A stretch of DNA of 48,632 nt from Acidobacteriota bacterium (lineage in GTDB: Bacteria; Acidobacteriota; Vicinamibacteria; Vicinamibacterales; 2-12-FULL-66-21). Below are positions 1-48,632 of this stretch, piece after piece. The translations under genes and the position numbers were made by a program. Each line of letters begins with the position of its first letter. Position 1 is the first letter of the stretch. Under the pieces are notes generated by a model that did no database searches, was not told the DNA's origin, and saw nothing but the letters and a program-made list of their open reading frames with translations. The stretch spans positions 1 to 48,632 of the forward strand of contig JBKPTT010000157.1 in assembly GCA_046735635.1 (NCBI GenBank). Reading direction: 5' to 3'.

Positions 1-242
1 CGCCGCGCAAAGCAGTAGTGACACGCGTGCGTGCACCCGCGGTACGGGTTCAGCGTCCAGTTGAACGGCATGCCCTTCACGGCGTTGAGCGCCGACCGGC
101 ACGTCACCTCTTGATACCGCGCGGCGTCGGCGCGTCGCTGCGCCTGGTCCAGCGCCGCCTCGCCTCGTGTTCGAATTTCCAACGCGATCGCCTTCGTCGT
201 TGGTCGTTTCCCGAGATCGAAGATGAGCGGCTGCTCGGACAT
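1..242 (-). CDS. radical SAM protein, COG1533/SplB-like (N-terminal fragment; gene continues past the left edge)
   Basis: Not in the ORF track because it runs off the edge with no stop. Minus-strand ATG is at 242-240. Hand translation: MSEQPLIFDLGKRPTTKAIALEIRTRGEAALDQAQRRADAARYQEVTCRSALNAVKGMPFNWTLNPYRGCTHACHYCFAR... This contains the CxxxCxxC radical-SAM cluster motif (CTHACHYC) preceded by NPYRGC, as in SplB/Rv2578c-type proteins. Third codon positions are G/C-rich. Confidence 0.65.
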   Translation of the reverse strand, partial: MSEQPLIFDLGKRPTTKAIALEIRTRGEAALDQAQRRADAARYQEVTCRSALNAVKGMPFNWTLNPYRGCTHACHYCFAR

Positions 243-326
243 TGGCGTAGTTTCGCTCTTTGTTCGCCGCGGATCAATCGCGAGATGTAGTGGCGGCTGG
301 GCGCCAGCAGCCCCAGAACGCAAACC

Positions 327-1664
327 TCAAGAGATGGATTTGGCGATCCAGACAGAGAGGAGGGCGGCGATGGCTGTGTTGATGAGGTTCAGCGCGTTGT
401 TGTCGAGAACGCCGTTCGCCTCGAACTCGGCGCCCAGCACGCTCTCGATGGTGGATCCGGCGAAAGCCGATGCGACGACGGGTATCAGGTAAAGGGGCTT
501 TGTCAGACCCAGCGCCGCCGCGATGCCCCCAAGAAGAACTGCCGCCGAGACGCCTGCGAGCGTTCCTTCGACCGACACAGCGCCGGACGTCCCGGGAGCC
601 ACGCGTGCCAATGAGGTAACCAGGAACGTGCGGCGTGCCCAGGCCTTACCGATCTCGCTCGCTACCGTGTCGCTGCCTCCGGCGGCCAGCGCGGCCACAA
701 ACGCGATACGCGCCATTTCCGACGCGTAGGTCGTCGCGCAGAGAATGGCGGCGACCAGCGCGACTCCCGTGTTGGCGAGCGCGTTTGCGACTCCTCGCCG
801 CGACTCGGCGACTCCGAGCTTCGACTTTCGGCCAAGGCCGATGCGTGAAGCAGCGACGGCGATCCCGAAAGTTGCGAGCAGCATCAGCCATCCGCCCCAG
901 CCGACTGTCGCGATCACAACGATTCCAATCAGCGCACCGGAGACTGCGCCGACCAGGGTCACCGTGCCGGCAAGGTATCCGACCGCAGCGGCGCCGAGGT
1001 TTGCGATAACTGCCACGGGCACGACGGCCAGTATGCGACGCACGGTTTCGGCGACAAGATCTTCGTTGACGAGCGACATGGTCCACAGGACAGCTGCTGC
1101 GGTCACTGGCACTGAGATGTTCTCATCCAGTGCGATCGGAAGTGTCGCGCAGCCCGCGGCAGCAAACGCCGCCGCGAAAGGCACCCACGTGCCGAACCAC
1201 GGGTAGGCGGGGGGAATCACACGCGCTGAGCACCACCAGCACAAAAACGCGCCGGCCGCTCCTCCCAACAGTACGAAAACGACGCAGCCCGCGAGAGTGC
1301 GCCGCGGATTCCAGGGGATCCTCGGTCCGCCGATGTACCGTGCGGCGATCGGTGCCGTGCCATTTCCAAAGCCCACGATGCCCCACACCGAGGCGACGAT
1401 GTCGATCCTGTCTGGCAACAACAGCAAGACCAGCAGAACGGCCGCCGGGTAAAAGACGACGCCAGGATCGATGTTGCGCTGATGATTCGGCGGCGCAGAA
1501 GGTGATGCCGCGATGTAGGGCAGCGCGTACGCGGTGAAGACGACCGCCGCGGCGGCAATCACCATGGCCTCCGTCGGGGTGATCCAGCGCAGCAGGAGCG
1601 CGGCTGCGCCCATTCCGAGGTGAACGAGTTGCCGCCCGTCCGAAACGCCGGACGCGCGATTCAT
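327..1664 (-). CDS. polytopic membrane protein with C-terminal DUF92/TMEM19 (COG1836, VTE6-like) domain; N-terminal half weakly polyprenol-kinase-like
   Basis: 445-aa ORF that is hydrophobic throughout. The C-terminal half carries DUF92 signatures GGSDTVASEIGK and PGTSGAVSVEGTLAG. The N-terminal half has GFGNGTAPIAARYIGG...RRTLAG, reminiscent of CTP-dependent dolichol/phytol kinases. Its ATG overlaps the stop of the upstream reductase (ATGA at 1661-1664). Confidence 0.7.
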   Translation of the reverse strand: MNRASGVSDGRQLVHLGMGAAALLLRWITPTEAMVIAAAAVVFTAYALPYIAASPSAPPNHQRNIDPGVVFYPAAVLLVLLLLPDRIDIVASVWGIVGFGNGTAPIAARYIGGPRIPWNPRRTLAGCVVFVLLGGAAGAFLCWWCSARVIPPAYPWFGTWVPFAAAFAAAGCATLPIALDENISVPVTAAAVLWTMSLVNEDLVAETVRRILAVVPVAVIANLGAAAVGYLAGTVTLVGAVSGALIGIVVIATVGWGGWLMLLATFGIAVAASRIGLGRKSKLGVAESRRGVANALANTGVALVAAILCATTYASEMARIAFVAALAAGGSDTVASEIGKAWARRTFLVTSLARVAPGTSGAVSVEGTLAGVSAAVLLGGIAAALGLTKPLYLIPVVASAFAGSTIESVLGAEFEANGVLDNNALNLINTAIAALLSVWIAKSIS

Positions 1665-2608
1665 GAGGCGACCGGGGTCGCGGTTCGCCAGAAGTCCAGC
1701 AGGTCGGCGAGCGTCTGGTCGATTGGAATCAGGGGCGCCCAGCCCGTCTCCGACGTGATCCGCGACGGGTCCCCGGCAATGACGGGATTGTCGCTCGGGC
1801 GCAGGCGAGTGGGGTCGACATCGATCGTAATCGGCACTCGCGACAGACTAACGAGCCGTTCCAACAGATCGCGCATCCGGTAGGCGTGACCCGAACACAC
1901 GTTGTATGGTCGCGCCGGGCGGCCCCGCTCGATCATCGCGACGTACGCGCGCACCGTGTCGCGCACGTCCATGATGTCGCGCCTGGATTCGAGGTTGCCG
2001 ACGCGAAGCACGGGTGCCGATCGTCCGCCCTCGATTTCGGCGATCTGACGCGCAAAGCTCGACGTCGAATATGTAGGCGCCTGTCGGGGACCCGCGTGGT
2101 TGAACGGACGCGCAACGAAAATCGGCACCCACGTGGCGCGCATCGCAAGCATCTCCTGCGCGAGCTTGCTCAGCCCGTACGGCTCGGTAGGTCCAATCGG
2201 ATCTTCCTCGGTCAGCCTCGAGATCGAGGGCTGATAGACGAGCGCCGAACCCGTGACGAGCACCGGGCACGCGAGTCCCGCTTCGCGAACACCCTCGAGC
2301 AGGTGGTGTGTGCCGAGCGCGTTGACGCGGAGCGCGCGCTCCGGCGCCCCCCAGGATTCCCCCACATGAGCAACGCCGGCGAGGTGATAGATCGCTGACG
2401 GTCTCGCGTCGTCGAGCGCGATCCGTACCGCGTCACGATCGAGAAGATCGACCGACCTCCATTGCACGCCTGGATCAGACGCGCGAGGGACGTCAGCTCC
2501 GCCTCGGTGTGCCCAGGCCGTCACGTGCCGCACGCGGGTGAGCAGTTCGTCGACGAGGTGACTGCCGGCGAAACCCGTGGCGCCGGTCACCAGAGGGGGG
2601 CCAGGCAC
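1661..2608 (-). CDS. NAD(P)-dependent sugar-nucleotide 4-ketoreductase/epimerase (extended SDR, GMD/Rmd-like)
   Basis: Rossmann motif VTGATGFAGSHL, catalytic YGLSKLAQE (YxxxK), and ARPFNHAGPRQ and DVRDTVRAY blocks typical of GDP-mannose-dehydratase/Rmd-type enzymes. The longest ORF (to 2965) would overlap rmlB by about 355 nt. The GTG at 2608 lies 2 nt after the rmlB stop and just ahead of the Rossmann motif, so it is the chosen start. Confidence 0.75.
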   Translation of the reverse strand: MPGPPLVTGATGFAGSHLVDELLTRVRHVTAWAHRGGADVPRASDPGVQWRSVDLLDRDAVRIALDDARPSAIYHLAGVAHVGESWGAPERALRVNALGTHHLLEGVREAGLACPVLVTGSALVYQPSISRLTEEDPIGPTEPYGLSKLAQEMLAMRATWVPIFVARPFNHAGPRQAPTYSTSSFARQIAEIEGGRSAPVLRVGNLESRRDIMDVRDTVRAYVAMIERGRPARPYNVCSGHAYRMRDLLERLVSLSRVPITIDVDPTRLRPSDNPVIAGDPSRITSETGWAPLIPIDQTLADLLDFWRTATPVAS

Positions 2609-2610
2609 GG

Positions 2611-3627
2611 TCAGCCGCGGCGGTCGCCGTAGAGCGCCTGGTAGTATGCGCGGAACTCGGGGTCGGCGTCCTTGATGGGCCGCCACCAGGACTCGTGATG
2701 CCGATACCAGGCGACCGTGTCGCGCAGTCCCTGGTCGAACGGCACTTCCGGCCGCCAACCGAGCGCGCGCAGCTTTGTCGTGTCGAGCGAATAGCGGCGA
2801 TCGTGCCCGGGGCGGTCTGCAACCGGCCGGATGAGCGACTCCGGTTTGCCGACCAGCTCCAGAATGCGCCTGGTGAGATCGACATTGGCGATGTGGTTGC
2901 CGCCGCCGATGTTGTAGACCTCGCCGGGCGTTCCTGCGTCGAGCAGCAAATCGATTGCGCGGCAATGATCGAGAACGTGCAGCCAGTCGCGCTGCTGTAG
3001 CCCATCGCCATACAGCGGCAGCGGGAGGTCAGCGATCGCGTTCGTGATGAACAGCGGAATCACCTTCTCGGGGAAGTGATACGGGCCGTAGTTGTTCGAC
3101 GCACGAGTGATGACGACGGGGACCTGATAGGTCGCCCAGTAGCTGTACGCGAGCCGATCCGCACCCGCCTTGCTCGCGGAATACGGATTTCGCGGACGCA
3201 ACTCGTCGGTCTCGCGACTCGCCCCCTCCGCAACACTGCCGTACACCTCGTCGGTGGAAATCTGGACGAACCGGCGCAGGCCCGGCGCTTCGCGCGCCGC
3301 TTCGAGGAGGACGAAGGTGCCGTAGACGTCTGTCGTAATGAATTCGCCGGCGCTGATGAGCGATCGGTCCACGTGCGTCTCGGCGGCGAAGTGGACGACG
3401 ATTTCCGCGTTCTTGACGAGCGCCCCGGCCACTCCAGGATCCGCGACGTCCCCCTGAACGAAGGTATGCCGCGGGCTGTCCAGCACGTCGGCCAGGTTCT
3501 CGAGACGGCCGGCGTAGGTCAGCTTGTCGAGCGTCGTGATATGCCACTCGGAGTGCCGGGCGAGGGCGTACCGTACGAAGTTCGATCCGATGAAACCGGC
3601 GCCGCCGGTCACGAGGACGTTAACCAT
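2611..3627 (-). CDS. rfbB: dTDP-glucose 4,6-dehydratase
   Basis: 338 aa. Contains MVNVLVTGGAGFIGSNFV, YSASKAGAD (YxxxK), and the DEVYG and NNYGPYHFPEKVIP blocks characteristic of RmlB. Confidence 0.9.
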   Translation of the reverse strand: MVNVLVTGGAGFIGSNFVRYALARHSEWHITTLDKLTYAGRLENLADVLDSPRHTFVQGDVADPGVAGALVKNAEIVVHFAAETHVDRSLISAGEFITTDVYGTFVLLEAAREAPGLRRFVQISTDEVYGSVAEGASRETDELRPRNPYSASKAGADRLAYSYWATYQVPVVITRASNNYGPYHFPEKVIPLFITNAIADLPLPLYGDGLQQRDWLHVLDHCRAIDLLLDAGTPGEVYNIGGGNHIANVDLTRRILELVGKPESLIRPVADRPGHDRRYSLDTTKLRALGWRPEVPFDQGLRDTVAWYRHHESWWRPIKDADPEFRAYYQALYGDRRG

Positions 3628-4120
3628 CTTTGCGGGTCCAATCGTAGGGCAGCGATCCGTGCGGCTCCAGCCGATACTCGTCCGGTTCGTCGCGTTGGTA
3701 CATCTCGTTCGGGACGTTCAACACGAGCGACGGCTCCGGACCGATGCATTTCCAGCCGTGGTAGACCAGGTTGGGAACCTGGACGAGCATCGGGTTGTGG
3801 ACGCCGATGAAGAACTCGTTGACGGTGCCTTCCGTCGGCGATCCGACGCGTGTGTCGACGAGCACGAGCTTCACCATTCCCGTCACGCACGCGAAGTTGT
3901 CGATCTGCTTCCGATGGTAATGCCAGGCCTTGACGACGCCCGGATACGTCGCCGACACGTACACCTGCCCGAATTTCGTGAACAGGTCGGATTCGTCTGC
4001 GCGCAGGATCTCCATCAGCCAGCCGCGTTCGTCGGCAACGGCGCGGAGCGTCTTCAGCTTGACGCCGTCAATCGTCGGCCGCCCGGCGGCGGCGTATTTC
4101 ACGGGTGTCGCCACGTTCAC
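3620..4120 (-). CDS. rfbC: dTDP-4-dehydrorhamnose 3,5-epimerase-like cupin (short RmlC type)
   Basis: 166 aa with a GTG start. DERGWLMEI...QVYVSATYPGVVKAWHYHRKQIDNFACVTG matches the RmlC cupin core. It sits between rmlA and rmlB and overlaps the rmlB start by 8 nt. Confidence 0.7.
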   Translation of the reverse strand: MNVATPVKYAAAGRPTIDGVKLKTLRAVADERGWLMEILRADESDLFTKFGQVYVSATYPGVVKAWHYHRKQIDNFACVTGMVKLVLVDTRVGSPTEGTVNEFFIGVHNPMLVQVPNLVYHGWKCIGPEPSLVLNVPNEMYQRDEPDEYRLEPHGSLPYDWTRKDG

Positions 4121-4121
4121 C

Positions 4122-5189
4122 TCACCAGCGGATGCCCACCTCGGAATTGTCGCCGAGCATGAACCGGTACGCCGACGGTTTCACCGGCAGCCGGTAGATC
4201 TTCACGTTCTTGCCAATCAAGCTGTCCTCGATGCGCGTTGCAAGATTGCTGATCGTGCTGCCTTCGAGCACGATGCTGTGTTCGATTTCCGAGTCGCGGA
4301 TTTCCGCATCGTTCATGATCGACGTGAAGGGACCGACGTAGGCGTTCACGATTCGCGCATTGGCGCCGATGATCACGGGACCGCGTACGACCGAGTGCTC
4401 GATGACGGCTCCCGACTCGACGATGACTTTTCCCTCGACGCGCGAGTCGGCGTCGATCACGCCGTCCACGCGGCGTTCGATGCGATCGAGGATCAGCCGG
4501 TTGGCCTCGAGCATGTCTTCCAGCTTGCCCGTGTCCTTCCACCATCCGTCGACGATGTGCGGGCGGACCTCGAGTCCCCGGTCGATCAGATGCTGGATGG
4601 CATCGGTGATTTCCAGCTCGTTGCGGAAGCTCGGTTTGATCTGCTTGACCGCCTCGAACACCGCCGGGGAGAACATGTAGACGCCGACGAGCGCCAGGTC
4701 GCTCCTGGGGTGCTCCGGCTTTTCGACCAGCCGGACGACGCGGCCGTCGGCGAGCTCGGCGACGCCGAACATCTGCGGGTCGGGCACCCGCGCGAGCAGA
4801 ATCTGGGCGGCGGGCTTCTCTCGGACGAACTCCTCGACGAAGTTCGTGATCCCCTTGTTGAGCAGGTTGTCGCCGAGATACATCACGAACGGAGAGGTGC
4901 CGATGAATGGTTCGCTGATCAGGACGGCGTGCGCCAGCCCGCGCGGCGCGTCCTGTTCGATGTAGGTGATCGAAACATTCCAGGCCGCTCCATCGCCGAC
5001 CGCGGCGCGAATCTCATTCTGCGTGTCGCCGACGACGATGCCGATCTCGCGTATGCCGGCCTCCGCGAGCGACTCGATCCCGTAAAAGAGCACCGGCTTG
5101 TTCGCGACGGGCACCAGTTGTTTGGCGCTGGTGTAGGTGAGCGGCCGCAGCCTGGTGCCCTTGCCGCCGCTGAGAATCAGCCCCTTCAT
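4122..5189 (-). CDS. rfbA: glucose-1-phosphate thymidylyltransferase (long form with C-terminal left-handed beta-helix)
   Basis: 355 aa. The N-terminus MKGLILSGGKGTRLRPLTYTSAKQLVPVANKP is the nucleotidyltransferase signature. The C-terminal third is rich in hexapeptide repeats. Confidence 0.85.
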   Translation of the reverse strand: MKGLILSGGKGTRLRPLTYTSAKQLVPVANKPVLFYGIESLAEAGIREIGIVVGDTQNEIRAAVGDGAAWNVSITYIEQDAPRGLAHAVLISEPFIGTSPFVMYLGDNLLNKGITNFVEEFVREKPAAQILLARVPDPQMFGVAELADGRVVRLVEKPEHPRSDLALVGVYMFSPAVFEAVKQIKPSFRNELEITDAIQHLIDRGLEVRPHIVDGWWKDTGKLEDMLEANRLILDRIERRVDGVIDADSRVEGKVIVESGAVIEHSVVRGPVIIGANARIVNAYVGPFTSIMNDAEIRDSEIEHSIVLEGSTISNLATRIEDSLIGKNVKIYRLPVKPSAYRFMLGDNSEVGIRW

Positions 5190-5195
5190 CGCGGC

Positions 5196-7478
5196 TCAGC
5201 GGCCCTGGCCGCCGAAGGCGCCGAACAGATTCGAGAATGTCCCGACGCCCGCCAGCGTGAACGACAGGTTGAACCGGTGATCCTGGTTGACGCCGTAGCT
5301 GACGAAGCTTCCCGACAGGTTGTAGGTCTGATATTCGACGGCCACCCCGCAGCACTGCGAATTGTAATACGCGGTATACCGCTGCTGCAGGAACTCGTCG
5401 TTCTTCAGGTCGTAGTAGAACGAGTACGCGCCTCCGAGGCGATTCCCTGGTTTCCGGATGTTCGTGGTCGCGTTCACGTAGTTGTTCGACGCGGCCAGAT
5501 TGAACGCCGGGAGCGTCGGGATGTACCGCCGTTGCGTCCATTCCACCGTCGTCTGCACCCAGCTGCGCGTGTTGAACGACCCGCTCGCCGATATCGTCCG
5601 GATCGAGTGCGTGGTGGAATCGAATTCGGTTCGAATCGATGCCAGAATCAGATGCGTCGGCGCCGCGCGGACCAGCAGTACCATCGGCCCGAATTTGGTC
5701 GGCGTGACCGCGCCGAAGCCGCTCTGGACCGACTGGTCGTACTGCGCGGCCTTTGCCTCCGTGTAGTAGTTCTGCGACAGCGTCGCGCTCAACACCTCGC
5801 GAGACGTTTCCTTCTTCGAGTACAGACGATTCGACACGCCGTAGTTGAAGCGAGTGACGCCCCCGACGACGTAGTCGGCGCCATCGAGCTTGACGATGCG
5901 ATCGAACTGGTCGATAGCGGTGATGTGCTGGACGGTCAGCGTCGGTTCGATGACGTGCTTCAGCTTGCGGTTGGGGCGATTGAAGATGCGGTTGAAGACG
6001 GGGCCCGTCATGCGGCTCTGCAGGTCCACGTACGTGCGGCCGATGCCCTTGTCGATCTGCGGCCCGTTGACGGTTGCGAGGCTCTCCGTCCAGTACGTGG
6101 ACCGAAAGGCCACCGACGAGTTCACCGTGAAGAACTGCAACTTGGTGAACGGAATGCGCAGCGACGGGCTGACGTCCATTCGCGTCAGCCCCTGGTCGCT
6201 CGTCTTGACGTCGTTGGTCGTGACGTTGCGCACGATCGTGACGTACTCGCCGTTCAGACCGAAATAGAGCGGCGTCCCCTTGATCAGGCTTTCGATGCGC
6301 GTGATGCTGATTCGCGGCAGCGAGCCGTTGGTCTGGAACGATGTTTCGTTGCTGAAGTAGTCGCTCTTGTCCGCGGTGAAGCTCACCGAGTAGCCCTTCC
6401 AGTTGCCCGCGAGATTGCCGCCGAAACGGCGCGTGCCGTTCGTGGAATGAAGAATGTTCTGGTCGTAGCGCTGGTGCGAGACGATGCTGGTGTAGTAGTT
6501 CGCGTTGGCGCGAGCACGGAGGTTGTACGGGAGCCGCTGCGTCACGTCGCCGAGGATGGTGAAGCTCTGCGTTCCAGGATACTGCACCGGCGCCCCGTTG
6601 GCCTGGGCGTACTCGGTCGGGTGCTCGTGCAGGAAGGTGATCTGCGTGTTTCCTTCCGACCCGGGCGCCAGGATGTATCGGTACTGCCCGCCGATCTGTT
6701 GTCCGGTCTTCGAGAACCAGTCGTGTTCGATCGTTGCATCCTGGCTGCGGCTGATCGCCCAGAAGAACTGGTTGGTGAGCGACTGGCCGCGTGCGGCCGT
6801 CGATCCGTAGATCGGCATCAGAAAACCGGTCGCGCGATTATCGTCCTGGATTGGGTAATAGAACGCCGGCAGATAGAACATCGGGACGTTCTTCACCTTG
6901 AAGATGGCGTTCTTCAGGAGGGCGTAGTCATCGAGCGTGAGCGTGATTGAATCCGCCCCCAACTCCCAGCGTGGCGTCGGCTGCACGCAGGTCGTGAACC
7001 CTCCATGGAGGATGCGGTATTTTTTCGGCCCGATCTTCTGAATCTCGTCCCCCCAGAACCACGCGTCCGGTTCTTGCGTGCCGAAGATCCCGGGGTCCGC
7101 CGACTCGCGGAGCACCGTCGTCCCGGTCGCATTGAAGAAGGTCCCGGTACGCGTCTTCGTGTTGAACTCCATCCGCTCGGCCGAGATCCGGTTCTTTCCC
7201 GACACGTAGACGACGTTGCCCGTCGCGATGACCCGGCCCTCGTCCTGGAAGCTCTCGAGACGGTCTGCCATCAGCTGCAGATCCTGACAGTCAATCTGGG
7301 CCGGCTGATCGAGCGTCCCTTCGGCGACCACATGGTTCGTCTCGATGACGACGCTATGGAGATTCTGGGCTTGATACCCCTTGCAGCCGCCGAGCGGCTC
7401 CTGGGCGCGTGCCGCGCGGGCGCCGCCAAACCATTCGAGCACGAAGCACAGGAAGAGGATAGCGCTGAGGCGAACCAT
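5196..7478 (-). CDS. lptD: LPS-assembly outer-membrane protein LptD (OstA family)
   Basis: It has an OstA-N-like segment (LQLMADRLESFQDEGRVIATGNVVYVSGKNRISAERMEFNTKTRTGTF) followed by a long aromatic-rich beta-barrel region. Start trimmed to the ATG at 7478 (MVRLSAILFLCFVLEWFGGARAARA, signal-peptide-like). The upstream extension of the 818-aa ORF has no support. Confidence 0.85.
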   Translation of the reverse strand: MVRLSAILFLCFVLEWFGGARAARAQEPLGGCKGYQAQNLHSVVIETNHVVAEGTLDQPAQIDCQDLQLMADRLESFQDEGRVIATGNVVYVSGKNRISAERMEFNTKTRTGTFFNATGTTVLRESADPGIFGTQEPDAWFWGDEIQKIGPKKYRILHGGFTTCVQPTPRWELGADSITLTLDDYALLKNAIFKVKNVPMFYLPAFYYPIQDDNRATGFLMPIYGSTAARGQSLTNQFFWAISRSQDATIEHDWFSKTGQQIGGQYRYILAPGSEGNTQITFLHEHPTEYAQANGAPVQYPGTQSFTILGDVTQRLPYNLRARANANYYTSIVSHQRYDQNILHSTNGTRRFGGNLAGNWKGYSVSFTADKSDYFSNETSFQTNGSLPRISITRIESLIKGTPLYFGLNGEYVTIVRNVTTNDVKTSDQGLTRMDVSPSLRIPFTKLQFFTVNSSVAFRSTYWTESLATVNGPQIDKGIGRTYVDLQSRMTGPVFNRIFNRPNRKLKHVIEPTLTVQHITAIDQFDRIVKLDGADYVVGGVTRFNYGVSNRLYSKKETSREVLSATLSQNYYTEAKAAQYDQSVQSGFGAVTPTKFGPMVLLVRAAPTHLILASIRTEFDSTTHSIRTISASGSFNTRSWVQTTVEWTQRRYIPTLPAFNLAASNNYVNATTNIRKPGNRLGGAYSFYYDLKNDEFLQQRYTAYYNSQCCGVAVEYQTYNLSGSFVSYGVNQDHRFNLSFTLAGVGTFSNLFGAFGGQGR

Positions 7479-7509
7479 GAAACTGTCGGCGTGACGCGCG
7501 GACCGAAGG

Positions 7510-8742
7510 TCAGCGAAGAATATCACGCAGCGGACCGACGAGAAAGATCGAGCCGGTCCCGACGGTCCGATCGCCGGTCGAGACTGCTCGATCGAGTGCA
7601 ACGGCAAAATCATCGATGGCGAGCACGGGCAGGCCTGCTCCGGCCGTCTCACGCAGGGAAGACGCGAGATCGCTCGCTGACGCCGCGCGCGGTGTCGGGG
7701 CGGTCGTGCAGATGATGCGCGCGCACAAAGGGGCGAGCGGCGCCACCATGGCGGCGGCGTCCTTGTCGCGCATCGCGCCGAAGAGCAGCGTGACGCCGGA
7801 CCAGCCGATCTCCCGCAGATACGACGCCAGCGCGCGTGCGCCGGCCGGGTTGTGGGCCGCGTCGAGCAGGACGTCGCGCCCCCGGTAGGACAATCGTTCC
7901 AGCCGTGCCGGCCAGACCGCGTCGGTGAGGCCCGTCCTCATGGCGGAATCGGACACCGCCACGCCTTGGTCCGCGAGCTGGTCAAGGATCGCGACCGCAA
8001 CCGCGGCGTTACTCCGTTGATGTCGTCCAGGGAGCGCGAGCTCGACCGTTCCGAGTCCGCGCGCGGCGAGCAGCGGCTCGTCGACGTGGATCACCGGGGC
8101 GCCCAGGGCCGCGCACACGTCCTCGATGACTCGGCGCGCCTCCGCGGCGACCGGCCCGCAGACCAGCGGAACGCCGGGCTTTACGATGCCCGCCTTCTCA
8201 CGCGCGATCGAAGCGAGTGTGTTACCGAGTTGGGCCTGGTGATCGAGATCGATCGACGTGATCGCCGTGACGAGGGGATGCACGACGTTGGTGGCATCGA
8301 GACGTCCTCCGAGTCCGACTTCGAGCACGGCAATGTCGACCCGCGCGTCGCGAAAGAGGACGAACGCCGCGGCCGTCGCGCACTCGAAGAATGTCGGCGG
8401 CGCGGCAAGCGTCCCGCGCTGCATCAGCGACTCGGCTGCGTGCTGCACGGACCCGACCGCGTCTTGCAGCGTCGAGGTGTCAACCTCCCGTCCGTCGATG
8501 ACGAAACGCTCTTCGACACGAACGAGATGGGGTGAGGTGTAACGCGCGGCGCGGTGTCCGGCGGCGCGAAGTGCGGTCTCGACCATGACCGTCACCGACC
8601 CTTTGCCATTCGTGCCGGCGACGTGGACCGACTGAAAGGCGCGCTCCGGGTGCCCGAGCGCTTCGCAAAGGGCGGTGATGTTCTCGAGGCCGAACTTCAT
8701 CCCCAGCCGCTCGAGGCTGAAGAGAAACTCGATCGGTTCCAT
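7510..8742 (-). CDS. folC: bifunctional folylpolyglutamate synthase / dihydrofolate synthase
   Basis: Sequence begins MEPIEFLFSLERLGMKFGLENI...VAGTNGKGSV (Mur-ligase P-loop). The 680-aa track ORF is the folC frame running open across accD. The ATG at 8742 lies 5 nt after the accD stop. Confidence 0.85.
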   Translation of the reverse strand: MEPIEFLFSLERLGMKFGLENITALCEALGHPERAFQSVHVAGTNGKGSVTVMVETALRAAGHRAARYTSPHLVRVEERFVIDGREVDTSTLQDAVGSVQHAAESLMQRGTLAAPPTFFECATAAAFVLFRDARVDIAVLEVGLGGRLDATNVVHPLVTAITSIDLDHQAQLGNTLASIAREKAGIVKPGVPLVCGPVAAEARRVIEDVCAALGAPVIHVDEPLLAARGLGTVELALPGRHQRSNAAVAVAILDQLADQGVAVSDSAMRTGLTDAVWPARLERLSYRGRDVLLDAAHNPAGARALASYLREIGWSGVTLLFGAMRDKDAAAMVAPLAPLCARIICTTAPTPRAASASDLASSLRETAGAGLPVLAIDDFAVALDRAVSTGDRTVGTGSIFLVGPLRDILR

Positions 8743-8747
8743 CGCCT

Positions 8748-9632
8748 TTACGCGGTCGTTTCGGAGTGGAGCGTCCGGGCCGGCTCCTGGCGTCCTGCTC
8801 CGGTGAACCGCAGGATTCGGACCACCGTGTCCTTCAACTCGCGCCGGTCGATGACGAGATCGAGCATCCCGTGCTCGAGGAGGAACTCGCTGCGCTGGAA
8901 ACCTTCGGGCAGTTTCTGGCGGATTGTCTGTTCGATGACCCGCGGGCCCGCGAAGCCGATGAGCGCTTTGGGCTCGGCGATGTTGACGTCGCCGAGCATC
9001 GCAAAGCTCGCGGTGACGCCGCCGGTCGTCGGGTCGGTCAGGATGGAAATATAGGGAAGCCGCGCGCGGTCGAGGCGCGCCAGCGCGCCGCTGATTTTTG
9101 CCATCTGCATGAGCGACAGCGCCCCCTCCATCATGCGCGCTCCGCCGGAGCACGACACGATGATGACGGGATACCGGCGCGCGATCGCCCGCTCGATCGC
9201 CCGCGTGATCTTTTCCCCGACTACGACCCCCATGCTGCCGCCGATGAACCCGTACTCCATCGCCGCGACCGCACACGTGAGGCCGCCGATCGCTCCGGTC
9301 GCCGTGATGACCGCGTCTTTCAACCCCGTGAGCTCGACGCCGGCGTCCAGTCGCGAGCGGTAGGGCTTGGTGTCGGTGAAGCGCAGCGGATCGGTGGACG
9401 CGAGCCCCGAGTCGTGCTCGTCCCACTCTCCATCGAACAGCGACTGCAGCCGCTCGCCGGCGCTGAGGCGGAAATGATGGCTGCACTTGGTGCAGACGCT
9501 CAGGCTCGCCGCGAGATCCTTGTTGTAGATGATTTGCCCGCACGACGGACACTTCACCCAGAGGCCTTCCGGCACCCGGCTCTTATCAGCCGGCGCTTCG
9601 ATCGGCTTCCGGACCTTCTTGAACCACGCCAT
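8748..9632 (-). CDS. accD: acetyl-CoA carboxylase carboxyltransferase beta subunit
   Basis: 294 aa. Has the N-terminal Zn ribbon CPSCGQIIYNKDLAASLSVCTKCSHH and the carboxyltransferase core GGSMGVVVGEK...GGARMMEG. Confidence 0.95.
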   Translation of the reverse strand: MAWFKKVRKPIEAPADKSRVPEGLWVKCPSCGQIIYNKDLAASLSVCTKCSHHFRLSAGERLQSLFDGEWDEHDSGLASTDPLRFTDTKPYRSRLDAGVELTGLKDAVITATGAIGGLTCAVAAMEYGFIGGSMGVVVGEKITRAIERAIARRYPVIIVSCSGGARMMEGALSLMQMAKISGALARLDRARLPYISILTDPTTGGVTASFAMLGDVNIAEPKALIGFAGPRVIEQTIRQKLPEGFQRSEFLLEHGMLDLVIDRRELKDTVVRILRFTGAGRQEPARTLHSETTA

Positions 9633-9649
9633 TGCCGAGCACTATATCA

Positions 9650-10146
9650 ATTCAATGCCGAGTGCCGGTTGCCGAATGCCGAATTCTCGATTGGCGAGTG
9701 CCGAATGGGATTGGCGAATGTCGAGTGCGAATGTCGAGTGGGAATGTCGAATGCGAATGTCGAATGCCGAAGCGAATGTCGAATGCCGAATGCGAATGTC
9801 GAATGCGGGTTGAGAATCTCCAATGTGCGGTTCGATGCCGCATTGCTGATTGAGGTGTCAGGGACGTATGTCGATGCTCCGCGGCCGGAGGCCATTCGGC
9901 AATCGATTCGCCCTTCGGCCCTGACATTCGCCACTCGGCGCTCGCCATTCGGCATTCATTCGCCATTCGGCATTCATTCGCCATTCGGCATTCACTCGCG
10001 ATTCGGCACTGCAATCGGCATTCGGCACTGCAATCGGCATTCGAAACTCCAATCGGCATTCGAAACTCCAATCGGCACTGCCCAATTCTCATTCGCCACC
10101 CGCCATTCGAAAACTCGGCACTCGCCATTCGCCACTCGGCATTCGA
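9650..10146. repeat. ~500-bp intergenic minisatellite-like array with inverted word symmetry (CGANTG words on the left, CANTCG words on the right)
   Basis: Left arm: (C/G)GAATGTCGA recurs at 9715, 9728, 9741, 9754, 9773 and 9793 (13/13/13/19/20-nt spacing). Right arm: three tandem 18-mers CGCCATTCGGCATTCA(T/C)T at 9943-9996, then four tandem 19-mers at 9997-10072, of which the last two (CGGCATTCGAAACTCCAAT) are identical. A central 8-bp stem pairs TGTCAGGG (9856-9863) with CCCTGACA (9919-9926). Confidence 0.85.
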
Positions 10147-10794
10147 TCAGGTGCGCGGCACGTAATACCGCGTCCCCCTTCCCATCGTCCTGAGTTGTTT
10201 CTCGAGATCCGCGAGCGCGTCTTCGCCCCACGAGAGGTCGAACTGCGACGTTTCGACGACGAGCAGCGGGGTCGCCTCGTAGTGGAAGAAGAAATGGTTG
10301 TAGGCCTCGTTCAACTCCCGCACGTAGTCTTCGCCGAGCGCCGGCAGCTCGGGGTTCGCGCGGCCGCGGTCGCGGAGGCGGCGTTTCAGCACGTCGGTCG
10401 GCGTCTGTAGATAGATGACGAGATCGGGCGGCGGCATGTCGGCCGCGAGCAGCTCGTACAGGCGTTGATAGATGAAGAGCTCGTTATCGTCGAGATTCAG
10501 GTAGGCGTAGATCTTGTCGCGATCGAACAGGTAATCGCAGACCGTCAGCTGGGTGAAGAGGTCGCTTTGACGCAGTGAGGAGAGCTGGCGGTGACGCGAC
10601 AACGTGTAAAAGAGCTGCGCCTGAAATCCCGCTCCGGGCCGTCCGCCGTAGAAGTCTGCGAGAAAGGGGTTGTCGGTCTCGTCGAGGACGACCGTCGCGT
10701 CGAGTCTCGCGCCGAGACGGTCGGCGAGCACCGATTTGCCGACGCCGGTCGGCCCTTCGATCGCGATGTACCGGAAATCCAGCGCTGGATTCAA
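10147..10794 (-). CDS. deoxynucleoside kinase (dAK/dGK family)
   Basis: 215 aa. Has the P-loop IAIEGPTGVGKSVLA, and the overall layout (FQAQLFYTLSRH..., CDYLFDRDKIYA, LRDRGR) matches the dNK family. Confidence 0.8.
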   Translation of the reverse strand: MNPALDFRYIAIEGPTGVGKSVLADRLGARLDATVVLDETDNPFLADFYGGRPGAGFQAQLFYTLSRHRQLSSLRQSDLFTQLTVCDYLFDRDKIYAYLNLDDNELFIYQRLYELLAADMPPPDLVIYLQTPTDVLKRRLRDRGRANPELPALGEDYVRELNEAYNHFFFHYEATPLLVVETSQFDLSWGEDALADLEKQLRTMGRGTRYYVPRT

Positions 10795-10849
10795 AGGACG
10801 CGAAAGTATAAACGAAACGCCCGGAACGATTGCGATAGCATGGACCGCG

Positions 10850-11977
10850 ATGCGAATCGAGCGGATCGAGTTGCGCCTGCTGCGGCTGCCGCTCGTTCGC
10901 TTTTTCGAGACGAGCTTCGGGCGGATTCACGATCGGACCTTCGTGATCGTCAACGTCGAAGAGAACGGCGCGGTGGGGGTCGGCGAGTGCGTGGCCGACG
11001 CGAGCCCCTTCTACAGCGCGGAAACGACGCGGACCGCCTGGCACATCACCGCCGACTTTCTCGCGCCGCTCGTGCTCGGGCGCGAGTTCAGCCACCCCCG
11101 GGAGATCTTCGACGCGCTCGGTCTGGTCCGCGGCCACCGCATGGCGAAAGCCGCGGTAGAAATGGCGGCGTGGGATCTCTTTGCGAAGGAGCTCCAGCGG
11201 CCGCTTGCCGACGTGCTTGGCGGAACGCCCGAGCGGATCGGCAGCGGCATTCTCGCCGGCGTGTCCATAGGAATCCAGGATTCAATCCCTCAGCTGGTCG
11301 AGCGAGTCGCGGCGGAGCGGGATGCGGGCTACCGGCGCTTCAAGATCAAAATCAAGCCGGGGTGGGACGTGGATGCCGTCCGCGCCGTCCGCGGCGAATT
11401 TGGCCCGATTCCGCTGATGGTGGACGCGAACGCCGCCTACCGGATGAGCGACGCGACTCATCTGGCGGAGCTCGATCCGTACGATCTGATGATGATCGAG
11501 CAACCGCTCGACTACGACGACATCCGCAATCATGCGGCGCTGCAGAAGGCGATCCGCACGCCGATCTGCCTGGACGAATCGCTGGAGACGCCGGCGCAGG
11601 CCGAGGAAGCCCTGGATGCCGGGGCGTGCCGCATCATCAACATCAAGCCTGGGCGCGTCGGAGGGCATGCAGAGTCCATCCGCATGCATGACGCCGCGAT
11701 GGCGCGCGGCGCGCCGGTCTGGCATGGCGGGATGCTGGAAAGCGGCATCGGCCGCGCGCACAATATTCACCTGTCGACACTGCCCGGTTTCACGCTGCCG
11801 GGGGACGTCGCGGCAAGCCGGCGCTACTTCGCGCCGGACCTCATCGATCCCGAGATCGAGGTCCGCGCCAACGGGACGATCGACGTGCCCACCGGGCCGG
11901 GCATCGGCGTTCACATTGTCGAGGATCGCGTAAACCAGGCGTGTGTTGAACGTCTCGAGTTGAGGGCGACCGCATAA
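10850..11977 (+). CDS. menC: o-succinylbenzoate synthase / N-succinylamino-acid racemase family enolase
   Basis: Starts MRIERIELRLLRLPLVRFFETSFG. Has the KIKIKPGWD (KxK) block and metal-ligand blocks MVDANAAY, MIEQPL and CLDES. Start trimmed to the ATG at 10850, because the upstream part of the track ORF overlaps the divergent kinase gene. Confidence 0.8.
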   Translation: MRIERIELRLLRLPLVRFFETSFGRIHDRTFVIVNVEENGAVGVGECVADASPFYSAETTRTAWHITADFLAPLVLGREFSHPREIFDALGLVRGHRMAKAAVEMAAWDLFAKELQRPLADVLGGTPERIGSGILAGVSIGIQDSIPQLVERVAAERDAGYRRFKIKIKPGWDVDAVRAVRGEFGPIPLMVDANAAYRMSDATHLAELDPYDLMMIEQPLDYDDIRNHAALQKAIRTPICLDESLETPAQAEEALDAGACRIINIKPGRVGGHAESIRMHDAAMARGAPVWHGGMLESGIGRAHNIHLSTLPGFTLPGDVAASRRYFAPDLIDPEIEVRANGTIDVPTGPGIGVHIVEDRVNQACVERLELRATA

Positions 11978-11982
11978 CCTCC

Positions 11983-14157
11983 ATGAACCGGACGACCGTT
12001 TTTCCCCGAACCCTGTTGGCGATGACCCTGCTGACCTCCGGCTGCGCAAGCGCCCCACCAGCTCCGGCAGCGCCGCCGGGGATTCCTTTCGACAAGAAGA
12101 TGGCATGGATGCTCGAGCTCGAAGATCGACGAGTGTTGCGACTCGAACCTCCCGCTCCGCCTCCTGCCGTGGCTGCACCCGTCAAAGGACGGCGAGCGGC
12201 TCCGCCCCCGGCGCCCCCGCCGCCCTCCCCGGACCTGACCACGCTATTGTCGGACTCCGAGGCCCGGGTACGGCGCCGAGCCGCGCTCGCAATCGGCCGC
12301 GTCGGTTTGCCTGCGGGCATTCAGCCGTTGATTGGCACGCTGTCGGACGCCGACCCGGAGGTTCGCGAGATGGCAGCCTTCGCGCTCGGGTTGATCGGCG
12401 ACGTGGTGGCCGCGCCGGCGCTGACGAAAGCGCTCGAGGACGTGTCCCCGATCGTCCGCGGGCGTGCCGCCGAGGCGCTCGGTCAGATCGACGCCAAAGA
12501 GAAGGATCAGGTCCAGGCGGAGGCGCGCCGGGTGGTCGGCGACGCCGTCGGAAAAATGGTCGCGGAGTACGCGAAGACTCCCGCCGTCACGGCGATGCAG
12601 GGTGACGATGAGAAGTACCCTGCGGCACCCGAAGCGGAAGCGTTCCGGCTTGGCGTGTACGCGCTCGTCCGTCTCGGCACCTACGAGCCGCTTGCCGCCT
12701 CCGTGCTTGGCGCCGACGGCCAGCCGGTGGCGTCGTGGTGGCCGGTGGCGTACGCATTCGGGCGAATCAGCGACCCGCGGGCCGAGCCGGTGCTGCTGCG
12801 GCTGTTGAAGGCGCCCGGCAAGTATTCCCCTGCGTTTGCCGCGCGTGGCCTCGGGGCCATCAAGGATACGAGCGCCATCGACGCGCTCGTGTCGATGATG
12901 ACCGCGCCGAATACGCCCCAGGAAGTCATCGTGTCGGCGGTGCGCGCGCTCGCTGCGATCGGTGATCCGAAGGCGGCGGCGCCGATTGCGAAGGTTGTGG
13001 CCGCCAGCCCGGACCCGAATCTCCGCATAGAAGGCGTCCGGGCGCTCGGAACGCTGCACGCGTCAGACGGGCTGCTGGTTGTCGAGGACCTCCTGACCGA
13101 TCCGTGGCCCGCCCTGCGCGCTGAGGCCTTGCGGTCTGTCGCAGCGATCGATCAACAGAATCTGCTGCTCGTGCTGTCCGGCATGGACCCCGACCCGCAG
13201 TGGACCGTGCGTGCCGCCCTCGCGGACGTCCTGTCGACCCTGCCCGCGGACGTGGCCCTCGATCGCGTGCGCGCCATGCTCAAGGATGAGGATCGGCGGG
13301 TGGTGCCCTCCGTCCTGCGGGCGCTCGATCGGTTGAAGGCTCCGGATGCGGCGGAGGTCGCGCTCGCGCAGCTGAAAGAACCCGATTTCGTGGTCCGCAG
13401 CGCAGCGGCGGACGTCATCGGCCAGCTGAAACCGGGCGAAGGGCTGGACGCGCTCAGCGCCGCACTTGCGCTGGCCGAGGGGGACGAGGCCATCGACGCA
13501 CGGGTGTCGATCCTTTCAGCGATGGCTGCGTACGGCGGACCACGGGCAATCGACGCCGTCAAAGGAGCGTTGAAGGACAAGGATTGGGCGGTGCGCGTCC
13601 ACGCGCTGGATCTTCTCGCGAAGCTCGACCCGGAGAACGCTTCCCGCGACGCCATCAGGCCGGCGCCCGGGGCCCCGATCACCCCGTATACCGATGCGCA
13701 GCTGATCGCGCCTGCTTACTCGCCTCACGTGTTCATCGAGACGGCGAAAGGCACCATCGAGTTCGAGCTGGCGGTCATGGACGCGCCGCAGACCTCGCGC
13801 AGCTTCATGGCGCTCGTACGCCGAGGGTTTTTCAACGGCCTGCCGATTCATCGCGTCGTTCCGAATTTCGTGATCCAGGACGGCGATCCGCGCGGCGACG
13901 GCGAGGGCGGGCCCGGCTATACGATTCGCGACGAGCTGAACGAACGCCCCTTCCTGCGCGGCACGGTCGGCATGGCGCTCTCGGGGCGCGACACGGGGGG
14001 CAGCCAGTTTTTCATCACGCATTCACCCCAGCCGCACCTCGACGCGCGCTACACGGTATTCGGCCGCGTGGTGAACGGCATGGACGTCGTCGATCGGATT
14101 CAGCAGGGGGACACGATTACGCGCGTGCGCGTGTGGGACGGGACCACGATGCAATAA
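11983..14157 (+). CDS. lipoprotein with N-terminal HEAT-repeat array fused to a C-terminal cyclophilin-type peptidyl-prolyl isomerase
   Basis: Lipobox LLTSGC at the N-terminus. Repeated HEAT-like units (DADPEVREMAAFALGLIGD, DVSPIVRGRAAEALGQID, and others). The C-terminal ~170 aa is cyclophilin (FFNGLPIHRVVPNFVIQDGDPRGDGEGGPGYTIRDE...GGSQFFIT...LDARYTVFGRV). Confidence 0.85.
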   Translation: MNRTTVFPRTLLAMTLLTSGCASAPPAPAAPPGIPFDKKMAWMLELEDRRVLRLEPPAPPPAVAAPVKGRRAAPPPAPPPPSPDLTTLLSDSEARVRRRAALAIGRVGLPAGIQPLIGTLSDADPEVREMAAFALGLIGDVVAAPALTKALEDVSPIVRGRAAEALGQIDAKEKDQVQAEARRVVGDAVGKMVAEYAKTPAVTAMQGDDEKYPAAPEAEAFRLGVYALVRLGTYEPLAASVLGADGQPVASWWPVAYAFGRISDPRAEPVLLRLLKAPGKYSPAFAARGLGAIKDTSAIDALVSMMTAPNTPQEVIVSAVRALAAIGDPKAAAPIAKVVAASPDPNLRIEGVRALGTLHASDGLLVVEDLLTDPWPALRAEALRSVAAIDQQNLLLVLSGMDPDPQWTVRAALADVLSTLPADVALDRVRAMLKDEDRRVVPSVLRALDRLKAPDAAEVALAQLKEPDFVVRSAAADVIGQLKPGEGLDALSAALALAEGDEAIDARVSILSAMAAYGGPRAIDAVKGALKDKDWAVRVHALDLLAKLDPENASRDAIRPAPGAPITPYTDAQLIAPAYSPHVFIETAKGTIEFELAVMDAPQTSRSFMALVRRGFFNGLPIHRVVPNFVIQDGDPRGDGEGGPGYTIRDELNERPFLRGTVGMALSGRDTGGSQFFITHSPQPHLDARYTVFGRVVNGMDVVDRIQQGDTITRVRVWDGTTMQ

Positions 14158-14184
14158 AAAAAGGGGGCGCCGTTCGCCCCCTTT
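14158..14184. terminator. bidirectional intrinsic terminator (HEAT-PPIase gene / micro-ORF copy 1)
   Basis: AAAAAAA GGGGGCG ccgtt CGCCCCC TTT. The 7-bp GC stem is 14163-14169 paired with 14175-14181. The A-run on the plus strand gives a 7-T run on the minus strand, and there is a shorter T-run on the plus strand. Confidence 0.75.
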
Positions 14185-14201
14185 CAGGCGGGAGAGGCAG
14201 C

Positions 14202-14255
14202 TTACCGCTTCTTGCCGCCCTTCTTCTTCCCGCCCTTGGCTGCTTTCTTTGCCAT
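14202..14255 (-). CDS. 17-aa lysine/glycine-rich micro-protein MAKKAAKGGKKKGGKKR (copy 1)
   Basis: Hand-translated: atg gca aag aaa gca gcc aag ggc ggg aag aag aag ggc ggc aag aag cgg taa. SD GGGAGGG lies 11 nt upstream. The terminator hairpin lies ~20 nt downstream. The peptide is identical to the copy at 14462-14515 despite 8 synonymous differences. Confidence 0.7.
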   Translation of the reverse strand: MAKKAAKGGKKKGGKKR

Positions 14256-14410
14256 TGTGCGCTTATCCCTCCCTTCGCTGTGGGATGCCGGTCGCGAGGA
14301 GCTTTCTCCGCGTTGCAGCGCCGCTGCCTGCCGGCACGTCGGCCTGCTTCCGTCGGCGCCCGTCGCCTCTTTGCTGACTCCCGCGCGGGTGGCGAGGGAG
14401 GTTGGCAGCT

Positions 14411-14443
14411 AAAAAATTGGGGGTGTCATCAGTCGACACCCCC
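14411..14443 (-). terminator. intrinsic terminator of micro-ORF copy 2
   Basis: Minus strand reads GGGGGTGTC gactgat GACACCCCC followed by AATTTTTT. The stem is 14419-14427 paired with 14435-14443, and the T-run corresponds to plus-strand A-run 14411-14416. Confidence 0.75.
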
Positions 14444-14461
14444 AGTACTCAGGCGGCGCGC

Positions 14462-14515
14462 TTAGCGCTTCTTGCCGCCCTTTTTCTTTCCACCCTTTGC
14501 AGCCTTCTTCGCCAT
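14462..14515 (-). CDS. 17-aa lysine/glycine-rich micro-protein MAKKAAKGGKKKGGKKR (copy 2)
   Basis: Hand-translated: atg gcg aag aag gct gca aag ggt gga aag aaa aag ggc ggc aag aag cgc taa. Strong SD AAGGAGG lies 5 nt upstream. It has its own terminator and a near-consensus promoter ~90 nt upstream. Confidence 0.75.
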   Translation of the reverse strand: MAKKAAKGGKKKGGKKR

Positions 14516-14609
14516 GAGTTCCTCCTTGGAACTGGCAGCTCAGCTATTTTGACGACCGACGTCGCTTACAACAGGTGGGCTGAGCGGACCACCCTCATAC
14601 AAGATGTAG

Positions 14610-14637
14610 ATTATGGATGAGAAAATTCAACTGTCAA
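14610..14637 (-). promoter_or_regulatory. sigma70-type promoter for micro-ORF copy 2 (TTGACA-16 nt-CATAAT)
   Basis: Minus strand reads TTGACA (14637-14632), a 16-nt spacer, then CATAAT (14615-14610). It sits inside the only strongly AT-rich island of this neighbourhood (about 14600-14690). A second TTGACA and a direct repeat TTTGTGC(N1)TTTGTGC lie just upstream. Confidence 0.55.
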
Positions 14638-14715
14638 GCACAAAGTGCACAAAATGTCAAAAATTCGCACACCTAATCTGTCGGTTGTTCGTCGTCATCA
14701 CGACAGACGTCAATT

Positions 14716-14920
14716 CAGATCGCCGAATGCTGCCGCGCGCCGAATTTTGCGATCGTCGAATGTCGAATCTGATCGTGCAATTGAACATCGTGATTGCGGA
14801 CTGCTCAGTGCGAGTGCGGCATGCCGAGTGCGGTGCGAGCGCTGCTGAGGATCGATTGAGTTTGGCGATTGGCGACGGGGATTGCCGAGCAGGATCGCCG
14901 ATTGGTGATGTGGGATTCAG
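14716..14920. repeat. one-armed low-complexity word array (CGAATG/CGATTG/CGAGTG words, plus-strand orientation)
   Basis: Example stretches: cgccgaatgc, gccgaatttt, cgtcgaatgtcgaatc, gtgattgcgg, agtgcgagtgcggcatgccgagtgcggtgcgag, gatcgattgagtttggcgattggcgac, ggattgccgag, cgccgattggtgatgtgggattc. The vocabulary matches the left arm of the 9650-10146 array. It lies between the TPR gene stop and the micro-ORF promoter. Confidence 0.7.
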
Positions 14921-14928
14921 CGTCTCGT

Positions 14929-16479
14929 TCAGCGCTCGACCACTTTGAGGCGGGTCAGGGCGCGGGCGGCGGCCGCGCGGGTGTCGGCGGCGGCGCCGAA
15001 GAGTGTCGCCGCGATTCGGTAGTAGGAGATGGCCTGCGTGCGCTTGCCCTGGCGCTCGAGGATGCGTGCGGCGTCGACGTAGGCGTAGCCGAGAATCGGC
15101 GGCGGGCAGGTCCGTGCGCCCTTGATCGCCTGTTCGTAATGCGTGAGCGCCGCCACGTCCTCTTTGCGGGCCTGGTGGACGCGGCCGGCCCGATATCGCG
15201 TCACCGGATCGGATCCGTTCAACGCAAGCGACGCGTCGAGAACCGCCGCGGCGCCCGCCGCGTCGTTGTGCTCCAGACGGCGCCAGCCATCCAGCGACAG
15301 GCGGTACGCCTCCGCGCGTTTCGCGTCGGGCGCATGTTTCAGCCGATCGGCGGTGGCGGCCGCCACGCCGTAGGTGTCGGGCGCCGAGGCCGCCGCCGCC
15401 GCCGCACGATAGGCATCGACGGCCTGCGCCCGGATGCCCATGCGATCGTACGCTTCACCGAGGCGCAGGTAGGCGAGGCCGAGCGCGCCGAACGGCGCGA
15501 CCGGCCGTGCGGCGATTACCCCCTGCAGCATCTCGATCGCGTCGTCGGTCTGCTCGAGCACTTCCAGTTGGCGCGCGATGCCGAGGCGCGCCTGCACTTC
15601 GCTGAGCGCCGGCGCATTGACGCGCTGCTCGCGGGCTGCGGCGAGGAGCGATCGCCAGGTGGCCAGGCTGGCGGTGACGTCGTGCTGGTAGACGTCCTGA
15701 ATCTCCGCCGTCTGTGAGATGAAGAGCGGATTGGCAGGATATCGCTCGTGGAGCGAGTCCAGCAGGTGCAGCGCGTGCGCGGTCTGGCGTTCGTACCAGA
15801 GATAGATGACGTGGAGCTGGTAGTCGGCTTCGCCCTGCAGCAGCCGCCCGTGCGCCCGGGCGCGGAGCATCTCGGCGAGCCCCGTTTTCCGATCGCCCCC
15901 GGGCAGCAGCAGCAGAAACCGCAGGAACTTCGCCGCCGCGGGCGCGACATCGGCGTAGTATTTGTACATCCCGACGCCGAAATGCGCGTCCTCCAGCGAT
16001 GGATCGAGGTCGATTGCCCGCTCCATCGCATCTTTGATGCGCTTGCCGTCGCGGGCCGCCGCGAGCTTTTCGTTGCGGAGCACGCGCCACTGGACCCGCA
16101 CGGCGTACGCAGCCCCGTTGTAGAACCAGGCCTCCGGCTCGTCTGGTGCGCGATCGGTCCATTCCTCCGTGTTGTCGATTGCCTGCTCCACCGCGTCGGT
16201 GAACTCGTCGTCCAGCGAACGATTCTCGGGATCGAGAAGGATCTGCCACCACAGCGCCGTCGCGGCAAGGACGTCGCAGGCCTCTTTGGGCGCCGGACCG
16301 CAGGCACGGTGCAGCTCCGCGTCCACCTGGTCGAAGCGCGCGTCGAGGATGATGTCGTAGGCGCGAATGAGGCCGTCGACGCCGCGGGTGCCCGGCCGCT
16401 GGGGCGCGGCGATCCCGGCGGCCGTCGCCTGCAGCATCACGAGCGCCCACGCGATGCTCCGCCGGGGCGGACGCATCAT
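14929..16479 (-). CDS. secreted TPR-like repeat protein
   Basis: Starts MMRPPRRSIAWALVMLQATAAGIAAP (signal-like), followed by alpha-helical, Ala/Leu/Tyr-rich TPR-like repeats (for example GLAYLRLGEAYDRMGIRAQAVDAYRAA and ALTHYEQAIK). Start set at the ATG at 16479, which overlaps the ddl stop (ATGA). The rest of the 650-aa track ORF overlaps ddl in another frame. Confidence 0.7.
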   Translation of the reverse strand: MMRPPRRSIAWALVMLQATAAGIAAPQRPGTRGVDGLIRAYDIILDARFDQVDAELHRACGPAPKEACDVLAATALWWQILLDPENRSLDDEFTDAVEQAIDNTEEWTDRAPDEPEAWFYNGAAYAVRVQWRVLRNEKLAAARDGKRIKDAMERAIDLDPSLEDAHFGVGMYKYYADVAPAAAKFLRFLLLLPGGDRKTGLAEMLRARAHGRLLQGEADYQLHVIYLWYERQTAHALHLLDSLHERYPANPLFISQTAEIQDVYQHDVTASLATWRSLLAAAREQRVNAPALSEVQARLGIARQLEVLEQTDDAIEMLQGVIAARPVAPFGALGLAYLRLGEAYDRMGIRAQAVDAYRAAAAAASAPDTYGVAAATADRLKHAPDAKRAEAYRLSLDGWRRLEHNDAAGAAAVLDASLALNGSDPVTRYRAGRVHQARKEDVAALTHYEQAIKGARTCPPPILGYAYVDAARILERQGKRTQAISYYRIAATLFGAAADTRAAAARALTRLKVVER

Positions 16480-17630
16480 GTGAGGCTGGTACGGAGCTGC
16501 TGCTTCTCGGCGTGCCGCTCGACGGCGAGTGCAATCAAGCGATCGAGAAGCACCGGGTACGACACGCCGGACGCCGCCCACAGCTTGGAATACATACTGA
16601 TGGTGGTGAACCCCGGGATGGTGTTGACCTCGTTGACGAAAATGTTGTCGCGCTTGCCGAGCAGAAAATCGACGCGGGCCATGCCCGCGCAGTCGATCGC
16701 CTTGAAGGCGGCAATCGAGAGACGCTGAACCTCCGCCGTCGTCGAGGCGTCCAGGTCGGCCGGAATGACGATTCTCGAGCCGTCGTCGATGTATTTCGCC
16801 TCGTAATCGTAGAACTCGCGGGACGGGATGACTTCGCCGGGCACGGACGCCTCCGGCGCGTCGTTGCCGAGTACCGCGCATTCGATTTCGCGAGCCGACG
16901 GGACCGCCGCTTCGATGACGATCTTTCGGTCGAATTCGCCAGCGAGGTCCATCGCCGTCCGAAGCTCGTCCCGGCTCTTCGCCTTGGAGATCCCGACGCT
17001 CGATCCGAGATTCGCCGGTTTGACGAACATCGGGAACGCCAGTGCGGATTCCAGATCGCCGGCGATTCCTTCACGGTCGCGCTCCCAGTCGTGCCGCAGG
17101 ACGACACGATACGGGCAGACGGGGAGACCCGCGGCCGCGAAGACCACCTTCATGACGGCTTTGTCCATACCGACCGCTGACGCGAGCACGCCGGCACCGA
17201 CGTACGGCACATTCGCGAGCTCGAGCAGCCCCTGCATCGTGCCGTCCTCGCCGTACGGCCCGTGGAGTACTGGAAAGATCACGTCGAGATTGAGTCCAGT
17301 GACCACCGCCTCGCCATCGGCCGATCGGGTGCCGCGCCGATCGATCGAGAGAATCGTCTCAGAGCTCGGGCGCGCCATCAGGTGGACCTCCCGGCCGCTG
17401 CGGCTCGGGCGCGCGGCTTCGAGCCTGGCTTGCTCGATCACTTCCGCCGCCGAGACGGCGGTGGGGGCCCGATCGGCGAGCGCCCACCTGCCGTCCTTTT
17501 CGATACGAATCGGCACCGGCTCGTACCGAGTGCGATCCAGGTTCCCCATGACCGCTGCGGCCGATGCGAGCGACACTTCATGTTCGCCCGAGCGACCGCC
17601 GTACAGCACACCGATGCGTAAACGTTTCAC
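16476..17630 (-). CDS. ddl: D-alanine--D-alanine ligase
   Basis: 384 aa with a GTG start. Contains RIGVLYGGRSGEHEVSL, ATP-grasp blocks (FPMFVKPANLGSSVGISK, EIECAVLGN) and VNEVNTIPGFT. Confidence 0.9.
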   Translation of the reverse strand: MKRLRIGVLYGGRSGEHEVSLASAAAVMGNLDRTRYEPVPIRIEKDGRWALADRAPTAVSAAEVIEQARLEAARPSRSGREVHLMARPSSETILSIDRRGTRSADGEAVVTGLNLDVIFPVLHGPYGEDGTMQGLLELANVPYVGAGVLASAVGMDKAVMKVVFAAAGLPVCPYRVVLRHDWERDREGIAGDLESALAFPMFVKPANLGSSVGISKAKSRDELRTAMDLAGEFDRKIVIEAAVPSAREIECAVLGNDAPEASVPGEVIPSREFYDYEAKYIDDGSRIVIPADLDASTTAEVQRLSIAAFKAIDCAGMARVDFLLGKRDNIFVNEVNTIPGFTTISMYSKLWAASGVSYPVLLDRLIALAVERHAEKQQLRTSLT

Positions 17631-17656
17631 AATAAAGAAGGATACAGGAGTCCAGG

Positions 17657-18853
17657 TTGAGTGAAGCCTTCCAGTTCCGGGTCATGAGCCGCGATGGCGC
17701 CGCCAGGAGGGGCGAGTTCGCCACGCCGCACGGGATCGTGCAGACCCCCGCCTTCATGCCGGTCGGAACGCGGGGCGCCGTCAAGGCCGTCACGCACCGC
17801 GACCTGGAGGACATGGGTGCCGAGATCATTCTCGGTAACACGTATCACCTGTATCTGAAGCCGGGCGACGAGTTGATTGCGCGGTGCGGCGGCCTGCACG
17901 CGTTCATGTCCTGGGGTCGTCCCATTCTCACCGACAGCGGCGGGTATCAGGTCTTCAGCCTCGCGGGCATGCGACGAATCCACGAGGAAGGCGCCGAGTT
18001 CCGCTCGCATCTCGACGGATCGCTGCACATGCTGACGCCCGAACGTGCCGTCGACATCCAGATGCGCCTCGGGTCCGATATCGCGATGGTGCTGGACGAG
18101 TGCGCGCCGACGGTGTCTGACCCGCTCGCCCCGGGAGTCGGATCAGACGCTCGGGCGTGTGCGCGGACGGCGATGGAACGATCGGCTCGATGGGCACAAC
18201 GCGCGCGGACGCGTCAGCTTCAGCTCCGCGTGGACCCGCGGTCGGCGCCCGAGGTCACGGTCACCAACCCCAGTCAGGCCCAGTTCGGGATCATTCAAGG
18301 AGGAACCGATCGCGAACTGCGGACCGAGAGTGTTCAGAGGACGTGCGAAATCGGTTTCGAGGCGTACGCGATTGGCGGCCTCAGCGTCGGCGAGCCGGTC
18401 GCGGTGATGTACGACGTGGTGGCGCACACGGCGCCGCAGCTGCCCGAGGACAAGCCCCGTTACCTGATGGGGACCGGAATGCCCGACGACCTGATTGAAT
18501 GCGTCGCACGCGGTATCGACATGTTCGACTGCGTCCTGCCGACGCGGAACGCGCGGAACGGCCAGCTGATTACGAGCCGGGGACCACTTGCCATCAAGAA
18601 CGCGCGATACGCCGAGGACATGTCGCCCCCCGATCCGGGCTGCGGCTGCTACACCTGCCACCGTTTTTCCCGCGCGTATCTCCGGCACCTTTTCATCGCC
18701 GGCGAGATGACCGCCGCTACCCTCAACTCGTTGCATAATATCCACTTTTACCTTGACACCATGCGGCGGATTAGGGAGGCTATAGTGTTCGGCTCGTTTG
18801 AAAAACTCCGCCGCGAGTTCCATCAAACCTTCTCTCGCCGACCCCAGATCTGA
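17657..18853 (+). CDS. tgt: tRNA-guanine transglycosylase (queuine tRNA-ribosyltransferase)
   Basis: Contains [26 protein letters not shown], and the Zn site [20 protein letters not shown] start with GGAG 6 nt upstream. Confidence 0.9.
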
Positions 18854-19201
18854 ATGCGATTTGACGTGGTGCCCGATTCGTCCGTGATCGCGATGTCGGG
18901 GGCCGCCCAGCAGGGCGGGCTCCTGAGCTTCATTCCTTTTGCGGTCATCCTCGTCATTTTTTACGTGCTCATCCTGATGCCGATGCAGCGGCGTCAGAAG
19001 AAGGTCCAGGAGTTTCAGAGCGCGCTCAAGGTCGGCGACAAAGTCGTGACGACAGGCGGCATCTACGGTCTGATCACGCGCGTCAACGACAAGTCCGTGC
19101 AACTCCAGGTCGCCGACAAGGTCAGGATCGAGATCGCACGCGCCGCGATCGGCGGGTATCAGGGGCAGGACCCGGTCGTCGCCGAATCAGGGAACATGTA
19201 A
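18854..19201 (+). CDS. yajC: preprotein translocase subunit YajC
   Basis: Single TM segment FIPFAVILVIFYVLILMPMQRRQKK followed by KVGDKVVTTGGIYGLITRV. It occupies the conserved position between tgt and secD. The start could instead be the internal ATG at 18893. Confidence 0.8.
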   Translation: MRFDVVPDSSVIAMSGAAQQGGLLSFIPFAVILVIFYVLILMPMQRRQKKVQEFQSALKVGDKVVTTGGIYGLITRVNDKSVQLQVADKVRIEIARAAIGGYQGQDPVVAESGNM

Positions 19202-19204
19202 ACC

Positions 19205-20800
19205 ATGAACAAGAACGTACGTTGGAAGCTTCTGACGAGCCTCGCGGTCTTCATTATCTTCTTCGCGGTCGGGCCGTATCCCATCCTCGCGCAGCGGCTT
19301 CACCTGCCGATTCCCGGTTGGCTGGCCGCCAAGCAGCTGAAGCTCGGGCTCGATCTCAAGGGCGGCGTGCACCTGGTGCTGCGCGTGCAGACCGACGATG
19401 CCCTGAAGATCAACGCGACGACGACGAGCGAACAGCTGCGGGAAGCGCTGCGAACCGCAGGGATCTCGGTGTCGTCGATCGCGCTCACCGGCGTCGATCG
19501 ATTCCAGGTTTCGGGCGTGCCCGCGGCTCGCGACGCCGAGTTCCGCCGCATCGCCGACGATCAGACGGCCACCAACTACAACAGGAACCCGACCGGCGGC
19601 GGCGCCTACGAGTTTGCGATGAAGCCGAACATCGCCAACGACATGCGCGAGCAGGCCGTGACGCAGGCGCTGCAGACGATCGACCGCCGCGTGAACGAGC
19701 TTGGCGTTGCCGAGCCGAACATTTCGCGCTACGGCCAGTCGAACGACGAGATCCTCGTGCAGCTTCCCGGCGTATCCGACGTCGGGCGCGCGAAGGAGAT
19801 CATCAGCAACACCGCCGTTCTCGAACTGAAGATCGTCGAGGCGGGTCCGGCCGGCACGCAGGAGCAGCTTCTTCAGAGCTACAGCGGCAAAGTGCCGGAG
19901 GACATGGAGGTCGTGCAGGGGGCGGCGAGCTCGGGCGACACCAGCTATTACCTCGTGCGGAAAGTGCCTGCCGTCACCGGCCAGGATCTTCGGAGCGCCA
20001 AGCCGACGATCGACGAAAACAATCAACCCGCCGTGGCGTTTTCGCTGACCAACGACGGGTCGCGAAAATTCGGCAAGGTCACGGGCGAAAACGTCGGACG
20101 ACTGCTGGCGATCGTCCTCGACCGCCGGGTCATCTCCGCGCCGCGGATCGAGCAGCGGATCACGTCCGACGGCCGCATCCACGGTTCGTTCACCACCGAG
20201 CAAGTCAACGACCTGTCGCTCGTGCTGCGCACCGGCGCGCTGCCGGCGAGCCTGACGTACCTTCAGGAGCAGGTGATCGGCCCGTCGCTCGGCGCCGATT
20301 CCATTCGCGCGGGAGTGCTCGCGTCGCTCGTCGGGCTGTTCCTCGTCGTCATGTTCATGCTGGTGTACTACAGGCTCTCGGGCGTGAACGCTGTGGTGGC
20401 GCTGCTCTTCAATCTGGTCATCCTGCTCGGACTCATGGCGTACATCAACGCGACGATGACGCTTCCCGGCATCGCCGGCTTCGTGCTGACGATGGGTATC
20501 GGCGTCGATTCGAACGTGCTCATCTTCGAGCGCATCAAAGAGGAGCTGGAAGCCCAACGCGGCGTGCGGGCGTCGATTAATTCGGGCTTCTCCCGCGTGT
20601 TCCTGACGCTGCTCGATACGCACATCGCATCGCTGATTTCGGCAGCGTTCCTGTTCCAGTTCGGCACGGGACCGATCCGCGGGTTCGCGATGACGCTGGT
20701 GATCGGGTTGATCTCGAACCTGTTTACGTCAACCTTCGTGTCGAAAACCCTGTTCGAAGCGGCACTTGGGCACCGCCAGACCGCTGAACTCAGCATCTAA
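19205..20800 (+). CDS. secD: protein translocase subunit SecD
   Basis: 531 aa. Has LGLDLKGGVHLVL, a periplasmic domain, and a C-terminal 6-TM block (GIAGFVLTMGIGVDSNVLIFERIKEE). Confidence 0.9.
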   Translation: MNKNVRWKLLTSLAVFIIFFAVGPYPILAQRLHLPIPGWLAAKQLKLGLDLKGGVHLVLRVQTDDALKINATTTSEQLREALRTAGISVSSIALTGVDRFQVSGVPAARDAEFRRIADDQTATNYNRNPTGGGAYEFAMKPNIANDMREQAVTQALQTIDRRVNELGVAEPNISRYGQSNDEILVQLPGVSDVGRAKEIISNTAVLELKIVEAGPAGTQEQLLQSYSGKVPEDMEVVQGAASSGDTSYYLVRKVPAVTGQDLRSAKPTIDENNQPAVAFSLTNDGSRKFGKVTGENVGRLLAIVLDRRVISAPRIEQRITSDGRIHGSFTTEQVNDLSLVLRTGALPASLTYLQEQVIGPSLGADSIRAGVLASLVGLFLVVMFMLVYYRLSGVNAVVALLFNLVILLGLMAYINATMTLPGIAGFVLTMGIGVDSNVLIFERIKEELEAQRGVRASINSGFSRVFLTLLDTHIASLISAAFLFQFGTGPIRGFAMTLVIGLISNLFTSTFVSKTLFEAALGHRQTAELSI

Positions 20801-20805
20801 CGATC

Positions 20806-21807
20806 ATGCACCTCTTCAAGACTCCGAACTTCGACTTCCTGCGGTGGCGGTGGATCGCCATCGGACTTTCGTGGCTGGTGATCGTCGCGGGATTGGTGAC
20901 GATCTGGACGCGCGGGATGCCGCTCGGCGTCGAGTTCTCGGGCGGCACGATCGTGATCGTGCAGTTCGATCAGCAGCCGCCGGATCCGTCGGTCATTCGC
21001 GCCGCCCTCGATCGGGCCAGTCCCGGCGAGGGGGAAAACGCGGTCATCCAGCCGTATGGGGATGCGAACTCGCGGCAGTACCTGATCCGGGTGCCGGGCG
21101 TCGGGCAAGAGTCGGGCAGGGGCCTGAGCCAGGTCGCCGATCGGGTGATCAACGCGCTCAAAGCCGCCAACGTCGGCAGCTTTCACCCGAACGGCACCGA
21201 GATAGTCGGTCCCGCCGTCGGCCAGGATCTTCGCCGGAAAGGAATTCTCGCAACGTCGCTGTCGCTCGTGGGCATCCTTCTCTATATTGCCTTCCGCTTC
21301 CAGTTCAGCTTCGCCGTCGGTGCGGTCATTGCCACCATTCACGATCTGCTGGTGACGTTCGCCTTCCTCGCGTTCTTCCGCTATGACCTCTCGCTCAACG
21401 TCATCGCGGCAATTCTTACGGTGACCGGCTACTCCACCAACGATACGATCGTCATCTTCGACCGCGTCCGCGAGAATATGCGCAGCATGCGGCGCGACAA
21501 GCTGTACGACGTCGTCAACCGCGCGGTGAATCAGACGCTCGGGCGCACCGTGATCACCGCGGGCACCGCGCTCCTCAGCGCGATCGCCCTGTTCCTCTTC
21601 GGCGGGGACGTGCTGCACGGATTCGCGTTCACGATGATTGTCGGCATCATCACGGGCACGTACTCGAGCGTGTTCATCGCCGCGGCAATCGCGGTGATCT
21701 GGCAGGCTCGCGCCAAGACACCGGGCAAGCTGGCGACGAGTGCACCGGCCCCCGCCGCCCCGACGCCTGCGAAGGCGCGGAGGCCCGGCCGGCGCCGCGC
21801 GTCGTAG
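20806..21807 (+). CDS. secF: protein translocase subunit SecF
   Basis: 333 aa. Contains GYSTNDTIVIFDRVREN and a C-terminal TM block. It immediately follows secD. Confidence 0.9.
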   Translation: MHLFKTPNFDFLRWRWIAIGLSWLVIVAGLVTIWTRGMPLGVEFSGGTIVIVQFDQQPPDPSVIRAALDRASPGEGENAVIQPYGDANSRQYLIRVPGVGQESGRGLSQVADRVINALKAANVGSFHPNGTEIVGPAVGQDLRRKGILATSLSLVGILLYIAFRFQFSFAVGAVIATIHDLLVTFAFLAFFRYDLSLNVIAAILTVTGYSTNDTIVIFDRVRENMRSMRRDKLYDVVNRAVNQTLGRTVITAGTALLSAIALFLFGGDVLHGFAFTMIVGIITGTYSSVFIAAAIAVIWQARAKTPGKLATSAPAPAAPTPAKARRPGRRRAS

Positions 21808-21817
21808 CTGCCGGCGC

Positions 21818-22618
21818 GTGACACTGCTGATCGCGGCGCTGCTCGGCGTCATCCAGGGACTCACGGAGTTCCTGCCCGTTTCGTCGACCGCGCACCTGCT
21901 GATCGGTGCTCGCCTCTTGAGGTTCGAGGATCCTGGCGGCGTGTTCACCGTCATGATCCAGCTCGGGTCCATCCTCGCGATCATGTGGCTCTACCGGGCC
22001 AAGATCGTCCACGTACTCAAGGGCCTTCCGTCCGATCGCGACGCGCGTCATTTCGTCGCGATGATCGTGGTGGCGTTTCTTCCGGCCGCCGTTGCCGGCG
22101 CGCTGTTGTCCGGCTTCGTCAAGCGTGTGCTTTATACGACTCCGACCGTCATCGCCGTCACGTTCATCGCCGGCGGCATCGTCATGCTGATCGTCGAGCG
22201 TTACCGTCCGGAGCCGATCGTCCTGAACGCCGATCACACGTCGCTGACGCGCGCGCTGGGCATCGGGCTGTGCCAGGTGCTTGCGCTCGTCCCGGGCGTG
22301 TCGCGGTCAGGCGCGACGATCGTCGGCGCGATGCTGCTTGGGCTCGATCGCGCGGCGGCCGCCGAGTTCTCGTTCTTCCTCGCGATGCCGACCTTGGGCG
22401 CCGCCTTCGCGCACGATCTCTTGGAGGCGCGGCACGGGCTCGCGTCGCAGCTCGGGCTGGAGATCGCCGTTGGCCTCGTCTTCGCGTTCATCGCGTCGGC
22501 GCTAGTGGTGCGGCCGTTTCTCGCGATCGTCCGGCGCGAGGGGTTCGTGCCGTTCGCCTGGTATCGAATTGCCGCGGGCGTGGCGCTCGTCGCGGCGCTC
22601 GCGCTTGGATGGCTGTGA
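21818..22618 (+). CDS. uppP: undecaprenyl-diphosphate phosphatase
   Basis: Contains GVIQGLTEFLPVSSTAHL and PGVSRSGATI, the BacA/UppP signatures. Start trimmed to the in-frame GTG at 21818, just after the secF stop. Confidence 0.85.
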   Translation: MTLLIAALLGVIQGLTEFLPVSSTAHLLIGARLLRFEDPGGVFTVMIQLGSILAIMWLYRAKIVHVLKGLPSDRDARHFVAMIVVAFLPAAVAGALLSGFVKRVLYTTPTVIAVTFIAGGIVMLIVERYRPEPIVLNADHTSLTRALGIGLCQVLALVPGVSRSGATIVGAMLLGLDRAAAAEFSFFLAMPTLGAAFAHDLLEARHGLASQLGLEIAVGLVFAFIASALVVRPFLAIVRREGFVPFAWYRIAAGVALVAALALGWL

Positions 22619-22650
22619 TCCCCCGGCCCGCCGTGCGGATCTGAACCTTC

Positions 22651-23271
22651 ATGCAGTGGCTCCGCCGCAGCTTCATCGCCGGCTTCTTCGTGACGGTTCC
22701 GCTCGTCATCAGCGTCGCGACGCTCGTCTGGATCTTCCGCGTCATCGATGGGTTCGTCGGACCGTTTTACGCCGCATGGCTCGGCGTTCCTGTCCCTGGC
22801 CTCGGCATCCTCACGACCGCGCTGCTGGTGCTCTTGGTGGGCGCTGTCGCCACCAACGTCATCGGCAAACGGCTGCTTCAGAAGACTGAAGGCTATCTGC
22901 TGCGGGTTCCGGTGTTCCGGACGATCTACGCGCCCGTCAAGCAGCTGGTGGTCGCCTTTTCGCCCGACAACGAGTACGGGTTCAAGCGCGTCGTGCTCAT
23001 CGAAGAACCCGCGCGCGGCTTCGTAATGGGTTTCCTGACGAAGGAATTCACCGTCGACCGCGGCCAGGGGCCCGAACCGATGATTGCCGTTTACGTGCCC
23101 ACCAATCACCTGTATTTGGGCGACGTCATCATCTGTCCACGCGAAAAAGCGTCATTCCCCGACATCACGGTCGAGCAGGGGATCCGCATTTTCCTGACGG
23201 GCGGCATGGCGCTGTCGGCCCGCATCAGGGCCCGGCGAGGCGACGATCGCGTCGGTGATTTCCGTGTCTGA
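22651..23271 (+). CDS. DUF502 (COG2928) family membrane protein
   Basis: 206 aa with two N-terminal TM segments, a VPVPGLGILTTALLVLLVGAVATNVIGKRLL block, and a layout typical of DUF502. Confidence 0.65.
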   Translation: MQWLRRSFIAGFFVTVPLVISVATLVWIFRVIDGFVGPFYAAWLGVPVPGLGILTTALLVLLVGAVATNVIGKRLLQKTEGYLLRVPVFRTIYAPVKQLVVAFSPDNEYGFKRVVLIEEPARGFVMGFLTKEFTVDRGQGPEPMIAVYVPTNHLYLGDVIICPREKASFPDITVEQGIRIFLTGGMALSARIRARRGDDRVGDFRV

Positions 23272-23429
23272 TTGCGCGCAGATGTCTTGAATCGCGCGCG
23301 CGAAATTCATTACGATTTGAAGCTTTTGGGCTCGCCGTCGCCCGCTGGCTACGGCGGGCAAGCCGGCCGAGCACGCCGCGAGCGAGCGTGTCGGGAGTTC
23401 GAGGGGGAAGCTCCTCGAGAAGGAGATCG

Positions 23430-25922
<2,493 letters not shown>

Positions 25923-26002
25923 GGAGGATTTTCGGCGTTTTTTGATGCCTATCAATGGCCGTTTCAGAGAAGGCGGTGTCTAATCGGGGGGAGTAAGCTT
26001 CG

Positions 26003-26032
26003 TTGACACTGCTTTTTGGCTCTGACTATAAT
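26003..26032 (+). promoter_or_regulatory. sigma70-type promoter of the tonB-exbB-exbD-exbD operon (TTGACA-18 nt-TATAAT)
   Basis: Perfect consensus hexamers: TTGACA at 26003-26008 and TATAAT at 26027-26032. They lie ~45 nt upstream of the tonB GTG, with AGGAGG at 26064-26069. Confidence 0.6.
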
Positions 26033-26077
26033 TCGCGGTCTTGCGCCGCAATCGAGAAGATGCAGGAGGACTGAGCC

Positions 26078-26803
26078 GTGCCGCGTGACCTCTTCGGCGA
26101 TGTCGTCAATCCGTCCATCAAGCTCGGGTCTCAGAAGTGGTACACCGTGCCACTCTCGATCGTGGCGCACGTGGCGCTGTTCGCGGCCGTCATCATCATC
26201 CCGTTGATGGCGGCCGACGTCTTGCCCACCCCGCCGACGATGATGGCGTTTGTCGGGGCGCCGCCTCCGCCGCCGCCCCCACCCCCGCCACCCCCGGCGC
26301 CTGCCGCGCCGGCCAAGGTGCAGCCGGTGCCTGTCTCGAATCCAAACGCAGCTCCCGTCGAGGCGCCGAAAGAAATCACCCCTGAGCCGCCAGCCACTCC
26401 GTCAGCGGGTGAGGGCGTGCCGGGCGGCGTGGCCGGCGGTGTGCCGGGCGGAACGATTGGCGGTGTCGTGGGCGGGTTGCCCGAAGCCCCGCCTCCGCCT
26501 CCGCCGCCCCCCTCGGCGCCTGTCCGCGTCGGCGGGAACATCAAGCCGCCAACCAAGACGAAAGATGCCCGTCCCGTCTATCCGCCGATCGCGCAATCGG
26601 CGCGGGTGTCCGGGGTCGTCATCATCGAGGCCACCATTGGCGCCGACGGCAGGGTGAAGGACGCCAAAGTGCTCCGGTCGATTCCATTGCTCGACCAGGC
26701 AGCCATTGATGCGGTCAAGCAGTGGCAGTTCACGCCGACGCTGCTCAACGGCGTACCGGTGCCGGTCATCATGACCGTCACGGTGAATTTCACGCTTCAG
26801 TAG
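26078..26803 (+). CDS. tonB: energy transducer TonB
   Basis: N-terminal TM anchor, long Pro-rich spacers (PPPPPPPPPPPPAPAAP and PPPPPPPPS), and a C-terminal TonB domain (YPPIAQSARVSGVVIIEATIGADGRVKDAKVLRS...AIDAVKQWQFTP). Confidence 0.85.
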   Translation: MPRDLFGDVVNPSIKLGSQKWYTVPLSIVAHVALFAAVIIIPLMAADVLPTPPTMMAFVGAPPPPPPPPPPPPAPAAPAKVQPVPVSNPNAAPVEAPKEITPEPPATPSAGEGVPGGVAGGVPGGTIGGVVGGLPEAPPPPPPPPSAPVRVGGNIKPPTKTKDARPVYPPIAQSARVSGVVIIEATIGADGRVKDAKVLRSIPLLDQAAIDAVKQWQFTPTLLNGVPVPVIMTVTVNFTLQ

Positions 26804-26864
26804 TGGCGGAATGATTCGATAACCCGAACAATTCTGGACAGCCCAGCACCAGAGGAGTGGCGAG

Positions 26865-27536
26865 ATGGATTTGATTAAGATGTGGGGGGACATGGGACTG
26901 GTGGCGCGAGCAATCGCGTTCATTCTGGTCATCATGTCGATGATTTCCTTCGGCGTCGCGATCGAGCGGATCTACACGTTCACGCAGGCGCGCAAGCAGT
27001 CGAAGCTCTACGCACCGCAGGTCGCCAAGCATCTCAAGGACGGGCGCCTGAAGGATGCCATTGCCATCTCGTCGTCGAAGACGTATCGCTACAGCCACCT
27101 CGCGAAAGTCGTGCTCGCCGGTTTGCAGGAATACCAGTTCCAGCAGGAGAGCGGCGCGAACCTGAGCCGTGAAGACCTCGTCGACACGGTTCGCCGCGCG
27201 ATCCAGCGCGCCTCGGCCCTTACGGCCAACGACCTGAAGAAGGGCGTCGCCGCGCTCGCGACCATCGGCGCCACCGCCCCCTTCGTCGGACTGCTCGGCA
27301 CGGTCGTCGGCATCATCACGGCGTTCCAGGGCATCGCGGCGACCGGGTCGGGCGGTCTGGGCGCAGTTTCGGCCGGTATCTCTGAAGCGCTCGTCGAGAC
27401 GGCGCTCGGGCTGGTCGTCGCGATCCCGGCGGTCTGGTTCTACAACTACCTCACCGGCCGGATCGAGTACTTCAACGTCGAAATGGATAACTCGTCGTCC
27501 GAGCTGCTCGACTATTTCATCAAGAAAACTGCGTAG
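26865..27536 (+). CDS. exbB: MotA/TolQ/ExbB proton-channel protein
   Basis: 223 aa with 3 TM segments. Contains LATIGATAPFVGLLGTVVGIITAF, the MotA_ExbB signature. SD GAGGAG lies upstream. Confidence 0.85.
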   Translation: MDLIKMWGDMGLVARAIAFILVIMSMISFGVAIERIYTFTQARKQSKLYAPQVAKHLKDGRLKDAIAISSSKTYRYSHLAKVVLAGLQEYQFQQESGANLSREDLVDTVRRAIQRASALTANDLKKGVAALATIGATAPFVGLLGTVVGIITAFQGIAATGSGGLGAVSAGISEALVETALGLVVAIPAVWFYNYLTGRIEYFNVEMDNSSSELLDYFIKKTA

Positions 27537-27566
27537 GAACGGAACGCGTAAGAAGAGGGTTCTGCC

Positions 27567-28007
27567 ATGGCAATGGATGTTGGCGGCACAAAAGGCGGGC
27601 CGAAATCCGATATCAACGTGACGCCGCTCGTCGACGTCATGCTGGTCCTCCTCATCATCATGATGCTGGTGGCCCCGCTGCTCCAGAAGGGGGTCGCGGT
27701 GCAGCTGCCGGAGGCGGCGAATACGGTCGACAAGCCGGACACGCAGTCGCAGACGGTCGTCGCGGTGGATTCTGCGAACCAGTTGTGGGTCAACGGCATC
27801 CAGTATTCGAAGCAGGAGTTCCCCGATCGCGTGAAGGCGGTCCTCGAAGACAAGACCGAGAAGGTCGTCTTGATCCGCGGCGACAAGGACGCCCTGTACG
27901 GCGCGGTGATGGAAGCGATGGACGCTCTTCATAAGGTCGGGATCGAAGACATCGGCCTGATCACCGAACGGAAGAAGGAGCCCGGCGCGGCAGGAGGAGG
28001 TCACTAA
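27567..28007 (+). CDS. exbD: biopolymer transport protein ExbD/TolR (paralog 1)
   Basis: 146 aa. DINVTPLVDVMLVLLIIMML forms the TM segment, followed by the periplasmic ExbD fold. Confidence 0.85.
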   Translation: MAMDVGGTKGGPKSDINVTPLVDVMLVLLIIMMLVAPLLQKGVAVQLPEAANTVDKPDTQSQTVVAVDSANQLWVNGIQYSKQEFPDRVKAVLEDKTEKVVLIRGDKDALYGAVMEAMDALHKVGIEDIGLITERKKEPGAAGGGH

Positions 28008-28009
28008 TC

Positions 28010-28480
28010 ATGGCCCACGCACACAAGCACTTCGGCGCCGAGAAGGTCGTACGCGGGGAGACTCCGCACGCCAGCGCGGACATGAACGTCACGCCGCTCA
28101 TCGACGTGCTGCTCGTGCTCCTCATCATCTTCATGGCGGCCCTGCCGCTGACGCAGAAGGGTGTCGACATCAACCTGCCGCTCGAAACGAAGGCGCCCGC
28201 CAGCAACGAGCCGAACACGCAGATCATGCTCGAGTACACCAACGACCGGCACATCACGATCAACCACCAGCCGGTCGGCATCAACGAGCTCGAGTCGCGG
28301 CTGCGCGACATCTTCGAAACCCGCAAGGAAAAGACGATGTTCATCGCGGCCGACGGCGGGTTGCGCTACGGCGAGATCATCCAGGTCATCGACGCGGCGC
28401 GCGGTGCGGGCGTCGAAAAGGTGGGCATCGTCACCGAGGAGATGCGCCGCGGCGGCTCCGCCTCCAAGGGCGCTCAGTAA
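28010..28480 (+). CDS. exbD: biopolymer transport protein ExbD/TolR (paralog 2)
   Basis: 156 aa. Contains DMNVTPLIDVLLVLLIIFMA. SD GGAGGAGG lies upstream. Confidence 0.85.
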   Translation: MAHAHKHFGAEKVVRGETPHASADMNVTPLIDVLLVLLIIFMAALPLTQKGVDINLPLETKAPASNEPNTQIMLEYTNDRHITINHQPVGINELESRLRDIFETRKEKTMFIAADGGLRYGEIIQVIDAARGAGVEKVGIVTEEMRRGGSASKGAQ

Positions 28481-28483
28481 GGA

Positions 28484-28532
28484 AAAAGGTAAAAGGTAAA
28501 AGGTAAAAGGTAAAAGGTAGAAGGTAGAAGAT
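28484..28532 (+). repeat. heptamer tandem repeat (AAAAGGT)x5 plus two degenerate units
   Basis: AAAAGGT occurs at 28484, 28491, 28498, 28505 and 28512, followed by AGAAGGT and AGAAGAT. The array begins 4 nt after the exbD2 stop. Each unit junction creates a TAA or TAG, so stops fall in all three plus-strand frames. Confidence 0.9.
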
Positions 28533-28574
28533 AAAAAGGCCGTCCGCACCAGGTGCGGGCGGCCTTTTCTTTTT
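28533..28574. terminator. bidirectional intrinsic terminator (exbD operon / TPR lipoprotein gene)
   Basis: AAAAA GGCCGTCCGCAC...GTGCGGGCGGCC TTTTCTTTTT. The stem is ~11 bp (28538-28548 paired with 28554-28564, including one G-U pair), with T-runs on both strands. Confidence 0.8.
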
Positions 28575-28596
28575 CCCAAAATCGCGAATCGCTTGC

Positions 28597-29556
28597 CTAT
28601 TTCCCCCCGGCCGCCGTGCGCTTCTTGTTCAACTCGATCGCGCGGTTGCGCAAATCGTCGGCCTGCTTGTAGAGCGCTGCGCGCTTGGCCATGTCGGTCT
28701 CTTCATTGCCCTGCATGCGGAGCAGCAGGTTCTTGTAGGTGAGGGCCTCGGAGTAATCCGGATTCAGGGCGAGGGCTTTATCGGTGGCCTCGATGCCCTT
28801 GGCGATGTAGTCCTTTCGCTCCGGCGCGGAGAGGCGATGGTCCTTGTACGCCTTTTCCCAGTAGTAGGTCGCGACGAGCTGCCAGCCGGTGGGGTTCTTC
28901 GGTTCGAGCTGCGCGGCCTTCTGCAGCGCCTCGATCGTCTTCGGGAAATCGCCCTGGCGGTTGTAGAACCCTGAAATGGTCGTGTAGACGAGCGGATCGT
29001 TCGGCTTCACTTCCTGCGCCTTGAGCAGCGCCTTCTCCGCGTCCTCGTACCGGCCGCCGTCCTCGTAGATTTTCGCGAGCGCGAAATAGTTGGTCGGCTC
29101 ATTCGGCTCGATCGAGATCATCTTCTGCACGATCGGCTCGGCCTTCTCGGGAGCGTTCAGCTTGTCCGGACCGTACGCGGCGACCAGATACTGCAGCGCC
29201 AGCTTCCGCATCTCGGGCTTCGGATCGCGCTCCGCCGACTTTTCGTAATTCGCGATTGCCTTCTGGATGTAGGCATCGTTCTCGGCCTCGCCTTGCCGGC
29301 TCGGCTTGTACATGTTGTCGTAGCAGTTGCCGAGATAGAAGAAGATTTCGGCCTTGTTCGGGTCGCTCGCGACGGCGGTCTCGTATTTCGCCGCCGCGTC
29401 CTTCCACTGCGATGCCTGATACAGCTGGTTGGCCTCTTTGTACGCTTTCTGGGCCTTGAGGGCGCCCCAGGAGTACTTCCCGCATCCGGCGGCCGCGACG
29501 CTCAGCCCGAGCGTCAGTGCCACCGCGGCAGCCGACGTCCTTCGCATTCTGGTCAT
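28597..29556 (-). CDS. TPR-repeat lipoprotein
   Basis: Starts MTRMRRTSAAAVALTLGLSVAAAGC (lipobox), then canonical TPR units (AEIFFYLGNCYDNMYK, YFALAKIYEDGGRYEDAEKALLKAQEVKPND, ALTYKNLLL). SD AGGAG lies upstream. Confidence 0.8.
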   Translation of the reverse strand: MTRMRRTSAAAVALTLGLSVAAAGCGKYSWGALKAQKAYKEANQLYQASQWKDAAAKYETAVASDPNKAEIFFYLGNCYDNMYKPSRQGEAENDAYIQKAIANYEKSAERDPKPEMRKLALQYLVAAYGPDKLNAPEKAEPIVQKMISIEPNEPTNYFALAKIYEDGGRYEDAEKALLKAQEVKPNDPLVYTTISGFYNRQGDFPKTIEALQKAAQLEPKNPTGWQLVATYYWEKAYKDHRLSAPERKDYIAKGIEATDKALALNPDYSEALTYKNLLLRMQGNEETDMAKRAALYKQADDLRNRAIELNKKRTAAGGK

Positions 29557-29779
29557 GCTCTCCTCAATGGCGCCGCTGCCTCCGCGCGGCGACGCGTCGT
29601 AGGTAACCGGGTATTAAAATGGATCGAAGCGTTCGTGTCTTCCTTCGGATTTCGTTCAAGATGGCACGAACGGAAGGATTGCCGGCGCCCGAACCGGGCC
29701 AGTATAGTGAACGGAAAAACACGCCGTCAACCGGGACCACGGGCTGGCTCCCCTCGTCGAGTTTTAGACACCGCACCCC

Positions 29780-31933
29780 ATGATCCGGTTCGAGGACCTC
29801 GTCGAAAAAGTCCGGAACAACAACCCGGACGCCGATATCGACCTGCTGCGGCGGGCCTACGTGTTCTCGGCTTTCGAGCACAAGGGACAGGTCCGCCATT
29901 CGGGTGAGCCGTATCTGGTGCACCCGCTCGAGGTCGCGGACCAGCTCGCCGAGATGAAGCTCGACGTGGTCGCCATCGCGGCCGGGCTGCTGCACGACAT
30001 CGTCGAGGACACGCAGACGCCCATCGAGCGTATCCGGGAGCTGTTCGGCGCCGACGTTGCCCATGTGGTCGAGGGAGTGACCAAACTGGGGGCGATCTCG
30101 TTTTCGTCGAACGAGGAGCGGCAGGCCGAGAATTTCCGCAAGATGCTGCTCGCGATGGTGGATGACATCCGCGTCATCCTCGTCAAGCTCGCCGACCGGC
30201 TGCACAACATGCGGACGCTTCACCATCTGCCGGAGGAGCGGCGCGTCAAGATTGCACAGGAGACGCGCGACATCTACGCGCCGATCGCGAACAGGCTCGG
30301 GATGAGCAAGGTGAAGAACGAGCTCGAAGAGCTTGCATTCAAGTACCTCGAGCCTGCCGCGTACGAATCGCTTCGCCAGGCCGTCGAGAAACGGCGGCGG
30401 GCCACCGAAGGAATGATCGAGGAGCTGAAGAAGACCGTCGCGGCGAAGCTGGAGGAAGCGCAGGTGCCGGTCATCGAGATAGACGGCCGCATCAAGCGCT
30501 TGTTCAGCATCCATCAGAAGCTGAAGCGGCAGAAGATCGAGCTCGACCAGGTGTACGACCTCGTCGCTCTCCGGATTGTGACGCAGTCCGTGAAGGACTG
30601 CTACGGGGCGCTCGGAATCATTCATCAGACGTGGTCACCGGTCCCCGGGCGCATCAAGGACTTCATCGCCATGCCCCGGCCCAACGGCTATCAATCGCTG
30701 CATACGTCGGTGATCAGCGAGCGCGGGGTCCCGTTCGAAGTGCAGATCCGCACGGCCGATATGCACCGCACGGCGGAAGAAGGGATCGCGGCGCACTGGA
30801 AGTACAAGGAAGGGCGCGTCGGCGCGGGGCGCGACGAACAATACTTCGTCTGGCTGCGTCAGCTGCTCGAATGGCAGCAGGAAGTGCGCGATCCGCAGGA
30901 GTTCCTGCAGAACCTGAAGATCGAGCTCTACCCGGAGGAGGTCTACATCTTCACGCCCCGCGGCGAGGTCAAGGCGCTTCCGCGCGACGCGACGCCGGTG
31001 GATTTCGCATACGCGATCCACACTGATGTCGGCCACCAGTGCGTCGGCGCACGGGTCAACGGCAAGATGGTGCCGCTCCGCGCGCGGCTCCAGAACGGCG
31101 ACATCGTCGAGATCATCACGACGCCGGGCCACAAGCCAAGCCGCGACTGGCTCAACTTCGTCATCACCTCGCGCGCGCGGAACAAAATCAAGCACTTCAT
31201 CCATTCCGAGGAGAAGGAGCGCAGCGTCGAGCTCGGACGGAAATTGTTCGACAAGGAAGCAAGGCGCTACGGCCTGAACCTGAAAAACCTCACAGAGCCC
31301 GAGACGATGACTCGCGTGCTGAGCGAATACGGGATGGGGAAGGCGGAGGAGTTGTACGCGGCGCTTGGCTACGGAAAACTGTCACCGAAGAACGTGCTCG
31401 CGAAGTTCGTTCCGCAGGAACAGCTCAAGGAACCGGCGCCCGAAGGGGGCATTGCATCGGTCGTGCGCCGCGTACTCGGGACCGGCGACGACAAGATCAC
31501 CGTGCACGGCATCGACGACCTCATGGTCTTTCGCGCGAGGTGCTGCAACCCGATTCGCGGCGAGAAGATCGTCGGCTACATCACGCGCGGCAAGGGAGTC
31601 TCGGTGCATTCCGCGACGTGCTCGAACGTTCTGAACCTGCTGTACGACCCCGAGCGGCGCATTCCCGTCGAATGGGACAAAGGCGCCGACGGCACCCCGT
31701 ATACCGTCCGCCTGACGGTGCACGTCGAGGACCGCAAGGGAATCCTCGCCGATGTCAGCTCGAAGATTGCCGGCGTCAACACGAATATCCGGAACATCGA
31801 GGCGACAGTCGACGATCAGATGGGCCGAATCGACATGACGGTGGAGATCAGCGACGTGAAACACCTTCAGAAGGTGATCAAATCGTTGAAGGGGATTGCC
31901 GGCGTCGTGGACGTGGAGCGGGCGAGTCGCTAG
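29780..31933 (+). CDS. spoT: bifunctional (p)ppGpp synthetase/hydrolase, RelA/SpoT (RSH) family
   Basis: 717 aa. Has an HD hydrolase domain (HSGEPYLVHPLEVA, LLHDIVEDT), a synthetase domain (GYQSLHTSV, EVQIRT) and TGS and ACT-like C-terminal domains. Confidence 0.9.
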   Translation: MIRFEDLVEKVRNNNPDADIDLLRRAYVFSAFEHKGQVRHSGEPYLVHPLEVADQLAEMKLDVVAIAAGLLHDIVEDTQTPIERIRELFGADVAHVVEGVTKLGAISFSSNEERQAENFRKMLLAMVDDIRVILVKLADRLHNMRTLHHLPEERRVKIAQETRDIYAPIANRLGMSKVKNELEELAFKYLEPAAYESLRQAVEKRRRATEGMIEELKKTVAAKLEEAQVPVIEIDGRIKRLFSIHQKLKRQKIELDQVYDLVALRIVTQSVKDCYGALGIIHQTWSPVPGRIKDFIAMPRPNGYQSLHTSVISERGVPFEVQIRTADMHRTAEEGIAAHWKYKEGRVGAGRDEQYFVWLRQLLEWQQEVRDPQEFLQNLKIELYPEEVYIFTPRGEVKALPRDATPVDFAYAIHTDVGHQCVGARVNGKMVPLRARLQNGDIVEIITTPGHKPSRDWLNFVITSRARNKIKHFIHSEEKERSVELGRKLFDKEARRYGLNLKNLTEPETMTRVLSEYGMGKAEELYAALGYGKLSPKNVLAKFVPQEQLKEPAPEGGIASVVRRVLGTGDDKITVHGIDDLMVFRARCCNPIRGEKIVGYITRGKGVSVHSATCSNVLNLLYDPERRIPVEWDKGADGTPYTVRLTVHVEDRKGILADVSSKIAGVNTNIRNIEATVDDQMGRIDMTVEISDVKHLQKVIKSLKGIAGVVDVERASR

Positions 31934-31940
31934 GTGGAAG

Positions 31941-32318
31941 TCAGATCGCCGCGATCACGTCGATTTCGACGCGCGCATCCTTCGGAAGGCGCGACACCTG
32001 CACCGTCGCTCGGGCGGGGGCCGGGGCGCTGAAGTAAGTCGCGTAGACGGCGTTCATCGCCGCGAAGTCGTTCATGTCGGCCAGGAACACGGTCGTCCGA
32101 ACCACGTTGTCGAACGACGCGCCGCCCGCCCTCAGGATTTCCCCGATGTTCTGCAGCACTCGGTGTGTCTGTGCGTCGACATCGCCGTCGATGATGTTGC
32201 CGGTGGAGGGGTCGATCGGCACCTGGCCCGAGACGAACAGGAGCGAGCCCGCGCGGATTCCCTGGGAATACGGACCGATCGCCTGGGGCGCCGCGGAGGT
32301 GGACACCGCCTGACGCAC
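31941..32318 (-). CDS. ridA: RidA/YjgF family reactive-intermediate deaminase
   Basis: 125 aa with a GTG start. Contains APQAIGPYSQGI..., LFVSGQVPIDP and ARATVQVSRLPKDARVEID. Confidence 0.85.
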   Translation of the reverse strand: MRQAVSTSAAPQAIGPYSQGIRAGSLLFVSGQVPIDPSTGNIIDGDVDAQTHRVLQNIGEILRAGGASFDNVVRTTVFLADMNDFAAMNAVYATYFSAPAPARATVQVSRLPKDARVEIDVIAAI

Positions 32319-32319
32319 G

Positions 32320-32511
32320 TCAGGCAGCCTTGACGACCTTGCCGGAGCGAAGGCAGCGCGTGCACACGCGCAGGCGCCGGATTCCCCCGTTGACCATCGC
32401 GCGCACCCGCTGGAGGTTCGGTTCGAACCGCCGCGGACTCACATTGTGGGCGTGGCTGACATTGCGCCCCACGACGGGGCCTTTTCCGCAGATTTCACAG
32501 CGTTTCGCCAT
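32320..32511 (-). CDS. rpmB: 50S ribosomal protein L28
   Basis: 63 aa. [37 protein letters not shown] is a classic bL28 sequence. Confidence 0.95.
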
Positions 32512-32822
32512 GGCTGGGCCTGTTCACGATAAATCGTTGATGTGGCAGTACATGCGTGCCGACCTGGGCACGCACAAACGCTGAATTATATCATCTTCGC
32601 CCGGCATGCCGGAAGTTTGCTTCGAGTCCTCCCAAGGAGACAAACCTCAGCCCCCCAGGTTCAAAACCGTAAGCGTCCCTCTATAATCTGCAGCATCCCG
32701 CCAGAAATGTGCGCGTTTCCCAGCGCGCGCGAACGGAATACGAGTTGCAATCCTGTCGATCCCGGTGCCCCGGCGCCGGCTGTCAAGGCGTGGTTTCGTC
32801 GCCACGTCCGAGGAGGCTCTTG

Positions 32823-33413
32823 ATGGACCGTCCGCTTCTGCGCGAGGAGGCACCAGCCGAGTACTTCAAGGAATTAATCGAATCCGCCCTGGCCAGGCAA
32901 CGCGTCCGCGCCGGCGAATTCACTTCCTACTACCTGGTGAACCTTCTGTGTGAGTTCGTACGCCCCGACACGCGTAGGTTGTTCGGGGACGACCGCGAGC
33001 CGCTGGCCATTCGGTTGACACGCGCGCTGCAGAGCGGAGGTCCGGAGCAGCGGGCGCGGCTCCGAAGTGTCGGAGACTTCTCGCTGTTCATGTCGGGCTT
33101 CTTCGCGGAGAGCCTTCGCCGGCGGACGGTCGACGTGGATTACTACGTGTCCATGGGGGAGTACGCTTACGGGTCGCTCAGCCGGCACGACGAGGACGCG
33201 TTCGCGGACGTCTTTGGCGAGCTGGCGCAGAAATTCGTGGGATTCATGGACGTGCTGGCCGACGTCAGCGAACGCACCGCCCTCGCATCCAGCAGCGATT
33301 TGCTGCGGCTTTACGAAAAGTGGCTCCGGACAGGCAGCGTGCGCGACGGGCAGAAACTCGTCGACCGGGGCATCGTTCCGAACGTCTCAATCGGCACGCG
33401 GTTCATCCAGTAG
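32823..33413 (+). CDS. hypothetical protein (196 aa, no family recognised)
   Basis: ATG at 32823 with GAGGAGG 6 nt upstream. Third codon positions are G/C-rich and the composition looks globular and alpha-helical (MDRPLLREEAPAEYFKELIESALARQRV...). The upstream 38 codons of the track ORF lack support. Confidence 0.6.
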   Translation: MDRPLLREEAPAEYFKELIESALARQRVRAGEFTSYYLVNLLCEFVRPDTRRLFGDDREPLAIRLTRALQSGGPEQRARLRSVGDFSLFMSGFFAESLRRRTVDVDYYVSMGEYAYGSLSRHDEDAFADVFGELAQKFVGFMDVLADVSERTALASSSDLLRLYEKWLRTGSVRDGQKLVDRGIVPNVSIGTRFIQ

Positions 33414-33741
33414 CCGTGACATTTTGAGGGCACCCGAACCAGCCACCGGTGATCTGGCGTCTAAATCGTCAACAGCGTCGCCACTATGAGGAATGGGAGC
33501 GATGGCGGTGTAAACGATTGTTGCTCAAGATGATGCGGCAAGGGTGCACCGGGGCCGCGAGGCGCGATTGCCACGCCTTACCGTGGCGAATGTGCCAGAT
33601 TTTCCTAGCCGGCCTGCCGCCGCTTGTTGCAGGGCTTCACAAAACGGCGGTTTTTCCGGTAAACTGTTGGGCTTTATAACTGGCAATTTCATTGCATGAC
33701 GCCCTGCAACTTGGCGGGGAGACGGAAAGGAGCGGAATCAT

Positions 33742-34197
33742 ATGGACGTTCATAAAACCCCCGGCGGTCAGATGAGCAGGGATCGCTATGCGGAGCTCAC
33801 GCGAATTCTCGAAGAGCGCCGCCGAGAGATCATGGACCAGGTGCAGGAGAAGATCCGGGACGTCCGCTCGGAGAGCCCGAACAGCCCGACTCAGGGCGTG
33901 CTCGACGCGGCGGAAAGTTCCGAGGCGGATATCCAGGACGAGATCGAGTTTGCCCTCATCCAGATGAAGGCGGAGACGCTCAACAGGATCCAGGAAGCGC
34001 TTCGGCGCCTCGAGGAAGGTACCTACGGTTACTGCTTCGAGTGCGGCGAGGAGATTTCGGAGCGCCGGCTGCGGGCGCTGCCGTTCGCCGTGCGCTGCAA
34101 GGACTGCGAAGAGGCCAGGGAAACCGCGCAGCAGCGCGAACGCCTGATGGCGCAGCGCCGGGGCGCCGCGTCGCTCTTCATCGACATGCAGGGGTAA
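33742..34197 (+). CDS. dksA: DksA/TraR-family C4 zinc-finger RNA-polymerase-binding protein
   Basis: 151 aa. Has a coiled-coil N-terminus with acidic tip residues and the zinc finger CFECGEEISERRLRALPFAVRCKDCEE. SD GGAAAGGAG lies upstream. Confidence 0.8.
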   Translation: MDVHKTPGGQMSRDRYAELTRILEERRREIMDQVQEKIRDVRSESPNSPTQGVLDAAESSEADIQDEIEFALIQMKAETLNRIQEALRRLEEGTYGYCFECGEEISERRLRALPFAVRCKDCEEARETAQQRERLMAQRRGAASLFIDMQG

Positions 34198-34208
34198 ACC
34201 TGTTCGTG

Positions 34209-34267
34209 CCCGGCGTGCCGCACCGCGCGGCATGCCGGGTTCCTTCCGAGAGCTCTCTCGTCTTTTT
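34209..34267 (+). terminator. candidate dksA terminator (13-bp GC hairpin, then small hairpin plus T-run)
   Basis: CCCGGCGTGCCGC accgc GCGGCATGCCGGG pairs 34209-34221 with 34227-34239 and includes one G-U pair. It is followed by CGAGA gctc TCTCG and TCTTTTT (34247-34267). Confidence 0.5.
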
Positions 34268-34329
34268 CCGCGTATCATCCAGCTTCGGCCTTTCGAGCCG
34301 ATACGAACAGAGTACGAGGAGGATCGCCG

Positions 34330-36792
34330 ATGAGCGATCAATCCGATCAATCCGACAAAACTGACCAGTCCGAGGACGAAGCGCTCGTCGTCACGGGTGA
34401 CCGGCCGCTCTCCATTCCCGGCGAACTGCCGGTGCTGCCGCTGCGCGACACGGTGCTGTTTCCGAACTCGTTCATGCCGCTGGCTGTCGCGCGCGAGGCC
34501 TCCGTGCGCCTCATCGACGAAGCCACGTCGACCGGCCGCATGATCGGCGTGTTCACCCAGCGCGACGCGTCGGTGGAAGAGCCCCTCCTGGAGGACCTCT
34601 ATCCGGTCGGGACCGCGACGCACATTCACAAGATGTTCAAGCTGCCCGACGGCAGCCTCCGCCTGATCGTTCAGGGTCTCGCCCGGGTCCGCCTCGAACA
34701 CATCGTCCAGACGCGGCCTTATCTCCGAGGCGCGGTGACCGCCGCCGACGAAAGCCTGCGCGACGAGGATCATCTCGAAATCGACGCGCTGCAGCGAAAC
34801 ATCAAGAGCAATTTCCAGCAGGTGGTGTCGCTGTCGCCTGTGCTCTCGGACGACCTCCAGGCGCTCGCGGCCAACATCACCGATCCCGGCAAGCTCGCCG
34901 ACTTCATCGCGTCGAGCCTCACGACGATTGGAACGCCCGTCAAGCAGGAGGTGCTCGACACGCTCGACATACGGGCTCGGATGGACTCGCTGAACCGGAT
35001 CCTGATCAAGGAGCTCGAAGTCCTCGAGCTCGGCTCCAAGATTCAGTCGCAGGTGCAGTCGGAGGTGGGAAAGAACCAGCGCGAATACTTCCTCCGCGAG
35101 CAGCTCAAGGCAATCCAGAAGGAGCTGGGCGAAGGCGACGAGCAGACGAAGGAGATCGACGAGCTGCGCGCGAAGCTCGACAGCGCCGGGATGCCCGAAA
35201 CCGTGAAGAAGGAAGCGCTGCGTGAGCTCGATCGGCTGTCCAAGATGCCGGTGGCCGCCGCCGAGTACACAGTCTCACGGACCTACATGGACTGGATTGT
35301 CGCGCTGCCGTGGTCGAAGCGAACCGAGGATTCCATCGATCTGAAACGGACGAAGGATGTCCTTGACGCGGACCATTCCGGTCTGGAGAAGGTGAAGGAT
35401 CGCGTTCTCGAGTACCTGGCGGTGCGCAAACTGAACCCAGACGTGAAGGGACCAATTCTGTGTTTCCTCGGTCCTCCCGGTGTGGGGAAGACGTCGCTCG
35501 CGAAATCCATCGCGAACTCGCTTGGCCGCAAGTTCGTGCGGGTATCGCTCGGCGGCATGCGCGACGAGGCGGAGATCCGCGGGCATCGCCGTACTTACAT
35601 CGGCGCGCTGCCCGGACAGATCATCCAGGGCCTTCGCCGCGCGGAGTCGAAGAACCCGGTATTCATCCTCGATGAGATCGACAAGCTCGGTTCGGATTTC
35701 CGCGGAGATCCGGCGTCGGCACTGCTCGAAGTGCTCGATCCGGAGCAGAACAACACCTTCCGCGATCATTATCTGGATGTCCCGTTCGACCTGTCCGAGG
35801 TGCTGTTCCTGACCACGGCGAACGTGCTCGATCCGGTCCCGCCTGCGCTGCGCGACCGGATGGAGGTGCTGGAGCTTGCGGGGTACACCGAAGAGGAGAA
35901 GGTCAAGATCGCGCTCGAGCATCTGATTGGCAAGCAGATCGTGAACCACGGGCTGACGGCCGAGCAGGTCGAGTTCACCGAGCCGGCGATCCGTGCCGTG
36001 ATTCGGGGGTATACGCGCGAGGCGGGCGTTCGCAATCTCGAACGCGAAATCGGCGCGCTGTGCCGGAAGATCGCGCGCCGGCGTGCGGAAGGCGACGAGT
36101 CACGCATGGTGATCACGCCCGAGGTCGTGGTGCAGATGCTCGGAGCGCCGACGTTCCTCGATGAAGAAATCGAGAACCGGACCAAGGACCCCGGGGTCGC
36201 CGTCGGCCTGGCGTGGACGCCGGCGGGAGGGGACGTGCTGTTCGTCGAGGCGTCGAAGATGCAGGGCGGCGGCAGCCTGACGCTGACCGGGCATCTGGGC
36301 GACGTGATGAAGGAGTCAGCCCGGACCGCGCTGTCGTGGTTCCGCGCGCACGCGACCGAGTACGGCGTGAATCCCGAGTTCTACAAGGATGCGGAGATTC
36401 ACCTGCACGTCCCGTCCGGAGCGATTCCCAAGGACGGTCCGTCGGCGGGCGTCACGATGGTGACCGCGCTCGCCTCGGAATTGAGCGGACGACCCGTGCG
36501 TGGTGACATTGCGATGACCGGCGAGATCACGCTGTCGGGCCGAGTCCTTCCCGTCGGCGGCATCAAGGAGAAGGTGCTCGCCGCCAGGCGTCACGGAATC
36601 ACCGAGGTGATTCTGCCGCGGCAGAACGAGAAGAACATCAAGGAAGATTTGACCGAAGATCTCCGACGCGAGCTGACGATTCACTACGTGCAGCACATCG
36701 AGGAAGTGACGGCGATCGCGCTGCAGCCCTCCGCCGCCCAGACGCACACGGGGCTGCCGATGGACGAGGAGATTCGTCAAACGGTGCAGTAG
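34330..36792 (+). CDS. lon: ATP-dependent Lon protease
   Basis: 820 aa. Has the LON N-domain ([13 protein letters not shown]), the AAA+ Walker A motif GPPGVGKTS, and the protease domain with [15 protein letters not shown] (catalytic Ser). Confidence 0.95.
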
Positions 36793-36793
36793 C

Positions 36794-36809
36794 GCGGTTC
36801 GCGAACCGC
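36794..36809. terminator. perfect 16-nt palindrome between convergent lon and nudix (candidate bidirectional terminator / repeat-family member)
   Basis: GCGGTTCGCGAACCGC starts 2 nt after the lon stop and is followed by gtgcgaaccgcgaatcgcgcac words. There is no T-run, so terminator function is uncertain. Confidence 0.35.
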
Positions 36810-36844
36810 CAAGTGCGAACCGCGAATCGCGCACCGCGCCTCCG

Positions 36845-37366
36845 TCATAGCATCCCGAGCGCCGCCACCGTCTTCATATCCACTATCTCTCCGCGCCTGA
36901 CCATTTCTCGCGCCTCGCGGAGCTCGAACGTTTTCGCCTCGATATCCTCGTCCTCGTCGACTTCCGCGTCGTGGGTCGGATCCTCGAGATTCGAGAGGCG
37001 GAAAAACACCATCTGCTCGTCGCAGTAACCCGGTGTTGGATACATCGCCGCCAGCCGCACGACAGTGGCCGGTACTTTCCCGATCTCCTCGTGGCACTCG
37101 CGCGCAGCGGCCTGCTCGGGCGTCTCCCCGGCGTCGACGCTGCCGGCAGGAAACTCCCACAGGAACTTGTTCACTGGATATCGGAACTGCCGGATGAGGA
37201 TCACGTGGCCGGGCTCCGGCACCGGAATCAGAACGACGGACTTCGGGTGCCTGACCACGTCCACAGTCACCTCGCGGCCATTCGGCATACGCACGCGATC
37301 GCGATCGACGTCGAACACTTTGCCGTCGTATACACGTTCGTGGGAAATCGTCTCGGTATCGGACAT
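36845..37366 (-). CDS. NUDIX hydrolase (ADP-ribose pyrophosphatase-like)
   Basis: Nudix box GSVDAGETPEQAAARECHEEIG. Start set at the ATG at 37366 (GAAGGA 5 nt upstream). The 8 extra codons of the track ORF fall inside a repeat element. Confidence 0.8.
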   Translation of the reverse strand: MSDTETISHERVYDGKVFDVDRDRVRMPNGREVTVDVVRHPKSVVLIPVPEPGHVILIRQFRYPVNKFLWEFPAGSVDAGETPEQAAARECHEEIGKVPATVVRLAAMYPTPGYCDEQMVFFRLSNLEDPTHDAEVDEDEDIEAKTFELREAREMVRRGEIVDMKTVAALGML

Positions 37367-37380
37367 ATATCCTTCTTTCG

Positions 37381-37552
37381 AATCCCTCATCCCTCATCGC
37401 GAATCTCTGATCGGAAATCATCCTATCCGTCAATCCGCAATCTTGAATCGTGGAATTGCGGATCCTTCAATCGCTTCAAGAATGCGGCCGATTCGCTGAT
37501 CCGAAATTATCCGATTCTCGATTAGGGATTCTTCGATCAGGGATTAGGGATT
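37381..37552. repeat. ~170-bp palindromic intergenic element with imperfect terminal inverted repeats (REP/MITE-like)
   Basis: Left end AATCCCTCATCCCTCATC (37381-37398). Right end GATCAGGGATTAGGGATT (37535-37552) matches the reverse complement of the left end at 16 of 18 positions. An internal 8-bp stem pairs TCCGCAAT (37434-37441) with ATTGCGGA (37455-37462). The left 18-mer is identical to 43483-43500. Confidence 0.8.
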
Positions 37553-38491
37553 GAGTTCTTCGCGTGACTCGATGTCATCCAGGACGTGCTGAAGATCGGG
37601 CGGTAGCGGCGAATCGAACTCGACGCGGCGGCCGTCAGCGGGATGGGTGAACGCGAGCCGCGCGGAATGAAGAAAGGGGCGCTCCAGCCGCTGCACGGCG
37701 CGCAGGTTCGCCGCGGTGCGGCGATGCACGCCGCCATACGTCGCGTCGCCGACGATCGGATGTCCAATCGCGCTGAGATGCACCCTGATCTGGTGAGTGC
37801 GCCCGGTCGCAATCGCCACTTTCAGAAGCGACGCTCCCTTGTAATGCCTGGCGAACGTCACGCGCGTCACGGCGTGCCGCGCCCGCCGCGCGCGCGTCGA
37901 CATCTTCTGGCGGTCGACGGGATCGCGGCCAATCGGCGCGTCGATTCTACGGCCCGCCTGTACCACGCCCCACACGAGCGCCATGTATTCCTTTTCGATT
38001 TCCCGATCGCTGAACTGCCGCGACAGTTCCTGGTGTGCGCGATCCGTCTTCGCGACGACCATCACCCCCGACGTTCCTCGATCCAGGCGGTGCACAATGC
38101 CGGGCCGCGTCTCCCCGCCAATCCCGCTCAGGTCCTTGACGTGATGCAGCAGCGCGTTCACCAGCGTCCCGCCGGTGTGCCCGGCGGCCGGATGTACAAC
38201 CATGCCCGCCGGCTTGTCGAGGACGACAATGTGTTGATCCTGGTAGATGATGCGGAGCGGAAGTTCCTCGGCTTCCGGAGCTGCCGGGACCGACGGCGGA
38301 ATATCGACCCTATAGGTCTGTCCGGCGCGCACGGCCGTGCTCGGCCGCAATGCACCCCCCGGGCCGGTCACGTGGCCTTCTTTAATCAGACGCTGGACGT
38401 TCGATCTCGATTGTTCGGGAAGAAGCGCGGTCAGGAAGTTGTCGAGACGAACGCCCTCGTGCTCCTCCTCCACCGTGAGCGCCTCGGACAT
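37544..38491 (-). CDS. rluD: 23S rRNA pseudouridine synthase, RluA/RluD family
   Basis: 315 aa. Has an S4-like N-terminus (GVRLDNFL), the catalytic HRLDRGTSGVMVVAK, and the THQIRVH block. Confidence 0.85.
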   Translation of the reverse strand: MSEALTVEEEHEGVRLDNFLTALLPEQSRSNVQRLIKEGHVTGPGGALRPSTAVRAGQTYRVDIPPSVPAAPEAEELPLRIIYQDQHIVVLDKPAGMVVHPAAGHTGGTLVNALLHHVKDLSGIGGETRPGIVHRLDRGTSGVMVVAKTDRAHQELSRQFSDREIEKEYMALVWGVVQAGRRIDAPIGRDPVDRQKMSTRARRARHAVTRVTFARHYKGASLLKVAIATGRTHQIRVHLSAIGHPIVGDATYGGVHRRTAANLRAVQRLERPFLHSARLAFTHPADGRRVEFDSPLPPDLQHVLDDIESREELNP

Positions 38492-38538
38492 CTCTGCGTG
38501 ACCTCTCCCGCGCGGTAAGCCCTGGCTGTGACGCCGTG

Positions 38539-39351
38539 TCAGGCCGCCTTGGCACGGCGTGCCGACGCTTTGGGCGCCGGAGCCGGCGCCCGACGGCCAA
38601 GGACGACCAGCATAATAATGGCAAGCGGCACGATGATGAGTGACAGGAACTGTGACGTGGAGAACATCCCCACGCTGCCCCGCGGATCGCCTCGATAGAA
38701 CTCGATGATGAACCTCGACACGCCGTACATGAACATGTAGGCCCAGAACGTCCGGCCCGGGAACGGCCGTCCGCGCCGCTCGGTCGCCAGCAGCATGCCC
38801 AGAATCAACAGCTCCGCGCCTGCTTCATACAGCTGCGTCGGGTGCAGCGGGACCTCGAGGGGCGTCCCGACGTTCTGCGCGGCATACTCGCTGTGAAACG
38901 TGATCGCCCAGGGCACTTCCGTGCGTCTCCCGAAACAGCAGCCCGCGAACAGGCACCCCATGCGTCCAATCACGTGCCCGAGCGCGATGCCCGGAGCGAA
39001 GACGTCGGTGACGGTCCACATCGGCATTCTGTGCGTCCGCAAGTACCACAGCGCGACCACCACCGCCGCAATCAGCCCTCCATAGAACACGCCGCCGGAC
39101 CTGAACAGGTCGAACAGCTCGGACGGGCTGGCTTTGTACTTGTCGAATTCGACGACGAGCAGAAGCAGCTTGGCACCGAGGAGCGCGCTGATGATGATCC
39201 AGATGCCGAGGTCCATCACCCGGTTGGGATCGAGGCCGCGCGTCCGCGCGCGCATCAGCGCGAACTGCAGCCCCAGCAGGTACGCCGCTGCGAGGAGGAC
39301 GCCGTAGGTGTAGACCGGAAACCGCCCGATTTCAAACAGGATGGGATGCAT
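38539..39351 (-). CDS. lgt: prolipoprotein diacylglyceryl transferase
   Basis: 270 aa. Contains IGRMGCLFAGCCFGR, HPTQLYE and YGVSRFIIEFYR, the signatures of Lgt. Confidence 0.9.
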   Translation of the reverse strand: MHPILFEIGRFPVYTYGVLLAAAYLLGLQFALMRARTRGLDPNRVMDLGIWIIISALLGAKLLLLVVEFDKYKASPSELFDLFRSGGVFYGGLIAAVVVALWYLRTHRMPMWTVTDVFAPGIALGHVIGRMGCLFAGCCFGRRTEVPWAITFHSEYAAQNVGTPLEVPLHPTQLYEAGAELLILGMLLATERRGRPFPGRTFWAYMFMYGVSRFIIEFYRGDPRGSVGMFSTSQFLSLIIVPLAIIMLVVLGRRAPAPAPKASARRAKAA

Positions 39352-39907
39352 GTCGCCGCCCGATTCCGATCATGTCGAGCAGGACCAGGATGGCCCCGAT
39401 CGTGATTGCGGAGTCCGCCACGTTGAACGCCCAGAAGTGCGTCGCTCCCCAGTACACGTCGACAAAATCCACCACGTACCCGGCCACTGCGCGGTCGATG
39501 AGGTTCCCGAACGCCCCGCCGAGAATCAGCGCGAGACCAAATCGCGCCATCCGTTCATGGAACCCCAGCTGCGTCGCGTAGGCCGCAATCGCGACGAGCG
39601 CGACGGCGGCGATCCCGATCATCACCGCCGGCTTGTACGGAAAATCGGCGGCGTTCAACAGTCCGAACGCGGCGCCTGTGTTATGGACGTGCGTCAGATC
39701 GAGCAGCTCGGGAATGATGCTCCGGCTGTCGCCGAGCGGAAGCGTCCGGCGGACGATGAGCTTCGTCACCTGGTCGAGCGCAACAACCGCCGCCATCGTG
39801 CCGAGCTCGAGCGGGTGCGCGTAGGCGGCCGCGGTCTTGGGCGCCGCCGACTCCTCCGGAGCGGGAAGTTGCGGTCCCGGCTGGTCGGGGATGTCTGCCG
39901 CCGTCAT
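39332..39907 (-). CDS. lspA: lipoprotein signal peptidase II
   Basis: Contains DQVTK, HNTGAAFG and FNVADSAI, the LspA motifs. Start set at the ATG at 39907, which overlaps the ileS stop (TGATG). The gene overlaps the lgt start by 20 nt. Confidence 0.8.
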   Translation of the reverse strand: MTAADIPDQPGPQLPAPEESAAPKTAAAYAHPLELGTMAAVVALDQVTKLIVRRTLPLGDSRSIIPELLDLTHVHNTGAAFGLLNAADFPYKPAVMIGIAAVALVAIAAYATQLGFHERMARFGLALILGGAFGNLIDRAVAGYVVDFVDVYWGATHFWAFNVADSAITIGAILVLLDMIGIGRRHASHPV

Positions 39908-42717
39908 CACGCTGCCACCGGACCGGTCGACTCCGGCAGCGCCGCCACGCATCGGTCGCACAATCCGGCGGTCGCGGGCGCCGCCGACACGTTCGTCACC
40001 GTTCGCCAGCATCGGGGGCATTTCTGGCCTTCAGCGCGCACGACGACCACCTCCAGCGGCGCGTCGGGCGGGGCGGCCTCGAGCTCCACCTGCGACACGA
40101 TGAAGAACATCGGCAGATCCTCGCGGTGGCGCTCGAGCAGTCCTCCATCCTCTCCCGATGCGCGCAGGATCACCTTCGCACCAAGGGAGTTGCCGATCGC
40201 CTTGCTCTGCCGCTCAGCCTCCAGCGCGCGATTCACTTCGTCCCGAATCCGCATGAGCTGATTCCACCGACCGACCACATCGGCGTTCCTATACCGTCCC
40301 ACGCCGTCCGGGAAGAGGGCGAGGTGAACCGACGGGTCCGGAATGCCTGGCAAATGGCGCCATAGTTCATCAGCCGTCATCGGCAGAATCGGCGCGAGCA
40401 GGCGGGTCAGGCCATCCGCGATCACGAACATCGCGGTCTGCGCCGAGCGGCGTTCGGTCGATGCCGCGGCGAACGTGTAGAGGCGATCCTTCGACACGTC
40501 GGCGTAAAACGCGCTCAGATCGACCGTCGTGAACTGGTTGAGTGCCTGGAAAATCGTCGGGTAGTCGTACTCCTCGTACGCCCTGACGACCGCCTCCGCC
40601 ACTTCCGCATAGCGGGCGAGCGCGAAGCGATCCACTTCCTGCATGCTCTCGAGCGCGACCCGATCGGTGGCCGGATCGAAGTCGTACAGGTTCGACGCGA
40701 GATATCGCAGCGTATTCCGAATCTTGCGGTACGCCTCGACGACGCGCGCGAGGATCTGTTTCCCGACGCGCACCTCCTCGCGGAAGTCGACCATCGCGAC
40801 CCACAGGCGGATGATTTCGGCGCCGCTGTCCTTGATGACATCCTGCGGTTCGATCGTGTTGCCGAGCGACTTGGACATCTTCCGCCCGTCCTCGGCGACG
40901 ATGAAGCCATGCGTGACGACCTCGCGGAACGGCGGTTTGTTCCGCGTACCGAGGCCGACGAGCAGCGAGCTCTGAAACCAGCCACGATGCTGGTCGCTGC
41001 CTTCGAGGTACACGTCCGCCGGCCAGGTGAGCTCCTTACGGAAGGGGATCACCGCTTCGTGGCTCGAACCTGAGTCGAACCATACATCGAGGATGTCCCG
41101 CTCGCGCTCGAACTGGGTTCCGCCGCAGCGCGGACATGTCAACCCTTCAGGAAGAAACTCACTCAGGGGCCGTTCGTACCAGGCGTCGGCGCCGTACACG
41201 TCGAACACGGCCGCGGCACGCTCGACGAGCGCCGGGGTCAGCAGTGCGTCGCCGCAATTTGTGCAGTCCACCGCGGGGATTGGGACGCCCCACGCTCGCT
41301 GGCGCGAAACGCACCAATCCGGCCGGTTCGCGATCATGTTGTAGATGCGATCACGTCCCCACGACGGCACCCATTTGACGTCGCGGTCGATTGCCTCGAG
41401 CGCCGCTTGGCGCAAGGAGTTCATGCCCGCGGTCTCGCGGTCCATGGCGATGAACCACTGCGATGTCGCGAGAAAGATGACCGGATTGTGGCATCGCCAG
41501 CAGTGCGGGTACGAGTGCTGGTAAGGCTCGCGATGCCAGAGACGCCCACGCTCGTGCAGCGCCTCTTCGATCCTCGGGTTCGCGTCGAACACGCGCTGCC
41601 CGCCGAAGAGCTCCACGGTGTCGAGAAAATGCCCGCCGGGTCCAACGGGAGCATAGATGTCGAGGCCGTACTTCACGCCGGTCGCGAAGTCGTCGCTGCC
41701 GTGACCCGGGGCGGTGTGGACCGCGCCCGTGCCAGCCTCGAGCGTTACGTAATCCGCAAGCACGGCGATCGAGTCGCGAGTGTAGAGCGGATGACGGAAC
41801 CGGATGCCCTCGAGCTGCTCGCCTCGCATACGCACGAGAGGCGCGCCAAGGGCGCGGCCGGTTGCGCTGGCGACCTGCGCCGCGAGACCCTCGGCGACAA
41901 TGACGGCCCGGCCGTCGACGTCATACGCGGCGTAGTCGAACTCCGGGTGGAATGCGATCGCGAGGTTCGACGGAATGGTCCAGGGCGTCGTCGTCCAGAT
42001 CAGGACGGACACAGGCCGGCCCGCGAGCGCCGGAATACGCGCCCCGAGCTCCTGCCCGCTCGTGTCCGCCAGGGGGAACTCGACATAGATAGCGGGCGAC
42101 GAGTGGTCCGCGTATTCGACTTCCGCTTCAGCGAGCGCCGTGCGGCAGTGAATGCACCAGTGGACCGGCTTTTTTCCTTTGTAGACCAGCCCGCGTTCGA
42201 CGAATTTCCCGAACGCCCGCGCGATGGCCGCCTGATACCCGAAATCCATCGTCAGGTACAGGTGGTCCCAGTCGCCGAAGACGCCGAGACGCTGAAATTC
42301 GACGTTCATCACGTCGATGTAGCGGGTCGCGTACGCCCGGCACGCGCGCCGGAAGTCGGCAATCGACATGTCGCGCTTTTTCGGCCCGAGCTCCCGATCT
42401 ACTTTCAGCTCAATCGGCAGGCCGTGGCAGTCGTAGCCGAGCACGTACGGAGAATCAAAGCCCATCATCGTCCGCGACTTGACGACGAAATCCTTGAGGA
42501 TCTTGTTCATCGCGGTGCCGAGGTGGATTCGCCCGTTCGCATAGGGGGGGCCATCGTGCAGCACGAACTTCGGACGTCCGTTGCTCCGTTCCCGGATGCG
42601 TTCGTAGAGACGCATTTCGACCCACCGCGACAGCGCCTGTGGTTCAGCCGTCTGGAGGTTCGCCTTCATGGGGAAGTCGGTACGCGGAAGGTTCAGCGTG
42701 TCTTTCCACTCGGCCAT
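39907..42717 (-). CDS. ileS: isoleucine--tRNA ligase
   Basis: 936 aa. Has the class I HIGH-type motif ([12 protein letters not shown]), KMSKS (RKMSKSLGN) and a C-terminal Zn-finger CPRCW...CDRC. Confidence 0.95.
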
Positions 42718-42753
42718 GGATCTTTATATTCTAGCAGCCCGTATGATCGCCGC

Positions 42754-43518
42754 ATGCAGGACCTGAAATCGCGGTCCGACGCGATTCGCTGGTATCACAC
42801 GATCGATCTCGGCGGTGGCGTTGTGACGAGCGGCGTGGACGATACGCCGTACCGGCTCAGGCGCGTGAAGCTCCCGACATCGCTCCGCGGATTGAGCGTG
42901 CTCGATATCGGCGCCTGGGACGGGTTTTTTTCATTCGAGTGCGAACGCCGCGGCGCCGCGCGCGTTGTCGCGGCGGACTACTACTCGTGGCACGGCAGCG
43001 GATGGGGGACGAAGGCGGGATTCACGCTCGCGCGAGAAGCGCTGGGCTCGCGCGTCGAGGACGTGGACATCGACGTGATGGACCTCTCGCTGGATCGCGT
43101 GGGGCAATTCGACGTCGTGCTGTTTCTCGGCGTTTTCTATCACCTCCGGCATCCGTTCACCGCTCTCGAGCGCATCGCTCCGCTCGTGCGGCGGCAACTC
43201 ATCGTGGAGACGGTTCTGGACATGGTTGGAATCTCCCGGCCCGCGATGGCGTTCTATCCCTCGCGCGAGCTGAACAATGATCCGACGAACTGGTGGGCGC
43301 CGAACGTACCGGCGATGCGAGGAATGCTCGAGACAGTGGGGTTCGATCGAGTCGAAACGGTGACTGGTACGCACGGCCCCGTTTATCGTGCTGCGCGCGC
43401 CGCCTATCATCACGTGCGCGGGAAGAACCCGTTCGGCCCCGCCTTCCGGCAGGACAGGGCTGTGTTCCATGCATTCAAGAACAATCCCTCATCCCTCATC
43501 CAGAATCCCGCATCGTGA
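42754..43518 (+). CDS. class I SAM-dependent methyltransferase (DUF1698/CmoB-like fold)
   Basis: MQDLKSRSDAIRWYHTIDLGGGVVT..., with motif I LSVLDIGAWDGFFSFE and FDVVLFLGVFYHLRHP. This is the in-frame C-terminal part of the 703-aa track ORF, whose first 449 codons are antisense to ileS. The last ~12 codons and the stop lie inside the repeat element at 43483. Confidence 0.75.
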   Translation: MQDLKSRSDAIRWYHTIDLGGGVVTSGVDDTPYRLRRVKLPTSLRGLSVLDIGAWDGFFSFECERRGAARVVAADYYSWHGSGWGTKAGFTLAREALGSRVEDVDIDVMDLSLDRVGQFDVVLFLGVFYHLRHPFTALERIAPLVRRQLIVETVLDMVGISRPAMAFYPSRELNNDPTNWWAPNVPAMRGMLETVGFDRVETVTGTHGPVYRAARAAYHHVRGKNPFGPAFRQDRAVFHAFKNNPSSLIQNPAS

Positions 43519-43638
43519 GTTCGCGAATCGGCAATCTGATTACGGGATGGACGCGATGAGGGGATGGACGCGACGAGAGGATTCACCGATCAGGGATCCC
43601 CGATCTGCCGATCAGGGATCCCCGATGAGGGATGAAAC
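43483..43638. repeat. ~155-bp palindromic intergenic element, same family as 37381-37552
   Basis: Left end AATCCCTCATCCCTCATC (43483-43500) is identical to 37381-37398. Right end GATGAGGGATGA (43624-43635) is the reverse complement of part of the left end. Internal direct repeats are GGGATGGACGCGA x2 (43544 and 43561) and CCGATCAGGGATCCCCGAT x2 (43586 and 43608), the latter near-palindromic around GGGATCCC. Confidence 0.8.
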
Positions 43639-43646
43639 TTGCGCGC

Positions 43647-44468
43647 TTAACGCCGATTCTGCCGCGCGATGTCGACGCGGAACTCGCCGGTGTTGTCCCC
43701 GAACCCGTCGTCGTTGATCCCAAGGAACAGCTGACCGGCCGCAGGCATCGTGACCGGCACGCCGGTGCCAATCGGGAACGGCTGACCCGTCGCACCGATG
43801 CGGCCGATGAGCGCGCCCGCGAGCACGTTCGGCAGCGGCGCATTGGTGGCCTTCCGTCCGGATTTCGCGCCATAGGCGCTGGCGACGTCGCTCGGATCAG
43901 AGCTGAGCTGAATCTCGCCCGTGGCATTGAAATTCAGCGTGTCCCCCTTGCGAACGGTAATGCCCGTGGCCGTCCAGGGCTGTTTGGCGGACACCGAGAC
44001 GCCGTTGCCCGTCGGAGCCTGGAGGTTCGCCGTTCCGCCGGTCGTGGCTACGGCGTTGTCGGGCCGCGAGAGAACGATTCTGCCGATCTCACTCGACGAG
44101 AACTCGCGGTCGCCTGACGGTGTCTTGAACGTGATCTTCAGCGGCGACGTGCCGCTGATATCGTAGAGCTGGCCGTTGACGGTTTCACCACTCTTCAGCC
44201 ACACCACCTGCGTTCCGCCGGTCACCTTATTCCAGTCGGCATCGGTCATGGTCCCGCCGGAGAAGTCGATGACCGCGACATCATTGGTCGGAATGTTGCG
44301 GTCCGCACCGTTCACCCGAACGGTGAAGCCGACGCCACCGAGGTCGACGAGCTGGCCGGTGACCTTGTCGCCGTTACGCAGGGTAAGCGTGGCGTTCTCC
44401 TGCGCCTGGGCGACGCCGGTGAAGGTCAGCGCTGCCACCGAGAGCGCGAGAATCGTACGCTTGAACAT
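43647..44468 (-). CDS. secreted protein: two short beta-rich repeats plus C-terminal PA-IL (LecA)-like lectin domain
   Basis: ATG at 44468 with AGGAGG upstream. Signal peptide MFKRTILALSVAALTFTGVAQA. Repeats are NGDKVTGQLVDLGG... and SGETVNGQLYDISG.... The C-terminus (GITVRKGDTLNFNATGEIQL...AGALIGRIGATGQPFPIGTG...GQLFLGINDDGFGDNTGEFRVDI) parallels the P. aeruginosa LecA pattern (PGDVITIVAAGWASY...CGALVMKIGNSGTIPV...YNDVPGTYGNNSGSFSVNI). Confidence 0.65.
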   Translation of the reverse strand: MFKRTILALSVAALTFTGVAQAQENATLTLRNGDKVTGQLVDLGGVGFTVRVNGADRNIPTNDVAVIDFSGGTMTDADWNKVTGGTQVVWLKSGETVNGQLYDISGTSPLKITFKTPSGDREFSSSEIGRIVLSRPDNAVATTGGTANLQAPTGNGVSVSAKQPWTATGITVRKGDTLNFNATGEIQLSSDPSDVASAYGAKSGRKATNAPLPNVLAGALIGRIGATGQPFPIGTGVPVTMPAAGQLFLGINDDGFGDNTGEFRVDIARQNRR

Positions 44469-44635
44469 TTTGAATTCCTCCTGAAGAGCTTGTAACTCAG
44501 CAATCCGCTTTTGCGGACACTCCGAATCTGTTCTCCTGCCCCGTCTGCAAGGGTAAAGCCAGTTGCCACGGGAGGAACTCACCCGCAACCAACTCGACAG
44601 TTTCGTGACCGATTTCGTGAAAAAACCCCCGTAAA

Positions 44636-45970
44636 ATGGCCCTATATAATGGTTCCATGACCCTGCCGGCCGCTGTTTCACTCGCTGCTGCTGTACGTTC
44701 CGACTACCTCTCGAACGGCCTCAAAGTGGTGGTCAGCGAGATCCACACCGCGCCTCTCGTCTCGGTGTGGTGCTGGTATCGCGTCGGTTCCCGCGACGAG
44801 ACGCCAGGGATGACGGGAGCCTCGCATTGGGTCGAGCACATGAATTTCAAGGGGACTGTGAACATACCCCGTGACGCGATGAAGGGCATCGTCGAGCGTG
44901 TGGGCGGCATGTGGAACGGCTACACCTGGGTCGATCAGACAACATACGTCGAGACCGCCGGGCGCGCAGCGCTCGACCAGATGCTGTTTCTCGAAGCGGA
45001 GAGAATGTCGAACGGCGTCTACGATCCAGCCGAATGCGAATCGGAGCGGACCGTCGTAATCTCGGAGCTGCAGGGAGGCGAGAACGACCCGGAGCAGCTG
45101 CTCGATGTCGAAGTCACTGCCACCGCAATTCGCGCGCATCCATACCGCCATCCCACGATTGGCTGGCTCGACGATCTCCAAGCCATGTCGCGGGACGACC
45201 TCTACCGCCACTACCGCCGGTTTTACATCCCGAACAACGCCGCGCTGGTGGTGGTTGGCGATGTCGACGCCGATGAAGTGTTCCGGCGCGCGGAGAACCA
45301 CTTCGGCGCGATTCCTTCAGCGTCCGAGCCACTGCGCGTTCGGTCGGTCGAGCCGCCTCAGGTCGGCGAGCGCCGTGTCCTGGTGGAGCGCGAAGGCACG
45401 ACCGGCTACGTAAAAATCGCCTACCACGCGCCAGCCGCGGCCGACGCCGACTTCTTCCCGATGCTCGTACTGGATGCTGTTCTGACGGGTGCGAAAGGCG
45501 TGAACCTCTGGTCGAGTTTCCGCGTTGCACCTCCGCAGCGGAAGGCAAGGCTTTATACGGCGCTCGTGGAGCGAGGCCTCGCCTCGGCGGTCACGGGCTC
45601 CATCATGCCCACCGCGGAGCCGTTCTTGTACACCCTATCGCTGACGGCGATCGAGGGGGTGCCGCTCGACATCGTCGAATCGGCGGCGCTCGAGGAAATC
45701 GAACGCGTGCGGACCAGCGACATCGGTCTCGACGAGCTCCGGCGCGCCAAGCAGCAGCTGCGCGTGCGCCTGGTATTCGACAACGACAGCGTCACGAACA
45801 TCGCCCACCAGCTCGGATACTTCGAAACAATTGGGGCACCCGACTTGCTCGATGCGATGCAGTCCCGCACCGAGGCCGTGACGATCGACGATGTGCGGGA
45901 CGTGGCGCGGCGGCGTCTGGCCCCGCGGACGAGAACCGTTGGCTGGTTCCGCCCGCTGGAGCCGCGATGA
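44636..45970 (+). CDS. M16 (pitrilysin/insulinase) family zinc peptidase, catalytic subunit
   Basis: Has the inverted zinc motif HWVEH (GASHWVEHMNFKGT) and the typical M16 two-domain length. The start may instead be the ATG at 44657. Confidence 0.8.
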   Translation: MALYNGSMTLPAAVSLAAAVRSDYLSNGLKVVVSEIHTAPLVSVWCWYRVGSRDETPGMTGASHWVEHMNFKGTVNIPRDAMKGIVERVGGMWNGYTWVDQTTYVETAGRAALDQMLFLEAERMSNGVYDPAECESERTVVISELQGGENDPEQLLDVEVTATAIRAHPYRHPTIGWLDDLQAMSRDDLYRHYRRFYIPNNAALVVVGDVDADEVFRRAENHFGAIPSASEPLRVRSVEPPQVGERRVLVEREGTTGYVKIAYHAPAAADADFFPMLVLDAVLTGAKGVNLWSSFRVAPPQRKARLYTALVERGLASAVTGSIMPTAEPFLYTLSLTAIEGVPLDIVESAALEEIERVRTSDIGLDELRRAKQQLRVRLVFDNDSVTNIAHQLGYFETIGAPDLLDAMQSRTEAVTIDDVRDVARRRLAPRTRTVGWFRPLEPR

Positions 45971-47253
45971 CGGGCCCCACGCTGGCCTCTGGACTGTCGC
46001 CGGTCCGCCAGTCGCTTGAAAGCGGCGCGGCAGTAACCGTGCAGGAAACGTCCGCAACGCCGGCCGTCTCGATCAACGCCACCTTTCTCGCTGGCAGCAT
46101 CGAAGACCCCGACGAACTGTGCGGGCTCGCGTATCTGATGGGTCGCGTCATCGATCGCGGAACGGAGCGGCGGTCCGCGCACACCATCGCCGAAGAGCTC
46201 GACGACCGCGGGGTGAGTCTTCACGTTGGCACCACGCGGCATACCACGACGATTTCTTCGACGTGCCTTGCCGAGGACTTTGCGGACGTTCTCTCGATCG
46301 TCGTGGACATCGCGCGCCGGCCAGCATTTCCGGAAGGCGAGTTGAACAAACGGCGAGCCGAGTTGATCACTGCTCTGCGCCAGGATGATGACAATCCCGG
46401 GGTCCGCGCCGGCGAAGCGTTGTCGACGCTTCTTTATGGCGATACCCACCCATACGGCCGGCCGTCGAAGGGTTCGGCCCGGAGCCTCGATCGCATCGAT
46501 CGACGCGCGCTGCTCGAGTTCCACAGACGCAACGTTCGCCCATCAGTGCTCTCGCTGGTGATCGTCGGCGACGTCGATGCTGCGCACGCTCTGGAGCAGG
46601 CGAATCGCGAGCTCGACGGATGGGCGGGTCGACCCGCAAACCCGATCGTCGTCCCGCCTCCCGCGACATCCCCGACGCGGCGCGAGCGGCAGATTCCCAT
46701 GCCGGGCAAGGTACAGACCGACATTGCCTACGGATTCACGACCATCAGCCGACTGGATCCACGCTTCTATGCCTACTGGATGATGAACAACGTGCTCGGC
46801 CAGTTCGGCCTCGGTGGCCGCCTCGCCGACAATATTCGCGAGCGCCAGGGAATGGCGTATTACGCGTTCAGCTCCTTCGATCCGTCGTTCGGGGAAGGAC
46901 CGCTCACGATTCGGGCGGGCGTCGATCCGCGAAACGTGCGCCGCGCAGTCGAGGCGATCGACATGGAAGTGCGCCATCTTGGCGAAGCCGGCCCGACCGC
47001 GATCGAGGTGGACGAAACGCGCGCGTACCTCATCGGGTCCATTCCGCGTCAGCTCGAAACCAACGACAGCATTGCGGCTTTTCTCCAATACGCAGAGCGA
47101 TTCGGCCTCGGGCTCGACTACGATCGCCGTCTGCCCGGCCTCCTGCAAGCCGTCACGATCGAGGACATACGCAGCGCCGCCGCCGATGTCCTCGTTCCCG
47201 AGCGCGCTGCCGTAGCGATGGCTGGCCCGCCTGTCGACGGGGCGCACACATGA
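45967..47253 (+). CDS. M16 family peptidase-like protein lacking the HxxEH motif (non-catalytic partner)
   Basis: 428 aa with M16 layout, but GLAYLMGRVIDRGT replaces HxxEH. Its ATG overlaps the stop of the upstream M16 gene (ATGA). Confidence 0.75.
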   Translation: MTGPTLASGLSPVRQSLESGAAVTVQETSATPAVSINATFLAGSIEDPDELCGLAYLMGRVIDRGTERRSAHTIAEELDDRGVSLHVGTTRHTTTISSTCLAEDFADVLSIVVDIARRPAFPEGELNKRRAELITALRQDDDNPGVRAGEALSTLLYGDTHPYGRPSKGSARSLDRIDRRALLEFHRRNVRPSVLSLVIVGDVDAAHALEQANRELDGWAGRPANPIVVPPPATSPTRRERQIPMPGKVQTDIAYGFTTISRLDPRFYAYWMMNNVLGQFGLGGRLADNIRERQGMAYYAFSSFDPSFGEGPLTIRAGVDPRNVRRAVEAIDMEVRHLGEAGPTAIEVDETRAYLIGSIPRQLETNDSIAAFLQYAERFGLGLDYDRRLPGLLQAVTIEDIRSAAADVLVPERAAVAMAGPPVDGAHT

Positions 47254-47960
47254 CCGAACGCACCCCGGCCCGAACGGCGTCGAGGGTGCGCGCCGTCTTT
47301 TTCGATGTCGATTTCACGCTGATTTATCCCGGGCCGAGATTCCAGGCATCCGGGTATCAGGATTTCTGCGCGCGCCACGGAGTTACGGTCGATCCGTCCG
47401 CCTTCGACCGCGCCGTTTCGAATGCTGCGAGTCGACTCGATCCGGGCGACGACGTCTACGACCCGGAGCTCTATGTCGAGTACACGAAGCGGATCATCGA
47501 GGGGATGGGCGGCACCGGGACGAAATTGGATGCAGTCGCGCGCGAGATCTACGCAGAGTGGGCGGCGTGTCATCACTTCACGATGTACGACGACGTCCCC
47601 GACGTCCTTCGCGAGATCCACACGTCCGGCATCAAGATTGGATTGATCTCCAACTCGCACCGCTGCCTGACATCCTTTCAGCAGCACTTCGAGCTGGAAG
47701 GGCTCTTCGACGTCACCGTCTCGTCGGTCGAGCACGGCTACATGAAGCCTCATCGCAGCATCTTCGAAGCGGCGCTGCGCGCGGCGGCTGTCGAAGCGGC
47801 TGATGCCGTGATGGTCGGAGACAGCCTGACGCACGACGTGGACGGCGCACGACGGCTCGGCATGCGCGGTGTGCTGGTTGCACGCTCAGGTCCACCCGCC
47901 AACACGCCGCCTGATGTACCGGTGATACAGTCTCTCCGCGAGTTACCGCCGCTCTTGTAA
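47250..47960 (+). CDS. HAD-superfamily hydrolase (subfamily IA)
   Basis: Has motif I VFFDVDFTL, motif II LISNS and motif IV VGDSLTHDVDGA. Start set at the ATG at 47250, overlapping the upstream stop (ATGA). The first 210 codons of the track ORF are an out-of-frame overlap with the M16 gene. Confidence 0.8.
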   Translation: MTERTPARTASRVRAVFFDVDFTLIYPGPRFQASGYQDFCARHGVTVDPSAFDRAVSNAASRLDPGDDVYDPELYVEYTKRIIEGMGGTGTKLDAVAREIYAEWAACHHFTMYDDVPDVLREIHTSGIKIGLISNSHRCLTSFQQHFELEGLFDVTVSSVEHGYMKPHRSIFEAALRAAAVEAADAVMVGDSLTHDVDGARRLGMRGVLVARSGPPANTPPDVPVIQSLRELPPLL

Positions 47961-48632
47961 TGCTCATCCGCCCTCTCACGACCATCGACGAATGCCGGCA
48001 AGTCGCGGCGCTCGAACGTGTGGTCTGGGAGTACCCGGACGACGAGGACGTCGTGCCCCCGCCTGTCCTCATCGTCTCGATCAAGCGCGGCGCGATTCTG
48101 CTCGGCGCGTTCGACGACGGGGGCGAGCTGAAGGGATTCGTCTATTCGCTGCCGGGGCTGAGGGACGGGCGAACGATTCAGTGGTCGCACATGCTCGGTG
48201 TCGCGCCCGACGCACGGGGCCGCGGGCTTGGGCTGAGATTGAAACTTGCCCAGCGCGAGCATGCGTTGGCAATGGGCGTCGACATCGTGGAATGGACGTT
48301 CGATCCGCTCCAGGCACTCAACGCGCATCTGAATTTCGCGCGGCTCGGAGTGATCGTCGAGGAGTACGCGGAGAATGTCTACGGCGACTCGACCAGCCCG
48401 CTCCACGCGGGCACACCCACTGACCGCTTCGTCGCCGAGTGGCGGCTGACCTCGCCGCACGTCGAGCGGCGGCTGTCAGCGCCGGCGACCTCGATGCTAC
48501 GGGACAGCGCAATCATGACCGCGCTGCTCGTCAATCGATCGATCGAGGCGGCCGGTCGCCTCGCGCCCGGGGCGCCGCTCCTCGATAGCCTCGCGGATCG
48601 ACTGCTCGTGGAAATCCCGATGGGTTTCGGGG
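47960..48632 (+). CDS. GNAT-fold acetyltransferase-like protein (COG3375-like), partial at right edge
   Basis: Not in the ORF track because there is no stop before the edge. ATG is at 47960 (TAATG overlap with the HAD stop). Hand translation MLIRPLTTIDECRQVAALERVVWEYPDDEDVVPPPVLIVSIKRGAILLGAFDDGGELKGFVYSLPG...MLGVAPDARGRGLGLRLKLAQREHALAMGVDIVEWTFDPLQALNAHLNFARLGV... has an R-G-x-G-x-G acetyl-CoA-loop-like motif. The frame is open for 224 codons with G/C-rich third positions. Confidence 0.6.
   Translation, partial: MLIRPLTTIDECRQVAALERVVWEYPDDEDVVPPPVLIVSIKRGAILLGAFDDGGELKGFVYSLPGLRDGRTIQWSHMLGVAPDARGRGLGLRLKLAQREHALAMGVDIVEWTFDPLQALNAHLNFARLGVIVEEYAENVYGDSTSPLHAGTPTDRFVAEWRLTSPHVERRLSAPATSMLRDSAIMTALLVNRSIEAAGRLAPGAPLLDSLADRLLVEIPMGFG

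Follow-up and report, generated by a model that had tools for sequence, protein, structure and literature searches.

Three kinds of described system come closest to the locus reported here. The first comprises very short, basic, lineage-specific ribosomal proteins: bacterial bL37, bS22 and bTHX, and eukaryotic/archaeal eL41. Of these, bL37, a 24-aa protein found only in Actinobacteria and buried in a 23S pocket, came to light only when small ORFs were tried against cryo-EM density (PMC5876184). The second comprises low-complexity Lys/Ala-rich tails of the histone-H1/AlgP type; these tails bind DNA and are found associated with granules of polyphosphate or PHA (PMC9239181). The third comprises the attenuator leaders of the his, phe, thr and trp type.

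Within the window, by which we mean the whole 48.6-kb stretch of DNA that was analyzed, two minus-strand micro-ORFs (copy A and copy B) recall each of these systems and match none. Their product shares with bL37, bS22, bTHX and eL41 its very short length, its strongly basic character, its restriction to one clade and its neglect by gene callers. In contrast to them, it has no detectable similarity to any of the four, is built of Lys, Gly and Ala without internal Arg or aromatics, is plastic in length (12–38 aa), comes from two differently led copies and has no demonstrated presence on ribosomes. An earlier note on this DNA had offered bTHX, bS22 and bL37 as an analogy without asserting kinship, and this restraint proved apt, since no Pfam, NCBIfam or PDB similarity was found. 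Variants of at least 20 aa matched no family in Pfam or NCBIfam at E ≤ 10, and a family profile of 20 variants recovered none of 177,635 PDB sequences at the same threshold. The exact sequences are also absent from a 15-billion-protein collection (exact look-up), as is the peptide motif from the searchable full-text literature.

With the KPAA repeats of AlgP and PhaF and the C-terminal domain of H1, the peptide shares closely spaced Lys, small spacers and a variable repeat number, and its Ala-rich relatives of the MAKKAKKAAKKAKKAKKR type resemble a free fragment of such a tail. However, the AlgP, PhaF and H1 tails are 150–200-aa domains attached to a folded N-terminal domain, whereas this product runs free-standing from ATG to stop over 12–38 aa, almost lacks Pro, often has Gly in place of Ala, and is encoded by a gene with a dedicated promoter, structured leader and terminator. 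The resemblance to attenuator leaders lies in the Lys codons (8 of 17) and the terminator close behind them and, in the twin arrangement only, in a second cistron (copy B) beyond terminator A. Unlike such leaders, the form inferred to be ancestral controls no downstream gene, and purifying selection acts on the amino-acid sequence as such.

Twin micro-ORFs in a conserved genomic slot

The two ORFs, claimed in the earlier note to encode one and the same peptide, each translate to MAKKAAKGGKKKGGKKR, whose 17 codons specify the 8 Lys, 1 Arg and 4 Gly residues reported for it (Table 1). Without its initiator Met, the peptide has 16 residues and a net charge of about +10. It contains no hydrophobic or aromatic residue, no Cys and no signal peptide, and its only Arg is at the C-terminus. 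The copies differ at exactly eight nucleotides, all third-position and all synonymous (codons 2, 4, 5, 6, 8, 9, 11 and 17), while their flanks, compared over 60 nt on each side, are unrelated, again as described. With 10.8 synonymous and 37.2 non-synonymous sites, the neutral chance that eight of eight differences are synonymous is about 7e-6. No further K-rich micro-ORF besides A and B was found in the window.

Table 1. Features of the micro-ORF unit and its neighbors, in window coordinates
Feature	Position	Strand	Remarks
HEAT-repeat/cyclophilin (PPIase) fusion gene	11983-14157	+	convergent to the micro-ORF unit
TPR protein and D-Ala-D-Ala ligase (ddl) genes		-	upstream of the micro-ORFs, same strand
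Sigma-70-type promoter, TTGACA-16-CATAAT	14610..14637	-	11/12 match
Leader of copy A	14516..14609	-	near-invariant 5' end CUACAUCUUGUAUGAGGGUGG, P1, SD
Hairpin P1 (GGGUGG/CCACCU)	14594-14573	-	in copy A leader; CCACCY in relatives
SD of copy A, AAGGAGG	14527-14521	-	5 nt before ATG
Micro-ORF copy A	14462..14515	-	encodes MAKKAAKGGKKKGGKKR; promoter-proximal, inferred to be derived
Intrinsic terminator A	14411..14444	-	11-bp stem and AAUUUUUU; stem/hit 14444-14418
Leader of copy B	14256..14410	-	without sigma-70 promoter
Variable hairpin H1	14400-14378	-	in copy B leader
Conserved block GCAAAGAGGCGA	14374-14363	-	in copy B leader
Extended covarying hairpin	14359-14308	-	core 14347-14315, GCAGGCCGACGUGCC-GGCA-GGCAGCGGCGCUGC; in copy B leader
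G-rich SD GAAGGGAGGGAUAA	14276-14263	-	in copy B leader
SD of copy B, GGGAGGG	14273-14267	-	11 nt before ATG
Micro-ORF copy B	14202..14255	-	encodes MAKKAAKGGKKKGGKKR; downstream copy, inferred to be ancestral
Intrinsic terminator B	14156..14185	-	terminator of the unit; hit 14185-14159; kept in relatives

The micro-ORFs occupy a slot between ddl(-TPR) and the convergent HEAT-cyclophilin gene. The earlier note had expected standard gene callers to miss them, and neither position is called in the JGI, ENA or NCBI tables for the source contig or for five syntenic contigs, the sole exception being one spurious 59-aa N-extended call. The HEAT-cyclophilin is a putative lipoprotein, and ddl is a cell-wall gene.

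These neighbors, together with the very high positive charge and small size of the product, would suit an exported or released cationic peptide, either antimicrobial or binding the cell surface or matrix. Against this, the peptide lacks a signal peptide, a hydrophobic or amphipathic face and Cys, the conserved neighborhood contains no transporter, protease or immunity gene, and the synteny with ddl is positional only. We therefore consider export very improbable.

Phyletic distribution

Homologs of the flanking protein place the source of the window in Vicinamibacterales (Acidobacteriota). We assembled evidence from complementary samples. In five syntenic contigs, whose flanking protein is 63–79% identical, twin micro-ORFs lie in the same gap in five of five cases, uncalled. 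Species-representative genomes were then scanned with a DNA pattern of the core GGKKKGGKKR, stop codon excluded, which yielded at least 119 tiles; about 110 of those listed belong to Vicinamibacterales or Acidobacteriota MAGs. Rescanning the listed tiles for K-rich micro-ORFs without the bias of the pattern gave at least 180 family ORFs in at least 110 arrays, those listed comprising 70 pairs and 40 singles, some of the latter cut by tile edges. Among the matches listed, 109 of 110 arrays lie in the same ddl(-TPR)/PPIase slot, and orthologs of copy A were recovered from at least about 100 genomes. Three listed tiles are labeled Solibacteraceae and have the same synteny as the other arrays.

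A sample free of ascertainment by the peptide took in 80 metagenome loci found with the flanking PPIase protein alone, whose identity ranged from 79 down to 35%. Intact convergent micro-ORFs starting with MAKK, one or two per locus, are present at 49 of the 50 loci where the PPIase was at least 43% identical and at least 350 nt of downstream sequence was available; in the lone exception the slot is rearranged. At loci with a PPIase of 38% identity or less and enough downstream sequence, no micro-ORF was found.

In all, related genomes and metagenome contigs, more than 150 together, contribute at least about 260 copies in the ddl(-TPR)/HEAT-cyclophilin slot. Selection has maintained the micro-ORF genes in almost all sampled relatives, across Vicinamibacterales and related Acidobacteriota. 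These bacteria are among the most abundant in soil and are poorly studied experimentally. None of the annotation pipelines and protein databases queried here reveals this strongly selected peptide of 12–38 residues and about +10 charge.

Pattern matches in Proteobacteria, Actinobacteria, Segatella, Planctomycetia and a 'Korobacter' MAG were set aside as chance, lying inside long ORFs or having no ORF. One non-acidobacterial candidate remains, in a Bacteroidetes MAG, where the genomic context is uninformative.

Coding status and purifying selection

The earlier note had read the all-synonymous differences as purifying selection on a translated product, and not as an sRNA or a recent duplication. 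Cross-species data strongly support this reading. Over codons 2–7, which the pattern leaves unconstrained, pN/pS among the matches listed is 0.10 for copy A and 0.066 for copy B, with pS of 0.50–0.64. Codon-position entropy is 0.08, 0.03 and 0.57 at positions 1, 2 and 3, respectively (at least 180 copies listed). The ATG start is present in 180 of 180 listed copies, and the stop, which lies outside the search pattern, directly follows the last basic residue in all of them, with TAA, TAG and TGA all in use. Length variation falls into at least eight classes, every one in frame, spanning 12–22 aa in the pattern sample and 12–38 aa overall; apparent 13-aa forms start at an upstream ATG (MAKKMAKGG...). 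This three-base periodicity, with the conserved ATG and stop and the in-frame length variants, bears out the exclusion of an sRNA. A recent duplication is likewise ruled out, orthologous copies being closer to each other than paralogs within a genome.

Frame-breaking indels in relatives, or nonsynonymous changes as frequent as synonymous ones, had been named as outcomes that would refute the claim. Neither materialized: pN/pS is about 0.07–0.10, and no credible pseudogene was found. An ORF-independent fuzzy DNA search for frameshifts returned only three broken copies, all in long-read MAGs. We rejected these as pseudogenes and attribute them to assembly errors, because the flanking ddl, TPR and PPIase genes are likewise broken across frames in these error-ridden MAGs.

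Two further explanations dispense with the peptide: the locus would encode a small, purine-rich RNA, or the gene would lie on the other strand, whose frame shares the wobble positions and would mimic the periodicity. The RNA alternative can point to the structured leaders, to the whole copy-A transcript, which folds more stably than shuffled sequences (z = -3.85), and to synonymous sites in copy A that are invariant among the matches listed (AAG-AAA-AAG-GGC). The last observation hints at an extra RNA-level constraint, unexplained at present. Against it stand the periodicity, the kept ATG and stop, the use of three different stop codons, the in-frame length variants and the scarcity of covariation involving the ORF. 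There is no Rfam match either: Rfam 15 gave none at gathering score in the whole window, and at E ≤ 10 returned only far-sub-threshold chance matches in 14100–14750. The antisense frame was rejected on start, stop, length and pN/pS: 46 of 180 listed copies lack a start, its length ranges from 0 to 215 aa without a common stop, and its pN/pS is about 2-fold higher. A non-coding origin of the signal is thus the least credible of the alternatives weighed here.

Given the selection, the retained ATG and stop, the in-frame lengths and the failure of the antisense frame, we conclude that A and B are translated genes. The comparisons establish their coding status and selection, and equally the architecture, age and spread of the unit described below and above, in the absence of expression or proteomic data.

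Variation and conservation in the peptide family

Within the order, the core GGKKKGGKKR is near-invariant in at least about 170 copies listed, yet it was itself the search pattern. The sample retrieved through the PPIase is more varied, with MAKKAKGGKKKAGKKR, MAKKAAKGAKKKAAKKR, MAKKAKKAAKKAKKAKK[R/K] and MAKKAKKAAKKAKKAAKKAKKR, longer forms of 27, 33 and 38 aa, and the Ala-rich relative of MAKKAAKGGKKKGGKKR introduced above. Kept clade-wide are the MAKK start, the KK/KKK clusters, spacers of the small residues Gly and Ala, and a terminal KKR or KKK. Lys content is 47–60%, and the spacers between KK clusters are G or A, rarely T, S, V or P. Gly and Ala interchange freely over the wider clade, with lengths from 12 to 38 aa. 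From these swaps and this length range, combined with the retained MAKK, Lys clusters and KKR, we conclude that selection acts on charge pattern and composition. Within the order, the peptide sequence is thus nearly invariant; at depth, not the exact sequence but only its charge pattern and composition are kept.

This variation bears on the main rival explanation, a clade-specific ribosomal or ribosome-associated microprotein seated in a defined rRNA pocket, with the leader serving as an rRNA mimic for autoregulation. Size and charge match the bL37 class (PMC5876184), and a micro-ORF occurs in 49 of the 50 informative loci over the clade. This explanation is also favored by the strength of the promoter and SD signals, by a leader that is long, conserved and structured like those of many r-protein operons, and by the near-invariance of the sequence within the order. 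However, searches at E ≤ 10 brought up no similar ribosomal protein family or PDB chain, the only Arg is C-terminal with no aromatic or hydrophobic residues, the conserved neighborhood shows no linkage to ribosomal protein operons, and a 12–38-aa range with free Gly/Ala interchange is unusual for a fixed pocket. Because variable length and Gly/Ala interchange fit an rRNA pocket poorly, we rank this explanation below a charge-acting polycation and judge it unlikely, though not negligible. If the peptide does reside on ribosomes, it would be a new ribosomal protein.

Promoter, leaders and terminators

The near-consensus promoter reported upstream of copy A was confirmed and is the sole such site on either strand in 13500–15500, and the AT-rich island is evident in a GC content of 0.46–0.48 against about 0.68. 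A second TTGACA lies 23 nt upstream of the promoter (~14660–14655), inside the AT-rich island. TTGACA-N16/17-CCATAAT is common to all twin lineages and many single-copy lineages, and a longer segment covering the promoter and about 25 nt of the A transcript, TTGACA-N17-CCATAATCUACAUCUKGUAUGAGGG, is kept throughout the twin lineages, including those with a diverged peptide. No second occurrence of this promoter/5'-leader motif was found in the window.

In the leader of copy A, P1 is paired in 70–74 of 74 sequences, with G.U to G-C changes in either direction and GGAUGG/CCAUCC variants among the matches listed. Its loop GCUCAGC (14585–14579) is complementary to an invariant GCUGAGC (14544–14538) just 5' of the SD. 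A pseudoknot between the two is inferred only, without covariation support because both partners are invariant. Consensus folding of 74 full units recovered only P1, the terminator and a weak GCGG:CCGC helix between ORF and 3'UTR. A 10-codon uORF in this leader (AUGAGGGUGG...) was rejected as coding; its substitutions are not three-periodic, and we read it as RNA structure for that reason.

Each copy has the SD attributed to it, and each has its own terminator, whose stem begins 17 nt (A) or 16 nt (B) after the stop. Terminator A separates the promoter from copy B, is present in all A copies, and keeps its stem pairs in 74 of 74 sequences among the matches listed; terminator B abuts the stop of the convergent HEAT-cyclophilin gene. 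The description of the twins as stand-alone genes with their own signals is accordingly right for SD and terminator, but not for the promoter, which only the upstream copy A possesses.

The leader of copy B contains an extended hairpin in which 83% of cells are paired, against 27–57% with the partners slid. It contains 60 compensatory cells versus 19.8 ± 4.8 in shuffled alignments (0 of 500 shuffles reach 60), and in its main helix both sides change in 8 of 13 pairs. The hairpin surfaced only through subgroup-by-subgroup folding centered on the loop; global consensus folding from a plain MAFFT alignment of this leader gave nothing. The locus thereby contributes two conserved RNA elements outside all described RNA families.

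An independent promoter for copy B was sought and not found in 66 of 69 genomes among the matches listed. A candidate sigma-54 promoter, GGCA-N8-TGC, was rejected: it scores 7–8 of 12, against 6–7 in shuffled sequence, and lies in the 3' arm of the covarying hairpin. The sigma-54-like GG-N10-GC overlaps that hairpin and is no better than shuffled sequence. An unrecognized promoter type for copy B cannot be excluded.

History of the twins

Nucleotide differences are 3.5 between A orthologs, 4.8 between B orthologs, 7.3 between paralogs within a genome and 7.7 between A and B of different genomes. Orthologs being closer than paralogs, the duplication is old and has not been followed by wholesale homogenization. 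Wholesale gene conversion as the cause of twin identity was rejected for the same reason. Even so, the peptides are identical in 46 of 70 pairs among the matches listed, and length variants co-vary between twins (14/14 in 15 cases and 16/16 in three among the matches listed), as do 'flavor' variants. Because of this co-variation, occasional short-tract conversion is likely; more cautiously, the pattern points to either such conversion or co-selection.

True single-copy lineages carry a B-type unit. Many of them have the promoter and 5' leader of the twin units at a distance of 155–360 nt upstream, continuous with the B-type leader, so that the B-type hairpin, SD and ORF are driven directly. 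From these single-copy units with shared promoter and leader, we infer that B is ancestral, the ancestral unit having presumably comprised promoter, leader, hairpin, G-rich SD, ORF and terminator, and that copy A with its terminator was later inserted into the long leader of B. If so, copy B would be expressed through read-through of terminator A (14444–14411), an inference from the arrangement alone. The locus clearly exemplifies duplication of a gene into its own 5' leader.

The same history weighs on the proposal that translation of the Lys-rich ORF is itself the function, as an attenuator-like sensor in which Lys-tRNA supply or poly-Lys stalling sets read-through and the peptide is a by-product. 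About 50% Lys codons, an intrinsic terminator 16–17 nt after the stop, the position of terminator A between promoter and copy B in the twins, and the conservation at depth of composition and not of sequence all fit a sensor. Yet the ancestral single-copy unit has nothing downstream to control, the 3' end of the convergent gene following in 109 of 110 arrays listed, and for this reason it is not an attenuator leader in its ancestral form. Furthermore, the consensus folding of 74 full units offers no antiterminator alternative involving the ORF, and the non-Lys positions are constrained too (MAKK, Gly/Ala spacers, pN/pS of about 0.07–0.10). The gap between stop and terminator, judging from its geometry, would leave the hairpin free of a terminating ribosome. 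We regard this proposal as quite improbable.

A proposed charge-acting peptide under probable leader control

Taken as a whole, the explanation that we favor is tentative and falls somewhat short of being probable: A and B are translated genes of one unit in which B is ancestral, their product acts by its charge as a polycation, and its level is controlled through the leaders, with read-through, target and feedback inferred. In this scheme, a strong sigma-70 promoter would lead into the structured leader, copy A with its consensus SD, terminator A, copy B and the final terminator, and copy B is assumed to be reached only by read-through of terminator A. A single ancient duplication into the 5' leader of B would have given rise to copy A and its terminator. 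The peptide would be an abundant, flexible polycation on a cellular polyanion (rRNA/ribosomes, DNA or polyphosphate), for which there are no binding data, and would play a role like that of a free histone-H1/AlgP-type tail or a gene-encoded polyamine, not that of a folded one-site protein. The long conserved leader would then allow post-transcriptional, possibly feedback, control of peptide level.

The components of this explanation differ in strength. Charge-based action is the most likely mode for the peptide, its target being inferred from composition alone without expression, proteomic or binding data. The near-consensus promoter, the AAGGAGG SD and the presence, in most lineages, of two copies fit a product needed in quantity, and the peptide is probably an abundant cellular component, a point on which there are no expression data. 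The near-invariant sequence within the order is tighter than selection on charge alone would need. Free poly-Lys peptides can be toxic to cells, and the producer's tolerance of an abundant poly-Lys peptide is unexplained. The long conserved leaders probably exert post-transcriptional control; feedback of the peptide on its own leader is a guess.

A more specific version of the polycation explanation, possible but on balance doubtful, casts the peptide as a free counterpart of polyamines and protamines, made in bulk throughout the clade, which condenses or neutralizes RNA, DNA or polyphosphate at a level set by an undescribed leader RNA. Direct peptide–RNA feedback and read-through of the internal terminator may possibly contribute. 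If this version is correct, it would represent a new bacterial way of managing nucleic-acid or polyphosphate charge. Since synthesis of the peptide costs little and the predictions are specific, the question is directly testable; the form AKKAAKGGKKKGGKKR is the species for detection by intact-mass or no-enzyme LC-MS.

A conserved RNA element and a covarying hairpin 5' of the two micro-ORFs

The leader of copy A, the promoter-proximal of the two 17-codon, Lys-rich micro-ORFs, is a conserved and previously undescribed RNA element, for which Rfam returned no match; its conservation over the clade exceeds that of the peptide. Its 5' end is invariant (CUACAUCUKGUAUGAGGG), and covariation was observed in its hairpin P1. 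The loop of P1 (GCUCAGC) has a complement, GCUGAGC, 20 nt 5' of the copy-A Shine-Dalgarno (SD) sequence, so that a pseudoknot is possible, as judged from sequence. An additional TTGACA lies 23 nt 5' of the -35 hexamer; this double-TTGACA layout is retained as a whole in relatives, and the second hexamer may represent a tandem promoter or a UP-like element.

The leader of copy B, the ancestral copy, carries an extended hairpin of 15-20 bp, for which alignment A2 of the different lineages shows strong compensatory covariation; the hairpin could bind a protein or peptide, be a target of RNase III or have a stabilising role.

Features of the micro-ORF locus and of related contigs
Feature	Position	Strand	Remark
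Second TTGACA and -35 region	window, about 14660-14628	minus	TTTTTGACA-N14-TTTGTGCTTGACA
Copy-A leader, conserved RNA element	window, 14609-14516	minus	invariant 5' end; P1 covariation
Copy A codons 10-13, AAG-AAA-AAG-GGC	window, 14488-14477	minus	synonymous sites invariant
Variable hairpin	window, 14400-14378	minus	5' of extended copy-B leader hairpin
Conserved block GCAAAGAGGCGA	window, 14374-14363	minus	5' of extended copy-B leader hairpin
Extended copy-B leader hairpin	window, 14359-14308	minus	compensatory covariation
Segment CCUCUCCCGCC	window, 14197-14187	minus	just 3' of copy-B stop; complementary to ORF codons 8-10
HEAT-repeat and cyclophilin PPIase fusion, 724 aa	window, 11983-14157	+	convergent with micro-ORFs
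Promoter and leader, then terminator without K-rich ORF	L036, 3017-3440		B-type unit 3' of it
Promoter and leader, then terminator without K-rich ORF	L055, 6333-6770		B-type unit 3' of it
Stand-alone 22-codon ORF MAKKKKAAKKGGKKKGGKKRKK	L059, 4499-4567	+	Bacteroidetes MAG NGFH01000001.1

Constraint within and beyond the ORFs

Across 28 distinct copy-A sequences, codons 10-13 showed no variation at synonymous sites, including that of AAA, a rare codon in this 68% GC genome; copy B has AAG-AAG-AAG where copy A has AAG-AAA-AAG. This invariance suggests an RNA-level or translational constraint, the cause of which is unexplained. The segment following the copy-B stop is complementary to GGCGGGA of the ORF and also to the SD, and relatives display comparable ORF/3'UTR complementarity with other sequences (e.g. 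GCGGC/GCCGC), which may reflect a compact mRNA fold.

Lineage variation, neighborhood and a candidate analog

Some single-copy lineages (L036, L055) have, between the conserved promoter and leader and the B-type unit (copy-B-like hairpin leader, SD and ORF), a stretch of about 200 nt plus an intrinsic terminator but no K-rich ORF; this segment reflects either the loss of copy A or a leader terminator resembling that of a riboswitch. In contigs of long-read 'MFD' MAGs (L068, CAWAZT010000001.1; L018/L058, CAVUTO01), the ddl, TPR, PPIase and MR_MLE genes are broken across several reading frames, indicating frequent 1-nt indel errors, and apparent pseudogenes in these assemblies are thus untrustworthy.

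The HEAT-cyclophilin fusion is retained clade-wide, as is synteny with ddl, and its N-terminus (…LLTSGC…) looks like a lipoprotein signal. The Bacteroidetes ORF, which shares no synteny with the acidobacterial locus, lies in AT-rich surroundings with a hairpin 3' of it and may encode an analogous microprotein in another phylum.
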